From positions 1,952,001 to 2,016,000 of the forward strand of contig CAVYGB010000008.1 of NCBI GenBank assembly GCA_963767925.1: DNA of 64,000 nt, given 5' to 3'. A model generated the notes under the pieces. The model saw only the letters and a program-made list of their open reading frames with translations, was not told the origin of the DNA and did not search any database. Position numbers and translations under genes: made by a program. Shown here piece after piece: positions 1 to 64,000 of this stretch. Position 1 is the first letter of the stretch. The number at the start of each line of letters is the position of its first letter. Origin of the DNA: an uncultured delta proteobacterium. Its GTDB lineage: Bacteria; Myxococcota_A; Polyangia; Fen-1088.

Positions 1-461
1 TCGGCGCCGATCACCAGATCGTAGCTCCGCCGCCCCGACCGCGCGAGCTGAACGCGCACCTGCGGGTCTTCCGGTTCCAGCGAGACGATGGACTCCCCGA
101 AGATCACCTCTGCCCTGGTCTCGATCGTCCGGTAGCAGGCGGCCGCCAGCTCCCCCCGAGCGATGCTGAGGTAACGTCCCCGGGTCAGCCGGGCGAACAC
201 CTCGGCCGAAAAGCCGCCCACCCGCCCGCCCGCGCGGTCGACCATCCGAACCTCGCGGACCTTGTACGCCCTGGCCTCCAGGTCGTGGAGCAGGCCCATC
301 CGCTCGGCGATATCGAAGCCGGCACCCCAGAAGTCGATGATGTAGCCGCCGGTACGCAGCGCTGGCGCCTGCTCGACCAGGGTCACCTCCATCCCGTTCC
401 GGATGAGCCAGTGGGCCAGCGTTGGGCCGGCCACGCCAGCACCGGAGATCAGAATCCTCAC
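1..461 (-). CDS. FAD-dependent oxidoreductase/monooxygenase (3' end outside window)
   Basis: Manual minus-strand translation from GTG at 461: VRILISGAGVAGPTLAHWL...EQAPALRTGGYIIDFWGAG, a Rossmann GxGxxG motif; the frame runs off the window. Confidence 0.85.
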   Translation of the reverse strand, partial: MRILISGAGVAGPTLAHWLIRNGMEVTLVEQAPALRTGGYIIDFWGAGFDIAERMGLLHDLEARAYKVREVRMVDRAGGRVGGFSAEVFARLTRGRYLSIARGELAAACYRTIETRAEVIFGESIVSLEPEDPQVRVQLARSGRRSYDLVIGA

Positions 462-708
462 GCCCCGAGCCTACGCGACCGCCAGCCCGGACGCTCAGCG
501 CAGAGTGATGGTCACGAACCCGGCTCCGCGTAACCCGATCTTGCAACTCGGCAAGGTGGGCGTTCGCCCCAGGCCGATAGGGCAATCGCCCGGATTGGGA
601 GCAGGCGTTCCGCTCGATAGGGTAAACGTATCGCCGGCTGCAGGGAGGGTCACCGCCGTGCCAGCCGTCGAATGGAGGCGGTAAATGAGGACGATTCTGG
701 TTGATGCG

Positions 709-1227
709 GATCACTTTCACGGTCGGCTCCAGTCCGTCGGTCAGCATCACGTTGCCGGGCTTGATGTCGCCGTGAACGATCCGTCGCCCGTGGGCGGCCT
801 CCAGCGCAGCCGCGATCTGCGCCACCATCCCTCCTGCGCGTTGCGGAGACATCAGCCCGCGCTCCGAGATGTGGCGAGCGAGGTCCAGACCCTCCACGTA
901 CTCCATGGCCAAGAAGGGACCTTGCGGCCCCCGGGTGTCAAAGTCGAGCAGGCGTACCACGTTCGCATGCTGGACCAGCCCGAGCATCCTCCCTCCCTCA
1001 CCGAAGCGAGCCAGTGCCGCAGGGTCTTCGCGCAGGCGGGAGGGCAAGACCTTCACCGCGAAGCGACCACGCCAGCGCGTGTGGCTCGCAATATAGACTT
1101 CTCCCATCCCACCGGCCGCAAGTTTCCCGAGGATTCGGTAGGAACTGCCCACCAAGGCGCCGCGATCGAGCTTGTCTGATTCGTCGGCTGGCACCGGCGA
1201 TCGTTCCCCGGGCACCTCAGCCTCCAA
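709..1227 (-). pseudogene. Truncated Hanks-type Ser/Thr protein kinase (breaks just before DFG)
   Basis: Manual translation gives YRILGKLAAGGMGEVY, AVKVL, HANVVRLLD, LAMEYVEG and HGDIKPGNVML, then VKVI followed by unrelated sequence instead of DFG. The start is approximate. Confidence 0.8.
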
Positions 1228-1606
1228 GACCGTGCCATCAGCTGGCCCGCTCGACTGGGCGGCTACTCCGGCTGCGAAACCCCGACTCGGACGTTCATGT
1301 GGACAGCGAGACCGGCCGCCCGAGCGTGGCCAGACGCCACCCGAGGCGCTATGCTACGCCACGAGCGCAGACCGACGGCTCAGGACGGCTCCTCGTCTGA
1401 CGAGCTCGTTGCTCCAGGCTCGCTGGATCACCGATCTGCGCATCGTCAACCCTGACGCCGACGAGTGAGCTACGCGTCGAGGCGCGTGTGGCACTCGCGT
1501 TGCAGTTGCACGCCTCAAGATGGCATCGAGGGCACTCGACGCTGCCGTGTTAGCTCGCACGTAGTTTCGTAGATCACCGCGAGGATCCTCCGGCACTGCG
1601 CCCCCG

Positions 1607-2431
1607 GTGAGCCGGGTGAGATGGGGGGCGAGACCGGGACGGTGTGGCGGGGAGGTATACGCCGAGATCGACAATGCCGACAAGACGTACCTGCTGTCGG
1701 GGGGAAAATGGTACGCCGTCTCGGCGAGCTTCGTGGCCGAGGTCAACGCGTCGGTGCAGGCCTTGGAGAACAAGACCGTTGAGCTCCCCAACTACGACGA
1801 CACCAACGAGGCGACCTACAACGCCCGCGCGGCGGCGCAGAACCCGAGCTACGCTCTCATGGACCGGAAGAACATCCCCTACGGCGCTGCCCGCAGCTCC
1901 ATCGAGCTGTGCGACCTGTTCAGCGACAGGAAACAGCTCATCCACGTCAAGCGCGGGGCTTCCAGCGACGTCCTGAGCCATCTCTTTTCCCAGGGCGCGG
2001 TCTCGGCCGAGGCGTTCGCCATGGCAGCGGACTTTCGCGACAAGTGCCGGACCCGCCTCCCGGCCTCTCACCGATCTCTGGTCCCAAAGGACCGGCCCTC
2101 GTACGACGCCTACGAGGTGGTTTTCGCGGTCATCACCGGCAGCCTCAAGGGCCTCGCCGAAGCCCTGCCCTTCTTCAGCCGGATCAACCTGCGCAATCGC
2201 GCGCAGACGTTGCGCGCGCTGGGATACCGGGTCTCGTTGACCAAGGTCCCGGTCCAGGCGTCAGCCGTGGTGTCGACGGCCCGCTCGCGCATCCGCGCCC
2301 GGCCGCCCTCGGCCACGGTGCCTACGCTGGCGGGCGCCCCGATGCATGCCCCGCCAGGCTCCCTGCCGCATCCTGCCGGGCTGAAAGGCCGACGCGCACC
2401 GGGCAAGAGGCGCCCTCCGGCTCCACGTTAG
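1607..2431 (+). pseudogene. DUF6119/TIGR04141 sporadically distributed protein, C-terminal part only
   Basis: Motifs YLLSGGKWY, EATYN, IELCDL, LIHVKR, LSHLFSQGAVSAE and LPFFSRINL; family resemblance begins ~1656 and the N-terminal half is absent. Confidence 0.7.
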
Positions 2432-2590
2432 GATCGTGGACCGATCCGGTCACTCGATGTGACCGTCAGGCCACGCCCGTTCCAGCACCGAGCCCGAACG
2501 GACCGATGCTTCGCACGTCGCCGCAGCCTGCCAGCCGAACAGAGTCACGGCACCGTCCTGCGCCTCACCACCGGCTCGGCTCCGGTCACC

Positions 2591-2890
2591 TCAGCCGAAC
2601 ATCTTGTCCAGCCGCTTCCGCTTGGGAGCGGCTGGACCCTTCGGGCTGTAGAGGTACGGATTGCTGCCAAGTCGGTCCCGCGTCTCCGTCTCGACCTCGC
2701 TCAGCGGCTGGCCGAGGCCGATGAACAGCTCAAGCTGGCTGACGATGTGGAACTTCAGCTTGCCGGCCGCGGTGGTGAGGGTGCAGACCCTCGACTCGAC
2801 CGTCTGACTGTCCGGGTCGCCACCGTAAAAGGCGATCTTGGCCTCTTCTCGGCTGTACCCCAGGCCGAACTTCTTCCTGACGGTCGCCAT
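2591..2890 (-). CDS. Hypothetical protein (~99 aa)
   Basis: ATG at 2890 (MATVRKKFGLGYS...), protein-like composition, downstream of the integrase on the same strand. Confidence 0.45.
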   Translation of the reverse strand: MATVRKKFGLGYSREEAKIAFYGGDPDSQTVESRVCTLTTAAGKLKFHIVSQLELFIGLGQPLSEVETETRDRLGSNPYLYSPKGPAAPKRKRLDKMFG

Positions 2891-3036
2891 CGCCGAACGT
2901 CGGTGCGCAGACGTAGATCGGTCGGGGGCCAGCGGGCCCCGGCTTGGGCGTCTGCGGTAGGCGGACAACCGACATGATCGGGTGGTGCTCATCATACGCC
3001 GCCCCGTCGACAGCACCAGCCCCCGAGACCATCCGG

Positions 3037-4299
3037 TCATTCGCGGCGGTCACCACCTCTGCCTCGTCGAGGACTACGGCGGCCGATCGGGGCAACGCCA
3101 CGAATCGCGTCCGAGAACGACCGCCGGATGAACCGGGCGTAGTGCTTCTTCGTCACGACCGGAGACGAGTGGTTGACCGCGGCCGAGACCTCGTCGAGCG
3201 GGATGCCGGCTTCGAGGTTGCGGCTGATGAAAGAGTGTCGGGTTGCCTCGTAGAAGGTCATCTCCGGCACGCCGCACCCCACGCGGGCCTTCTCCCAGCA
3301 GCTCTGCACGTATTCCTTGCGAATCCCGGCCCAGCCGGTGGTTCTCGGGCGGTCGCCCGGGTCGATGGGGACGAAGACCAGGTCCTCGCGCCGCGCCTTC
3401 TCGGCCCGGCGGCGCTCAAGAAAGGGCCCCAGGATCTTCGCCGTATCGGCGTGGGCGGGGACCATCTTGGACTTGCCCTGCCCGCGGCGATCCTCCTTGA
3501 GCGGGCCGATCCCCTCGTCGGTCGCGCTCCCGCGCACCACGATCAGGCCGTCATCGAGGTAGGCGAAGTCCTGCATCCGGAGCGCCCGCGTCTCCGATGG
3601 CCGGAGGCCGGAGCGGTTGCCCAGCCAGAAGATGTAGTTCACCGGCTCCGGGAGCACGGCGAACAGCTTCTCGAAGGTCTTCTCGTCCTGGATCCATGGC
3701 CCGTCCGTCTTCGGCGCGCCCTGCGGGCGCCGGCCCGGCGTCACCGAACGGCAAGGGTTGACCTCCGCGTGGCCGAGCTCGATCGCCCAGCTCCAGAACC
3801 GGGACAGCAGGTTGAAGACGTGCCTCTGTGACTGCCCGCCTCCGGCTGTCTTCTTGAGCAGCTCGAGCCACCGCATGACGCCGGCCACCTTTTGCCCCTC
3901 GGCCAGGGTGACGTCCGCCCACGCGGGGATCACCTGCACCTCCGCCCGACGCCGGTCGTTCTTCGCATTCCGGTTCGACAGGCCCGCCAACCAAACGGCC
4001 ATGAGCGGCCCCATCGTGGGAGCCGACGGCGCGGCCGGCTCCGGCACGCCGGCCGACGGCGCCCCTGCTACCGCCCCCGGCGCATCCTCCTCCATCCCCG
4101 GCTGCCCCGCCGCTACGCGCAGCTCGATCTCCGCCAGCCGCGCCCTACCCTCCGCCTTCGACCGCACCCCTCTCAGCAGCCGGGTCCGCCGGGTCCCATC
4201 GACGTCGTAGTAGTCCGCGTACACCTTGGGCAGGTCACGCGTACCCCGGATAACGATGCGGCCCACGGCTAGCTCCCGCTCCTGCACGGGTACCCGCAC
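3037..4299 (-). CDS. Tyrosine recombinase/phage integrase
   Basis: Catalytic box motifs SGLRPSE, EATRHSFIS and NHSSPVVTKKHY; the true start may be the GTG at ~4266. Confidence 0.9.
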   Translation of the reverse strand: MRVPVQERELAVGRIVIRGTRDLPKVYADYYDVDGTRRTRLLRGVRSKAEGRARLAEIELRVAAGQPGMEEDAPGAVAGAPSAGVPEPAAPSAPTMGPLMAVWLAGLSNRNAKNDRRRAEVQVIPAWADVTLAEGQKVAGVMRWLELLKKTAGGGQSQRHVFNLLSRFWSWAIELGHAEVNPCRSVTPGRRPQGAPKTDGPWIQDEKTFEKLFAVLPEPVNYIFWLGNRSGLRPSETRALRMQDFAYLDDGLIVVRGSATDEGIGPLKEDRRGQGKSKMVPAHADTAKILGPFLERRRAEKARREDLVFVPIDPGDRPRTTGWAGIRKEYVQSCWEKARVGCGVPEMTFYEATRHSFISRNLEAGIPLDEVSAAVNHSSPVVTKKHYARFIRRSFSDAIRGVAPIGRRSPRRGRGGDRRE

Positions 4300-4584
4300 T
4301 TTTGGAGTACCGGAGGAGTACAGGTCCTTCGGGGCGATCCGGCCTGGAGTTTCCGGATCGGTGGATTCTCGTCAGAGATCCACAGCTTGCGCTGCGCGCC
4401 CGGGCTGAGTCGAACAGCCAACCCCAGGCTTCGTAGGCCTGGGGCCAGCACTGGTCCGGTGTAGCGGGGGGAAACCAGAACCGCCGCTACTTCGGAACAC
4501 CCACAGAAATCTGCCCGACGGAACGGCCCTGCCGCCCGCCTTGGCCGAGCGGCGCTCAGTTGAGCTGGGCGCCCCCCGTGCGGG

Positions 4585-5187
4585 TCAGACCCGGCTGTCC
4601 CACGGCCCCTGTTCCCTCGGGGCTGGTCCCATTCGGTCTCCTTGAAGACGGCGGATGGTCGCTTGCAGTGCTACCTGGGTACGCGCACGCCATCGCCGGA
4701 TTCGGATGGTGGCCAGCGACGAGATTGGAACAAGGACTGCGGCACATAGAGATGTTGCCCGAAGGAGCTCCTGGAATCTCTCCCCGATCACCTCCCGCGG
4801 TAGGAGCGAGAGAACCGCTGGGAACACCGCGATGCTGACCTGGACTACGACTCTCGGCCGCTGCATTTCGAGTCCCTCCCGGGATGCCATCACGACGATC
4901 GCCGGCCAAAACAGGGAGGCGAGTATCAAACCGCCCAGCACGCCGCGAATCGGCCATGCAAACGGTGTCTGGTAGACGAGCGGTGGCCCGTCCCACCCTT
5001 TGTCCTCTGGATGATGTTCAGTCCCGAACACCGCCGACCCGAAGGACACTCTCTGCGTGCAGTGCGGGTTCGTCTCGAACGCCCCCAGGAATGCTGTGCC
5101 AGCCATCACGAGTAGCGCAATCGAAGCCCGACCAGGCGTGGGACTCGGTCGAAGATCGACTTCTACGGCCGCTGGATCTTCCTGCAT
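4585..5187 (-). CDS. Hypothetical membrane protein
   Basis: 200-aa ORF with 3-4 hydrophobic segments, divergent from the 5400-6746 gene. Confidence 0.4.
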   Translation of the reverse strand: MQEDPAAVEVDLRPSPTPGRASIALLVMAGTAFLGAFETNPHCTQRVSFGSAVFGTEHHPEDKGWDGPPLVYQTPFAWPIRGVLGGLILASLFWPAIVVMASREGLEMQRPRVVVQVSIAVFPAVLSLLPREVIGERFQELLRATSLCAAVLVPISSLATIRIRRWRARTQVALQATIRRLQGDRMGPAPREQGPWDSRV

Positions 5188-5399
5188 CTACGTCGTCACC
5201 ACCGAGTGCAAACGTTGGACCGATCCCTTCGACCAGCCCTGGCCGGCCTTCGCAGGTGCCCCGGCCGGGAATCCGGTCGCCGACCGGATAGCCAGCAGTC
5301 TTGATTCCGATCGTCCGTACCTCCAGGATGAGAATCATGCGGCGCCCCCAAAAACCTGGACCCAGACCACGTGTCAGCGAAGCCAGATGGTCCACGCGA

Positions 5400-6746
5400 A
5401 TGACCCGCATCGGGGCGACCGTTACATTGACCGCAGAGCTCACCGGAAACGACCCCCAGGGCTCCGACGAGGTCGACCTCGGGGTTGCCCGCTTCATCAT
5501 CCACGAGTACAGCGGGAAGCCGCCGCAGGAAGGAGGCGGCTTCGACGTGGAGGAGATAGACACGATCGATGTGACCGTCGAGCCCGGTAAGTCGTCGGTG
5601 AGCACGACCTGGACGGTCACCGCCGAGGAGGAGGTCGGTCAGTACCGCGAAGTCCCGGAGTACCGCTTCACGGTGGAATGGGCCGAGACGAAGGCCGTCT
5701 CGAAGCTGCTCAAGCTGGGTGAAGTCACGATGGTGCAGTGGTCGTCGATCGGCGCTGCCCAGCCAATTCCCCAGGGCTATGGCGACTGCGTGGCCCGGAT
5801 CGACGAAGGCAAGCCGATATCCGTCGAGGTCCTCGCCAGCGGGCTTCAGCGCTTCGTTTGCGACATCGAGGTTCACGAGGATCGCCCCGGCCCGCTCGGC
5901 GCACCTATTGCCACTATCAAGAGTGTGCCCTTTCGCTCTGGAGTCGCACGAGCGCGATGGTCCATGCCCGAGGAGCGCGCTACGGAGTTCTCCGGCGCTC
6001 GCCTGCAGCTGGTGGCCAGACTTCGCCACGGGGTCCACATCTATGCGCCGAGACGTGCTCGATCACGACTCGCCTGCTTCATCACCCCGCGGCGCGTGTA
6101 CTTTGCCCTCTACTATGTGGTTTCCGACAACGCCTTTCGACGGGCAGCGGACACGTGGGCACAGGCGGTGAAGTCCGCGCCGGCCTGGAACAACCGGTGC
6201 GACATGATCATAAAGCGCTTCCGCAAGGAGGATGATTTTCGCGCTGCCTGGGATCTGGTCCATCAGGGCATGGCCAACTCCGGTATGAGCACGAGCATCG
6301 CGGAAGGTCACGTGTTCTCGCACGCATCCCGATGGACGAATAACGACGGGCTCGAGTTCGAGGACGGCACTTTCGACAGAAACGATATTCGGACTGCGCC
6401 GGTACTTGCCTGGGCGAAGGGAGAAGGCTTGCTGGTTCTCCACGGCTGCAACTCGGGGCGTTCGCGTGGAGGCGGCTGGTCGCCAGCCGCCGAGTTCGCT
6501 ACCCGACAGGGCGTGCGGACGATCGGCCAGACTGGGACGTCCTACATGTCCGGCCGGGAGGATCGCTACGAGGCAATCACGCCGACGACCCCGCGGGTCT
6601 ACCTGTGGGCATATCGCCGGGGACGAAACGACCCGCTCGGCGACGGAAGCAAGATGACGGGCCTCGATTTCCCCGCGTCGCAAGCCCCGATGAAGAAGAA
6701 GCGGCGATCGCGCACGACTTCACGACCGGCCGTCGACCTCGTCTGA
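5400..6746 (+). CDS. Hypothetical protein, beta-rich N-terminus plus putative His-Cys peptidase-like (DUF4347/caspase-fold-like) C-terminal domain
   Basis: Long ORF (5301-6746; ATG at 5400 preferred) with motifs HVFSHAS...LLVLHGCNSG. Confidence 0.6.
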   Translation: MTRIGATVTLTAELTGNDPQGSDEVDLGVARFIIHEYSGKPPQEGGGFDVEEIDTIDVTVEPGKSSVSTTWTVTAEEEVGQYREVPEYRFTVEWAETKAVSKLLKLGEVTMVQWSSIGAAQPIPQGYGDCVARIDEGKPISVEVLASGLQRFVCDIEVHEDRPGPLGAPIATIKSVPFRSGVARARWSMPEERATEFSGARLQLVARLRHGVHIYAPRRARSRLACFITPRRVYFALYYVVSDNAFRRAADTWAQAVKSAPAWNNRCDMIIKRFRKEDDFRAAWDLVHQGMANSGMSTSIAEGHVFSHASRWTNNDGLEFEDGTFDRNDIRTAPVLAWAKGEGLLVLHGCNSGRSRGGGWSPAAEFATRQGVRTIGQTGTSYMSGREDRYEAITPTTPRVYLWAYRRGRNDPLGDGSKMTGLDFPASQAPMKKKRRSRTTSRPAVDLV

Positions 6747-7473
6747 CTTTGCGCTCGAGGGCGCCATTGCGACGACGGCTCCGCCGTTCTTTCTCACAAC
6801 TACAGGGCTTGACGCTGGCTGCGAATAGGCGCGGACGCGGTGGGGCTCCACGGCTCGCGCCGTGCCCCTCTTGTAGGGGCCTGGGCTCGAGGCGCGTGGC
6901 GCTGCGCCTTGTCGGGCGGGCCGGAGCGAGGGCACAGGACGCCGACCGATAGTGCTCGCCGGCAAGCGATCAGCGCAGAAACTCTTCCGGCCATCTCCCC
7001 CGATGTCGCCGCCAGCCTCGTCGAGATCGACCCTGCGACCGCCCAGCTCGACGAAGGTTGTGTACGAATGCTTGTCCGGTTCCAGGGAGCTCGATCGATC
7101 CGTTGGGCGTCCGGATGATTCCAGGGCGTGAGGTGGCTCTTGGCCGTGGTTCTGGCTGATCACGGATCGCACATAGGAACGAGGACTCGGCCGCGGCAAT
7201 TTTACGCTGCGGGGCAACGCACGTCGACCGTGCCGTGGCAGGCAGCGGCGTTCTGGACGTTGCGCTTGCGCGGGGGAGAAGCCAGGGCACCGGATCGGGA
7301 CGATGATGCTCGACGGCATCCATTCAACGCGGAAACTTTTCCCATGATCTCCCCGATCGCAGAGATGTCTTGGTTGCCCCATCAGACGCTTTTCCGGAAC
7401 GCTCGGCGCGGCTCGTGGGCGCGGGCAGGGCGTCCTCGGGGGCGCCGCGGCTGGCGCCTGTGGAGGACTGAAG

Positions 7474-7698
7474 ATGGCCCGCGCCTCATCCTCTCCAAGG
7501 CTCAGAGCCGCAGCCGCTACGAATCGCCCGCGTGCAGCCGGACACGCCTCGCCGCCACCCGCAAGCGATGATCAAAGGGATGCAGCGCTCACCCTTCACC
7601 TCCCAGAACCCACCGCGGAGGCGAAGGCCGAGACGGCCGGCGCGCTGGCCCGCATTCTGGCGCGACAGATCCTGCGGGAGCTGCGCGAAGCGCGCTGA
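7474..7698 (+). CDS. Small hypothetical protein upstream of serine recombinase
   Basis: GGAGG RBS just before the ATG at 7474; amphipathic C-terminal helix ALARILARQILRELREAR. Confidence 0.45.
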   Translation: MARASSSPRLRAAAATNRPRAAGHASPPPASDDQRDAALTLHLPEPTAEAKAETAGALARILARQILRELREAR

Positions 7699-7730
7699 TC
7701 CCGTGCAGCAGCTCTGGCAATCTGACGGCC

Positions 7731-9425
7731 ATGCCCTCGTCTGACGGTCACGGTCCTCGCAGCGCGGAACTCAAGCTCGTGCGGTCCCAACCGGCGCTGC
7801 GGATTCTCCTGCGGCGGTCCGAGAAGGAGGGCCAGGAGTTCAGCATCGACACCCAGCGCGCGGGCGCGCTTCGCTTCGCGGAGGGACTCCGCCGCCGCGA
7901 GCCGCCCGTCCTCTGGGACGGCGTCCACGACTACATCGACGACGGAATCGCCGGCGATGACTTCGCCGGACGGGTGGCGCTTCGCAAGTTGATGGCCGAC
8001 GTTGGCCCGGGCGACATCGTCGTCTGCCGGGACCACTTTCGCCTCGGCCGCGACGCGATCGACTCCGCGGTGACGGTCCGGGAGCTGGTCCGGGATCGCC
8101 GGGCGCGACTTTTCTATTACAGCTCCGGCCAGGAGGTTCCGTTCAGCAGCGCGATCGACGCGGCGATGACCTTCATCCAGGGCGTGGGCGCCCAGATGGA
8201 GCTCGAAGCGATCCGCTCCCGCACTCGGGAAGCTCTCCGCCAGCGGGTGCGGGCCGGTCGCATCGCCGGCGGTGCCTGTTTCGGTTACCGGAACGAACGC
8301 AGGTCGGACGCGAGCGGCCGCCAGTACACCGAGGCCGTCGTCGACGAGGCCGAGGCGGAGGTCGTCCGGTGGATCTTTCGCGTGTGCCTGGAGGGCTGGG
8401 GGCTCAAGCGCACGGCCGAGGACCTCAACCGCCGGGGCGTTCTCTCACCGGGTCGCGGTCGTCGCGGCACGCGTTCCTGGGACCCCAGCGCCATCCGGGA
8501 GATCCTCCGGCGCGTGCGGTACATCGGGATCTACGTTCATGGCCGCAAGGATCGGATCAAGCGAGGCGGCAAGCGGATCGCCCAGGAGGCCGACCCCGCC
8601 CACGTCATGCGGGTGCCCGTCCCCGCGTGGCGGATTGTCGACGATGCGACCTGGGAGGCGGTCCAGGCAGAGATTCCGAACCGGGGCCCCCGCACCTACC
8701 GGGTTGGGCGAGGCTCGAAGCACGCGCTCGCCGGGATCGCGAAGTGCGACCACTGCGGTGGGGGCATCAGCACGCGGAACACCAAGACCAGTCGCGGCCG
8801 GGTGACGGCCTACGCGTGCGGCTGGCACCACAAGCGCGGCCAGGCCGTCTGCCCCGTGACGATCTGCCAGCCCGCAGACGAGGTGGAGGGCGCCCTCGTC
8901 GAGTACATGTGCGCGACCGTGTTGACCGACGAGATCGTCGAGCGCATCGTGGCGGAGGTCGCCTCGGAGATCGAACGCGCCGTGGCGGCCCCGCTCGAAT
9001 CGACAGCCCTGGAGGCGGAGCTCGCCCAGCTTCGCTCCGAGCAGAAGAAGTACGCGGCCGCCCTGGCCGCCGCTCCCGATGTCAGCGAGTTCGTCACGGA
9101 GCTGCAGCGCCGCTCGGCCCGCATCCGTCAGATCGAGGCCGAGCTGGCCGTGGCCGGCCGCCTCCCACAGATGCGCCGAGACCTGCTCACACAGGCGCAG
9201 GCCTCCGCCCGCCAGAAGCTCGCCTCCCTACGCCAGGCTCTCGCCACCGACCGCGCCGGGACGCGGGAGGCGATCCAGGCCCTCTTCCCACCTGGTTCGC
9301 TCCGCTTCCGCCCGACCGTGGCCGACGGCCGCAAGGTCTGGGCGATCCACGGGACGGCGCACCTAGAAGCAGGTGTACCTTTGCGTGTGACCCCACCGGG
9401 AATCGAACCCGGGATTGCGCCGTGA
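7731..9425 (+). CDS. Large serine recombinase (resolvase catalytic domain, recombinase domain, Zn ribbon, coiled coil)
   Basis: LLRRS..SIDTQR catalytic Ser region, DHFRLGRD, GGACFGY, CDHC...YAC...C Zn ribbon; the C-terminus overlaps tRNA-Glu. Confidence 0.92.
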   Translation: MPSSDGHGPRSAELKLVRSQPALRILLRRSEKEGQEFSIDTQRAGALRFAEGLRRREPPVLWDGVHDYIDDGIAGDDFAGRVALRKLMADVGPGDIVVCRDHFRLGRDAIDSAVTVRELVRDRRARLFYYSSGQEVPFSSAIDAAMTFIQGVGAQMELEAIRSRTREALRQRVRAGRIAGGACFGYRNERRSDASGRQYTEAVVDEAEAEVVRWIFRVCLEGWGLKRTAEDLNRRGVLSPGRGRRGTRSWDPSAIREILRRVRYIGIYVHGRKDRIKRGGKRIAQEADPAHVMRVPVPAWRIVDDATWEAVQAEIPNRGPRTYRVGRGSKHALAGIAKCDHCGGGISTRNTKTSRGRVTAYACGWHHKRGQAVCPVTICQPADEVEGALVEYMCATVLTDEIVERIVAEVASEIERAVAAPLESTALEAELAQLRSEQKKYAAALAAAPDVSEFVTELQRRSARIRQIEAELAVAGRLPQMRRDLLTQAQASARQKLASLRQALATDRAGTREAIQALFPPGSLRFRPTVADGRKVWAIHGTAHLEAGVPLRVTPPGIEPGIAP

Positions 9426-9459
9426 GAGGGCGCCGTCCTAACCGCTAGACCATGGGGCC
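9388..9459 (-). tRNA. tRNA-Glu (anticodon CTC), CCA not encoded
   Basis: Reverse complement GGCCCCATGGTCTAGCGGTTAGGACGGCGCCCTCTCACGGCGCAATCCCGGGTTCGATTCCCGGTGGGGTCA folds as a cloverleaf. Confidence 0.95.
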
Positions 9460-9561
9460 AGTGTCCCTATTCAGTTTTGCTCTGCCTGTCTCGTCTGCTG
9501 TTTCCTCTGCGGCCCTCTTCTAGCCGTTCCTGGAGGTTTTTTCGAGCCACCGGGTGGCTCC

Positions 9562-9635
9562 TGGTTCGGGGACAAGGATTCGAACCTTGATAGCCAGATC
9601 CAGAGTCTGGCGTCCTGCCGTTAGACGATCCCCGA
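9562..9635 (-). tRNA. tRNA-Gln (anticodon CTG), CCA encoded
   Basis: Reverse complement TCGGGGATCGTCTAACGGCAGGACGCCAGACTCTGGATCTGGCTATCAAGGTTCGAATCCTTGTCCCCGAACCA. Confidence 0.95.
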
Positions 9636-9813
9636 GTGACCCCGCCCCGCGGGACCCACATTTGTAGCAATGGTTCTTTCCCTGTCAAGACTCTCGCCAG
9701 CCTCTCGATGCTGTCGATGAGGCTGGGGGGCTTCGGGGGGCGGAAGCTTGCTCGGGTGCCCAGTTCAGTGTAAGGGACGAGGAGGCCACCGCTCGACGAG
9801 CCGAGAGGGACAT

Positions 9814-11098
<1,285 letters not shown>

Positions 11099-11117
11099 CC
11101 GGGGGAGACGGCGGCGC

Positions 11118-11687
11118 TCAGTTGCCGCGGGGAGCGCGGGAGCCGGGCAGGACCTCGGCGCAGTCCCCGCACAGCGGCAACATGCCCGCCCTGTAATACG
11201 GGCGGGCGGTCTCCGCCTTGCCACAGGCGGTGCAGGTGGTGGCCTCGATCTCCTCTCCATCCTCGGCGGGGGTCTCGATCTCCACCGAGGCGATCAGCGA
11301 TCGGGCGGGGGCCTTGCTGCCGGTCAGCTTCGACAGGCGATCCCGGGTGATCATCCCGACGAGGAACGTTCCCGTGACGACCGGCAGGCAGCCGACCTCG
11401 TTCTGGTCCATGATGTCGACCGCGTCCTTGACCGTCGTGTCGGGGCCGATGCACAGGACCGGGCTCTTCATGCAGCCGCTCACCAGGGACGACTCGCGGG
11501 CCTGTCGCAGGTCGCTCTGACAGACGATGCCGGTCAGGCTGCCGTCCTCGATGACGAGGAAATGGCGGATTCGCCTGGCGCTCGCCAGGCGAAGCGCGGA
11601 GGCCACCACGGTGTCGGGCGTGAGCGTGAACAGCTCCGTACCCATGATTTCCGCCACGCAACACGAAGGATCGATGGAGGGTCCCAT
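11118..11687 (-). CDS. CBS domain protein with C-terminal CxxC...CxxC motif
   Basis: Tandem CBS repeats (IRHFLVI..LTGIV; VGCLPVV..LVGMIT) followed by CTAC and CGDC. Confidence 0.85.
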   Translation of the reverse strand: MGPSIDPSCCVAEIMGTELFTLTPDTVVASALRLASARRIRHFLVIEDGSLTGIVCQSDLRQARESSLVSGCMKSPVLCIGPDTTVKDAVDIMDQNEVGCLPVVTGTFLVGMITRDRLSKLTGSKAPARSLIASVEIETPAEDGEEIEATTCTACGKAETARPYYRAGMLPLCGDCAEVLPGSRAPRGN

Positions 11688-11952
11688 CGCAGCGGAGCGT
11701 ACCCCCTGGACTCGAGTACGACGACGCATCTTGGCTTCGTGACCCCCTCGTGTGCGGACTGATCCGCCGATCGTCGCGATCGGCTCCCCTAAGATCTTAG
11801 TCCCCCGTCCACACCTTGGCCACCTGAGCACCCCTGGCTCACCTGCGGCGGCGGTCCGGCGCCCTCTGTCATTTTCAATGATCCCGCAGCTTTACGCCGA
11901 AGATTTTCGTACGACTCCACGCGCGAAGATTCGCTCGCCAAGTCGCATCACG

Positions 11953-12438
11953 TCAATTAATGCGTTGTCTGAGACTCGAAAGTGCCGAGACCACGCTCGG
12001 TTCGTCGGGGCATAGGTTGAGGGCCGACTCGAACTCCCGAATCGCCTTTTGTACCCTCCCCTGGGCCGCGAACACCCTGCCCAGGTTTATGTAGGGAAAG
12101 TGACGGGGCTCGTACCGAGGGGCGCGCTTCGCCTTCTCCAGCCAGACCACCGACTCTTTCATCTTCCCCTGCGCGATGAGATACGACCCGATGTCGTTGT
12201 AGGGGTTGCCGAAGGAGGGGTCGACCTCGATCGCCCGCTTGCATTCGTCGATGGCGTCGTCGAGCCGGTTCTGGAAGCTGTAGGCCCACGCCCGAAAGGT
12301 GTGGGCTTCTGCCGTGGGGAAGACGGCAATGGATTGGTCGTAACAGTCGATGGCCGCCGATAGCTCACCGTCGAGCTGCAGGCGCTGCCCCTCCTGCCAC
12401 AGGGCAAGGGCGCGCTTCCGCAGGAAGATCTCCTCCAC
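11953..12438 (-). CDS. Tetratricopeptide repeat protein
   Basis: TPR motifs (AIDECKRAIEVDPSFGNPYNDIG; PYINLGRVF). Confidence 0.85.
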   Translation of the reverse strand: MEEIFLRKRALALWQEGQRLQLDGELSAAIDCYDQSIAVFPTAEAHTFRAWAYSFQNRLDDAIDECKRAIEVDPSFGNPYNDIGSYLIAQGKMKESVVWLEKAKRAPRYEPRHFPYINLGRVFAAQGRVQKAIREFESALNLCPDEPSVVSALSSLRQRIN

Positions 12439-12465
12439 GGGTCCCGACCGTAGCGCTTTTTCTGC

Positions 12466-13557
12466 TCAGCGGCTCAAGAACCTTTCGGCCTCTCGCCGTT
12501 CGCGCTCCATGCTCGGGGGCGCCTCCTCGAGAAACTGCTGCGTCTCCCGCCGGCCCTCGTCGACCTGCCCGGCCAGAATCAAGGCCTCGGCGAGCACCAG
12601 GCGGGCCCAGGCGTAAGGACGACGGAGCCGCAGCGCCCTCCGGGCGGCGGCGATGGCCTCGGGGAGTTGCCCGCGCTTCAACGAGACGTACGCGCGCAAG
12701 AAGGCCACCTCGGCGCGGCGGGGGGCCGCCTGCTCGAGGCCGGCCAGCTCCCGGTCGGCCTCGTCGTTGATCCCGGCCGCGACCAGCAGGGTCACCAGCA
12801 GGACCCGGTTGTCGATCGAGGCGGGCTCGGCCGCGACCGTGGTCCGCGCTTCCTGGAGGGCGCCCAGCATGTCCCCCCGCTTCGAGAGGATCTCGGCCCG
12901 CGCCCGGTGGGCTGCCGGCAAGTTGGGATCGAGGGCCAGCGCCTTCTGGACCGCCTCCTCCGCCGCCGCCACGCGGTTCAGCCGGGCCAGGACACGGGCG
13001 TGCGAGGCGTGGGCGTTCGGGTTCTGCGGCTCGATCTCGCACAGCTTGGCCAGCTCCCAGCGCGCCTCCTCGATCTTGTCGAGCTGCAAGAGGGTGTCGC
13101 CGACCGCGAGGCGCGAGGCTCCGAAGCCCGGGTCGATGGCGAGCGCGGCCCGGAAGCTGGCCATCGCCTCCTCGAAGTCGCCCCGGTCGGCCTGCAGCAG
13201 GCCCAGGTTGTGGTGGGCCTCGGCCAGGTCCTCGTTCATCGACAAGGCGGCCTTGAACTCCTGCTCGGCCGTCTGCTTGTCCCCGCGGGCGAACGCGACC
13301 AGGCCCTTCCCGCTGCGAGCCTCGGCCATCCGCGGATCGTATTCGAGCGCCAGGGAGAACAGCCCGGCCGCCCGGTCCAGCTCGCCGCGGGCGTAGGCCC
13401 GGGCCCCCTCGGCCTGGTACTGCACCGCCTTGGCGCTGGGATTTGCCCTCGCGGTGGCGCAGGCGACCCCGCCTGTGAGGGCGAGCGCCACGAGGGCGAA
13501 GGCGAAGGCCTGCTGCGCGATCGACGCGTGATCCCGGAAAACCGTCCCTGGCCGCAT
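12466..13557 (-). CDS. TPR lipoprotein (PilF/Tgl-like pilotin resemblance)
   Basis: Hydrophobic signal with lipobox GGVAC followed by multiple TPRs; directly downstream of comEC. Confidence 0.8.
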   Translation of the reverse strand: MRPGTVFRDHASIAQQAFAFALVALALTGGVACATARANPSAKAVQYQAEGARAYARGELDRAAGLFSLALEYDPRMAEARSGKGLVAFARGDKQTAEQEFKAALSMNEDLAEAHHNLGLLQADRGDFEEAMASFRAALAIDPGFGASRLAVGDTLLQLDKIEEARWELAKLCEIEPQNPNAHASHARVLARLNRVAAAEEAVQKALALDPNLPAAHRARAEILSKRGDMLGALQEARTTVAAEPASIDNRVLLVTLLVAAGINDEADRELAGLEQAAPRRAEVAFLRAYVSLKRGQLPEAIAAARRALRLRRPYAWARLVLAEALILAGQVDEGRRETQQFLEEAPPSMERERREAERFLSR

Positions 13558-13567
13558 GGGAGCTCTC

Positions 13568-15982
13568 TTATCGGCAAGACCGCGCACAGGTTGTCTGCAT
13601 CTCGCCATCGGGCTCGATCGCCACCGTCACCGCCCCGTGCCAGTCGGTCCGCAGGAGTTTTATGCCCCGCGAGGCGTACCGCGCAAGGACTTCTGCGCGC
13701 GGAAAGCCGAAGCGGTTTCGCCGCCCCAGCGAGATCACAGCGAGGGCGGGCCGGACCGCCGCGAGCAAAGCATCGCTGGACGAGGTCCGGCTACCGTGGT
13801 GCGGCACCTTGAGCACGTCGCTCTCGAGCGGCTCGAAGGCGGCGCCGGCGACCAGCTCGGCCTCGCCCTGGCTCTCGATGTCTCCCGTGAGGAGGATCCA
13901 GCGGCCGGAGAAGCCGATGCGCAGAACCAGGGAGGCGTCGTTCACGCTCAAGCCCGGGGGCGCCCGGACGGCTTCACCGAGCAGCGGCCCCCGGGCCTGC
14001 ACGGTGAGGGGCCCCCGCGCGAAGCTGCCGGGCTCGGCGACGGTCACGCCCCGAGCCTTCGCCAGGGCTAACAGCCGGTCGTACTCCGGATTGCCACCCC
14101 CCTCCCCGGGTGTCCAGAGCGCGCCCACCTCGAACCCCGCGATCAGGTGAAACAGCCCGGTCATGTGATCGGGATGGGCGTGCGACAGCACCAGGAGGTC
14201 GATCCGGCCGATCCCCTTGCGGCGCAGGACCGGGCCCACGACGCGGGCGCCGGGATCGAACGACCCGGTCAGCGCGCCCCCGCCGTCGATGAGGACGGTG
14301 AACCCGCCCGGCGCCTCGACGAGGGCGGCGTCCCCCTGCCCGACGTCCAGGAAAGTGACCCGCAGATCGGTCTGGCTTCGCTGCACCAGCCGCCGGATCC
14401 CCATCGCCGCCACCCCGAGCAGGACCAGCAACCCCGCAACCAGCAGCAGGCGCCGCCGGATCGGTCGGCCAGCCGCCACGAGGATCAGCAGCACGCCCAG
14501 CCCGATCAGGGCCGTCTCGGCCAGACCGGGGCTCATCAGCGGGATCACCGGCGCCCAGGTCCGGAACCCGCCGGCGATCCAGAGCGCCGCCGCCGCCAGG
14601 GCCCCCGCCAGTTTGAGCGGAACCCACCCCAGCACCGGATGGATCGCGCCCAGGGTGCTCCCCGCCAGACCGAGCGGCAGCGCACCCAGCTCGAGCGGCG
14701 GGACCAGCAACAGGTTTCCCAGCGGTGCGGCCGGCGCGATCTCGGCGAAGTGGTGAACACCGAGCGGCGCGGTCACGAGGAACGCGGCCACGCTGGCCAC
14801 GCCACCCCGGACCAGCCAGCGCCCCATCCGGCGGAGCGCCCCGCGGGGCTCCGCCGGTTCATCCGGCCAGGTCCGCGCGACGACGGCCAGCGCGATGACC
14901 CCGGCGAACGAGAGCTGGAACGAGACGTCGATCAGCAGGAGCGGCGCGCCCAGCAGCAGCACCACCGCGGCGCCGGCGATCGCGGTGGCCACCGAGGGCG
15001 GTCGTCGGAGCGCGATGGCCCCGAAGGCCAGGCCCCCCATCCAGGCGGCCCGGGCGGTGGCGACCGCCTCGCCGGTGAGGAGGGTGTAAAACCCGAGGGC
15101 CGGCAAGCAGGCCAGGGCCGCCACCACGTCCGGCCGGACGCGCAGGGCGATCCAGGGAAACCCGATCAGCAGGCGCCGAACGATCAGGAACAGGACGCCG
15201 GCGACCGCCGTGAGGTGCAGGCCCGAGACAGAGAGCACGTGCAGGGCGCCGGCGGCTCTGAACCCGGCCTCCGCCTCTTCCCCGGCGGCGAACCGATCGC
15301 CAAGGACCAGCGCCTGCAGCAGACCCCGCTGCGGCCCCCGGACCCCGTCGGCGATCGCGGCGGTGAGGACGGCGTGGGCCAGGTGGGCGAGACGGCGGGG
15401 GGACAGGCGCCCGCCCACCTGCTCGACGACGAGGGGCTCATCCCCGGAGGCGGTTGCGAGAAGATCGATCCCGGAAGCCCGGATGCGCAGGTCGGGATCG
15501 GGCAGGCCCGGGTTGGCCAGGCCGGTGGGCAGGCTGAGCCGCGCCCGGAACCGCACCCGGTCACCGGGCAGGAGGTCCCCGCGCGGCGGGGGCAGGGTCA
15601 CCAGCGCCCGGGCGGCCGCCGGCGCCCCGGCGACGGTCAGCAGGTCGGCCAGAAAGCGCGTCCCGGCGGGCCCGGCCTTTCGCTCTTGCCGGAAGGCCCG
15701 CACCAGCCGGACGCGTAGCTCGACCGGCCCACCGCCGTCGACCGCCCGGACGATGGGCGGCGGAAGCGACGCCGGTCGGGCCGCCTGGTGCCCGAGCGCG
15801 GCGCCCAGCCCGAGCGCGAGCGACGCTCCGCCCAGGACGGCGCGTCGCAGAACCACGAGGGCCCCTCCCCCCAGGAGCGTCAGCCCCAGAAACCCGAAAA
15901 ACCAGGGCCCGCCAGCCGAAATGCCGGTCGCGATGCCAGCCGCCAGCGCAACGGACCAGAACGGTAGGAGCATCGGACCCAC
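13568..15982 (-). CDS. comEC: DNA internalization competence protein ComEC/Rec2
   Basis: Competence domain HVLSVSGLH; metallo-beta-lactamase motifs FLDVGQGDA, SHAHPDH, LLTGDIE and KVPHHGSRTSS. Confidence 0.95.
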   Translation of the reverse strand: MGPMLLPFWSVALAAGIATGISAGGPWFFGFLGLTLLGGGALVVLRRAVLGGASLALGLGAALGHQAARPASLPPPIVRAVDGGGPVELRVRLVRAFRQERKAGPAGTRFLADLLTVAGAPAAARALVTLPPPRGDLLPGDRVRFRARLSLPTGLANPGLPDPDLRIRASGIDLLATASGDEPLVVEQVGGRLSPRRLAHLAHAVLTAAIADGVRGPQRGLLQALVLGDRFAAGEEAEAGFRAAGALHVLSVSGLHLTAVAGVLFLIVRRLLIGFPWIALRVRPDVVAALACLPALGFYTLLTGEAVATARAAWMGGLAFGAIALRRPPSVATAIAGAAVVLLLGAPLLLIDVSFQLSFAGVIALAVVARTWPDEPAEPRGALRRMGRWLVRGGVASVAAFLVTAPLGVHHFAEIAPAAPLGNLLLVPPLELGALPLGLAGSTLGAIHPVLGWVPLKLAGALAAAALWIAGGFRTWAPVIPLMSPGLAETALIGLGVLLILVAAGRPIRRRLLLVAGLLVLLGVAAMGIRRLVQRSQTDLRVTFLDVGQGDAALVEAPGGFTVLIDGGGALTGSFDPGARVVGPVLRRKGIGRIDLLVLSHAHPDHMTGLFHLIAGFEVGALWTPGEGGGNPEYDRLLALAKARGVTVAEPGSFARGPLTVQARGPLLGEAVRAPPGLSVNDASLVLRIGFSGRWILLTGDIESQGEAELVAGAAFEPLESDVLKVPHHGSRTSSSDALLAAVRPALAVISLGRRNRFGFPRAEVLARYASRGIKLLRTDWHGAVTVAIEPDGEMQTTCARSCR

Positions 15983-16038
15983 TTGTCGGCCGGCAGCCCC
16001 GGTGCGTTGTGGGTTTTGGTGCGCACTTAGATACGCTA

Positions 16039-17283
16039 ATGTCTAATCCCTTGAGCGCGCTTCGCCCCAAGACGTCCCCTGCGCCCTCCGAAACGCATCG
16101 CAACGAGGTCATCCGGCAGCGGATCGCGGTGCCGTTCGAGTACCCGGTGGTGTTCACCCGCCGCGTGTTCGACCCGGAGAACCCGACCCTCGTCGACGTG
16201 TTCGCCGAGCGCGAGCCACAGCGGCGCCACCGCGTCCTGGTGGTCATGGATGCTGGCTTCCACGCGGCCTATCCGGAGGTGCCCGCGGCGATTCAGACCT
16301 ACTTCGCCCGGCACGCCCGCCACCTGGAGCTCGTCGCGCCGCCGGCCGACATCCCCGGCGGGGAGGCGGCCAAGACCGAGGCCGGCGTCATCGACCGCCT
16401 GCACGAGCTCTTCTTCCAGCACCGCATCGACCGCCACTCCTACATCCTGATCGCCGGGGGTGGCGCGGTGATCGACGCCGCCGGCTACGCCTCGGCCACC
16501 TGCCACCGCGGCCTGCGCACCGTCCGGATGCCGACCACGGTGCTCAGCCAGAACGACTCGGGCGTCGGGGTGAAAAACGGCATAAACGCCTTCGGCGCCA
16601 AGAACTTCCTGGGAACGTTCGTACCGCCGTTCGCCGTGGTGAACGACGCCCTCTTCCTGGAGCGCCTGCCCCGGCGGGAGGCCATCGCCGGGCTCGCCGA
16701 GGCGATCAAGGTCGCCCTCATCCGGGACGCTTCCTTCTTCGACTGGATCGAGGCCAACGCCCAGGCGCTGTTCGACTGCGAGCTCGAGGCCATGGACCGG
16801 GCCATCCGCCGCTGCGCTCAGCTCCACCTGCGCCACATCGCTACCGGGGGAGATCCCTTCGAGCAGGGCAGCGCTCGCCCCCTCGACTTCGGTCACTGGG
16901 CGGCCCACAAGCTCGAGAGCATCAGCAAGCACGAGGTTCGCCACGGCGAGGCGGTCGGCCTGGGGATGCTGCTCGACAGCCGCTACAGCCTCGAGATGGG
17001 GCTGCTTCCGGCCCCCGAGTTCGACCGGATCCAGCGCGTCCTGCGGGCGGTCGGCTTGCCGAGCTGGGACGAGCGGCTCCTGGCCCAGGCCCCGGGAAAG
17101 CAGCACGATCGGCTGGCCGTGCTGGCCGGGCTCGACGAGTTCCGCGAGCACCTGGGCGGCGATCTCACCATCACCCTGCTGCGCGGGATCGGCCGGGCGG
17201 TGGACGTCCACGAGATGGACGAGGCCAAGCTGGTCCAGGCGCTCGACTGGATGCGCCGGCAGCGCCCCGCCGTCGGGCAATGA
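16039..17283 (+). CDS. eboD: 3-dehydroquinate synthase-like sugar phosphate cyclase EboD
   Basis: GGEAAK, GGGAVID, PTTVLSQNDSGVGVKNGIN, ARPLDFGHWAAHKLE and RHGEAV motifs; ebo context. Confidence 0.9.
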   Translation: MSNPLSALRPKTSPAPSETHRNEVIRQRIAVPFEYPVVFTRRVFDPENPTLVDVFAEREPQRRHRVLVVMDAGFHAAYPEVPAAIQTYFARHARHLELVAPPADIPGGEAAKTEAGVIDRLHELFFQHRIDRHSYILIAGGGAVIDAAGYASATCHRGLRTVRMPTTVLSQNDSGVGVKNGINAFGAKNFLGTFVPPFAVVNDALFLERLPRREAIAGLAEAIKVALIRDASFFDWIEANAQALFDCELEAMDRAIRRCAQLHLRHIATGGDPFEQGSARPLDFGHWAAHKLESISKHEVRHGEAVGLGMLLDSRYSLEMGLLPAPEFDRIQRVLRAVGLPSWDERLLAQAPGKQHDRLAVLAGLDEFREHLGGDLTITLLRGIGRAVDVHEMDEAKLVQALDWMRRQRPAVGQ

Positions 17284-18500
17284 AGCTCGCCTCCGGCGGC
17301 GCCCACCTCACCTACTGCACCAACATCCACGCGGGCGAGACCTGGCCCGAGATCCGGGCCAACATCGAGACCCACGTGCTGGCGGTCAAGCAGCGTGTCT
17401 GCCCCGACCGTCCCTTCGGGGTGGGCCTCCGCCTGGGGGCCGCCGCCGCCCGGGGGCTCGCCGAGCCCGGGGCCCTGACCGCCTTCGAGGAGCTGCTGGC
17501 CCGCCACGGACTCTACGTCTTCACGATCAACGCCTTCCCCTACGGGACCTTTCACGGCGAGGTGGTCAAGGAGGCCGTCTACCGGCCCGACTGGCTCGAG
17601 CCCGAGCGCCTCACCTACAGCGACGAGGTGGCCGCCATCCTCGACCGGCTCCTGCTCGCGAACCCGGGGGCCGGCGAGGGAGCGACCGGCTCGATCAGCA
17701 CCGTGCCCGGCTGTTTCCGGCCCCGGGCCGCCGAGGCCGGGGGCCCGGCCCGGATCGGCGAGCAGGTGGCTCGGCACGCCGCCACCCTCTGGCGGATCGC
17801 CGAGACCAGCGGCTCCCGCATCGCCCTGGCCCTCGAGCCCGAGCCGGAGTGCCTGTTCGAGACAACCGTCCAGGGGATCAGCTTCCTCGAGGAGCACGTC
17901 TTCTCGACGGCCGGCCGGGCCGCCTTCGCCCGCGAGAGCGGGCTGGACCCGGGTGCGGCCGAGCGGGTGCTCCGCGGGCACGTGGGCCTCTGCCTGGACG
18001 CCTGCCACGCCGCCGTGGAGTTCGAGGAGCCGGCCGCCGCGGTGGCAGCGCCCCGGGCCGCCGGCATCGGCATCTTCAAGCTCCAGGTGAGCGCCGGCCT
18101 GCGGGTGCCGGAGGCCGACGGGGAGCGCCGCGAGGCCCTCGCCCGCTTCGCCGAGGGGGTGTACCTGCACCAGGTCGTGATCCGACGCGGCGGCGAGCTG
18201 CGCCGGGTCCTCGACCTGCCGGCCGCGCTGGCCGGGCCCCCCAGCGGGGAGGGCGAGGAGTGGCGCATCCACTTCCACGTCCCGATCTTTCGCGAGTCGC
18301 TCGGTCCCTTCGCCAGCACCCAGGGCTTCCTGTCCGAGCTCCTCGCCATCCAGGCCCGGACGCCCTTCACCGACCACCTCGAGGTCGAGACCTACACCTG
18401 GGACGTGCTGCCGGAGGAGCACCGGGGCGAACCGGTCGCCGACGCGGTCGCCCGCGAGCTAAGCTGGACCCTCGACAAGCTAGGGGAGAAGAACCCGTGA
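17280..18500 (+). CDS. eboE: Xylose isomerase-like TIM-barrel protein EboE
   Basis: LTYCTNIHAGE, INAFPYGTFH, EPEP, EWRIHFHVPIF and HLEVETYTWDVLP motifs. Confidence 0.92.
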   Translation: MKLASGGAHLTYCTNIHAGETWPEIRANIETHVLAVKQRVCPDRPFGVGLRLGAAAARGLAEPGALTAFEELLARHGLYVFTINAFPYGTFHGEVVKEAVYRPDWLEPERLTYSDEVAAILDRLLLANPGAGEGATGSISTVPGCFRPRAAEAGGPARIGEQVARHAATLWRIAETSGSRIALALEPEPECLFETTVQGISFLEEHVFSTAGRAAFARESGLDPGAAERVLRGHVGLCLDACHAAVEFEEPAAAVAAPRAAGIGIFKLQVSAGLRVPEADGERREALARFAEGVYLHQVVIRRGGELRRVLDLPAALAGPPSGEGEEWRIHFHVPIFRESLGPFASTQGFLSELLAIQARTPFTDHLEVETYTWDVLPEEHRGEPVADAVARELSWTLDKLGEKNP

Positions 18501-19212
18501 CCGCACCCTCCGCCCTCACCACCGCGCTCCGGCTCGGTCGGGTCTCGAACGTTCCGACGGTATGGACCAACGTGGCGGCGGGCATGGCCCTCACGGGGGC
18601 CAGCTTGCAGCCGGCCCTGCTGGTGCTGCTGGGCTTCGCGGTGTCGCTGTTTTACGTCGGCGGGATGTACCTCAACGACGCCTTCGACGCCGCCTGGGAC
18701 CGCCAGCACCGACCCGAGCGCCCGATCCCGTCGGGCCAGGTGCGCGCCCGGACGGTCTACCTCGCCGGCTTCGCCATGCTGGCCGCCGGGCTGGTGATCG
18801 TCGCCTGCAGCACCACCAGCCGCCCTCCGCTCTACGCCGCCCTGGTTCTGTGCGGTCTGATCGTGCTCTACGACCTCTCGCACAAGAACAACCCGGCCAG
18901 CCCGGTGATCATGGCGCTGTGCCGGGTATCGGTCTATGCCCTGGCCGCCCTCTCGGTAGCGCGCCCTCCCCTGCCCCGCGGCGTCTACTTCGGCGCCGCC
19001 GCCCTGCTGCTCTACCTCATCTTCCTGAGCACGCTCGCCCGCAAGGAGACCCTGCACCCGCGCCTGCCCCGCATGATCGGCAGCCTCGTCGCCGGCATCG
19101 CCTTGCTCGACGCCGGCTTGCTCCTGATCACCGGCCACGAGCTCGCCTCGGCCCTCGCGGTGGGCGCGTTCTTCCTCACCCGCCGGCTGCAGCGCTCGTG
19201 CCGGGGAGCTGA
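18497..19212 (+). CDS. eboC: UbiA-family prenyltransferase EboC (probable frameshift in last codons; uncorrected frame ends 19267)
   Basis: LRLGRVSNVPTVWTN, GMYLNDAFD...RPERPIPSG and multiple TM helices; the GTG start overlaps the eboE stop. Confidence 0.88.
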
Positions 19213-19228
19213 GCCCCTCGGCCGCCGA

Positions 19229-20608
19229 TCAGCGCCCGAACAGGTGGTCGCAGCATCAGGTCCTTGACCTCGGTCGCCTGCGACCTCGGCCCTCGGGCGG
19301 CAGCAGGTCGGCCTCGCTGGTGATGAAGACCGGCCCCTCGTCCGAGTCGTCGGTGGGACGCCCGTGGGAGCCCTTCACGATCCCGGCGTCCAGTGAGATC
19401 ACGTCGAGCAGGCTGCGGAACCCGAGCTTTCGCTTGAGCAAGGTCCAGCCGACCTTGAGCCCCGGAAAGGGGATGGTCGGATCGACGAACAGCTCGACCG
19501 GGTCGTAGCCCGGCTTGCGGTGGATGTCGACCGTCCGGGCGTAGTCGGGTGCCCGATCGTCGTCGAGCCAGTGGTAGTAGGTGAACCAGCGATCGGCCCG
19601 GCTGACCGCGACGATCTCGCCCGACCGGGGGTGGTCGAGGCCGGCCGCCCGGCGCTCCTCGCCGGTCCAGACCGACTCGACGCCGTCCAGGTCCCGCAGC
19701 AGGCGCGGCCACCTCGGCGATCCGCTCCGGCGGCGCACGTAGACGTGGGCCACCTGGTGGTCGGCCACCGCGAAGGCCTCCGAAGCGCCGGCGTCGAGCT
19801 GCTCGCCCATCTGCTCGGGGCGCACCCGCAGCAGGCCGGCCTCGCGCAGGGCCCGGTTGATGTGGACGGGCCCCGCGACCTCGGTGATGCCGTATTCGGA
19901 CAGCACGATGACGGCGGCGCCCGCCTTCTCGGCGGCCGCCAGCAGAGGCTCACAGGCGGCGTCCACCGCCGCGACCTCCCGGGCGATGTCGGGGTGGTCA
20001 GGGCCGAGCCGCTGCAGGTCGTAGTCCAGGTGGGGCAGGTAGACCAGGGTCAGCGTGGGCTTGCGGGTCTCCCAGACGTGCAGCGCCGAGCGGGCGATCC
20101 AGTCGGTCGAGACCAGGTTGGCCCGCGGACCCCAGAAGTTGAACAGCGGGAAGGTGCCGAAGCGCTGCTGCAACTCGTCCCGCAGCTCGGGCGGGGCGGT
20201 GTACACGTCGGGCAGCTTGCGCCCGTCGGCCGGGTACTGCGGCCGCGGCGTGACCGCGAAGTCGACCGCCGCGTACATGTTGTACCACCAGAAGAGCTTG
20301 GCGCAGGTGAAGCTGGGATCGCGGCGGCGGGCGACGTCCCAGATCTTCTCCCCCTGCACCAGGGCGTTCGACTGCCGCCAGAACGAGACCTCGGACAGAT
20401 CGCGGAAGTACCAGCCGTTGCCGACGCAGCCGTGACCGCTGGGCGGCAGGCCGGTGGTGAAGGTCGACTGCACCGAGCAGGTGACGGCCGGCGTGATGGT
20501 GCGCAGGGGCCGCATGCCGCCGCGGGCGGCGAGCGCGGCCAGGTTGGGGGCGTAGGGAAGCAACTTCGGGGCGAGCCCGACCACGTCGAGCACGAGCGTC
20601 TGGCGCAT
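19229..20608 (-). CDS. eboF: Alkaline phosphatase/nucleotide pyrophosphatase EboF (small indels near 3' end)
   Basis: LDVVGL, PAVTCSVQST, LVYLPHLDYDLQR, DIHRKPGYDPVELF and KGSHGR motifs. Confidence 0.9.
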
Positions 20609-20619
20609 GAAGGCTCCGC

Positions 20620-21507
20620 TCAGGAATCGACGCGCGGCTGCTGGCCGCGCAGGACGGAGTTGCCTTCCCAGAGCTGCCGCTGATCGATCTTGGCGGCGTC
20701 GGGCTCGTCGGCGAGGTCGAGCCGTCCACTCTGGGCGAAGAAGCGCACCGGGTTCCGCCACAGCACCAGCTCGATGTCGGCCTCGGGGATGCCCGCCTGG
20801 CGCATGGCCGCCGCGGTCTTCGGCACCTTGAGGGGATCGCTGACCCCCCAGTCGGCGGCGCTGTTGACGATGATCCGCTCAGGGCCGTAGCGCTGGACCA
20901 GCGCCACCATCCGCCCCTCGTCCATCTTGGTCATCGGATAGATCGAGTGTCCGGCCCAGCAGCCCGACTCCAGCACCAGGGGCAAGGTCTCCTCGTTGTT
21001 GTGATCGACGAGGGTCAGCTCGGCGGGGAACCCCACCTCCTTGACCAGGGCCGAGCGTGCGCTCGGTGCCGCGCTTCTTGTCCCGGTGGGGCGTGTGGAT
21101 GAGGATCGGCAGGGCGAATTCGCGCGCCAGCTCGATCTGCGCCCGGAAGTAGCGGTCCTCGGCGTCGGTCTGGTCGTCGTAGCCGATCTCGCCGACCGCC
21201 ACGACCCCGTCTTTGGCCAGGTAGCGGCGCAGGAGCGCGATCAACCCCGTCGGCCACCTTGGGGTTGTTGGCCTCCTTGGGGTTGAGGGCCAGCGTGCAG
21301 AAGTGACGGATGCCGAACTGCTGGGCCCGGAAGCGTTCCCAGCCCGAGCAGGGACAGGAAGTAGTCCTCGAAGGTGCCGACGTGGGTGCGCGGCTGGCCG
21401 ACCCAGAAGGCCGGCTCGACGATCGCCGCGATCCCGGCGTCGGCCATCGCCTGGTAGTCGTCGGTCGTGCGCGAGGTCATGTGGATGTGCGGATCAAACA
21501 GGCGCAT
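20620..21507 (-). CDS. eboB: TatD-family hydrolase EboB, split by frameshifts (~21050 and ~21240-21345)
   Basis: Consecutive fragments: MRLFDPHIHMTSRTTDDY; VVAVGEIGYD...IHTPHRDKK; LVDHNNE...NSAADWGVSDPL. Confidence 0.88.
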
Positions 21508-22162
21508 TCGGCGTTCCTCCCAGAATGAAGTCCACGTCGGCCGGGACCGGTCGCCCCGCCGCCCGGCGCTCGCTGGCGTAGTCCGCCACCATCCGCCTCA
21601 GCTCGGCGTTGTTCCGCTCGGGCAGGCCCCGCACGCGCGCGAGGGGCAGGCCGTTGAAGAGGGCCTTCATGACGAGCTGGTTGAAGGCGAGCTCCGGCAT
21701 GTGGCGCGCGGGGAACGGGTTGTCGCAGGCGAGCGCCTCCAGCACCGACACCGCGTTCGTCCGCACCGCGTCAGCGGCGAGCGCTGCGTACCGCGCCGGC
21801 TCCGGCAGGTAGGCGAGCACCCGCACCACCGCCTGCTGCTCGCGCAGCTCACCTTGAGCGTAGAGGTCGCTCACCGCCTCGGCGGTGGTCCCGGTCGCCG
21901 CCAGCAGCAGCAGGGCCCGGCCGACCTCGTCCAGCCCCCACCCCAGGGGCTGGAAGGGGACCGCCGGATCGGCCAGCGTCCCGCCCTCCGCGCTCGGCGC
22001 GATCGACTTGCCGAGCCGCCGGCCACACGCGCTCCAGGCCACGGCGAACGCCTCGTTACCGATACCCGTGCGGCGGGCACTTGCCAGCGCGCTCTCGTAC
22101 CAGGTTCGGGTGTCGCCCGACAGAAGGCCGGTCAACCAGTCTTGCAGCGGCAACAGGGACAC
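21494..22162 (-). CDS. eboA: EboA domain protein
   Basis: GELREQQAVVRVL, DAVRTN, NPFPARH, AFNQLVMKALF and YASERRAAGRPVP motifs. Confidence 0.88.
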   Translation of the reverse strand: MSLLPLQDWLTGLLSGDTRTWYESALASARRTGIGNEAFAVAWSACGRRLGKSIAPSAEGGTLADPAVPFQPLGWGLDEVGRALLLLAATGTTAEAVSDLYAQGELREQQAVVRVLAYLPEPARYAALAADAVRTNAVSVLEALACDNPFPARHMPELAFNQLVMKALFNGLPLARVRGLPERNNAELRRMVADYASERRAAGRPVPADVDFILGGTPNAPV

Positions 22163-22190
22163 GGCCGCCTAGTACTACTACGTCGGAGCA

Positions 22191-22250
22191 AATAAAAAAG
22201 GGAGAAACAGGGCGGGGCCGCCTCCGGCTCCCTCCCCGTTCCTCCCTTTG
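22191..22250 (-). terminator. Probable intrinsic terminator after sigma factor gene
   Basis: Long imperfect inverted repeat (AAAGGGAG...CTCCCTTT) followed by a T-run on the minus strand. Confidence 0.55.
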
Positions 22251-22288
22251 CTGCCGATCCTTCCGCCCCAGAGGGCGGGGCGCGCGAC

Positions 22289-23878
<1,590 letters not shown>

Positions 23879-24140
23879 TCCTTTTTTGCGCTCCGGAGCA
23901 CGTTTCGTGCCCGCATACCTACTACGGCCGCCAGCCCGGAAATATTCCTATTGGCGCCACTGAGATAGATGCTCAAATCCTCTCATCGGTCACACGCCTC
24001 CACTCATTGAGTCGCGGGACCCACGTCCCGTTAGACACCCTTGAAATAAGTTTTGGTGTCGACCTTCGTCGGCGGCAGCGGGGAGGGAGCCCTAAATGCT
24101 CCTGGGCTGCGTCGACGCCGGGCCCCCGGCAAGAGTGGCG

Positions 24141-25589
24141 TCAGTCGGCCGGGCGCTCGCAAAGCATGATGACGCTTCGCGACGTAGACCCGAAGAAGTA
24201 ACCCTGGGTGGCAACGCCGCCCGACACCTCGAGCACGCGGAACCCCGCCTGGCGAAGGAGCTTTCCGATCTCGTGCAGGCTGTAGGCGCGGATGGACATG
24301 TCGTGCTCGACCTGGCGGCCGTCCTGAAACACCACCGACCGGCGCACCGTCAGCCGACTCGTCTGGTAATTGAAGTCGACTTCCTCCAGGACCACACATC
24401 CTTCCCCCTCCCACCACACCCGTGTGGGCAACCCGGACACGATGTAGTCCCGGTTGATGGTGTCGACGAGGAAGCGCCCGCCGGGCCGCAACGCGCGACA
24501 GATGCTCGACGCTACCTTGAGGTTGGCCTCCTCGTCGAAGTACCCGAAGGAGGTGAGGAAGCTGTAGGCGCCATCGAACTGGTTCTCGAAGGCCATCTCG
24601 CGCATGTCGGCGTGTACGAAATTCACCGACAGCGCCCGCCGCTGCGACTCGTCGGCGGCCCGGATCAGGAGCGGCAGGGAGAGGTCGATCCCCGTCACCC
24701 GGTAGCCGCCCTGCCCGAGCTCGATGGCGTGGCGGCCATAGCCGCAGCCGACGTCCAGGATCTCGCCGTCGGAGGGTGGCCGCAGCGACTGCTTGATGAA
24801 CGCCACCTCGCGCAGGGTCTGGTCGGGCGTCATGAACGGAAGCGTGCGCAGGTAGTCCTCGTCGAACGCCTCCTCGAACCAGGGCTTGAGCCGCTTGCGG
24901 CGCGGGCGCTGCGAGAGCGCCTCCGCCCAGGTCGCGCCCGGCTGCAGGAAGGGATGAACCGGGGCGGGCGCGGGCGCAGCCGCCGCTGGCGAGACGGTCG
25001 CCGGCGCCGGCGCCGCGGCCGACAGCACCGGGGACCCGGCCGCCGGCGTCGCCCGCGGGCGGTTGCTCCGCTTGGGTGGTGCAGGCGGCAAGGCCGAGGG
25101 CCGGCCGCCCGCCGAGGCCACCAGGCGCTCTGCGGCGGCTTCGCCGTCGGGCGAGAGCCGGGCCATCGCCGGGGCACGGGCCTCGAGCCGGGTGGGCGGT
25201 GGGATCGGCCGCCGGGGCTTCGAGGGAGCGGCGGGGCGTTCCCCCTCGACGACCGGGGCCGGGGTTGGCGCCGAGTCCTCCTCGAACAGGGCGTCCGGCT
25301 CGGCGAACTCCACCTCCTCGACCGGCAAGGGCACGGTGCCCTCCTCCGCCATGGCGCTGGCCGGCTGGGCCGACCAGGGCTTGATCTGTGCCCCGAGCGC
25401 CGGACCGTTGGCGGCCCGCTCCGATCCGCCCGGCTGGGGCAGGCCCTTGACCACCGGGGACCGCGCCTCGAGAGGAATGATCTCCGGGGTCGGGGTGGCG
25501 GGTTCCAGGGTCACATCGGGTGGAGGGGTGATCGGTTCCTGAACGCCCAGCCCGGTTGCGGTCGGCGGAGGATTGGGCGTCTTCGGCAT
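24141..25589 (-). CDS. Class I SAM-dependent methyltransferase with long Pro/Ala-rich N-terminus
   Basis: [17 protein letters not shown] and SFGYF motifs; ATG at 25589. Confidence 0.85.
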
Positions 25590-25597
25590 GGCCTCCC

Positions 25598-26476
25598 TCA
25601 GCTCCGCGCGCGCAGTCGGCCGACCGGAGCACCCATACGTGTCGTCGCCCCCCGCTCGAAGCGATCGAGGGACACCGAGCCCGGCTCGAAGACGATGATC
25701 GTCGTCGATCCGAGGTTGAAGATCCCGAGCTCGTCGCCTCGTGCGATTGGCACGGGTTCGGCGAAGTGCTTGTGCCGGACGTTCCCCCGGGAGAAGCCGT
25801 TGCCGTGGGTGGAGACCTCCGGATCGTAGCTGGCCGTGATGTGACCGACCCCGACGGCGGCCACCATCACCACGGCACACAGCCCGGCCGGCCCCTCGAT
25901 CACGGTGACGAAGCGTTCGTTCTTGCTGAACAGGCCCGGCTCGCGGGCCACGCTCCGGTCGTTGACCGGAAACAGCCGGCCCGGCACATGATGCCACGCA
26001 ACAACCTTGCCCCCCACGGGGGCATGGACACGGTGGTAGTCCCTCGGCGAGAGGTAGGTCGCGAGGTAGGCACCGCCCTCCAGCCGCCTGGCTGCCTCTC
26101 CGTCGGCCAGGAGGTCGGCCAGAGTGAAACCGGCGTCCTTGGCGTCGAGGAGGTGCCCGGTCGTGACCGTGCCCCCCTCGATGACGGTTCCGTCGGCCGT
26201 GGAGACGACCACATGTGGGTCGGACGGCAGCGGACGGGCACCGGGGCGCAGGCGCCGGGTGAAGAACTCCTGCAGCCCGCTGTATTGCTCGAGGGGCTTC
26301 TCCGCCTCGCCAACATCGATGCCGTACTGGCTGGCGAACCGGCGCAAGAAGGCCCCCCGCAGCGAAGCGGGGAGCGAGCGGGTCGCACCCCATCCGATGA
26401 TCTGCGACAGGGCCCTCTGGGGCGTCATCCGCCAGGCGGAGCGAGCCATGCGCTCGCCGAAAGAAAGGGTGGACAT
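25598..26476 (-). CDS. psd: Phosphatidylserine decarboxylase proenzyme
   Basis: [19 protein letters not shown] and the FNLGST autocleavage motif. Confidence 0.92.
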
Positions 26477-26550
26477 GCGGAATTCTCCGCTCGAAAGGCG
26501 GGCATTTGACTTTAGGCCACCGGGCGACCGGCGTCAAAGGAAGCGGAGAG

Positions 26551-26588
26551 CAAAAGCAAAACGGCGAGCCGGAGATCCGGCTCGCCGT
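26551..26588 (-). terminator. Rho-independent terminator of glnA
   Basis: Perfect stem ACGGCGAGCCGGA/TCCGGCTCGCCGT followed by TTTGCTTTTG on the minus strand. Confidence 0.8.
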
Positions 26589-26644
26589 CACTTCAGGCGC
26601 GTTGGTCGCGAGGTAGGAGCGAGGTGCTCGTCCCCCGGAGGGAC

Positions 26645-28062
26645 CTAGTTGTCGAAGTAGAGCGCGAACTCGAGCGTGGTCGGCCGCAGGCGGGCCGGCT
26701 TGATCTCGTTCTCCTCTTTCCAGTCGACCCAGGCGTCGATCACGTCCTGGGTGAACACGTCGCCCTTGCGCAGGAAGGTGTGGTTCTTGCGGAGGTTTCC
26801 GATGGACTCCTCGAGCGAGCCGGGCGCCTTGGGCACGTCCTTGAGCTCCTCGGGCGACAGGGCGTAGATGTCCTTGTCGAGCGGCTGGCCGGGGTTGGCC
26901 TTGGTCTGGATGCCGTCGAGGCCCGCCATCAACATGGCGGGGAACGCCAGGTAGGGGTTGGTGGTCGGATCGGGGCAACGGAACTCCAGGCGCTTGGCCT
27001 TCGGCGAGGCCCCGCTGACGGGGATACGCACCGACGCCGACCGGTTGCGCGAGGAGTAGGCCAGGTTGACCGGCGCCTCGTAGCCCGGGACCAGACGACG
27101 GTAGCTGTTCAGGCCGGGGTTGGTGATGGCCAGGAACGACGGGAGCGTGCTTGAGCAGGCCGCCGATGTAGTTGAGCGCCAGGTCCGACAGACCGGCGTA
27201 CTTGTCACCGGCGAAGAGGTTCTTCTCGTCCTTCCAGATCGACTGGTGACAGTGCATGCCCGAGCCGTTGTCGCCGAAGATCGGCTTCGGCATGAACGTC
27301 GCGACCTTGCCGTGGCGGCGGGCGATGTTCTTGACGATGTACTTGTACCACATGGTCCAGTCGGCCATCTTGACCAGGCGAGTTGAAGCGCATCGACAGC
27401 TCGCACTGACCGCCGCTGGCGACCTCGTGATGGTGCACCTCGACCGGGATGCCCGACCGCCTCGAGCGTCAGCGACATCTCGTTGCGGATGTCGGTCAGC
27501 GTGTCGGTCGGCGGCACCGGGAAGTAACCGCCCTTGAAGGCCGGCTTGTAACCCAGGTTCGGGCCCTCGGCGCTGCCAGCGTTCCAGCGGCCTTCGGCCG
27601 AGTCGATCGTGTAAAAGGAGGTATTCGGACCCTCGGAGAAGCGGACGTCGTCGAAGATGAAGAACTCGGGCTCCGGGCCGAAGTAGGCCGTGTCGCCGAT
27701 CCCGGTCTGCTTCAGGTACTGCTCGGCCTTGCGGGCGATGTAGCGAGGGTCTCGGCTGTACGGCTGGCGGGTGACCGCATCCACGATGTCGCAGATCAGC
27801 GACAACGTGGGCTGGGCGAAGAACGGATCCATCACGGCGGTGGTCGAGTCGGGGATGAAGACCATGTCCGACTCGTTGATGGCCTTCCATCCGCGAATCG
27901 AGCTGCCGTCGAAGCCGAAGCCCTCGCTGAACGAGTCCTCCTGCCAGCTTCTGCGATCGGCATCGTCGTGTGCTGCCAGATCCCGAGCATGTCGACGAAC
28001 TTGAAGTCGACGAACTTGGCCCCATTCTTCTCTGCGAACTTCAGTGCTTCGGCTGGTGTCAT
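26645..28062 (-). CDS. glnA: Type I glutamine synthetase (several frameshifts in this sequence)
   Basis: Across frames: [65 protein letters not shown] and RLEFRCPD. Confidence 0.93.
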
Positions 28063-28179
28063 GGCTCCTTCTCCTCCTTGGACCACACTATCGCAAAGGC
28101 CTGGCGCGGGAACGCGAGCGAGCGAGCGGGGCGCCCGCTTCCGTCACGGGAGAACGAACCAGGCCGGGTCACGTCTTGC

Positions 28180-28707
<528 letters not shown>

Positions 28708-28832
28708 TTAAATGGCCAAAAACACAGAGCACTTTTCCTTCGCCGCAGGAGGACACCCCGGACCCGCAATTTGTTTGCAGGGGAGATATTCCTGTGTTAC
28801 TAGCCGGACGTTCGGGGTTTCCGAAGGCACGT

Positions 28833-29870
28833 ATGGACTTCATGTTTGAGGACGAAGTCGATGAAGTCGGCTCTGACGTCGAGGCCTATTGCCCCAAGTG
28901 CAAGGCCGATACGACGCATGTAGTTATTTCCAAATACGAGGAGGAGATCCGCAGGGTTCAATGCAACCCCTGCGGGGACGTGCACTCCTTCCGCAAGCCG
29001 CGGGGTGAAGCCGAGGACGACGTCCCGGAGCCTGTTGCAGCGCGCAAACGCGCGATGTTGAAAAAACCTGGCTGGGAGGAGTTCTTCGCCCGCCGGTCCC
29101 CGAACGACGCCAAGCCCTACGAGTTTCGCGAGGCGTACCGGGAGAACATCATTGTTCACCACCCGAAGTTCGGGGTGGGCTTCGTCTCGGAGGTCGTCTC
29201 GGACAGCAAGGTCGAGATCACTTTCCAGGACGCGCGCCGGATCCTCGTGCACAACCGGCGGGACATTCCCGGGCTGCCCCTCGCCGCCGAGGGCGACGGG
29301 ATGCCCACCCCCAGCAAGGGGGCGAACGCGGCCAAAGAAGCGGCCCGCGAGGCTGCCAAGGAGGCCGCGCGCGAGGCGACCCGGGAGGCCCGCGAGTCGG
29401 CCCGGGAAGCTGCCCGCGAGGCTGCTCGGGAGGCGGCCGCCCGCGAGGGCGCCGGCGCCAAGGACGCGAGCAGCAAGGACGCCGGTGGCGGCAAGGACGC
29501 CGCCAGGGACAGCGGCAAAGAAGGTGGCAAGGACGCCGGCAAGGAAAGCAGCAAGGAGCCGAAGGCGGCAGCCAAGGCCGCTGCCAGGCCCGCTCCGCTC
29601 GCCAAGGCCCCGGCGCCCGCGCCGAAAGCCCCACCCCCCGCACCCAAGGCCCCGCCCCCTCCCGTGAAGGAAGCGGCCCGCCCGGTTGCCAAGGAAGCCG
29701 CCAAGCCTGCTCCCGCCGCCAAGGGCAAGCCGATGCGACCGGCCGTGGCGGTGAAGGCCGCCAAGGCAGCCGCGCCTCGCGGCGGCAAGGCCACGGGCAA
29801 GACCGCCGCCAAGTCGGCTGCCAAGAAGCCAGCGCCGAAGGCCAAGAAGAAGGCCGGCAAGAAGCACTAG
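28833..29870 (+). CDS. Hypothetical protein: Zn ribbon + Tudor-like domain + EAAR helix + Lys/Ala/Pro-rich histone-H1-like tail
   Basis: CPKC...CNPC; HHPKFGVGFVSEV..KVEITF; C-terminal PAPKA/KAAK-type repeats. Confidence 0.8.
   Translation: MDFMFEDEVDEVGSDVEAYCPKCKADTTHVVISKYEEEIRRVQCNPCGDVHSFRKPRGEAEDDVPEPVAARKRAMLKKPGWEEFFARRSPNDAKPYEFREAYRENIIVHHPKFGVGFVSEVVSDSKVEITFQDARRILVHNRRDIPGLPLAAEGDGMPTPSKGANAAKEAAREAAKEAAREATREARESAREAAREAAREAAAREGAGAKDASSKDAGGGKDAARDSGKEGGKDAGKESSKEPKAAAKAAARPAPLAKAPAPAPKAPPPAPKAPPPPVKEAARPVAKEAAKPAPAAKGKPMRPAVAVKAAKAAAPRGGKATGKTAAKSAAKKPAPKAKKKAGKKH
29337..29447 (+). repeat. Degenerate 12-bp tandem repeat encoding (EAAR/K)n
   Basis: Translation EAAREAAKEAAREATREARESAREAAREAAREAAARE. 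Confidence 0.75.
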
Positions 29871-29996
29871 CCGGCCCAGCCAGGCAGCAGGGGCCAACCG
29901 AGGCCTCGCGACCCAGCTTGGTGGCTGTGCTGCTGACGCCAGCCGAGCAGCCGGGAGGGAGCCTGAGGCCGGAGCCCGGCCTCGCTGGACGTGGTG

Positions 29997-30707
29997 CTAG
30001 CGAATCAGCAGCACGTAGACGTCGTAGAGCGCGTGCGTGTAGACGGCCACCGCGAGGCCGCGGAGCGAGAACAGCAGGCCGAAGAAGACGCCGGCCAGGG
30101 CGCGGAAGGTGAAGATGTCTACCTTCAGCGGATCGCCGTAAGGGGGGATGTGGTGGGCGGCGGAGAAGGCCAGGGACGACACGACGAGCGCGACCGCCAG
30201 CGAGGGCCAGCGGCCCCAGCCGAAGACCTTGTCCCCGATGTAGGCCAGGCCGCCCAGCAGGCCCAGCCGGAAGACCAGCTCCTCGTAGACGCCGGCGCCC
30301 AGAGACATCACCAGCCGGGCGACGATGCCCTGCTGCTCGATCGCCGCCGATAGGACGGGCGAGATGCCGAAGACCTTCGTCATCACGAGGACGATGAGCG
30401 AGCCCATCGTCAGGGCGTAGATCGTGCTTTCGAGCACGATGGGGACGACGATGCGGGTCTGGAAGGGCTGATGTTGCCGGCGCAAGGCGACCAGGCAGAC
30501 GAGGAACGCGCCCGTCACCACCGCCACGAACATCAGGTACTGGATCTGGGTGAAGCCAAGCTGCCCGAACAGCAGGCCGGACACGAAGTCCGCGCCGTTG
30601 AGCATGGGGTAAGTGACCAGAACCCCGAGCTGATAGATGAGCAGCAGCGGGAAGATGAGGATCAGGTTCGTGAGCAGATTGCGGCTCTGGTCGATGCGCG
30701 GGCTCAT
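29997..30707 (-). CDS. CPBP (CAAX/Abi) family intramembrane protease
   Basis: YEELVFR, FSAAHH and HALYD motifs; multiple TM segments. Confidence 0.9.
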   Translation of the reverse strand: MSPRIDQSRNLLTNLILIFPLLLIYQLGVLVTYPMLNGADFVSGLLFGQLGFTQIQYLMFVAVVTGAFLVCLVALRRQHQPFQTRIVVPIVLESTIYALTMGSLIVLVMTKVFGISPVLSAAIEQQGIVARLVMSLGAGVYEELVFRLGLLGGLAYIGDKVFGWGRWPSLAVALVVSSLAFSAAHHIPPYGDPLKVDIFTFRALAGVFFGLLFSLRGLAVAVYTHALYDVYVLLIR

Positions 30708-33373
30708 GGGCGTTGGGCGGATTTGAAGCGGCCGGCGACCGGCTTACGGGAGCGTTTCGCGGCGGGTCGGACGTCCACGCGAGGGCGGATGATCGCGACC
30801 ACCTCCCTCTCGGGTTGCAGATAGTTCTGAGCGGCGCGACGGAGCTCTGCAAGGCCGACCGCGCGGATCTGGTCGGCGTACTTGCGGTAGGCCTGCCACC
30901 CCTGGCCGTAGGCCTCGTTGAAGACGAGCGCAGCGGCGATCGCGCTCTTGCGTTGCAGCCCGATGGCATGGGTCCCGACCAGGTAGCGCTGGGCCCGCTC
31001 GAGCTCCTCGAGACCGATGCCGGCCTCCGGCTCCGACAGCTTGCGCAGCTCGAGGCGCACGCTGCGTAGAACCTCCTCCACCTGGTCCGGGCTGGTGCTC
31101 ACGTAGATCGCGAAGTAGCCGGGGTCGAGGCCCTCGAGAGAAAACGCGCTGACCCGATAGGCCAGGGCGCGCTTCTCCCGGATCTCGACGAAGAGGCGCC
31201 CGCCCTGCCCGGACAGCACCTGGGCCAGCAGCTCGAGCCGGTAGCGGTCGGGACTCGACAGACTGGCGCCCGGGAACCCCAGCACCACGTGGGCCTGCTC
31301 CCGGGCCAGATAACGCACGGTCTCGCGCGGCGCCAGCACGGGAGGCTCGACGATCCGGGGGGGTGGCGCAACCTTCTGCCCGCCCTCTGCTCGGAGCGAC
31401 GACGAGAGCTGGTGGATGACCTTCTCGGGATCCACGTCGCCCACGATGGCCAGCGTCAGGCCTGCGGGGGTGTAGTGCTGCTTGTAGAACGAGAGCAGCC
31501 GGCGACGCGACAGCGCCCCCAGCGACTCCGCAGTCCCCAGCGGGTCGAGCCGGTAGGGGTGGCGGGTCCAGAGCGCGCCGTGAAAGGTCCGGAAGGCGAC
31601 GTGGGTGAGGTTGTCTCCCTGGGCCCGGAGATCGTCGAGGATGAGCCGGCGCTCGTGATCGATCTCCGACTGGGGGAAAGTGGCGTTCTGCAGGCAGTCG
31701 GTGACCAGCTCGAGGCCCGGCTCCAGGTGGCGGGACAGGAACTCGGCCTGCAGCCCCAGGCTGTTGCGGCCCGAGTAGCCCGAGAGCGCCCCCGCCATCC
31801 CCTCCACCTCGCGCATGAGGGTCTCGGCGTCGCGCGAGCGGGTCCCCCGGGTGAGCAGCGCCGCCGTCAGGTTCGAGATGCCCCCCACCCGCTCGTCTTC
31901 GTAGCGGAGGCCGCCCACCCAGGCCGCGCGCAGGGCGACCACCGGGACCGAGGGATCCCGGAGGATGAGGACCCGGGTGCCGGAGCGAAGGCGGTGCCGG
32001 GTCACCTCCCCGCTGGCCGCAGGCGGCTTCGACCGGGGGCCCCGGCTGGACCGGCCCTCGGCCTTGCCGAGCAGCCCCTCCAGGCGCTGGCGCAGGGCCT
32101 CGGCCCGGGGATCGGCAGCGGGAGCATGACCGTTCGTCGCCGCCGGCGCCGCGGGACCGGGGACCTGGGCGTAGACGCTGAGCGCGGGCACCCGCAGGTA
32201 CCGGGCGGCGACCTCCCGCAGGTCGGAGGGCCGGACCCGGCCCAGCCGCTCGAAGTAGCGCTCCTCGAAGTCCAGGTCTCCGGCGATGGCCGACAGGAAG
32301 CCCAGCTTGCGGGCGTAGCCCTGGACGGTCTCCTTGTCGAAGACCCGCTCGCTCTCGAGGATGGTGCGGCTGCGGGTCAGCTCCTCGGCGCTCACGTCTT
32401 CGCGGGTCAGGCGCAGCGCCTGCTGCAGCAGCCCCTCGGCAGCGGCCGGGACCCGCCCGGGGGGCAGCGACCCCGCCACCACGAACAGCCCGGGGTTGCG
32501 GGCGGCGAAGGTGTAGGCCGAGGCGCTCGTGGTCAGCCGCCGGTTGCGGACGACCTCGAGGTGCAGGCGCGAGCTCTCCCCCTGACCGAGCACGACCGCC
32601 AGCAGGTCGAGGGCGGGGATGTCCTCGTGCTCCACGCCAGGGGCGCGAAAGCCGAACAGGATCTGGCTCTCCTTGACCGGGCGGGTGACCACCCGGACGC
32701 GGGACGACTCCTGCGCGGGCTGGACCGGACGGGGCGGCTCCGGGTGACCCGCCGGCATCGACCCGAAGGCCGCCTCGATCGCGCTCCGGGCCGCGTCGAT
32801 CTCGAAGTCGCCCACCACAACGAAGGTGACGTTGGCGCCCACATAGTGCTGGCGAAAGAAGCCGAGGAGCTGATCGCGGGAGAGCTGCCCGACGGTCTCG
32901 GAGCTGCCGATGATGGGCCGCCCGTACGGGTGCCGGTCGAAGGCGGTCTCGAACAGCCCCTGCGCCGCCATGCGGTCCGGGTCGTCGCGCCCTTGCTTGA
33001 TCTCCTCGATGACCACTTTGCGCTCGCGGTCCAGCTCGTCCGGATCGAAGGCCGAGTTCTGGAGCGTGTCGGCGAGGATGTCGAGACCGGTCCCGAAGAA
33101 CGGGGTGGCGAGGACCACGTGGTAGGCCGTCTCGTCGTAGCTGGTCCAGGCGTTGATCTCGCCGCCGGCGCGCTCGACCTCCTGGGCGATCTTGCCGACA
33201 CCGCGGCGCTCGGTCCCCTTGAACACCATGTGCTCGCAGAGGTGCGAGATGCCGGCCAGCTCGGGCGGCTCGTCGGCGGAGCCGACCTTGACCCAGGCCT
33301 GAAACGCCACCACGGGGGCGGCATGATTTTCCTCGAGGACGACCTCGAGCCCATTGGAGAGACGGAAGTTCAA
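30704..33373 (-). CDS. M16 family zinc protease (pitrilysin-like, tandem domains)
   Basis: GSADE..GISHLCEH (HxxEH), NAWTS and ERKVVIEE motifs. Confidence 0.92.
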   Translation of the reverse strand: MNFRLSNGLEVVLEENHAAPVVAFQAWVKVGSADEPPELAGISHLCEHMVFKGTERRGVGKIAQEVERAGGEINAWTSYDETAYHVVLATPFFGTGLDILADTLQNSAFDPDELDRERKVVIEEIKQGRDDPDRMAAQGLFETAFDRHPYGRPIIGSSETVGQLSRDQLLGFFRQHYVGANVTFVVVGDFEIDAARSAIEAAFGSMPAGHPEPPRPVQPAQESSRVRVVTRPVKESQILFGFRAPGVEHEDIPALDLLAVVLGQGESSRLHLEVVRNRRLTTSASAYTFAARNPGLFVVAGSLPPGRVPAAAEGLLQQALRLTREDVSAEELTRSRTILESERVFDKETVQGYARKLGFLSAIAGDLDFEERYFERLGRVRPSDLREVAARYLRVPALSVYAQVPGPAAPAATNGHAPAADPRAEALRQRLEGLLGKAEGRSSRGPRSKPPAASGEVTRHRLRSGTRVLILRDPSVPVVALRAAWVGGLRYEDERVGGISNLTAALLTRGTRSRDAETLMREVEGMAGALSGYSGRNSLGLQAEFLSRHLEPGLELVTDCLQNATFPQSEIDHERRLILDDLRAQGDNLTHVAFRTFHGALWTRHPYRLDPLGTAESLGALSRRRLLSFYKQHYTPAGLTLAIVGDVDPEKVIHQLSSSLRAEGGQKVAPPPRIVEPPVLAPRETVRYLAREQAHVVLGFPGASLSSPDRYRLELLAQVLSGQGGRLFVEIREKRALAYRVSAFSLEGLDPGYFAIYVSTSPDQVEEVLRSVRLELRKLSEPEAGIGLEELERAQRYLVGTHAIGLQRKSAIAAALVFNEAYGQGWQAYRKYADQIRAVGLAELRRAAQNYLQPEREVVAIIRPRVDVRPAAKRSRKPVAGRFKSAQRP

Positions 33374-33651
33374 AGAGTCCTGGGCTTGGTGGGACCGTCG
33401 GTCGACTACCCCCGGGACGTGGAAACGGGCGGTCGAGATGGACGGTCAGGAGGGGCCGCCGGCGGTCCGGTCAGACTGGTCAGCCCCCTTACCCTAGCAC
33501 GACTGGGCGCAGGCGGTCATCGCCCGTGCGCCGGAGTGCCGCCCCGTTCAGGCGGCGCCCGATGGCCGAAGCGGGCCGCGCGTGGTATTGACACGGAGCC
33601 CCGCCGACCCCTTTACGCTGCGGCTGGCGGGTACAGACGGAGTCCGAGGCC

Positions 33652-33879
33652 ATGGTTCGCGCGTGTCCTATCTGCAAGCGGCCCATCTCGCCAGAAGCGG
33701 CGGAGGGGGTCAACCGGCCTTTTTGCTCGGCCCGTTGCAAGACCATCGATCTCGGCGGGTGGCTCACGGAGGCCTATCGCATCGGCCGCCCGATCGCCGA
33801 GGAAGATCTGGACGAGGGGGTGCCGCGGGAGGGTGGCGTCGAGGATCAGTCGCTGCCGGCCAAGGGAAAGCCGAGTTGA
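33652..33879 (+). CDS. yacG: DNA gyrase inhibitor YacG
   Basis: CPIC...RPFCSARCKTIDLGGWLTEAYRI. Confidence 0.9.
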   Translation: MVRACPICKRPISPEAAEGVNRPFCSARCKTIDLGGWLTEAYRIGRPIAEEDLDEGVPREGGVEDQSLPAKGKPS

Positions 33880-33902
33880 AGCGAGCAAGGTAAACTCTAG
33901 CG

Positions 33903-35678
33903 GTGGTGGCCCCTGGTGACCGGCTCCTGGTGCTGCTCGGCCGGGTACGACGGCGTATCCGCGCGCAGGCGGCGCTGCAAGGAGCGATCGCGGGCGCGCT
34001 CGTCGCGGCGGTGGCGGTCAATGTCGTGCTCCTGGTGAACGCGGTCGGGCGGTTCGATCGTCCCCCCGCGCCCGCCATCTGGCTGACCGGGCTGGGCTTC
34101 GGGCTGCTGGGGGCGGCCCTGTCCCTGTGGCGGCGGCCGAGCAGCCTGGCGGGCGCAGCCCGTCGGGTCGACCGGGCGGCCAGCGGCGACGCCGGCCAGG
34201 GCGGAGGCGATCGGGTATTCGTCGCCTTTTTCCTTCGCGGTCAGGAAGCGTCCGAGCTGGCCCGGGCGGCCCTCGAGGGGGCCGTGCGCCTCGCGACGGG
34301 AACGTCGCTGGCGGCGGCGGCGCCCTGGCGCTGCCCGCGCGGACTGGGGCTGCTGGGAGGGCTCGCGACGCTGGCGATCGGCCTCGCCGTCTGGCCCTGG
34401 CCGTCGGCCGCCGAGAGCGCTGCCACCAGCCGGGAGCCGGACGAACGCGCGCGCCGGGCGGTGCGGGGCGAGCTGGATCGCTTGCACCGGGCCGCCGGGC
34501 TGCGCGGCGACGCCGACCTGATGGCGCTCATCGCCCAGGCCGACGGGCTTCTGGCCCGGGAGAGCGGCGGATCCACGGTGAACCCCGAGCTGCGCGAGCG
34601 GCTGGCGGCGGTGGCCGCGGCGGCGCGGCTGTCGGCCCAGGCCGGCACGGCCGTCTCGGACGCCCTCGCCCGCATCGCCGAGGCCCTTGCCGCCGAGCCG
34701 CAGACGCGCGCCTGGGCCGAGGCGCTCTCGCGCCTGGAGGCGGGGGCCTCCGAGCGCGAAGCCAGCGCCGCCTCGAACCGGCTCTCCGGACTGGGCGCGG
34801 CCGAGCGGGCAGCGCTGGCCGAGGCCCTGTCCCGCGCGGCGGCGGCCGCCGGGGCCCTCGCGGGGGCCGAGTCCGAGAAGCAGAAGCAGGCCGAGGCCGA
34901 GGAGCAGCGGCGCCGCTTGTCGGGCTTGCAGGACGAGCCGGCGGCCCGGGCCGGGGGCGAGCAACAGAAGGCTCCCCCTCAGGAGCCCGGCGCGGCCGAG
35001 CGAAGCCTGAAGCGGCTCGAGCGGGACCTGCAGGACACGGCCGATCGCTGTCGAGCCGATCCGGCGGCGTGTGCGCGGGCGATGAATCAGGCGGCCGAAT
35101 CGCTCGGTTCGGAGATGGCCCGCGCGCGCTCCTCGGGCGAAAACCAGCAACTCGCCCAGACCCTCGAGCGCGAGCTGAGCCGCCAGGCCGGCGCGGGGGG
35201 GCCGGGAGGGGTTGCAGGGCCCAGCTCCGGCAGCGGCGCGGGGTCCAGCGCGCGCGGCGAGGCCGGCGGAACGGAGGCTCCGGCAGCGGCCGCCGCGGCC
35301 GGCGAGACCGCCCCCGGTGCCGGCGCCGCCGCGGAGACCGCCGGCGGCGCGGAGGCCAGCCCGATGGCGGCCGGTGGCGGAGCTGGCGTCGGCGCCGGAC
35401 AGGGCGAGGGGGCCGGCGGCGACGGCCCCGGATCGGGATCGCTGGCCGGCGGCGAGCGGACCGGCGAGAAGCGAGAGGTGCGGGTTCCGATGGGACCCGG
35501 TCCCTCGCGGGCCGAAGTGATCGAAGGTGGCGCCCGGCGCGGGTTCACCGAGCCCGGGTACCGGCGCGTGTACCGCGACTACGAGGCGGCCATCGAGGAG
35601 ACGCTCGACGCGACCGCGGTGCCGCCCGGGCGGCGGCGGCTGGTGCGCCGTTACTTCGATCTCATCCACCCCCGCTAG
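33903..35678 (+). CDS. Membrane-anchored coiled-coil protein of MoxR operon
   Basis: N-terminal TM helices, coiled coil, Gly-rich linker and C-terminal VPPGRRRLVRRYFD. Confidence 0.7.
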   Translation: MVAPGDRLLVLLGRVRRRIRAQAALQGAIAGALVAAVAVNVVLLVNAVGRFDRPPAPAIWLTGLGFGLLGAALSLWRRPSSLAGAARRVDRAASGDAGQGGGDRVFVAFFLRGQEASELARAALEGAVRLATGTSLAAAAPWRCPRGLGLLGGLATLAIGLAVWPWPSAAESAATSREPDERARRAVRGELDRLHRAAGLRGDADLMALIAQADGLLARESGGSTVNPELRERLAAVAAAARLSAQAGTAVSDALARIAEALAAEPQTRAWAEALSRLEAGASEREASAASNRLSGLGAAERAALAEALSRAAAAAGALAGAESEKQKQAEAEEQRRRLSGLQDEPAARAGGEQQKAPPQEPGAAERSLKRLERDLQDTADRCRADPAACARAMNQAAESLGSEMARARSSGENQQLAQTLERELSRQAGAGGPGGVAGPSSGSGAGSSARGEAGGTEAPAAAAAAGETAPGAGAAAETAGGAEASPMAAGGGAGVGAGQGEGAGGDGPGSGSLAGGERTGEKREVRVPMGPGPSRAEVIEGGARRGFTEPGYRRVYRDYEAAIEETLDATAVPPGRRRLVRRYFDLIHPR

Positions 35679-35685
35679 GAGGACC

Positions 35686-36666
35686 ATGGAGGCAGCCCAG
35701 GCCGTAGAACGCTTCGTGCAGGACTCGGAAGGGTTCCTGGCCGAGATCGGACGCCGCATCGTCGGCCAGAGGGCCATCCTCGACGGGCTCCTGACCTCCC
35801 TGCTGGCCGGGGGACACGTCCTGCTCGAAGGCGTCCCCGGGCTGGGCAAGACAGCGATGGTCCGGGCGCTGGCCGGCGCGCTCGACCTGACCTTCTCCCG
35901 GATCCAGTTCACCCCGGATCTGATGCCCTCCGACATCACCGGCACCAACATCCTCGTCGAGTCGGCGGAGGGCGGGCGCCGCTTCCAGTTCCAGCAAGGT
36001 CCCGTGTTCTCCCATGTGGTCCTCGCCGACGAGGTCAACCGGGCCACCCCCAAGACCCAGAGCGCGCTGCTCGAGGCCATGCAGGAGCACTCCGTGACGG
36101 TGGGCCGCACCACCCACGCCCTGCCCCTACCTTTCTTCGTGCTGGCCACCCAGAACCCGATCGAGCTCGAGGGGACCTACCCCCTGCCCGAGGCCCAGCT
36201 CGATCGCTTCCTGTTCAAGCTGCGGGTGAACGCCCCCAGCCGGGACGAGCTGCACGCGATCCTCGACCGGACCACCGGGTCGGACGAGCCAGTCCTGCGA
36301 TCGGTTGTGGACCGGGACCGGCTCCTCGGCATGCGGAAGCTGGTGCGGGAGGTCCCGGTGGCCCGGCCGGTGCAGGACTACGTGGTCCGCCTCGTGGAGG
36401 CGACCCACCCGGAGACCTCGACCATCGCCGAGGTGAAGAAGTACGTCCGGTTCGGCAGCTCTCCCCGAGGTGCCCAGGCCATGCTCCTGGGGGCCAAGGT
36501 GGCGGCCCTGCGGGCGGGTCGCTTCTCGCCCTCCTTCGAGGACGTCCGGGTGATGGCGGCGCCGTCGCTCCGGCACCGGGTGCTGCTCAACTTCGAGGGT
36601 GAGACCGACGCGGTGGGGACCGACCGGATCGTCACCGCCCTGCTCGAGCGTATCCCCGAGACCTAG
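35686..36666 (+). CDS. moxR: MoxR family AAA+ ATPase
   Basis: LLEGVPGLGKT, RIQFTPDLMPSD, ADEVNRATPKTQSALLEAM and LPEAQLDRF motifs; AGGAGG RBS. Confidence 0.95.
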   Translation: MEAAQAVERFVQDSEGFLAEIGRRIVGQRAILDGLLTSLLAGGHVLLEGVPGLGKTAMVRALAGALDLTFSRIQFTPDLMPSDITGTNILVESAEGGRRFQFQQGPVFSHVVLADEVNRATPKTQSALLEAMQEHSVTVGRTTHALPLPFFVLATQNPIELEGTYPLPEAQLDRFLFKLRVNAPSRDELHAILDRTTGSDEPVLRSVVDRDRLLGMRKLVREVPVARPVQDYVVRLVEATHPETSTIAEVKKYVRFGSSPRGAQAMLLGAKVAALRAGRFSPSFEDVRVMAAPSLRHRVLLNFEGETDAVGTDRIVTALLERIPET

Positions 36667-36669
36667 ACC

Positions 36670-37575
36670 ATGCCCGGGAGCTCGCCAGCGGTCTCCGCGC
36701 GCGGCCTGTTCGAGGAGGCCTTCCTGCGCAAGCTGCAGCAACTCTCCATCGTGGCCAAGCGGGTCGCGCACGGCAGCGGCCGGGGCGAGCGCAAGACCCG
36801 CCGCAGCGGGGCCGGGCTGGAGTTCGCCGACCACCGGGAGTACAGCGCCGGCGACGACCTCCGCCGCATCGACTGGAACCTCTACGGGCGCATCGGGCGG
36901 CCGCTGGTCCGCCTGTTCGACGAGGAAGAGGAGCTGGCCATGTACCTGCTGGTCGACAGCAGCGCTTCGATGGGCATCGGCGCGCGCCCCAAGCTGCAGA
37001 TCGCCTGCGAGACCGCGGCGGCGCTGGCCTACATCGGGCTCGGGGGCCGCGATCGGGTCGCGGTCCACCCCTTCGCCGCCGAGCTGGCCGACGGCGTGGG
37101 CCCGCTGCGCGGCCGCCAGCGGATCCACCCGGTGCTCAGCCTCCTCGATCAGCTCGTCCCGGCTGGGCGCACCGACCTGGCCCTGGCGGCGGCCGCCTTC
37201 GTGGGCCGGCACCGCCGCAAGGGGGTGGTCATCATCCTCTCGGACTTCTTCGACCCGGCCGGCACCGAGCCGGCCCTCGATCGCCTGCGCGCCCACCGCT
37301 TCGAGCCGGTCCTGGTCCACATCACCGCCTGGGAGGACCGCCGGGCGCCCGATGACGACGATCTGATGGTCGTCGACAGCGAATCCGGGCAGGAATACGT
37401 CGTCACGCTCGACGAGGAGGCGCGCCTGGCCTACGAGCGCGAGGTGGGGGCCCGGCTGGAGGCGCTCCAGCGATTTTGCCGGCAGCGGTCGGTGTCCTGC
37501 TTTCCGGTGAGCGCCGAGCAGGCGTTCGACGGGGTGGTGCTGCGCCTGCTGCACGCCGGCGGCCTGCTGACCTAG
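36670..37575 (+). CDS. DUF58 domain protein
   Basis: GLEFADHREYSAGDDLRRIDWN and LVDSSASM motifs. Confidence 0.92.
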   Translation: MPGSSPAVSARGLFEEAFLRKLQQLSIVAKRVAHGSGRGERKTRRSGAGLEFADHREYSAGDDLRRIDWNLYGRIGRPLVRLFDEEEELAMYLLVDSSASMGIGARPKLQIACETAAALAYIGLGGRDRVAVHPFAAELADGVGPLRGRQRIHPVLSLLDQLVPAGRTDLALAAAAFVGRHRRKGVVIILSDFFDPAGTEPALDRLRAHRFEPVLVHITAWEDRRAPDDDDLMVVDSESGQEYVVTLDEEARLAYEREVGARLEALQRFCRQRSVSCFPVSAEQAFDGVVLRLLHAGGLLT

Positions 37576-37582
37576 GCGAGCC

Positions 37583-39274
37583 GTGTTCACCCTCTTCGGT
37601 TACACGCTCGCGCTGGCTCCGGCGCAGCTCGCCGCCCTGGCCCTGGCGGCGATCGGCCTGCTGGCGGCCGCCCACCTGGTGGGGCGCCGGCCCCGGCGGA
37701 TGCTCGTCTCGACGATCGACCCCTGGAGCCTGCCCCGGGGACCGGCACGCCGATCCCGCCTCGGCTGGCGCATCCAGCGCTGGTTGACCTTCCTCCTGCA
37801 CGCCGCGATCGCGCTGCTGCTGGTGCTGGCCCTGGCCGATCCCCGGCCCGGCGGGGGCCAAGCCGGGGGCCGAGCCATCGCCTTGCTCCTGGATCGGTCG
37901 GCCTCGATGGCCGCCCGGGCCGGAGCCGGCACCCGGATCGACGAGGCCCGCGAGCAGGCGCGGGCCATCGCCGCCCGGCTCGAGCCCGGCGATCGGGTCC
38001 TGGTGGCAGGGTTCGCCCGCCAGCTCGAGGTGGAGACCACCTGGACCGCCGACGCCGCCGCGATCGAGGCGGCGATCGCCCGGATCGAGGTGGGGACCCA
38101 GGCCGACGACCTGCCGGCCGCCGTCACGGCGGTCACCGCCCTGGTGACTGGCCGGGACCGCCCGCGCATCGTCGCCATCGGCGATCGGCGCGCCCCGGCC
38201 GCCCCAGTGGAGTACGTCGCGGTCGGTGAGCCGGTGGACAACGTGGGCATCGTGGGGCTGACCCTGCAGCGCACCGACGAGGAGCCGAGGGCAGAGGCCT
38301 TCTTGACCGTGCAGGCCTCGGCGCGGACCGGGGGAAAGGCGCGCATCGACCTCGTCTCGCTGCCAGGCGGGCGGCGGGTCCAGAGCGCCGTGGTGGACCT
38401 TCCGGCGCGCGGCACCCGCACCGTGCGCCTGTCGTTCGCGGCGGCTGGTGCGACGAGGCTGGCGGCCGTGCTCGTCGAGCCGGCGCCCGGTCCGGGCAAT
38501 GCCCTGCTGGCCGACGACCGGGCGGTCGCGCTGCTGCCGCCCGTGGCCCGGCGCCGCGTGCTCCTGGTATCGGACGGGAACCTCTATCTGGAGGGCGCCC
38601 TGCGCAGCTTCGGCCCGGGCCTGCTGCTGGATCAGCGCCCCGCCTCCGGTCCGCCGGTGGGTAAGCAGGAGGCGAGCAGCTACGATGCCGTGGTGTTCGA
38701 TGGCGTGGCCCCCCTGCCCCCGCCGGCCGCTGGCCGGTACCTCTACCTCGACCCCTCGGGACCGGGGAGCCCCTTCCCTGTCCGGGGCCTGCTGCGCGAC
38801 CCGATCCCCACCGAGCTGGCCAGGAATCACCCGCTGCTCCGCCACGTGACCCTGGCCGACCTGAACATCCGCGAAGCCCGGCGCCTGAGCGCCAGCCCGG
38901 GCGACGTGGTGGTGGCGGCCGCCCTCGGCGTCCCGCTCATCCTCGCCCGGGAGCGACCCGGCCTGCGGATCGTCGCGCTCGGCTTCGACCTGCGGCGGTC
39001 CGACCTTCCCATGCGCCCCACCCTCCCCCTGTTGCTGGCCAACGCGCTCGACTGGCTGGCGGCCGTCCCTGGCCAGCCGACCGGCGAGCCGGGCGGAGTG
39101 CCCCTCGATCCCGCGGAGGTGGACACCCGGGACGCGGCCGCGGGGACGGCGCCGGCGCCACCCGCGCCGCCCCGGCTCGCCAGCACCTTGCCAGCGGTGC
39201 ACCTGTTCCTGCTGGTGGCGCTGGCCCTCGCCCTGGCCGAGTGGTGGGCCCACCGGCGACGATGGACAAGCTGA
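37583..39274 (+). CDS. BatA/VWA domain membrane protein
   Basis: N-terminal double TM, LLDRSASM MIDAS motif and a C-terminal TM. Confidence 0.85.
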   Translation: MFTLFGYTLALAPAQLAALALAAIGLLAAAHLVGRRPRRMLVSTIDPWSLPRGPARRSRLGWRIQRWLTFLLHAAIALLLVLALADPRPGGGQAGGRAIALLLDRSASMAARAGAGTRIDEAREQARAIAARLEPGDRVLVAGFARQLEVETTWTADAAAIEAAIARIEVGTQADDLPAAVTAVTALVTGRDRPRIVAIGDRRAPAAPVEYVAVGEPVDNVGIVGLTLQRTDEEPRAEAFLTVQASARTGGKARIDLVSLPGGRRVQSAVVDLPARGTRTVRLSFAAAGATRLAAVLVEPAPGPGNALLADDRAVALLPPVARRRVLLVSDGNLYLEGALRSFGPGLLLDQRPASGPPVGKQEASSYDAVVFDGVAPLPPPAAGRYLYLDPSGPGSPFPVRGLLRDPIPTELARNHPLLRHVTLADLNIREARRLSASPGDVVVAAALGVPLILARERPGLRIVALGFDLRRSDLPMRPTLPLLLANALDWLAAVPGQPTGEPGGVPLDPAEVDTRDAAAGTAPAPPAPPRLASTLPAVHLFLLVALALALAEWWAHRRRWTS

Positions 39275-41979
39275 GCGCAGCGCTTCGCCTCCTGGGCGGG
39301 TCCTGGCAGGTGGCCGAGCCGGCCTGGTTGCTGCTGCTGCTCCCGCTGGTGGTTCCCCACCTGCTGCTGCTGCGGGGCACTCTCCCCTCGCGCAAGCGGC
39401 GGGTGCTGCTGGCCCTGCGGCTGACCTGGCTGACTCTGGCGGTCCTGGCCCTCGCCGGCCCGGCCCGGCTGCGGCGAGCGGCGGAGGTCTCGGTGGTGGC
39501 GCTGCTCGATGTCTCGAGCAGCGTGCGAGAGGCCGAGCTGGCCGGCGGCCGTGCCCTGCTCGCGCGGGTCGAGGCGGAGACCGCCCGCCGGCGCGGACGC
39601 ACCTCGCTGGCGGCGCTGAAGTTCGCCGCCCATCCGTCCGATCTGCTTGCCACCGCGCGCGCCGCCCCGCCCCCCCGTCTCGCGGGGCCGGCCGGCGAGG
39701 AGTCGGACCTGGCGCTGGCCCTCGAGGTGGGGCTGGCCCGGCTCGACCCCGACCGGATCGGGCGGTTGCTCCTGATCAGCGACGGACGCCCCACCCGGGG
39801 CGATCTCCTCGAGGCGGCCGAACGCGCGCGGCGCCGGGGCGTGCGGGTCTTCGTCCATCCCCTCGCCGCTGCGACCACCCCGGAAGCGGCTGCCGAGAGT
39901 GATGTCGCGATCGCTGGCCTGACCGGCCCCGCGGCCGTTCAGCCGGGAGAGAGCTTCGAGGTGGAGGCCCGGATCGCCGCCAGCCACCCGGCCAACGTCC
40001 GGCTGCGGCTGCTCCGGGACGGACAGCCTACCGGCCCCGCCGGGGAGCGGTCGCTGTCGCTGCGATCGGGGATCGAGGTGGTCCGGTTCACCACCCGGCT
40101 CGCCGGGGAGACACCGGCCCGCTTCCGCCTGCAGGTCGAGCAAACCCACCCCGACCGCGAGCCTCGCAACGACGCCGCGACGCTGGCCATTGCCCCGCGA
40201 TCGCGCGGGCGGGTCCTGATCGCCGAGCCGGTCGCGGGCAGCACCCTCGCCTTTCGCCGCGCCCTGGCTGCCGAGGAGATCGAAGTTCAGACGGCGCTGG
40301 GGGCCAACCTGCCCGACCTCGACCGCCTGCCGGAGCTCGACCTCGTCGTGCTCTCCGACCTGGGGACCGGGCTTTCCGAGGCCAGCGCCGCTGCCCTCGA
40401 GCGGTTCGTGCGCGAACGGGGCGGCGGCCTGCTGGTGACCGGGGGCCCCGACGGTGGCGCCAGCGGGGGGACGGGACGGGCCCGCTTCGAGGCGATGCTG
40501 CCGCTTTCTTACGAGGCGACCGAACAGAAGGAGGAGGCGACCCTCGCGCTCGGCCTGATCATCGATCGGTCCGGATCCATGAGCGGACCGAAGATGGACC
40601 TCACAAAGGAGGCCGCCCGGGGCGCCGCCGAGCTGATGAACGCGCAGGACCTCATCACCGTTGTCACCTTCGACAGCCAGGCCCAGACCGTGGTGCGGCT
40701 GCAGCCGGCCTCGAACCGACAGCGCATCCTCAGCGACATCGCCCAGGTCCGGGCCAGCGGCGGCACCAACGTGTTACCCGGCCTGCAGGAGGCCTTCGAT
40801 CAGCTCCTGGCCGCCCGGGCCCGGAAGAAACACGCCATCGTGCTGTCCGACGGTCAGTCTCCGGCCGAGGGCGTGCGCGAGCTGATCGACGAGGCCGCCG
40901 CCGCCGGCATCACCGTGTCGGCGGTGGCGGTGGGCGACGGCGCCGACCTGGCCCTGCTGCAGACCATCGCCGCCCGCGGCGGCGGGCGCTTCTATCACAC
41001 GCGCGATCCGGCGAGCATCCCCCGCATCTTCACCCGCGAGACCACCCGATTCACGCCCACCAACCTCGTCGAGGCGCCCAGCCGCATCCGGAAGACCCGA
41101 CCGGCGCGCGCCATCGAAGGGATCCCCTTCGCCGCCGCGCCCCCGCTCGGGGGGTACGCCCGGGCCCGTCCGAGGCGGGGAGCGGAGGTCTTGCTGGTGA
41201 GCGGCGACGGCGATCCCCTGCTGGCCCGCTGGCAGCTCGGGCTCGGTCAGGTGCTGGTCTGGACCAGCGACATCACCCCGCGCTGGTCGGGCGAATGGTT
41301 GCGCTGGCGCCCCTTCAACAAGCTCTGGGGTCAGGTCGCGCGCAGCGCCCTCCGCCGGCCGGCCGGCCGGTCCCTGCCGATGTCGATCGCCCTCGAGCTC
41401 GACCGGGCGGTTGTGCAGGTCCGGGCCTTCGACTCGGAGGACCGACAACTCGCCGGCCTGCAAGGCACGCTCCGGGTCATCGACGTCGCCGCGACCGGGC
41501 CGATCCCGACCACCACCTCGCGATCGATCCCGCTCTCGCCCGCGGGTGGCGGCAGCTATCGGGCCGAGCTGTCGCTGGGGAGCGCGGCTTCCCTGCTGCT
41601 CACCGCCGAGCTGCAGGGCGACTCCCGGGAAGGCCCCTTGCGGCTGGCCGGCCACGGGCAACTGGCGATCCCCCCGCTGCGCGAGCTCCTGCCCCCGGGT
41701 GCGGAGCAGGCCAGCGATGCCCTCAGCGGTCGCCCCCTGCTGCGGGCGGTGGCGGCCCGCACCGGCGGCGCCGAGGTCGGGACCGACCTGGCGCCGCTGC
41801 TCGACGCGGGGCCTGCCGGGGACGGGGTGGAGGACGAGGTGGATGTCTGGCAGCCCCTGAGGAAGCTGCTGCTGGGCGCGGCGCTCGCGCTTTTTCTTGC
41901 GGAAATCGCCACCCGCCGTGCTAATTTCCGCCGTCCTGATCGGCGTCGGGGGGACGGCCCACCAACGCTCTCGGGCTGA
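39262..41979 (+). CDS. VWA domain membrane protein with two VWA and glutamine-amidotransferase-like domains
   Basis: LLDVSSSV and [13 protein letters not shown] motifs, GGGLLVTGG, and [14 protein letters not shown]. Confidence 0.85.
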
Positions 41980-41993
41980 GATATCGAAGTCTT

Positions 41994-42067
41994 CGGGGCG
42001 TGGCGCAGCCTGGTAGCGCGTTCGGTTCGGGACCGAAAGGTCGCAGGTTCAAATCCTGTCGCCCCGA
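41994..42067 (+). tRNA. tRNA-Pro (anticodon CGG), CCA not encoded
   Basis: CGGGGCGTGGCGCAGCCTGGTAGCGCGTTCGGTTCGGGACCGAAAGGTCGCAGGTTCAAATCCTGTCGCCCCGA folds as a cloverleaf. Confidence 0.95.
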
Positions 42068-42090
42068 CTCGTTTTATACTGTCCTTCTCG

Positions 42091-42300
42091 CTACTTGCTG
42101 ATCGCCGCCTGACCCGTTTGCACCTGGTTTGCACGGGCGGCGGACGTGTCGAGCGCTCCGATGAGCTCCCGGCCGGCTCCGGGTGCCAGGTGGACATACC
42201 GCTGGGTGGTCACGATGCTGGAGTGGCCGAGCCAGACCTGGACCTGGCGGAGGGGTACGCCGGCGATGGAGAGCTGGGATCCGAAGGAATGGCGGTTATC
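42091..42300 (-). pseudogene. Tyrosine integrase C-terminal remnant
   Basis: RHSFGSQLSIAGVPLRQVQVWLGHSSIVTTQRYVH (box II with catalytic Tyr); the rest of the gene is missing. Confidence 0.85.
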
Positions 42301-42339
42301 CGGCGCTCGGGATAATGGCGAATGTCGTGCCACCGCACC

Positions 42340-42885
42340 CTCCGGAGCCCGGCCGCACCTGGCAGGCCGATCTGGACCAGCTTCTCAGCACCCGGCGGCT
42401 ATCCCGATTGAGCGCGCCGAGACGTGTCCCATCACGCAGCCGAATGGCGACCGACCCGTGCTGCGACTGCTGCTCGACCTTGACCTCGAACGGTTTTTGA
42501 GCACACGGTCCAGGTGCCCTTTCCACGCCCGCTCGAGATCCCAGATGCGTCTGCCCGTGTTCCCTCCCGCCTTGCTATTGACCGAAACGTGCCGACCGGT
42601 CGCTCGATTCCGGACGAACTTGGCCACCAGCAGGTGCACGTGAAAGTGAACCTCCCCCGCCTCGTTCCGCGTATGAACCGCCCCCACCGCGCTAACGTCA
42701 AGTCCGACGAACGTGTGTTCTCGATCGTGGCGGCGACCGCCCCGTAGACCGCTTCTTTCGCGTGCTGCCGATGCCCTTCCGCGTACAACGAGATCTCTTT
42801 GGGCACCGTGAGCGTGAAGCTCTTGTGCCCCGCTTCGCGCGGCGGTCGTACGGCCGAGGTGATCGACGGAAAAGTTTCCGACCAG
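42340..42885 (-). pseudogene. HUH relaxase (TrwC/MOBF-like) remnant, frameshifted
   Basis: SFTLTVPKEISL (motif II-like) in one frame and HTRNEAGEVHFHVHLLV (motif III-like) in the next. Confidence 0.65.
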
Positions 42886-43365
42886 CGCGCCCGGGCCCAC
42901 GCTGCCGCCACGGCGAAAAGCGCGAACAGAACCAGCACGACCCCAGTGCAAAGGTCGCGCCGGCGTCCCAAGCCGCGATAGTCATCCGGGAGACTCCCGA
43001 CGCGCAGGAATTTGTTCGGGAGGGTCGGACCGCGCATTTTTCAGCGGCACAGGACCGTCGCCAGCGGCTCGCGCCCGCTGGCTGGTCAGATCCGTACGAA
43101 CTGACAATCATTTTTCGGGATTCGAAGAGATGGTCTGGGTTCGCACCGCTCGCGACAAGAGTAAGGCGTGCCTGTCGACTCAGGGGGACCCATAAGGGGT
43201 CCGGGCCCCTCAACAACGACGACCCTTTGGGCACAGCCATGGCAGCGCCCACCTCAACCGCTGTAGCGAGGCCGAATCATGCAAAGACAGAGCGAAGGTG
43301 TCTACCCCTCCCAGGATCCGCGCCTCCCGCGGGAGATTCGCGACCGCGTATTTGGCGCCATTGCG

Positions 43366-43566
43366 CTGACACGAAGCGAAGCCTTTCACCCGGACGCAGC
43401 CGGCGCCGCCATCGGGTCCGCGGCGGGCCTGGCGGCGATGTTGCTGGTGGACCTCTGGTGCCCGGTCGCTTTTCTGCCCCACCTGCTGCTCGGTCACCTG
43501 GCGCCGATTGCGGTCATCGTGTTCCTCGGCATGCGATTGGGTTCGCGGCTGCTCGCCCCGGCCTGA
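43366..43566 (+). pseudogene. NrsF/DUF1109-like membrane protein C-terminal fragment
   Basis: GAAIGSAAG...VDLWCP...HLLLGHLAP pattern; no N-terminus. Confidence 0.55.
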
Positions 43567-43596
43567 GTTCGACATCCGATTCGGTTGCAAGACTGC

Positions 43597-44490
43597 ATGG
43601 TTTCCGACCTCGAATCTCTGCGGTGCTTCGAAGCGGCCGCTTCGATGCTCAGCTTCCGGGCGGGCGCCAGTCGAGTTGGCCTCTCGCCCCCGGCGCTCAG
43701 CGACCGCATCCGTCGGCTGGAGGAGGGGCTGGGCGAGCGGCTCTTCGACCGGAGCAAGCGTCAAGTGACCCTCACGGCTGCTGGGCTCCGCCTGCTCCCG
43801 CACGCCCGCGATCTTCTGGCGGCCAACGCCCGCTGCTCGGCGGTCGCCCGCGGCGCGGATACCGAATCCCCCTTCGAGCTGCGACTGGGGACCCGTTTCG
43901 AGCTGGGGCTTTCCTGGCTGGTTCCGGCCCTTCGAGCGCTCGAGACGGCGGTTCCAGCCCGCACGCTGCATCTTTGCTTCGGGGACCACTCGGACATGTT
44001 CGCCCGGATCAAACAGGGCACCATCGACTGCGCGGTCACCAGCGCCCGTATCGCGGAGGGGGCGATCGACTACCGGGTGCTTCACCCGGAGACCTATGTC
44101 TTCGTGGCGACCACCGCCCTCGTTCGACGACGTCCCTTTCGCAACGCCGCAGACGCACCCGCCCATACCCTCGTGGACATCAGCCCGGATCTGCCGCTCG
44201 CGCGCTACTTTCTCGATCAGGCCGGGGGCACGGTCGATTGGCGCTTCTCCCGGCTGGAGTACCTGGGCACCATCGCGGCCGTGCGGCTGAGGGTGCTGCA
44301 GGGCGGGGGGGTGGCCGTGCTACCTCACTACTTCGTAGTGCAGGATCTGGCGCGCGGACACCTGCGGCCGATCATGCCCAGGGTGCGCCTCCAGCGTGAC
44401 AGCTTCCGTCTGATCTGGCGTCGCGGTCATCCCGCCTCTCCCATGATCGAACGTCTCGCAGGCGACCTGATCGCCCTGCCGCTCGCCTGA
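43597..44490 (+). CDS. LysR family transcriptional regulator
   Basis: HTH LSFRAGASRVGLSPPALSDRIRRLEEGLGERLFDRSKRQVTLTAAG plus substrate-binding domain. Confidence 0.93.
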   Translation: MVSDLESLRCFEAAASMLSFRAGASRVGLSPPALSDRIRRLEEGLGERLFDRSKRQVTLTAAGLRLLPHARDLLAANARCSAVARGADTESPFELRLGTRFELGLSWLVPALRALETAVPARTLHLCFGDHSDMFARIKQGTIDCAVTSARIAEGAIDYRVLHPETYVFVATTALVRRRPFRNAADAPAHTLVDISPDLPLARYFLDQAGGTVDWRFSRLEYLGTIAAVRLRVLQGGGVAVLPHYFVVQDLARGHLRPIMPRVRLQRDSFRLIWRRGHPASPMIERLAGDLIALPLA

Positions 44491-44784
44491 CCGACCGCTG
44501 ATCTTGCCCCGCTTTTGCGGACCTCCCCCAGAGGCGAAGATGCCTCGAAAAGTGTTCTTGGTCGGCGGCTGAGGTCGTGCGCGATCTCGACCTGATGTAC
44601 CGACTGCAGGTGACTCAGGCAGCACGAGAAGACCGTCCACGAAGACGGCAAGATCACCGGCGCCGTTCGGCAAACCAGAACAGAACCGAACCGAACAGGC
44701 GGCCGACCGCACCGTGGCGGGCTACCCACAGTGGTGGTCATGACCACATCGACTATTTCCAGGTCGTACCCTCCGCTGCACGTG

Positions 44785-46404
44785 ATGCGTTCTGCCTGGA
44801 TCGAGCGGCTGCCGGCCCTCTGGATCGCTTGCGCTACGGCCCTCTCAACCCTGGCAGGGTGCGAGGCGGTCGGGGAAATCGGTCTCCCTCGGTTCGTTCC
44901 CGGCGCGCCGGACGTCCCGGTTCTGGGGTTCGGCCTCGACCGATCGATGCCGCAAAACCAGGGGCTGCTGATTGGCATCGACACGAGAACCGGCTACCCG
45001 GCCAGCCAGGGTCCGACCATGGACCCTCTCATCGTGGAGGCTCGGCGGTTCTATGACGTCAACAAATACCCGCGCGCCGAGGAGCAGCGGGTGGACTATC
45101 CCGACCCATTCACCGGCGGGCCTCCCGGCATGCGGCGCACGGCTCCGCTCACCTTCGAGTCGTGGAAGGTGGCATTCGCCTTCCCGCCCCGGCGGCGAGG
45201 CCAGAGCCTGGAGAGCTATCGCGAGCTGGCGGGGGTCGTGACCTACTACAACCGCAACGAGTTGGGGCTCGGGCGCGAGCTCGCCTGCGCGAGCTTCGTC
45301 GACGGGACCGACCCCAACGGCCGGCCGTTGATGGGCCTGGCCTGTTACGTGACCAACTACGGAAGCATGTTCCGGGACGAGGTCCACTCGCTGCAAGAGG
45401 CGGTGGCGGGATCTAGCCCGCGCAATACCGTCTGCATCACCTGGCGCCCGACCATGGAACCGAATTACGAGGTCCAGTTCTACGTCTATGGGGCGGACGG
45501 TCGTCGCATGGACTGGGCCCAGCTCGACACCTTCGGACCGCGGCCGCATCCACAGGTGTGCACCGCTTGCCACGGGGGCTCCTACGACGAAGGCAAACAT
45601 CTGGTGAAGAACGGGCGGTTTCTCCCCCTCGATCCGAACGTCGTGGGCTTTGCCTCGAACGCTGCGGTCCCTCCTGCTTTGACCCGTGAGGGGCAGGAGG
45701 ATCGCATCCGGGTGATCAACGCCGCTTCCTTGCGCACGCCCCTCACCCCGGCCCAGGTAGAGTTGATCCACGAGCTATACGACGGACATGTGACGGTTCC
45801 CGGTGCGCGTAGCCGCAGCAGCTGGGTTCCGGTCGGCTGGCGGGGTAGCCCGCAGCAGGAGGGTCTCTTCGACCAGGTCATCAAGCCCTACTGCGCAACC
45901 TGTCACATGGCCATGCAGCACGGACTGGATGGAAGCGCGCTCCTGTCTTATGGCCTCTTCCGTTCAGCCGCGGACCTCCGGCGGTTTCCGCTGGAGGCGG
46001 TGATCTGTGGTTCGTTTGGTATGCCCAACGCTCAAACCACCTCGATCAACTTCTGGAACCCGCAATCGGGCCCCCTGTCGATCGGAGGTCGTGAATTTGC
46101 CGCGCCCGCGGACGCGCTCCTCGACTGGCTGGGGAGCGCCCGATCGAATTGCTCCGGGCTCGAAGAGGTCGGTACCTGCAACCGCGGTCCCGATCCAGAT
46201 ACGCTGTGTGGAAACGCCGCGAGTGGAACCGCCTGCAACCGATCGACCGGTCGCTGTGAGCCGCAAGGCAGCGGCGGCGCGGGGGAACCCCGGGGATACT
46301 GTCGTACGGACGGATCGCGCACCTGTCCCCAACGCCTCCGGTGCGTATCGGCAGGCAACATGACCGAAGGCCTGAAGACCTTCGACGGTGTCTGCGTGAC
46401 TTGA
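44785..46404 (+). CDS. Putative diheme cytochrome c lipoprotein with Cys-rich C-terminus
   Basis: Lipobox LAGC; two CxxCH motifs (CTACH, CATCH); Cys-rich tail. Confidence 0.7.
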   Translation: MRSAWIERLPALWIACATALSTLAGCEAVGEIGLPRFVPGAPDVPVLGFGLDRSMPQNQGLLIGIDTRTGYPASQGPTMDPLIVEARRFYDVNKYPRAEEQRVDYPDPFTGGPPGMRRTAPLTFESWKVAFAFPPRRRGQSLESYRELAGVVTYYNRNELGLGRELACASFVDGTDPNGRPLMGLACYVTNYGSMFRDEVHSLQEAVAGSSPRNTVCITWRPTMEPNYEVQFYVYGADGRRMDWAQLDTFGPRPHPQVCTACHGGSYDEGKHLVKNGRFLPLDPNVVGFASNAAVPPALTREGQEDRIRVINAASLRTPLTPAQVELIHELYDGHVTVPGARSRSSWVPVGWRGSPQQEGLFDQVIKPYCATCHMAMQHGLDGSALLSYGLFRSAADLRRFPLEAVICGSFGMPNAQTTSINFWNPQSGPLSIGGREFAAPADALLDWLGSARSNCSGLEEVGTCNRGPDPDTLCGNAASGTACNRSTGRCEPQGSGGAGEPRGYCRTDGSRTCPQRLRCVSAGNMTEGLKTFDGVCVT

Positions 46405-46794
46405 GCAACGCCTCGAGGGGCGCGCGCGGAGACGATTCCGAGCGCGCCCAGGGCTGACACCACCCTGGGCCTCGAACCCCACCGCCGACCACAATCCGTA
46501 CTCCGTCGGACCTTTGGGCCTGTATCGCTTCGTCTTTCGAGTCGTTCGGCCGCGAAAGACCCGCGGGTCAAGTCGTTCATGAGCTGAGCCCTACGGACCG
46601 CTGGTGGCCGCGGGACAGATGTAGTGCCGTCGCAGAAGGTCTCCACGTCGGGGTGGATGCCTGATCCGACCGATCGCCCCTTCGAGTCGTCGGACGGGGG
46701 GAGCGGAGGGTCTGGAGGGCTACACCCAGGCCGAGCAGAGCTGGGCGGTCGAGGAGATCGAACGCTGGCTGGGCCGGGCGCGGGCCCGGGGAGA

Positions 46795-47490
46795 TCAGCG
46801 GGGGGCGGGCTCGTTGCGGCGCTGGGCCGCTCCCCGCTCGGCAGCGGCGCGGATCTCGGCGATGGCCGCCCGGTAGTCGGGGCGCCCGAAGACGGCCGCG
46901 CCGGCGATGAGGACGGAGGCGCCGGCCTCGGCGACGGTGGCCGCCGTGTCCGGCCCGACGCCACCGTCGACCGCGATCTCGGTCGGGATCCCGCGCCGCC
47001 GGATCTCCTCGGAGAGAACGCGGATCTTCGGCAACACCGCGGGGATGAAGGCCTGCCCGCCGAAGCCAGGGTTCACCGTCATCATCAAGACGGAGGCCAG
47101 GTCGTCGAGCACGACGTCGAGGCAGGCGTTGGGGGTGTGGGGGTTCAGCGAGACGCCCGCCCGCCGCCCCAGCGCCCGGATCTGCTGCACGGTCCGGTGC
47201 AGGTGGACGCTCGCCTCGGCGTGCACCCAGATTGTGTCGGCGCCGGCCTTGGCAAAGTCCTCGACGTAGCGCTCGGGCTCCACGATCATGAGGTGGACGT
47301 CGATGGGCTTCTGGGCCGCCCGGGCGATGGCCTTGACCACCACCGGCCCCAGGGTGATGTTGGGGACGTAGCGGCCGTCCATGACGTCGACGTGGATGCG
47401 GTCGCCTCCGGCCTCCTCGGCCGCCCGGACCTCCTCGGCCAGCCGGCCGAAGTCGGCCGACAGCACCGAAGGGGAAATGAAGATGCTCAC
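46795..47490 (-). CDS. rpe: Ribulose-phosphate 3-epimerase
   Basis: SPSVLSADF, HVDVMDGRYVPN, MTVNPGFGGQ and VDGG motifs. Confidence 0.96.
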   Translation of the reverse strand: MSIFISPSVLSADFGRLAEEVRAAEEAGGDRIHVDVMDGRYVPNITLGPVVVKAIARAAQKPIDVHLMIVEPERYVEDFAKAGADTIWVHAEASVHLHRTVQQIRALGRRAGVSLNPHTPNACLDVVLDDLASVLMMTVNPGFGGQAFIPAVLPKIRVLSEEIRRRGIPTEIAVDGGVGPDTAATVAEAGASVLIAGAAVFGRPDYRAAIAEIRAAAERGAAQRRNEPAPR

Positions 47491-48422
47491 CCTTCGACTA
47501 TACCGCGGAGGCGGCTGCCCGCGGGGATCACCCTTCCCGCCAGCACCGCCGCCGCCGCGAGCCGCTTGCGGCCGGGGAGCTGCAGCTCGGCGAAGGCCAC
47601 CGCCCCTTGCCCGCAGGCCACCAGCAGGCCCTCGGCGCGGGCGCCCAGGACCTCTCCGGGCTCCCCCCGCTCCTCGCTGACGGTGGGGCCGAAGAGCTTC
47701 AGGCTCTCCCCCTCCAGCGTCGCGCTGGGACCGGGCCAGGGATCGACCCCCCGGGCCTGCGCCGAGACCAGCCGGGCCGGCAGGCGGAAGTCGAGCAGCC
47801 CGTGCTGCTTCTCCAGGGGCGGCGCGAGCGTCGCCCGGGCGTCGTCCTGAGGCTCGGGCGACACCTCACCCCGGCCGATGCGGGGCAGGGTCTCGAGCAG
47901 GAGGTCCGCCCCCAGGGTGGACAGCCGCTGGGCGAGCGAGCCCGCCGTGTCGGTCTCCGAGATCGGCTCCTCGCGCCGGGCCACCACCGCCCCGGTGTCG
48001 AGGCCCTCCTCGACCCGCATGATCGAGACCCCCGTGCGCGACTCGCCCCGGATGACCGCCCACTGGATGGGCGCTGCCCCCCGGTAGGCGGGCAAGAGGG
48101 AGGCGTGGACATTCCAGGGACCTCGCGGCGGGATCTCCAGCAGCGCGGGGGGCAAGATGCGCCCGTAGGCCACCACCACGAACAGGTCCGCCGATTGCGC
48201 CCGCAGCTTCTGCTGAAGCTCCGGCTCCTTGAGGCGCAGGGGCTGCTCCACCGGGATGCCGAGCTCGAGGGCGAGCTGCTTGACCGGCGGGGCGGTGAGG
48301 GTCCGGCCGCGGCCTGCTGGCCGATCGGGCTGGCTCACCACCAGGACCACCTCGTGCTGCTCCGCCACCCGGCGCAACGAGGGGACAGCGAACTCCGGGG
48401 AGCCGAAGAAGACGACCTTCAC
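47487..48422 (-). CDS. fmt: Methionyl-tRNA formyltransferase
   Basis: FFGSPEFA, QPDRPAGRG, NVHASLLPAYRGAAPIQW and GLDTG motifs. Confidence 0.96.
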   Translation of the reverse strand: MKVVFFGSPEFAVPSLRRVAEQHEVVLVVSQPDRPAGRGRTLTAPPVKQLALELGIPVEQPLRLKEPELQQKLRAQSADLFVVVAYGRILPPALLEIPPRGPWNVHASLLPAYRGAAPIQWAVIRGESRTGVSIMRVEEGLDTGAVVARREEPISETDTAGSLAQRLSTLGADLLLETLPRIGRGEVSPEPQDDARATLAPPLEKQHGLLDFRLPARLVSAQARGVDPWPGPSATLEGESLKLFGPTVSEERGEPGEVLGARAEGLLVACGQGAVAFAELQLPGRKRLAAAAVLAGRVIPAGSRLRGIVEG

Positions 48423-49648
48423 GGCCGGCGGCCCGTCGGGGGCAAGAGGTGCTCGCGATAACGGCGGCGCAGGGCCTCGTCACCGAGGACCCGTCCGGCC
48501 TCGGCCAGCACGTCGCGGACGATCTCCAGCTCGCGAGCCAGCGTGACCGCCACCTCCGGATCGACCCGCTGGGGACCGATGTCCTCGGAGAGCCGACGGT
48601 GGGCCCGGGCTACCTCGGCCGCGGTCGCCTCCCGGGCCACCCCCAGGATCTGGAAGTAGTCGGCGTCCTGACTGAGGGCATAACGCGCCAGGATCCGCTC
48701 CCGATCGACCCGCTGGTCGAAGGTCCGCCGGCCGCGAGCCCGGCCCGGCTTCACCGGGGTGAGGAGGCCGAAACAGACGAGCACCAGCGCGAGGCGCGCG
48801 ACGAGGTCGTCCGGACGTCCGCTGGTCCGGGCGATGTCCTCCAGGGAACGCCGGCCGTCGAACCAGCCGAGCAGCTCCCGCTCGGCGGGCTCGAGGGCAA
48901 GCTCGGCCAGCAGGTCGGTGGCCTCCGGCCCGCGCGCGGCGGCGTAGAGGGTCGTGCCCTCGCCGAGGTGACGCTGGATCCGGGTGGCCGGGAAATCCCG
49001 GCGCAGGGCCTCGCGCACGAGGGCCGCCGGGTGCCGCAGCAGGCGGGTCTTGCGCGGCTCGAGCTCGGAGCGCGGGTCGAACCGGAAGCGCCCCTCGGTC
49101 CAGGGAAACAAGGACAGGATGATCTCCTCGTGCTGGGTCCGGAGCGCGGGCATCAGCTCGCCCGGCTTGAGCAGCCCCAGATCCACGAGCACCGCGCCCG
49201 TGCGCCGTCCGCTCCCGGCGGCCTGGCGCGCCACCCGACCCCGCTGATCGCTGTCGAGGCGGCCCTGCCGCAGCAACATCTCGCACAGGCGGTCTTCGAG
49301 CGCGCTGGAGGCCGCGTAGACCGGACGCCCGGCATCGAAGTGGATGCTCTTCTCCACCTCGCGCGCGCGCAGCGAGAGCTGTCCCGTCCAGACCTCCTGG
49401 TAGGCCCGGCCGAGCAGCAACGCCACGTCCGTCTCGGCCAGCTCACCGGCCCGGGCCAGGGTGGGCTCTGGCTCCGGGTCGGGCGCGCCCACCGTGCTCG
49501 CCGTCGCCAGCAGCTCGGCATCGAGCTGATCGTCGATCTCCGCGGTCAGGCGATCGGGCAGCGACGGCGCCAGGCCCGGCCCGGTCCCATCGCGGTCGTC
49601 ATCGGCGCGTGCCCGCCGCATGCGTCCCCGGGCCTCGGTCGTCGCCAT
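48419..49648 (-). CDS. DUF4388-type domain protein with C-terminal J-like domain
   Basis: WTGQLSL..KSIHFDAGRPVYAAS and LFPWTEGRFRF; DYFQILGV J-domain start, with HPD replaced by GPQ. Confidence 0.75.
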   Translation of the reverse strand: MATTEARGRMRRARADDDRDGTGPGLAPSLPDRLTAEIDDQLDAELLATASTVGAPDPEPEPTLARAGELAETDVALLLGRAYQEVWTGQLSLRAREVEKSIHFDAGRPVYAASSALEDRLCEMLLRQGRLDSDQRGRVARQAAGSGRRTGAVLVDLGLLKPGELMPALRTQHEEIILSLFPWTEGRFRFDPRSELEPRKTRLLRHPAALVREALRRDFPATRIQRHLGEGTTLYAAARGPEATDLLAELALEPAERELLGWFDGRRSLEDIARTSGRPDDLVARLALVLVCFGLLTPVKPGRARGRRTFDQRVDRERILARYALSQDADYFQILGVAREATAAEVARAHRRLSEDIGPQRVDPEVAVTLARELEIVRDVLAEAGRVLGDEALRRRYREHLLPPTGRRP

Positions 49649-49722
49649 GACCTTGATCAAAGCACGCGGCACGGGTCCCCGTCGACCATCTCGCGGCTTA
49701 CACCCCCGTACAGGGGCCTCGC

Positions 49723-52185
49723 TCAGAGCACGCTCTGCGGGTCGACGTCGACCACCAGCCGGACGCCGCCGGGAAGGACCCCGGCCGCCGCCTGCCGGGC
49801 GGTCGCCGCCAGGGCGGCGCGGTCGGCCGACCCCAGCCACACCTGCCAGCGGACCTGGCCGCGCAGGAACGCGATGGGCGCCTCGGCCGGACCCTTGACC
49901 GCCACTCCGGCGCCCGCGGCCAGGGCCCGTTCGGCCACCAGGGTCGCCGCCCGCCGGACCTCGGCGCCGTCTTGGCCCTCGAGCCTCAGGGCGATCAACC
50001 GGGCAAACGGCGGGTAGCTGGATTCCTGCCGGCGGCTCAGCTCACCCCGCACGAAGCCCTCGTAGTCGTGGGTGGGCAGCGCCACGACGGCCGGGTGGTC
50101 GGGGGTGAAGGTCTGGACGATCACCCGCCCCGGACGGTCCCCCCGCCCGGCCCGGCCCGCCACTTGCTCGAGGAGCTGGAAGGTCCGCTCCGCCGCCCGG
50201 AAGTCCGGCATGTGCATCCCCTGGTCGGGCAGCAGCGCGCCCACCAGGGTGACCCCCTCGAAGTCGTGCCCCTTCGTCACCATCTGGGTGCCCACCAGGA
50301 TGTCGACCTCCCGGCGCTGGACGCGGGCCAGCACCTGCTCGAGCACGGCGCCGCTGTTGCCGCCGGTGCTGTCCCGATCCAGCCGGGCCACCCGGGCGGT
50401 CGGGAACAGCTCGCGCACGAGGGTCTCCACCCGCTCGGTGCCAGCGCCCAGCCGCTCGAGCTTGGGGCGCGCGCAGGACGGGCAATTCACCGGCGGCGCC
50501 AGGGTCAAGCCGCAGTAGTGGCAGGCCAGCTCGGCGCGCGCCCGGTGGAAGGTCATCGACACCGCACACTGGCTGCAGCGCAGGACGTGACCGCAGGCCC
50601 GACAGAGCACCAGCGGGGAGAAGCCCCGCCGGTTGAGGAACAGGATGGCCTGCTCGCCCGCCTCCAGGGTCTGGCGGACGGCCTCCAGCAGACGCTTGGT
50701 GAACAGCCCGTCGGCCAGGAGCGGCTCGCGCCGGAGGTCCACGATCTCCACCGGCGGCAAAGGGCGCAGGGCGGCCACCGGGTTGGCCCGGGTGGGGAGG
50801 AGCAGCCGCCGGTAACGGCCTTGCTGGACGTTGTGCTGGCTCTCGAGCGAGGGCGTCGCCGAGCCCAGGACGGCTACCGCTCCCGCGCGCTGCGCGCGCA
50901 CCAGGGCCAGGTCGCGCCCGTGGTAGCGGAGCCCCTCCTCCTGCTTGAACGAGGAGTCGTGCTCCTCGTCGACAACCACCACCCCGAGGTCCCGCACGGG
51001 GGCAAACACCGCGGACCGCGCGCCGAGGGCGATCCCCACCTCGCCGGCGCGCAGGCGCCGCCAGGCGGTGCGGCGCTGGGCGGGTGGCAGGCCGCTGTGC
51101 AGGACCGACACGTCGTCGCCGAAGCGGGCCCGGAAACGGGCGGCGAGCTGGGGGGTCAGCGGAATCTCGGGGACCAGGACCAGGGCGCCACGGCCCTGCC
51201 GGCGCGCCTCGGCGATGAGCCGCAGGTAGATCTCCGTCTTGCCGGACCCCGTCACTCCCTGGAGCACGAAGGCCTGGAACCGGCCCCGCTCGGCAAGCGC
51301 GGCCGAGAGGGCCACCAGCGCCTCGGCCTGGTGGGGGTTGAGCTGGGGGACCTCCGCCGGCTGGTCCGGCCCCGGCGGCCGCGGGTCGGAGCGCTCCTCC
51401 AGCCGCACCACCCCCGCCCGCTCGAACGTGCGCACGGCCTGGCGCTCCCGCCGGTCCAGGCTCGCGACGGCGAGCCCCTCGCCGGCCTGCTGCAGCCGCT
51501 GGTAGAGCGCCCGCGCGATCTGCTGCCGGGGCCCGAAGCCGGGAGCCGGCCGATCCTCGACGACCCTGGCCCAGAGCTGGACGCGGCCCTGGCTGCGCCC
51601 GGCGATCTGGTCGCCCACCTCGACGTAACCCAGCTCGACGAGCCGGGGCAACCGGGGCTCGGCCCGGGTGCCGGCCAGCCCCCGCAGGCCCAGCCCCTGC
51701 CCTTGCGAGAGCCGGCGCAGCAGCTCCCGATCGTGCTCGTCCAGGCCCAGGCCGACGAAGCCCGCCTTGCCCTCCTCGTCCCGCCGCAGGAACAGCCGCC
51801 CCGCTTCGGTCAGCCGGATGCGGCGGGCGGCGGCGGCCCGCTCGCCCTGGGGCAGGGCCGCCCTCAGCACCTCTCCGAGCGGGGCCAGGTAGTAGCCGGC
51901 CGCCCAGCGGCACAGGTCCAGGACCTCCGGTTCCAGGGCGGGCTCGTCCTCCAGCACCGCCTCGATCGCCCGCACCTCCGCCGGACCTTCGGTCGGGTGA
52001 CCGACGACGAACCCGGTCACGCGCCGGCTGCCCAGGGGGACCACGACCTGCGCCCCGAGGGACGCGCGCTCGCCGAGCCGCGGATCGCGGTAGGTGAAGA
52101 CGGCGAACGGAGGCAGGGCCAGGGCGACCTCGAGGAGGCCGTCGGCCGCCTTGCTCCGCCGCTCCGCCCGAACGCCCTCGGTCAT
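49723..52185 (-). CDS. priA: Primosomal protein N' (replication restart helicase)
   Basis: GVTGSGKTEIY, DEEHDSSFKQ, two CxxC Zn clusters and QVAGRAGR. Confidence 0.96.
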   Translation of the reverse strand: MTEGVRAERRSKAADGLLEVALALPPFAVFTYRDPRLGERASLGAQVVVPLGSRRVTGFVVGHPTEGPAEVRAIEAVLEDEPALEPEVLDLCRWAAGYYLAPLGEVLRAALPQGERAAAARRIRLTEAGRLFLRRDEEGKAGFVGLGLDEHDRELLRRLSQGQGLGLRGLAGTRAEPRLPRLVELGYVEVGDQIAGRSQGRVQLWARVVEDRPAPGFGPRQQIARALYQRLQQAGEGLAVASLDRRERQAVRTFERAGVVRLEERSDPRPPGPDQPAEVPQLNPHQAEALVALSAALAERGRFQAFVLQGVTGSGKTEIYLRLIAEARRQGRGALVLVPEIPLTPQLAARFRARFGDDVSVLHSGLPPAQRRTAWRRLRAGEVGIALGARSAVFAPVRDLGVVVVDEEHDSSFKQEEGLRYHGRDLALVRAQRAGAVAVLGSATPSLESQHNVQQGRYRRLLLPTRANPVAALRPLPPVEIVDLRREPLLADGLFTKRLLEAVRQTLEAGEQAILFLNRRGFSPLVLCRACGHVLRCSQCAVSMTFHRARAELACHYCGLTLAPPVNCPSCARPKLERLGAGTERVETLVRELFPTARVARLDRDSTGGNSGAVLEQVLARVQRREVDILVGTQMVTKGHDFEGVTLVGALLPDQGMHMPDFRAAERTFQLLEQVAGRAGRGDRPGRVIVQTFTPDHPAVVALPTHDYEGFVRGELSRRQESSYPPFARLIALRLEGQDGAEVRRAATLVAERALAAGAGVAVKGPAEAPIAFLRGQVRWQVWLGSADRAALAATARQAAAGVLPGGVRLVVDVDPQSVL

Positions 52186-52201
52186 CGATCCGCCGCGGGG
52201 C

Positions 52202-53317
52202 TCAGGCCCGCTGCCACCCGGACATGCCGCCGGTGGGTGGCGGCGCCTCCGGTTCGCTGGGGGAGGCCTGGCTGGCGGCGGGCGGGCTGGATCCGGTGTA
52301 GACGACGCGAAGGATCTCGGCGACCGCCTCGTAGAGCGCTTCGGGGATCTCGTCCCCCTCCTCCACGTCGCGCAGAGCACGCGCCAGGCTGACGTCCCGG
52401 AAGATCGGCACGCCCGACTCGCGCGCGATCTCCTTGATCTTCTCGGCGAGGATCCGTTCGCCCTTGGCGACAACGAGGGGGGCCTCCTGCGAGTCCTTCT
52501 CGTAGCGAATGGCGACGGCGATGTGATCGGGGTTGACCACCACGAAATCCGCTTTGCGAACGGCGTTCAGCATACGCTGCTGGAGCAGCTCCTTGTGCAG
52601 CCGCATCCGCTCGTGTTTGTGATGCGGGTCACCTTCCTGCTCCTTGTGCTCGCGCTTGACCTCCTCGCGCGTCATCCGCAGCTCCTTCATGTGCCGGTGA
52701 CGCTGCCACAGGAAGTCTCCGAAGCCGATGACCGCGACCACCAGCACCATCCACTGGCCCAGTCGCCCGCTGGCGTGCCCCAGCACCACCAGGAGCTCGC
52801 GAGGGGTGGCCCCCGAGAGCTGGGTCAATGACCGCATGAGCGGCTCGATGGCCGCGTAGGCCACCGCGGCAGCGAGGCCGATCTTAACGAAGCCCTTCAC
52901 CATCTCGACCAGCGACTGCATGCTGACCACCCGCTTGAAGTCGGGCATCAGCTTCTGGGTATCGAACTTCAGCGCCTCCAGCGCGAACACGCCGCCCGTC
53001 TGCATGAATCCGATCCCGATGGCCGCCACCACGGCCGCGATGAGCGGGGCGACGAGGGCGTTCCGCAGGGCCATCAACCCCCGGGTGAGCTGGGGCACGA
53101 CCGTCTTTTCGCTGGCCGCCACCTCGAGGGCGGTCTTCATGTGCGCGAGCAGGCCGCCGATCCATCCCTCCGCGCTCACGCTCAGCACCATGAAGATGGC
53201 GATGAAGACCACCCCCCCGGTCAGATCGCGGCTCATCGCGACCTGACCCTTCTTGCGGGCGTCGGTCAGCCGCTTGTGAGACGGTTCTTCTGTCTTTTCG
53301 CCGGCCGACTCCGCCAT
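52202..53317 (-). CDS. flhB: Type III export switch protein FlhB/SctU
   Basis: EKTEEPSHKRL, MTREEVKREHKEQEGDP, the NPDH autocleavage-type motif and PLVVAKG. Confidence 0.93.
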   Translation of the reverse strand: MAESAGEKTEEPSHKRLTDARKKGQVAMSRDLTGGVVFIAIFMVLSVSAEGWIGGLLAHMKTALEVAASEKTVVPQLTRGLMALRNALVAPLIAAVVAAIGIGFMQTGGVFALEALKFDTQKLMPDFKRVVSMQSLVEMVKGFVKIGLAAAVAYAAIEPLMRSLTQLSGATPRELLVVLGHASGRLGQWMVLVVAVIGFGDFLWQRHRHMKELRMTREEVKREHKEQEGDPHHKHERMRLHKELLQQRMLNAVRKADFVVVNPDHIAVAIRYEKDSQEAPLVVAKGERILAEKIKEIARESGVPIFRDVSLARALRDVEEGDEIPEALYEAVAEILRVVYTGSSPPAASQASPSEPEAPPPTGGMSGWQRA

Positions 53318-53338
53318 GGTTGAGGCCTCCCCTGCCCC

Positions 53339-54130
53339 TCAGCGCCACACGGCGAAGGCCCGCTCCACCATGACGTACCAGCCCCGGAAGGCCCCGCTGA
53401 GCGCGCCCTCGATCCCGCCCAGGCCCACGAGGACGATCCCCACCCCGGCCATCGCCTTGAGGGGCATGCCCACGAAGTAGACCGGGATCTGCGGCGCCAT
53501 CCGGGCGATGGCCCCCAGCACGAGATCGGCCACGAACAGGGCCACGATGGCCGGCGCCGCCAGGGCCAGGGTCGACTCCAGCAACATCGCGGTGGTGATC
53601 ACGACGAGCCGGGCCGCCGCCGCCAGGCTCTCCGGGGTGCCCGACAGGTCGAGGGGGACCGCCTGGTAGCTCCGGGCGAGCGCGGTGGCCACGTGGCCCA
53701 CTCCGCCCATCTCCAGGAAGATCACGGTCGCCAGCAGCAGGAAGATGTCCCCCAGCGGGCTGGCCCGGCCCTCGGTGATCGGGGAGATCACCTCGGCCAT
53801 GTTGGCACCCCGCAAGGTGTCGACGAGGCGGCCCGCCGACTCGGCGGCCCGGAACACCGAGGAGCCCACGAAGCCGACGGTGAAGCCCACCGCGGTCTCG
53901 CGCGCCAGCAGCAGGATCCAGTAGAGCCCCCCCGTCTGGGTCGGCAGGGCGGGCATCACCACCGGCAAGCAGATGGCCGAGAGGGCCAGCCCCAGCCCCA
54001 TGCGCACCTGCGCGGGGACGCTCTGGCCGCCAAAGGCGGGGATCAGGAACGCGATCGGGATGGTACGCATGGCGCCCACCCCCAGGGCCCAGAGCCAGCG
54101 GTCCAGGTCCCTTGGCAGCAAGTCCAGCAT
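53339..54130 (-). CDS. fliR: Type III export gate protein FliR/SctT
   Basis: Multi-TM protein; AESAGRLVD and ARMAPQIPVYFVGMPLK motifs. Confidence 0.9.
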   Translation of the reverse strand: MLDLLPRDLDRWLWALGVGAMRTIPIAFLIPAFGGQSVPAQVRMGLGLALSAICLPVVMPALPTQTGGLYWILLLARETAVGFTVGFVGSSVFRAAESAGRLVDTLRGANMAEVISPITEGRASPLGDIFLLLATVIFLEMGGVGHVATALARSYQAVPLDLSGTPESLAAAARLVVITTAMLLESTLALAAPAIVALFVADLVLGAIARMAPQIPVYFVGMPLKAMAGVGIVLVGLGGIEGALSGAFRGWYVMVERAFAVWR

Positions 54131-54143
54131 GGGCCCGTCGCGG

Positions 54144-54422
54144 TCAGCGCAAGGTGGACACCGAGGCCAGGACCGTCTGGGTGAAGCGCAGGAGCTGAGC
54201 GCCCAGCAGCGGCCCGAGCGCCACCAGCACGATCACGACGATCAGCAGCTTGGGCACGAAGGAGACCGTCTGGTCCTGGATCTGGGTGGCGGCCTGGAAC
54301 ACGCCCACGAAGAGACCTATCGCCAGGCTCGCGATCAGCGGCGGCGCCGACAGGACGATCACCAGGAGCAGACCCTCCCGGATCACCCGCAAGACGACAT
54401 CGAGAGCCGAGACGCTAGACAT
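54144..54422 (-). CDS. fliQ: Type III export gate protein FliQ/SctS
   Basis: GLFVGVFQAATQIQDQTVSFVPKL. Confidence 0.93.
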   Translation of the reverse strand: MSSVSALDVVLRVIREGLLLVIVLSAPPLIASLAIGLFVGVFQAATQIQDQTVSFVPKLLIVVIVLVALGPLLGAQLLRFTQTVLASVSTLR

Positions 54423-55128
54423 AACTCTCCACCAGTCCCCGCAGGATGAGTTGCCAGCCGTCCGCGAGCACGAACAGCAGGAGCTTGAACGGAAGAGAGA
54501 CCGTTGTCGGCGACAACATGTGCATGCCGAGCGCGAGCAAGATGTTGGCGATCACCATGTCGACGACCAGGAAGGGTACGAACAGCAAGAACCCGATCTC
54601 GAAGGCCCGTCGGAGCTCCGAGGTCAAGAAGGCGGGCACGATGATCAGGAGGTCCCGATCGGTGATCCCGGCCCGCTCGGTGGGGGCGCGCATGCGCAGA
54701 GACAGGCCGTGGAACAGCGCCCGGTCGCGGGCGTTGCTGTGCTTGAGCAGGAACTCGCGCAGCGGCTCCTTGACCCGCTCGGCGGCCTGCTCCATCACGG
54801 CGATCGACTGGGCGCTCATCACCGAAGCGCCGGACCCCCGCTCCAGCAAGGGCTCGATCGCCTTGTACATGCGCTCACCGGTCGGCGCCATGACGTAGAG
54901 GGTGAGCAACATGGCCAGGCCCGTGATCACCTGATTCGGGGGGATCTGCGGGGTGCCCAGGGCGCCCTTCAGGATGGAGAGCACCACGGCGATGCGCACG
55001 AAGCTCGTCACCAGAAGCAAGACGAACGGCAGCAACGACAGCGCCGCCATCGCGATGATGAGCGTCAGGGGCCGGGTCGTCAGCGAGCCGCCGCGGTCGG
55101 CGGCCTGCGCCAGCGCCAGTAGGGTCAT
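54415..55128 (-). CDS. fliP: Type III export gate protein FliP/SctR
   Basis: TSFVRIAVVLS..PPNQV, PAFLTSEL and SLPFKLLLFVLADGW motifs. Confidence 0.95.
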   Translation of the reverse strand: MTLLALAQAADRGGSLTTRPLTLIIAMAALSLLPFVLLLVTSFVRIAVVLSILKGALGTPQIPPNQVITGLAMLLTLYVMAPTGERMYKAIEPLLERGSGASVMSAQSIAVMEQAAERVKEPLREFLLKHSNARDRALFHGLSLRMRAPTERAGITDRDLLIIVPAFLTSELRRAFEIGFLLFVPFLVVDMVIANILLALGMHMLSPTTVSLPFKLLLFVLADGWQLILRGLVESYV

Positions 55129-55162
55129 AGTCCGGGTCCTCCAGGGTTGGGCGCGCGCACGC

Positions 55163-55585
55163 TCAGCCCTCGTGTTCGGTTTCGGGCCGGCTGGGCAGCG
55201 GCTGCGACCGCTCCATCGGGCCGGGACGGGCCAGGATGCGGCTCAAGATCTGGTTGAAGCGACTCCGGGTGGCGCGACCAAGCCGGCTCGCCGCCGGCTC
55301 CTCGACCTTCACCTGGCTGGGGTCGACCTCCGCCAGCAGGGTCATTCCGCCGTCGCTGGCGCCGACCAGGAAACAGCGCCCGGCTGCCTCCAGCAGGAAA
55401 AACGACCGCTTGGGCTCAGGCGAGCAGCGGGCGATGACCCGAATTGGACCGCCGCCGGGACCCATGCCCCGGCGGGATACCCACTTCAGAACGACATACG
55501 CCAGGAGGCAAACCAGTCCCAGCGACAGGAAGCTGAGCGCGACAGAGCCTCCCAGGCCTGGAATTTCCGCAGCCTGAGCGTCCAT
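55163..55585 (-). CDS. fliO: FliO-like export gate chaperone
   Basis: Single TM followed by IRVIARCSPEPKRSFFLLEAAGRCFLVGAS, a FliO pattern; directly upstream of fliP. Confidence 0.8.
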   Translation of the reverse strand: MDAQAAEIPGLGGSVALSFLSLGLVCLLAYVVLKWVSRRGMGPGGGPIRVIARCSPEPKRSFFLLEAAGRCFLVGASDGGMTLLAEVDPSQVKVEEPAASRLGRATRSRFNQILSRILARPGPMERSQPLPSRPETEHEG

Positions 55586-55629
55586 AGGAGCCTGGTCGTC
55601 TTACCACAGGCCCCCCTTCCGGCGGGAAG

Positions 55630-56295
55630 CTACTTTTTCTTGGCCTTAACGGACTCGGACTTTCCCGCGGCCTTCGCCGAGGGCTTGGCCTTGGCCGAAG
55701 GACCGGTGGCCTGCTTGGCCCGCTGCTTGGCGGCGCCGCGGGTCCCCTCGTCGTCGGAGGACTTCGCCTTGGCTGCCTTGGCAGGCTTCTCGCCCTTTTC
55801 AGCCTTGCCACCGGCGGCCTTCTTGCCTGCGGAAGCCCCCTTGGCTCCCGCCTCGGGCTCCGGCTGCTCCGCCACCGCTGGCTGACCGTCGGGGATCAGC
55901 TCGAGGAGCGAGATCGGCGCCGCGTCGCCCGGCCGGTTGCCGATCTTGACGATGCGGGTGTACCCGCCCGGTCGCCCGAGATAACGGGGGCCGATCTCGT
56001 CGAACAGCTTGACCACCGCACCCCGGTCCCGCACCCAGCGACGGGCCATGCGAACCGCGTGAACGACGCGGGCCTTCTCCTCGCGCGTCCGCGACTCCGG
56101 CTCCTTGGTGAGCACGTCGCCCAGCCGCCGGGCCAGCGTGATGGTCCGCTCCGCGATCCGCCGGGTTGCCTTCGCCTTGGCGTCGGTGGTTCGGATGCGC
56201 TCGTGCGTGAACAGCGAGGCGATCAGGTTGGAAAAGAGCGCCCGCCGGTGAGCCGACGTACGCGATAAATGGACTCCAGCACGTTGATGTCGCAT
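55630..56295 (-). CDS. rplQ: 50S ribosomal protein L17 with Lys/Ala-rich C-terminal extension
   Basis: MRHQ..LSRTSAHRRAL, RIRTTDAKAK and RPGGYTRIVK..RPGDAA motifs. Confidence 0.96.
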   Translation of the reverse strand: MRHQRAGVHLSRTSAHRRALFSNLIASLFTHERIRTTDAKAKATRRIAERTITLARRLGDVLTKEPESRTREEKARVVHAVRMARRWVRDRGAVVKLFDEIGPRYLGRPGGYTRIVKIGNRPGDAAPISLLELIPDGQPAVAEQPEPEAGAKGASAGKKAAGGKAEKGEKPAKAAKAKSSDDEGTRGAAKQRAKQATGPSAKAKPSAKAAGKSESVKAKKK

Positions 56296-56399
56296 GGGAA
56301 GGCCTGAGCCGTGAAGTGCTCTCGCTGTTGGTGATTCTTGGGGCGCTCCTGGGGCGTTTCCCAGGGCGCTGCTTGGGGCGTCTCTTTAAAGGCGTCTCT

Positions 56400-57437
<1,038 letters not shown>

Positions 57438-57490
57438 CTTCTTCTCCTCTCGGTCCTAGGCCGTCAAACTCTTGCCGCTGCTCACCCGGA

Positions 57491-58120
57491 TCACCTCGAG
57501 TAGAGCTCGACGATGAGCTGCTCGCGGATCGGCATGGTGAGATCGTCCCGGGACGGCAACGCCGTCAACTTTCCCTCGAAGGCGTCCTTGCTGAGCTGCA
57601 ACCACTTGGGCACGCCCCGCCGCTCCACCGCCGCCAGGCTCTCCTGGACACGGGTGATCTTGCGGGAACCCTCCCGCACGGAGATGGCGTCGCTGGCCCG
57701 GCAAAGGAAAGAGGGGATGTCCACCTTGCGACCGTTGACCCGCAGGTGCCCGTGGCGGACGAGCTGGCGAGCCTCGGCGTGGTCGGAGGCGAAGCCCAGC
57801 CGGTAGACCACGTTGTCCAGGCGCCGCTCGAGGAGCTGGAGCAAGTTCTCGCCGGTCACGCCCTTCATGCGGACGGCCTTGAAGTAGTAGCCCCGGAACT
57901 GCCGCTCGGCGAGGCCGTACATACGCTTGACCTTCTGCTTCTCGCGGAGCTGCAGGCCATAGTTGGACAGCTTGCGACGGCGAGCCTGGCCGTGCTGACC
58001 GGGGGCGTAAGCCCGCCGCTCGTAGCCGCACTTGTCGGTGTAGCAGCGATCGCCCTTGAGGAAGAGCTTCATGTCTTCGCGGCGGCAAAGACGACAGACC
58101 GGACCAGAGTATTTCGCCAT
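57491..58120 (-). CDS. rpsD: 30S ribosomal protein S4 (Zn-binding type)
   Basis: [21 protein letters not shown] and [13 protein letters not shown] motifs. Confidence 0.98.
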
Positions 58121-58144
58121 GGATGCTGAGCTTTCTCGAGGACC

Positions 58145-58543
58145 TTAAACGCGCCTGCGCTTGGGCGGCCGGCAACCGTTGTGGGGAATGGGGGTCAAAT
58201 CGCGGATGAGGCTGATGCGCAGGCCGGTCGCGGCCAGGGCCCGCAGGGCCGATTCGCGCCCCGCCCCGGGTCCCTTGATGAACACGTTCACCGACTTCAT
58301 CCCGTGCTCCATCGCCTTGTGAGCGGCGTCTTCCGCGGCGAGCTGGGCGGCGAAGGGGGTCGACTTGCGCGAGCCCTTGAACCCCTTCACACCCGAGGAG
58401 GACCAGGCCACCACGTTGCCCGAGACGTCGGTGATGGTGACGATGGTGTTGTTGAACGAGGCGGTGATGTGCGCGATCCCGCTCTGGACGTTCTTCTTGG
58501 CCTTCTTCGCCTTGGGCTTCTTCTCGGCTGTTTCGGTCGACAT
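58145..58543 (-). CDS. rpsK: 30S ribosomal protein S11
   Basis: [20 protein letters not shown] and [15 protein letters not shown] motifs. Confidence 0.98.
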
Positions 58544-58589
58544 CGGTGGCTTTGATCCTCTCGTGTTGGCTCGGCGGCGAGGTCTCGGC

Positions 58590-58976
58590 TCAGGCGCCCG
58601 GTCCGTCTTTGCGCTTGATCATCTGACCCTTACGCGGCCCCTTACGGGTCCGGGCGTTGGTGTGGGTGCGCTGACCGCGCACGGGGAGATTTCGGCGGTG
58701 GCGCAAGCCCCGGTAGCAGCCGAGGTCCATGAGGCGCTTGATGTTCATGGCGACGTCGCGTCGCAGATCACCCTCCACCTTGAGCTGCAAGGACTCGATG
58801 ACCTCGCGGATCCGGCGGGCTTCAGCATCGTCGAGATCGTCGCTTCGCTTGTCGAGCGACACCTCGGCCGCCCGCAGGATCTGGCGGGATCTCATCTTGC
58901 CCACGCCATAAAGGTACGTGAGCGCAACTTCCATTCGTTTGTTGCGGGGCAGGTCAACGCCGGCGATACGGGCCAT
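58590..58976 (-). CDS. rpsM: 30S ribosomal protein S13
   Basis: [10 protein letters not shown] and [17 protein letters not shown] motifs. Confidence 0.98.
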
Positions 58977-59006
58977 GGGTCTTGGGCTCTCCTTGCGGTG
59001 GGCGGA

Positions 59007-59120
59007 TCAGCCTTGGCGCTGCTTGTGGCGCGCGTTCTCGCAGATCACCCGCACGACACCGCGCCGCCGGATGACTTTGCATTTCTCACAAACCTTCTTG
59101 ACCGATGCTCTGACCTTCAT
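59007..59120 (-). CDS. rpmJ: 50S ribosomal protein L36
   Basis: [37 protein letters not shown]. Confidence 0.97.
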
Positions 59121-59199
59121 GACAAATACTTCCCCACGACAATCGAGCGATTGATTTGAAACGGGGCCTTCTCGCGTTTCCCGGCTCTGTCGGCTCTCC

Positions 59200-59958
59200 T
59201 CAAGAGGCACGAGATAACACGTAGGGCCCCTCCTCGGTGATGGCCACCGAGTGCTCAAAATGGGCGGAGAGGCTACCATCTTTGGTCACAGCCGTCCAGC
59301 CGTCTTCCTCGATGACCACCTCGGGCCCCCCGGCGTTGATCATCGGCTCGATGGCGATGACCATACCGGCGCTGAGCCGCCCCCCCTTGCCCCGCTCACC
59401 GTAGTTCGGGACGTGGGGCGCCTCGTGCATCTCGCGCCCGATCCCGTGACCGACGAACTGGGTGACGACGGAGAAGCCCTTCGCCTCGACGAATGACTGG
59501 ATCGCCCAGCCGATGTCCCCCAGCCGGTGGCCTGGAGCGCACTGCGCTATGGCCAGATCCAGCGCGTCTCGCGTGGAATCCATCAGGGCCTGGGCCTCCG
59601 GCGTGACCTTCTTGCCCACGGCGATGGTCCGGGCCGAATCGCCGCACCAACCGTCCTTGAACGCCCCGAAGTCGACCGAGACGATGTCCCCGTCATCAAG
59701 GATGACGTCCTTGCGGGGGATGCCATGGACCACCACGCTGTTGACCGAGGTGCAGAGCACTGCCGGATACCCCCGGTAGCCCAGGAACGCCGATTCCCCC
59801 TTGAGGTGCTTGAGGCGCCGCGAGGCCACCTCGTTGAGCTCCCAGGTGCTGACGCCGGCGGCGATGGCCGCCTCCACCGCATCGAGCACGTCGGCGACGA
59901 TGAGGTTGGCCTCTCGCATCTTGGCGATCTGGGCCGTGGTCTTGAGCTGGATTCCCAT
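59200..59958 (-). CDS. map: Type I methionine aminopeptidase
   Basis: [27 protein letters not shown] and SAHFEHS motifs. Confidence 0.97.
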
Positions 59959-60013
59959 TCAGCGACCCTTCGACCGCCAACGCCTGCTCGAGCACCGGGA
60001 GGGGGACGCCATG

Positions 60014-61363
60014 TCAGGAGGAGCTCACCGGACCGACGGTGCGTCCACCGCGGCCACGGATGCGGGGCCCCTTGGGACCGGTGAAGCCCTCGTAGTTCCG
60101 GGTGATGAGGTGCGACTCGATCTGCTGGACGGTGTCGAGCGCCACCCCGACCACGATCATCAGCCCGGTGCCGCCGAACTGGAAGGGGACCCCAAGCTGC
60201 ACGCTCAGCAAGGTCGGCAACACGCAGACCGCCGAGACGTAGACCGCACCCCCGAAGGTGATGCGGGTGAGGACCTGGTCGATGTAAGCGGCGGTAGCCT
60301 TGCCCGGGCGGATCCCGGGGATGAAACCGCCGTACTTCCGCATGTTGTCCGCGACGTCGACCGGATTGAAGGTGACCGCGGTGTAGAAGTAGCAAAAGAA
60401 GATGATGAGCCCGACGTAGATCACGTTGTAGCGCCAGTCCGCGGGGTGAAGGGCGTCCGAGAACGACTTCACCCAGGGGTTCTGGACGAACGAGGCGATC
60501 TGCTGCGGAAACATCAGGATCGAGGAGGCGAAGATGGGGGGGATGACCCCCGCCGTGTTCACCTTCAGCGGCAGGTGCGTCGACTGGCCGCCGAACATCT
60601 TGCGGCCCACGAGGCGCTTCGCATATTGGACCGGGATCCGTCTTTGACCCCGTTCGAAGAAGATGATGCCGGCCATGACCAGCACGACGATGACCCCCAG
60701 CACCGCCAGGGCGAACACCGTGATGTCTCCCCCCTGGGCCTTCTGGAAGAGCTGGAAGACCGCCTGGGGCAGATCGCAGACGATGCCGGCGAAGATGATG
60801 AGCGAGATGCCGTTGCCGATGCCGCGCTCGGTGATCTGTTCACCCAGCCACATGATGAACGCCGTCCCGGTGGTCAGCGAGATCATGGTGATGAGGTAAA
60901 AGTGCCAGCCGGGATCGGGGACCACCTCGCCGTACTGGGCGTACTGCGTATTGTTCGCGATCAGCCAGCGGGCAATGAAGAACGACTGGATGAGCGCAAG
61001 GACGATGCAGCCGTAACGCGTGTACTGGTTGAGGCGGCGACGGCCCAGCTCACCTTCCCGCTGGATCTGCTCGAGCTTGGGAACGACGACGGTCAGGAGC
61101 TGCAGAATGATCGAGGCGCTGATGTACGGCATGATGCCGAGCGCGAAGATCGACATCTGCTCGAGCGCCCCGCCCGAGAACATGTTGAAAAGTCCCAGGA
61201 ACGAACCGGAGGCCTGGTTGATGATCTTCGTCATCACGCCGCGGTTCACGCCCGGCGTGGTCACGAAGACGCCGAAGCGGTAAACGGCCAGCAGCGCCAG
61301 GGTAAACAGCAGACGCCGGCGTAGCTCCGGGATCTTGCCGACGTTCTGGAACGCAGACGCCAT
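60014..61363 (-). CDS. secY: Preprotein translocase subunit SecY
   Basis: [30 protein letters not shown] and FIPGIRPG motifs. Confidence 0.98.
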
Positions 61364-61371
61364 GGCTTGCC

Positions 61372-61830
61372 TTAAGCCTCGAGCACTTCGACGGAGCCGC
61401 CCGCCTTTTCGATCTTGGCCTTGGCGGTAGCCGAGAAGGCGTGGGCCTTGACGACCATCTTCTTGCTCAGCTCGCCGTCACCAAGGATCTTGACCCGCTT
61501 GCAACGGCGAGGCACCAGGCCCGCCTGCTGCAGCTCAGGCACGCCGACGGTGCCGCCACCGTCGAAGGTGTCCTCGAGGTGCCCGATGTTGACCGGGAAG
61601 TATTCCACCCGGAACGGATTCTTGAAGCCGACCTTGGGCAGCCGACGCTGCATCGGCATCTGACCACCCTCGAAGCCGAAGCGGGCACCGTGGTGACCGG
61701 TGCGGGCCTTCTGGCCCTTGACGCCCTTGCCTGACTGTTCGCCCGTGCCCGAGCCGGGGCCGCGGCCGATGCGCTTGCGGTTCCGGGTGGCGCCGCGAGG
61801 GCCTTTCAAATTGTGCAGTGAGCTCCCCAT
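61372..61830 (-). CDS. rplO: 50S ribosomal protein L15
   Basis: RIGRGPGSG and [15 protein letters not shown] motifs. Confidence 0.97.
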
Positions 61831-61863
61831 GATGTTCCTCTCGCCGGGCTGTTCCCGAAGGCT

Positions 61864-62049
61864 CTACTCGGCGGCCTCGACCTTGACCAGGTGGGCCACT
61901 GCGCGGATCATGCCACGAACTGCCTGATTGTCCGGCACCTCGACGCTCATGTTCATGCGCCGCAGACCCAGATGGCGGATGGTCCGCTTCTGCGCCTCGA
62001 GCCGATTGATGCCGCTACGGATCAGGGTGACTTTGAGTTTCTTGGCCAT
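61864..62049 (-). CDS. rpmD: 50S ribosomal protein L30
   Basis: LKVTLIRS...LGLRR...VRGMI..VAHLV; spc operon position. Confidence 0.95.
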   Translation of the reverse strand: MAKKLKVTLIRSGINRLEAQKRTIRHLGLRRMNMSVEVPDNQAVRGMIRAVAHLVKVEAAE

Positions 62050-62056
62050 TGGCGTT

Positions 62057-62557
62057 CTACCCTGCGAGCTCCTCGGGCCTCTTGCCGCGCAGAGCGGCCA
62101 CGTCGCCGGCGCTGCGCAGTTGTTTCAAGGCGTCGATGGTGGCGTGAATGACGTTGTGGGGATTGGAGGTGCCGATGCACTTGGTGAGGATGTCCTGCAC
62201 CCCGGAGACCTCGAGCACGGGCCGAACCGCTCCCCCGGCGATGACGCCGGTACCCGGACCGGCCGGTCGCAACACCACCACCCCGGCCCCGAACTGCCCC
62301 TTGACCTCGTGCGGGATGGTCCCGTTGATGAGCGGGATCTTGAACAGGTTCTTCTTCGCCTGTTCTGTCCCCTTGCGGATGGCTTCGGGCACCTCGTTGG
62401 CCTTACCCAGCCCGGCGCCCACGAATCCGCGTTGATCGCCCACGACCACCAGCGCCGAGAACGAGAAGCGCCGCCCGCCCTTGACCACCTTCGCCACGCG
62501 GTTGATGAAGACGACGCTGTCGACCAGCTCGCCAACTTCTTCGTAATTGATCGCCAT
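62057..62557 (-). CDS. rpsE: 30S ribosomal protein S5
   Basis: [16 protein letters not shown] and PGTGVIAGG motifs. Confidence 0.98.
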
Positions 62558-62579
62558 CGTCTACCTTTCCAATCGCTCT

Positions 62580-63002
62580 CTAGAAATCCAGGCCGCCCTC
62601 GCGCGCGCCCGCGGCCACGGCGGACACCCGGCCGTGGTACTTGTAGCCGCCGCGATCGAAGACCACCTTCGAGATGCCCTTCTCGAGGCAGAGCTTGGCC
62701 AGGGCCGCGCCGACCAGCTTGGCCCGCTCGCTCTTCTTCGGCGGCTTCTCGGCGCTGGCTTCCTTCTTCACGCTGACCTTCTCGGCCTTGGCGCCGCTCT
62801 TCTTGTCCTGCGTGCCCTCCTTTTTCGCCAGGTCGGAGGCGGCCACCAGGGTCTTCTTGGCCAGATCGTCGATCACCTGGGCATAGATGTGCTTCGCGCT
62901 GCGAAAGACGACCAGCCGTGGCCTTTCGGCCGTCCCGGAAATCCGCTTCCGAAGCGAGCGGTGGCGGACTATGCGGCTCTGAAGCTTGCTCTTGCGGGCC
63001 AT
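62580..63002 (-). CDS. rplR: 50S ribosomal protein L18 with Lys-rich insertion
   Basis: [19 protein letters not shown] and [12 protein letters not shown] motifs. Confidence 0.97.
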
Positions 63003-63064
63003 GACGTCGTTCTCCGTCTTCCTTGAGTCTCTCTGGCGTGACTGCTGGTTCCGAGCGTGGGCGG

Positions 63065-63622
63065 TTACTTGCCGCCACCGCCGCCGCTGGTCGCGCCGGC
63101 CTTGCCGACCTTGCGCTTGATGACCTCTTCGGCGTATTTGACGCCCTTGCCCTTGTAGGGCTCAGGCGGGCGCAGATCGCGGATCTTGGCCGCGGTCTGC
63201 CCCAGGATGTCCCGGTCGGCCGAGTTGAGGAAGACCCTGTTCTTCTCCACCTTGGCGGCAACCCCCTTGGGCAGCTTGAACACCACTGGGTGGGAGTAGC
63301 CGAGCTGCATGGTGAGGGTCTCACTCGAGACCTCGGCCCGGTAACCGACGCCGTTGATCTCCAGCTCGCGGGTCCAGCCGTCGGTGACGCCCTTGATCAT
63401 GTTGGCGAGCTGGGCCCGGATGAGACCGTGTTTGGCCCGGTTCGGCTGGGAGTCGTCAGCCCGCTCGACGGCGAGCTGGCTGGCGGAGACCTTGATCGTG
63501 ACCCCACCCGGGAGCGGCTTCTTCAGCTCCCCCTTGGGGCCCTTGACGCCGAAGGAACCGGCGCTCTGTGAGAAGGCCACCCCCTTCGGCAGCGGAAGCG
63601 GTTTGCGACCGATACGGGACAT
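63065..63622 (-). CDS. rplF: 50S ribosomal protein L6
   Basis: [20 protein letters not shown] and [13 protein letters not shown] motifs. Confidence 0.97.
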
Positions 63623-64000
63623 CACCAAACCTCGCAGAGCAGCTCGCCGCCCATGCCTTCTTTGCGAGCGGCACGGTCGGTCATCAGCCCGCGCGATGTG
63701 GACAGGATGGCGACACCCAGTCCCGACCGAATGCGGGGGATTCGGTCGTGGCGCACGTACACCCGTTGCCCGGGCCGCGAGCGGCGCCGCAGGCCCGTGA
63801 TGGCGTTCGTGTGCGGATCAGCCCAGCGAAGCTTGATAGCCAGCTCGGCGTTGTCAGCAAAGTCGGTACGGACGTCGTAGCCGGCGATGTACCCCTCAGC
63901 CTTGAGCAGGTCGGCGATCCTCACCTTCAGCTTGGAGCTGGGCAGGATCACTTCGGCATGCCGGGCCAGGATGGCATTGCGGATACGAGCCAGAAAGTCA
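63622..64000 (-). CDS. rpsH: 30S ribosomal protein S8 (5' end outside window)
   Basis: SRPGQRVY, GLGVAILSTSRG and GGELLCEVW motifs. Confidence 0.96.
   Translation of the reverse strand, partial: DFLARIRNAILARHAEVILPSSKLKVRIADLLKAEGYIAGYDVRTDFADNAELAIKLRWADPHTNAITGLRRRSRPGQRVYVRHDRIPRIRSGLGVAILSTSRGLMTDRAARKEGMGGELLCEVW

Follow-up and report, generated by a model that had tools for sequence, protein, structure and literature searches.

A set of five genes for a type III export gate was found in the window, the 64,000-nucleotide stretch of DNA analyzed here, including a fliO-like gene, sctR/fliP, sctS/fliQ, sctT/fliR, and sctU/flhB (Table 1). The sequence-only reading had placed these genes on one strand between rplQ and priA, with spacers of 44 and 16 nt and no terminator, and this arrangement was confirmed by Pfam and NCBIfam searches and by reading of the sequence. 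The rplQ gene, whose product carries a long Lys/Ala-rich C-terminal tail, closes the alpha operon rpsM-rpsK-rpsD-rpoA-rplQ. The fliO-like product, which scored 45 bits against TIGR03500 and was under the NCBIfam cut-off of 55, is the predicted assembly helper for the gate. SctR exceeded the cut-offs of NF009438 (EscR/YscR/HrcR; 258.7 bits) and TIGR01102 (SctR; 226.2 bits), and was slightly under that of TIGR01103 (FliP; 215.5 bits, cut-off 217.45). For SctT and SctU, the Sct-type models scored higher than the flagellar ones (SctT 154.9 vs. FliR 137.4 bits; SctU 327.3 vs. FlhB 304.3 bits), with none reaching its cut-off, and for SctS the NCBIfam model of FliQ scored higher than that of SctS. 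An NPDH motif, the autocleavage site, was present at residues 267-270 of SctU. The gate genes were under purifying selection, with dN/dS of 0.16-0.33 against a same-genus relative (0.23 for rplQ).

Table 1. Features of the export-gate locus and of the loci encoding its putative partners.
Feature	Location	Strand	Description
rpoA	56400..57437	-	RNA polymerase alpha subunit, fourth alpha-operon gene; Pfam RNA_pol_A_bac, RNA_pol_L, RNA_pol_A_CTD
rplQ	55630..56295	-	Ribosomal protein L17; PF01196 105 bits; TIGR00059 112 bits (cut-off 70)
rplQ-fliO spacer	55586..55629	-	44 nt, rplQ TAG to fliO ATG
fliO-like	55163..55585	-	140 aa; PF04347 40.3 bits (cut-off 22)
sctR/fliP	54415..55128	-	237 aa, gate subunit; PF00813 227 bits
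sctS/fliQ	54144..54422	-	92 aa, gate subunit; PF01313 90.5 bits; 8-nt overlap with sctR
sctT/fliR	53339..54130	-	263 aa, gate subunit; PF01311 165 bits
sctU/flhB	52202..53317	-	371 aa, switch subunit; PF01312 351 bits
sctU-priA spacer	52186..52201	-	16 nt, sctU TGA to priA ATG; fold no better than shuffled sequences
priA	49723..52185	-	Replication-restart helicase, ATG at 52185, directly downstream of sctU on the same strand; PriA_3primeBD, DEAD, Zn_ribbon_PriA, PriA_C; TIGR00595 593 bits
sctV	Contig C2, by M16 peptidase gene		PF00771; hrcV model 396 bits vs. FlhA model 306
sctL-sctN	Between bipA and surA
Candidate sctP, sctQ	Beside glgA-like gene
FliA-like sigma gene, sctI-sctJ	Beside pspA and holB

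The synteny around the gate was conserved in the family, which comprises uncultured soil myxobacteria and was sampled with 24 other genomes. Of 25 family genomes, 21 had the gate adjacent to rplQ, an arrangement also present in three further families, and priA followed sctU in 11 genomes of the family, that of the window among them, as well as in two further genomes (G027 and G032). The fliO-like gene before sctR was likewise conserved in relatives.

The spacer between rplQ and fliO contained a small hairpin without a U tail, whose fold was no better than that of shuffled sequence (z of -0.39), and no terminator-like site was found on the minus strand in this spacer or in that between sctU and priA. 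A -35-like element (TTCCCG, 55623-55628) and a -10-like element (GGTAAG, 55600-55605), separated by a 17-nt gap, were present 14 nt before the fliO ATG, and the letters CTGTGGTAAGACGACC in the spacer were the same in the same-genus relative. At the same position, relatives had the pattern TTGACA-N16-19-nnTAAn, and the pair in the window looks like a decayed copy of this putative fliO promoter of the family. In 15 of 23 loci from relatives, a sigma-70-type promoter of the TTGACA type was located 5-10 nt before the fliO ATG, leaving the transcript nearly leaderless, and a canonical terminator followed rplQ in 5 of 22 relatives. The spacer had shrunk to 43-44 nt only in the genus of the window, and was too short for both a promoter and a terminator only in this genus and perhaps in G006, in which it was 15 nt long with no promoter found. 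In the window, as in its same-genus relative, fliO abutted rplQ on the same strand with no terminator between them. The claim that the gate is wired into the alpha operon may apply to the genus of the window, with its tight spacer lacking a terminator, but does not describe the typical locus of the family, in which most loci had their own promoter and some had a terminator.

Judged from these elements, cotranscription of the gate with rplQ in the genus of the window has about an even chance. Insertion of the gate operon between rplQ and priA may date back to an ancestor of several families, and the operon would have stayed there since. In most relatives it would be transcribed from its own strong, nearly leaderless sigma-70-type promoter, in some behind a terminated rplQ; in the genus of the window, the spacer would have shrunk and the -35 element decayed with no terminator left, and the gate, together with priA behind it, would be transcribed, probably at least in part, by read-through from rpoA-rplQ. 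The loci form a natural series, from terminator plus own promoter, through promoter only, to a short spacer with neither intact, that allows capture of a secretion operon by a ribosomal operon to be tested directly.

No other type III gene was identified in the window, as the earlier reading had claimed: in whole-genome family searches, all matches to the FHIPEP, YscJ/FliF, FliI/YscN, FliN-type, and FliH families were outside it, and the SctC-type, needle, and rod/hook families had no match inside it. From this isolation, the gate had been read as a minimal module standing alone, that is, a fliOPQR-flhB "CORE" without ATPase, rings, or FlhA, expressed together with ribosomal proteins for a task such as building nanotubes. 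The FliOPQR-FlhB "CORE" is reportedly tied to nanotube formation. The tight spacers lacking a terminator and the retained adjacency to rplQ agree with such a module, and parts of a preprint (10.1101/2021.09.03.458937) describe hat-shaped structures, related to the flagellar core complex, in the inner membrane of many bacteria. However, the stand-alone reading was not supported, because Sct-type partners (sctV, sctL-sctN, sctQ, and sctI-sctJ) were encoded elsewhere in the genome and were conserved together with the gate in the same genomes; the promoter before fliO in most relatives and the terminator after rplQ in some also argue against it, and we regard it as very improbable.

The second, Sct-type gene set consisted of the gate and four further loci, so that the five loci were spread over two contigs and up to megabases apart; sctJ and sctN were about 2 Mb apart in this genome. 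It included all of the export apparatus proteins SctR, S, T, U, and V, in addition to SctN, SctJ, and SctQ. SctN scored 611.2 bits against TIGR02546, above the cut-off of 604.75, while its scores against the FliI models were under their cut-offs; sctL, just upstream of sctN, matched PF02108 with 70 bits. SctJ matched PF01514 (73.5 bits, cut-off 24.4) and scored higher with the SctJ model than with the FliF model (143 vs. 31 bits). Similarly, SctQ matched PF01052 (67 bits, cut-off 23.8), with 91 bits for the SctQ model vs. 43 for the FliN model. NF038054 was matched by 10 of 10 SctI orthologues, with a best E-value of 7.5e-05, and member 1 scored 14.9 bits, with the cut-off at 39. SctJ, SctQ, SctT, SctU, and SctI were all under the curated cut-offs of NCBIfam. 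The candidate SctP was a weak match (E-value of 0.021).

In whole-genome searches with TIGR02516 and PF09392, no secretin or needle gene dedicated to the gate was found. In this genome, assembled to 84% completeness, TIGR02516 (SctC) gave seven matches at four loci, none near a type III gene and the best with 100.8 bits vs. a cut-off of 238.45, although a generic secretin from one of these loci could serve the system. The needle protein SctF had no match to PF09392 at E-values up to 0.1 in the same incomplete genome, in which short proteins are easily missed, and no SctD was identified for this Sct set.

SctV was scored on its C-terminal 484 aa, and the first approximately 600 bases of its gene lay in four different reading frames in this assembly. 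If this is real, the machine would be dead in this organism. We think that the broken sctV is an assembly error, because neighboring genes on the same contig also looked broken, the flagellar fliI was also split, completeness was 84%, and sctV was intact in relatives.

In the rest of the family, represented by 24 genomes, sctR, sctN, sctV, and sctJ were each found in all 24, and sctQ in 23. The positions were also conserved: sctL accompanied sctN in 11 of 12 loci, and of 14 sctQ loci, 13 had the glgA-like gene. The sigma gene was next to sctJ in 13 of 14 loci, 10 of which had a detected sctI in between, and the M16 peptidase gene accompanied sctV in 8 of 12. Outside the family, the parts were likewise dispersed in members of two other families of the class and in a complete Bradymonadia-like genome; in the latter, the gate was located at 4.59 Mb, with sctJ and sctN at 0.88 Mb and sctV at 2.72 Mb.

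A decaying relic, the remains of a type III system that was clustered before rearrangement dispersed it and that has ceased to work as a machine, would agree with the broken sctV in this assembly, with the secretin and needle genes not found, and with the loss of the SctU autocleavage motif from 3-4 of 14 window-type copies; the Myxococcus xanthus loci, too, were initially annotated as relics, according to the relevant part of PMC3459982. The retention of the parts, with their positions conserved, in 23-24 of the 24 family genomes, the dN/dS values similar to that of rplQ, the consensus promoter conserved before fliO, and the intact sctV frames of relatives make this reading quite improbable.

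A flagellar gene set that looked complete and included a gate of its own was also present in the genome (contig C8, 500-580 kb). The sequence-only reading had named such a set, if the window proteins grouped with it, as evidence against a non-flagellar role; the set exists, but the window proteins did not group with it. The window SctR and the flagellar FliP of the same genome were 43% identical. In the trees, which were quick, unrooted searches without bootstraps, the flagellar gates, including that of this genome, formed one clade (30 rows, support 100) with the window-type gate outside. Injectisome references (Yersinia, Shigella, Salmonella plasmid, Bradyrhizobium, Burkholderia, and Mycetohabitans) formed a separate clade (support 100 and 99) that excluded the window-type rows, and a branch with 96-97% SH-aLRT split the flagellar and injectisome clades from the window-type and other Myxococcota-type gates. 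Further, 8 of the 24 family genomes had window-type copies only, with no flagellar-type FliP, FliI, FlhA, or FliF found. The separateness of the gate from the flagellum, as suggested earlier, was borne out by both results.

The gate could alternatively be a spare or specialized second gate for the flagellum, for instance the remnant of a second flagellar system feeding the machine encoded on contig C8. The presence of the flagellar set, the fliO gene preceding sctR, and the higher score of the FliQ model are in line with this, as are the best matches among solved structures, which were flagellar (FliP 174 bits vs. 132 for SPI-1 SpaP; FlhB 165 vs. 99 for SpaS). This explanation is nevertheless most unlikely, given the position of the gate outside the flagellar clade, its retention in the eight genomes without detected flagellar-type copies, and its conserved partners, which scored as SctN, SctJ, SctQ, SctV, and SctI rather than as flagellar proteins. 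In addition, FliO has been reported in non-flagellar systems of Myxococcota in passages of PMC12403147.

With a probability of roughly 0.75, the gate belongs to a dispersed type III machine other than the flagellum. The five genes would encode the FliO-assisted SctR/S/T/U gate of a second, Myxococcota-specific type III apparatus, and the scattered Sct proteins would assemble into one machine. Because no dedicated secretin or needle gene was found, the product is predicted to be a basal body in the inner membrane that has a short inner rod, not an injection needle. It would draw on its ATPase complex and on the proton-motive force to move proteins, the presumed cargo, in the presumed direction from the cytoplasm into the envelope. 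A broader reading, which we consider improbable, is that this needle-less core may in this lineage have become a constitutive housekeeping machine of the envelope, with a gate fused to the alpha operon and possibly with an export checkpoint of the sigma-28 type. According to this reading, each type III gene would be embedded in a conserved housekeeping neighborhood, and the consensus, leaderless sigma-70 promoter would drive the gate in most relatives. In the genus of the window, supply of the gate would track growth rate, since the gate would be fused transcriptionally to the alpha operon and priA. The FliA-type sigma gene directly before sctI-sctJ suggested the checkpoint, by which the machine might free sigma-28-type factors without any flagellum.

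Myxobacterial needle-less type III systems are thought to stand near the evolutionary step between flagellum and injectisome, and to our knowledge, the clustered system of M. xanthus is the only needle-less one studied. Type III systems lacking needle and secretin are known in Myxococcota from portions of the literature (PMC3459982; PMC10433427). In M. xanthus, they comprise T3SS* (MXAN_2434-2464) and T3SS(2) (MXAN_5643-5654), described in parts of PMC3459982, PMC10433427, and PMC10196010 as members of the "Myxo" group of Abby and Rocha (2012), and both contain a FliO homologue according to the passage concerned in PMC12403147. The composition of the window system fits the description given in part of PMC3459982: export apparatus, ATPase, SctJ, and SctI were present, and secretin and needle were lacking. 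By published descriptions and composition, the window system and those of M. xanthus share SctRSTUV, the ATPase with SctL, SctJ, SctI, SctQ, and a FliO homologue; they belong to the same phylum, have neither secretin nor needle, and are conserved over long evolutionary distances. The published tree placed the Myxo group outside the classical injectisomes, as our trees did for the window-type gate. In contrast to the single clusters with conserved order in M. xanthus, the window system occupied five separate loci among housekeeping genes, had its gate operon between rplQ and priA, and had no SctD found; a role in prey lysis is known from M. xanthus alone. As judged from gene content and position, the predicted system is a variant of the needle-less type III systems known from Myxococcota, set apart by its dispersal.

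The flagellar FliOPQR-FlhB gates of Salmonella and Vibrio (PDB 6f2d and 6s3l), the best-scoring solved structures, have the same five families in the same order, and the FlhB-type NP(D/E/T)H site was also present in the window SctU; the window gate differed in being outside the flagellar clade and in being kept where no flagellar genes were found. Of the features of a classical injectisome, the export apparatus, ATPase, SctJ, and SctQ were found, whereas secretin, needle, and grouping with the injectisome clade were not. In Chlamydiales, type III core genes are likewise distributed over several loci and are reported to be constitutively expressed, according to a section of PMC3459982. Unlike that of the window, the Chlamydia system has secretin and needle, injects host cells, and belongs to the classical injectisome radiation, and several core genes still lie together at each of its loci.

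By these results, at least two classes of Myxococcota would retain a related system whose genes are stably distributed among housekeeping genes. Detectors that rely on gene clusters are likely to overlook a dispersed system or to call it incomplete, which may explain why type III systems have been reported, in the part of PMC10196010 concerned, as mainly confined to Myxococcales. A needle-less T3SS* has been reported for bradymonabacteria in a passage of PMC11509652. The same type of fliO-sctR-S-T-U operon as in the window was found in a Bradymonadales metagenome-assembled genome and in 14 of 14 genomes of another family (f25). The bradymonad gates had no rplQ upstream, unlike that of the window, and sctJ and sctN were only about 2 kb apart in the complete bradymonad-group genome. 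With the same gate type in cultured Bradymonas-type strains, the scattered system is open to experiment.

The five export-gate genes formed a tight, same-strand row from rplQ to priA, as the sequence-only reading had described, with spacers of 44 nt between rplQ and fliO and 16 nt between sctU and priA. A terminator-like site was looked for on the coding strand of both spacers and none was found, and the fold of neither spacer was better than that of shuffled sequence. Against NCBIfam, the R, T and U components of the gate scored slightly higher with Sct models than with flagellar models, and the opposite held for the Q component (FliQ). Relative to a genome of the same genus, dN/dS of the five gate genes was 0.16–0.33, and that of rplQ was 0.23. 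The closest titled record to SctU came from a MAG named 'Myxococcota bacterium' (79% identity in SctU), in which the synteny was the same; a protein atlas queried with SctU returned only generic SctU-named clusters without useful taxa.

Features of the gate locus, the scattered type III genes and related loci. Positions without prefix refer to the window; C2 and C8 are contigs of the source genome and L numbers are loci of this and other genomes, with those of relatives given as examples.
Feature	Position	Strand	Context
rpoA	56400-57437	-	
rplQ (L17)	55630-56295	-	
fliO-like gene	55163-55585	-	gate
sctR/fliP	54415-55128	-	gate
sctS/fliQ	54144-54422	-	gate
sctT/fliR	53339-54130	-	gate
sctU/flhB	52202-53317	-	gate
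priA	ATG at 52185	-	
DUF4388 protein gene	48419-49840	-	after priA; followed by fmt, rpe
sctV	C2:1269278-1271284		between hisD and M16 peptidase gene
sctL-sctN			between bipA and surA
sctQ			beside glgA-like gene; preceding ORF with weak FliK/SctP-like end
FliA/WhiG-type sigma gene	C8:3090295-3091050 (L025:8295-9050)	+	before a divergent sctI, then sctJ; next to pspA and holB; TIGR02479 148 bits, below cut-off of 189.6
Flagellar fliA	C8:569463-570194		flagellar set
Flagellar fliI	C8:507182-508461		flagellar set
PilZ gene, source genome	L025:6699-7202		near sctJ
PilZ gene, relatives	L265:1555-1953	+	between rplQ and fliO
PilZ gene, relatives	L284:1365-1757	+	between rplQ and fliO
Inserted ORFs, relatives	L265:4313-6479	+	between sctT and sctU
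Inserted ORFs, relatives	L263:1447-3958	-	between sctT and sctU

The source genome (9.34 Mb in 13 contigs, 84% complete) was found to harbor two type III gene sets. A flagellar set, apparently complete as to the parts checked, was located at about 500–580 kb on the same contig as the gate. Besides fliA, flhF and flhA it included genes for flagellin and for hook-associated, ring, rod and switch proteins, and a separate fliO-P-Q-R-flhB of its own. The parts of the second set each occupied a locus of their own, away from the gate. The sequence-only reading had proposed that the gate may be a stand-alone minimal module, which was not borne out, since sctV, sctL-sctN, sctQ and sctI-sctJ sit elsewhere in the genome. 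For every scattered part, the Sct model of NCBIfam outscored the flagellar model, and SctN exceeded the curated SctN cut-off. In searches of this 84% complete genome, no SctC-type secretin over the cut-off and no needle protein were found, and no rod or hook proteins were detected beyond the flagellar clusters. A search of solved structures with a profile of the SctI-like protein gave no meaningful match, and no Pfam family matched the 302-aa ORF before sctL. The proposal that the gate serves a purpose apart from building a flagellum or a needle was supported.

The scattered set was conserved in the family of the source genome. Window-type orthologues of sctR, sctN, sctV and sctJ were each identified in all 24 other family genomes, and sctQ in 23; these were told apart from flagellar copies by identity (for FliP, 52–89% vs about 43%). 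The housekeeping neighbours of every scattered part were likewise conserved. Eight family genomes with completeness of 86–100% (G001, G002, G006, G016, G018, G019, G020, and G023) held window-type parts, and flagellar-type FliP, FliI, FlhA and FliF were not found in them; in one of the eight, G020, sctQ was not found. Type III parts were also dispersed in genomes of two further families of the same class, and in a complete 5.05-Mb genome of a Bradymonadia-like family (f25), where the gate (4.59 Mb) lay far from sctJ and sctN (both 0.88 Mb) and from sctV (2.72 Mb).

In composition the set resembled the Myxococcota type III systems that lack needle and secretin (PMC3459982, PMC10433427, PMC12403147 and PMC11509652): it contained the export apparatus, ATPase and stator, SctJ, SctI, SctQ and FliO, and neither secretin nor needle was found for it. 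Unlike those systems, it was stably dispersed over five housekeeping loci, and its gate operon was flanked by rplQ and priA. The scattered set is probably a dispersed variant of the known needle-less kind of Myxococcota system. The open-access full text searched gave no description of a Myxococcota type III system that is scattered or linked to rplQ. In the available portion of a study of 17 genomes, type III systems were placed mainly in the order Myxococcales (PMC10196010), and in that of a study of sludge MAGs, at least half of the homologues were found only in a Myxococcaceae bin (PMC11821767); neither portion describes the arrangement found here.

Trees were built from concatenated, HMM-delimited P, Q, R and U segments by quick IQ-TREE runs with SH-aLRT support and without bootstraps, and contained some long branches (tree 1, 71 rows, LG+G4; tree 2, 66 rows, LG+C20+F+G4, without the long, partial or odd rows L216, L217, L248, L253 and L067). 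In both trees, flagellar gates formed one clade (support 100) that included the source genome's own flagellar gate, and classical injectisome references formed another (support 100 and 99). All gates of the window, Bradymonadia and other Myxococcota types were set apart from these two clades together by a branch with 96–97% SH-aLRT. If the root is placed in the flagellar clade, this topology, obtained without a named M. xanthus row, agrees with PMC3459982, in which the 'Myxo' group branches first among the non-flagellar systems.

The sequence-only reading had pointed to the rplQ-gate-priA synteny as something to be checked in relatives, and it was found to recur there. With the source genome counted, 21 of 25 family genomes were seen to have rplQ upstream of the gate; of the other four loci, three ended at a contig edge, and in the fourth (G018) no rplQ lay inside the stretch examined. 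Outside the family, rplQ preceded the gate in one genome from each of three families (G027, G032, and G153), and was not found there in G037, G039, G026 and G036, nor in any Bradymonadia-like gate locus. priA directly followed sctU in 11 family genomes, source included, and in G027 and G032.

The gate had further been described as wired into the ribosomal alpha operon. In relatives, TTGAC(A/G/T) was followed after 16–19 nt by a TAA-containing hexamer, resembling CGATAA, 5–10 nt before the fliO ATG. This element, predicted to be a sigma-70-type, nearly leaderless promoter, was present at 15 of 23 relatives' loci (14 by script and one by eye), and a GC-rich hairpin with a run of 5–6 T lay right after rplQ at 5 of 22 loci. 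The invariant TTGACA at 16–19 nt favours a housekeeping sigma factor over a dedicated regulon. In the window and a same-genus relative, the terminator-free spacers (44 and 43 nt) both started with TTCCCG, a putative decayed -35, and had in common a -10-like block, placed 14 nt ahead of the ATG. The adjacency of rplQ and the gate likely came first, with separate transcription, and the insulation between them would have been lost later, in the source genus, which would make read-through from rplQ into the gate and onward into priA plausible. Wiring into the alpha operon is retained as plausible for the source genus only; elsewhere it is weakened by the promoters and terminators of relatives. A comparable element (TTGACG-N17-GATTAT-N8-ATG) preceded sctV in the source genome. 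Searches for dedicated sigma-28 or sigma-54 promoters upstream of fliO, sctL, sctQ, the sigma gene, sctI and sctV gave only weak matches with 2–3 mismatches.

The sigma gene directly before sctI-sctJ, separate from flagellar fliA, was kept in 13 of 14 family loci. In one family sub-clade, a PilZ gene (PF07238, E about 1e-16) was present between rplQ and fliO, which hints that c-di-GMP feeds into the gate operon; in the source genome, another PilZ gene lay near sctJ. The same sub-clade carried two or three ORFs of about 190–330 aa between sctT and sctU, which had no Pfam match and could encode accessory parts or cargo. The NP(T/D/E)H autocleavage motif of SctU was replaced (EPGV, GEGQ, EPGN) or gapped in G023 (L266), G032 (L269), G021 (L275) and G003 (L274), and the other ten window-type copies had NPDH, NPEH or NPTH, suggesting that the substrate switch may be dispensable in some lineages.

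In the assembly, the first ~600 bases of sctV were spread over four reading frames, flagellar fliI was read in two, and several C2 genes near sctV seemed truncated or fused. Because these neighbours also looked broken and sctV was intact in relatives, we read its frame breaks as a probable assembly error, with real decay as the alternative; together with those of fliI, they fit frequent indel errors.

In families f7, f15, f17 and f18 of the same class (e.g., L201, L203, L205, L288-L293), only a fliO-sctR pair was found, without adjoining sctS, sctT or sctU, and the gate operon itself may be split in these lineages. Across the phylum sample, many Myxococcota genomes of 4–10 Mb contained full flagellar-type clusters (fliM-fliN-fliO-P-Q-R-flhB-flhA-flhF; L221-L247); judging from these genes, flagella seem common among the uncultured lineages of a phylum noted for its gliding. 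Downstream of priA in the window, the DUF4388 protein also contained a weak DnaJ domain, and the N-terminal 120 residues of its longest ORF resembled non-coding read-through. L17 carried a Lys/Ala-rich C-terminal tail of ~85 residues, which partially matched the NCBIfam model 'L17, sunset domain variant' (113 bits vs a cut-off of 280) and differed in length between relatives.
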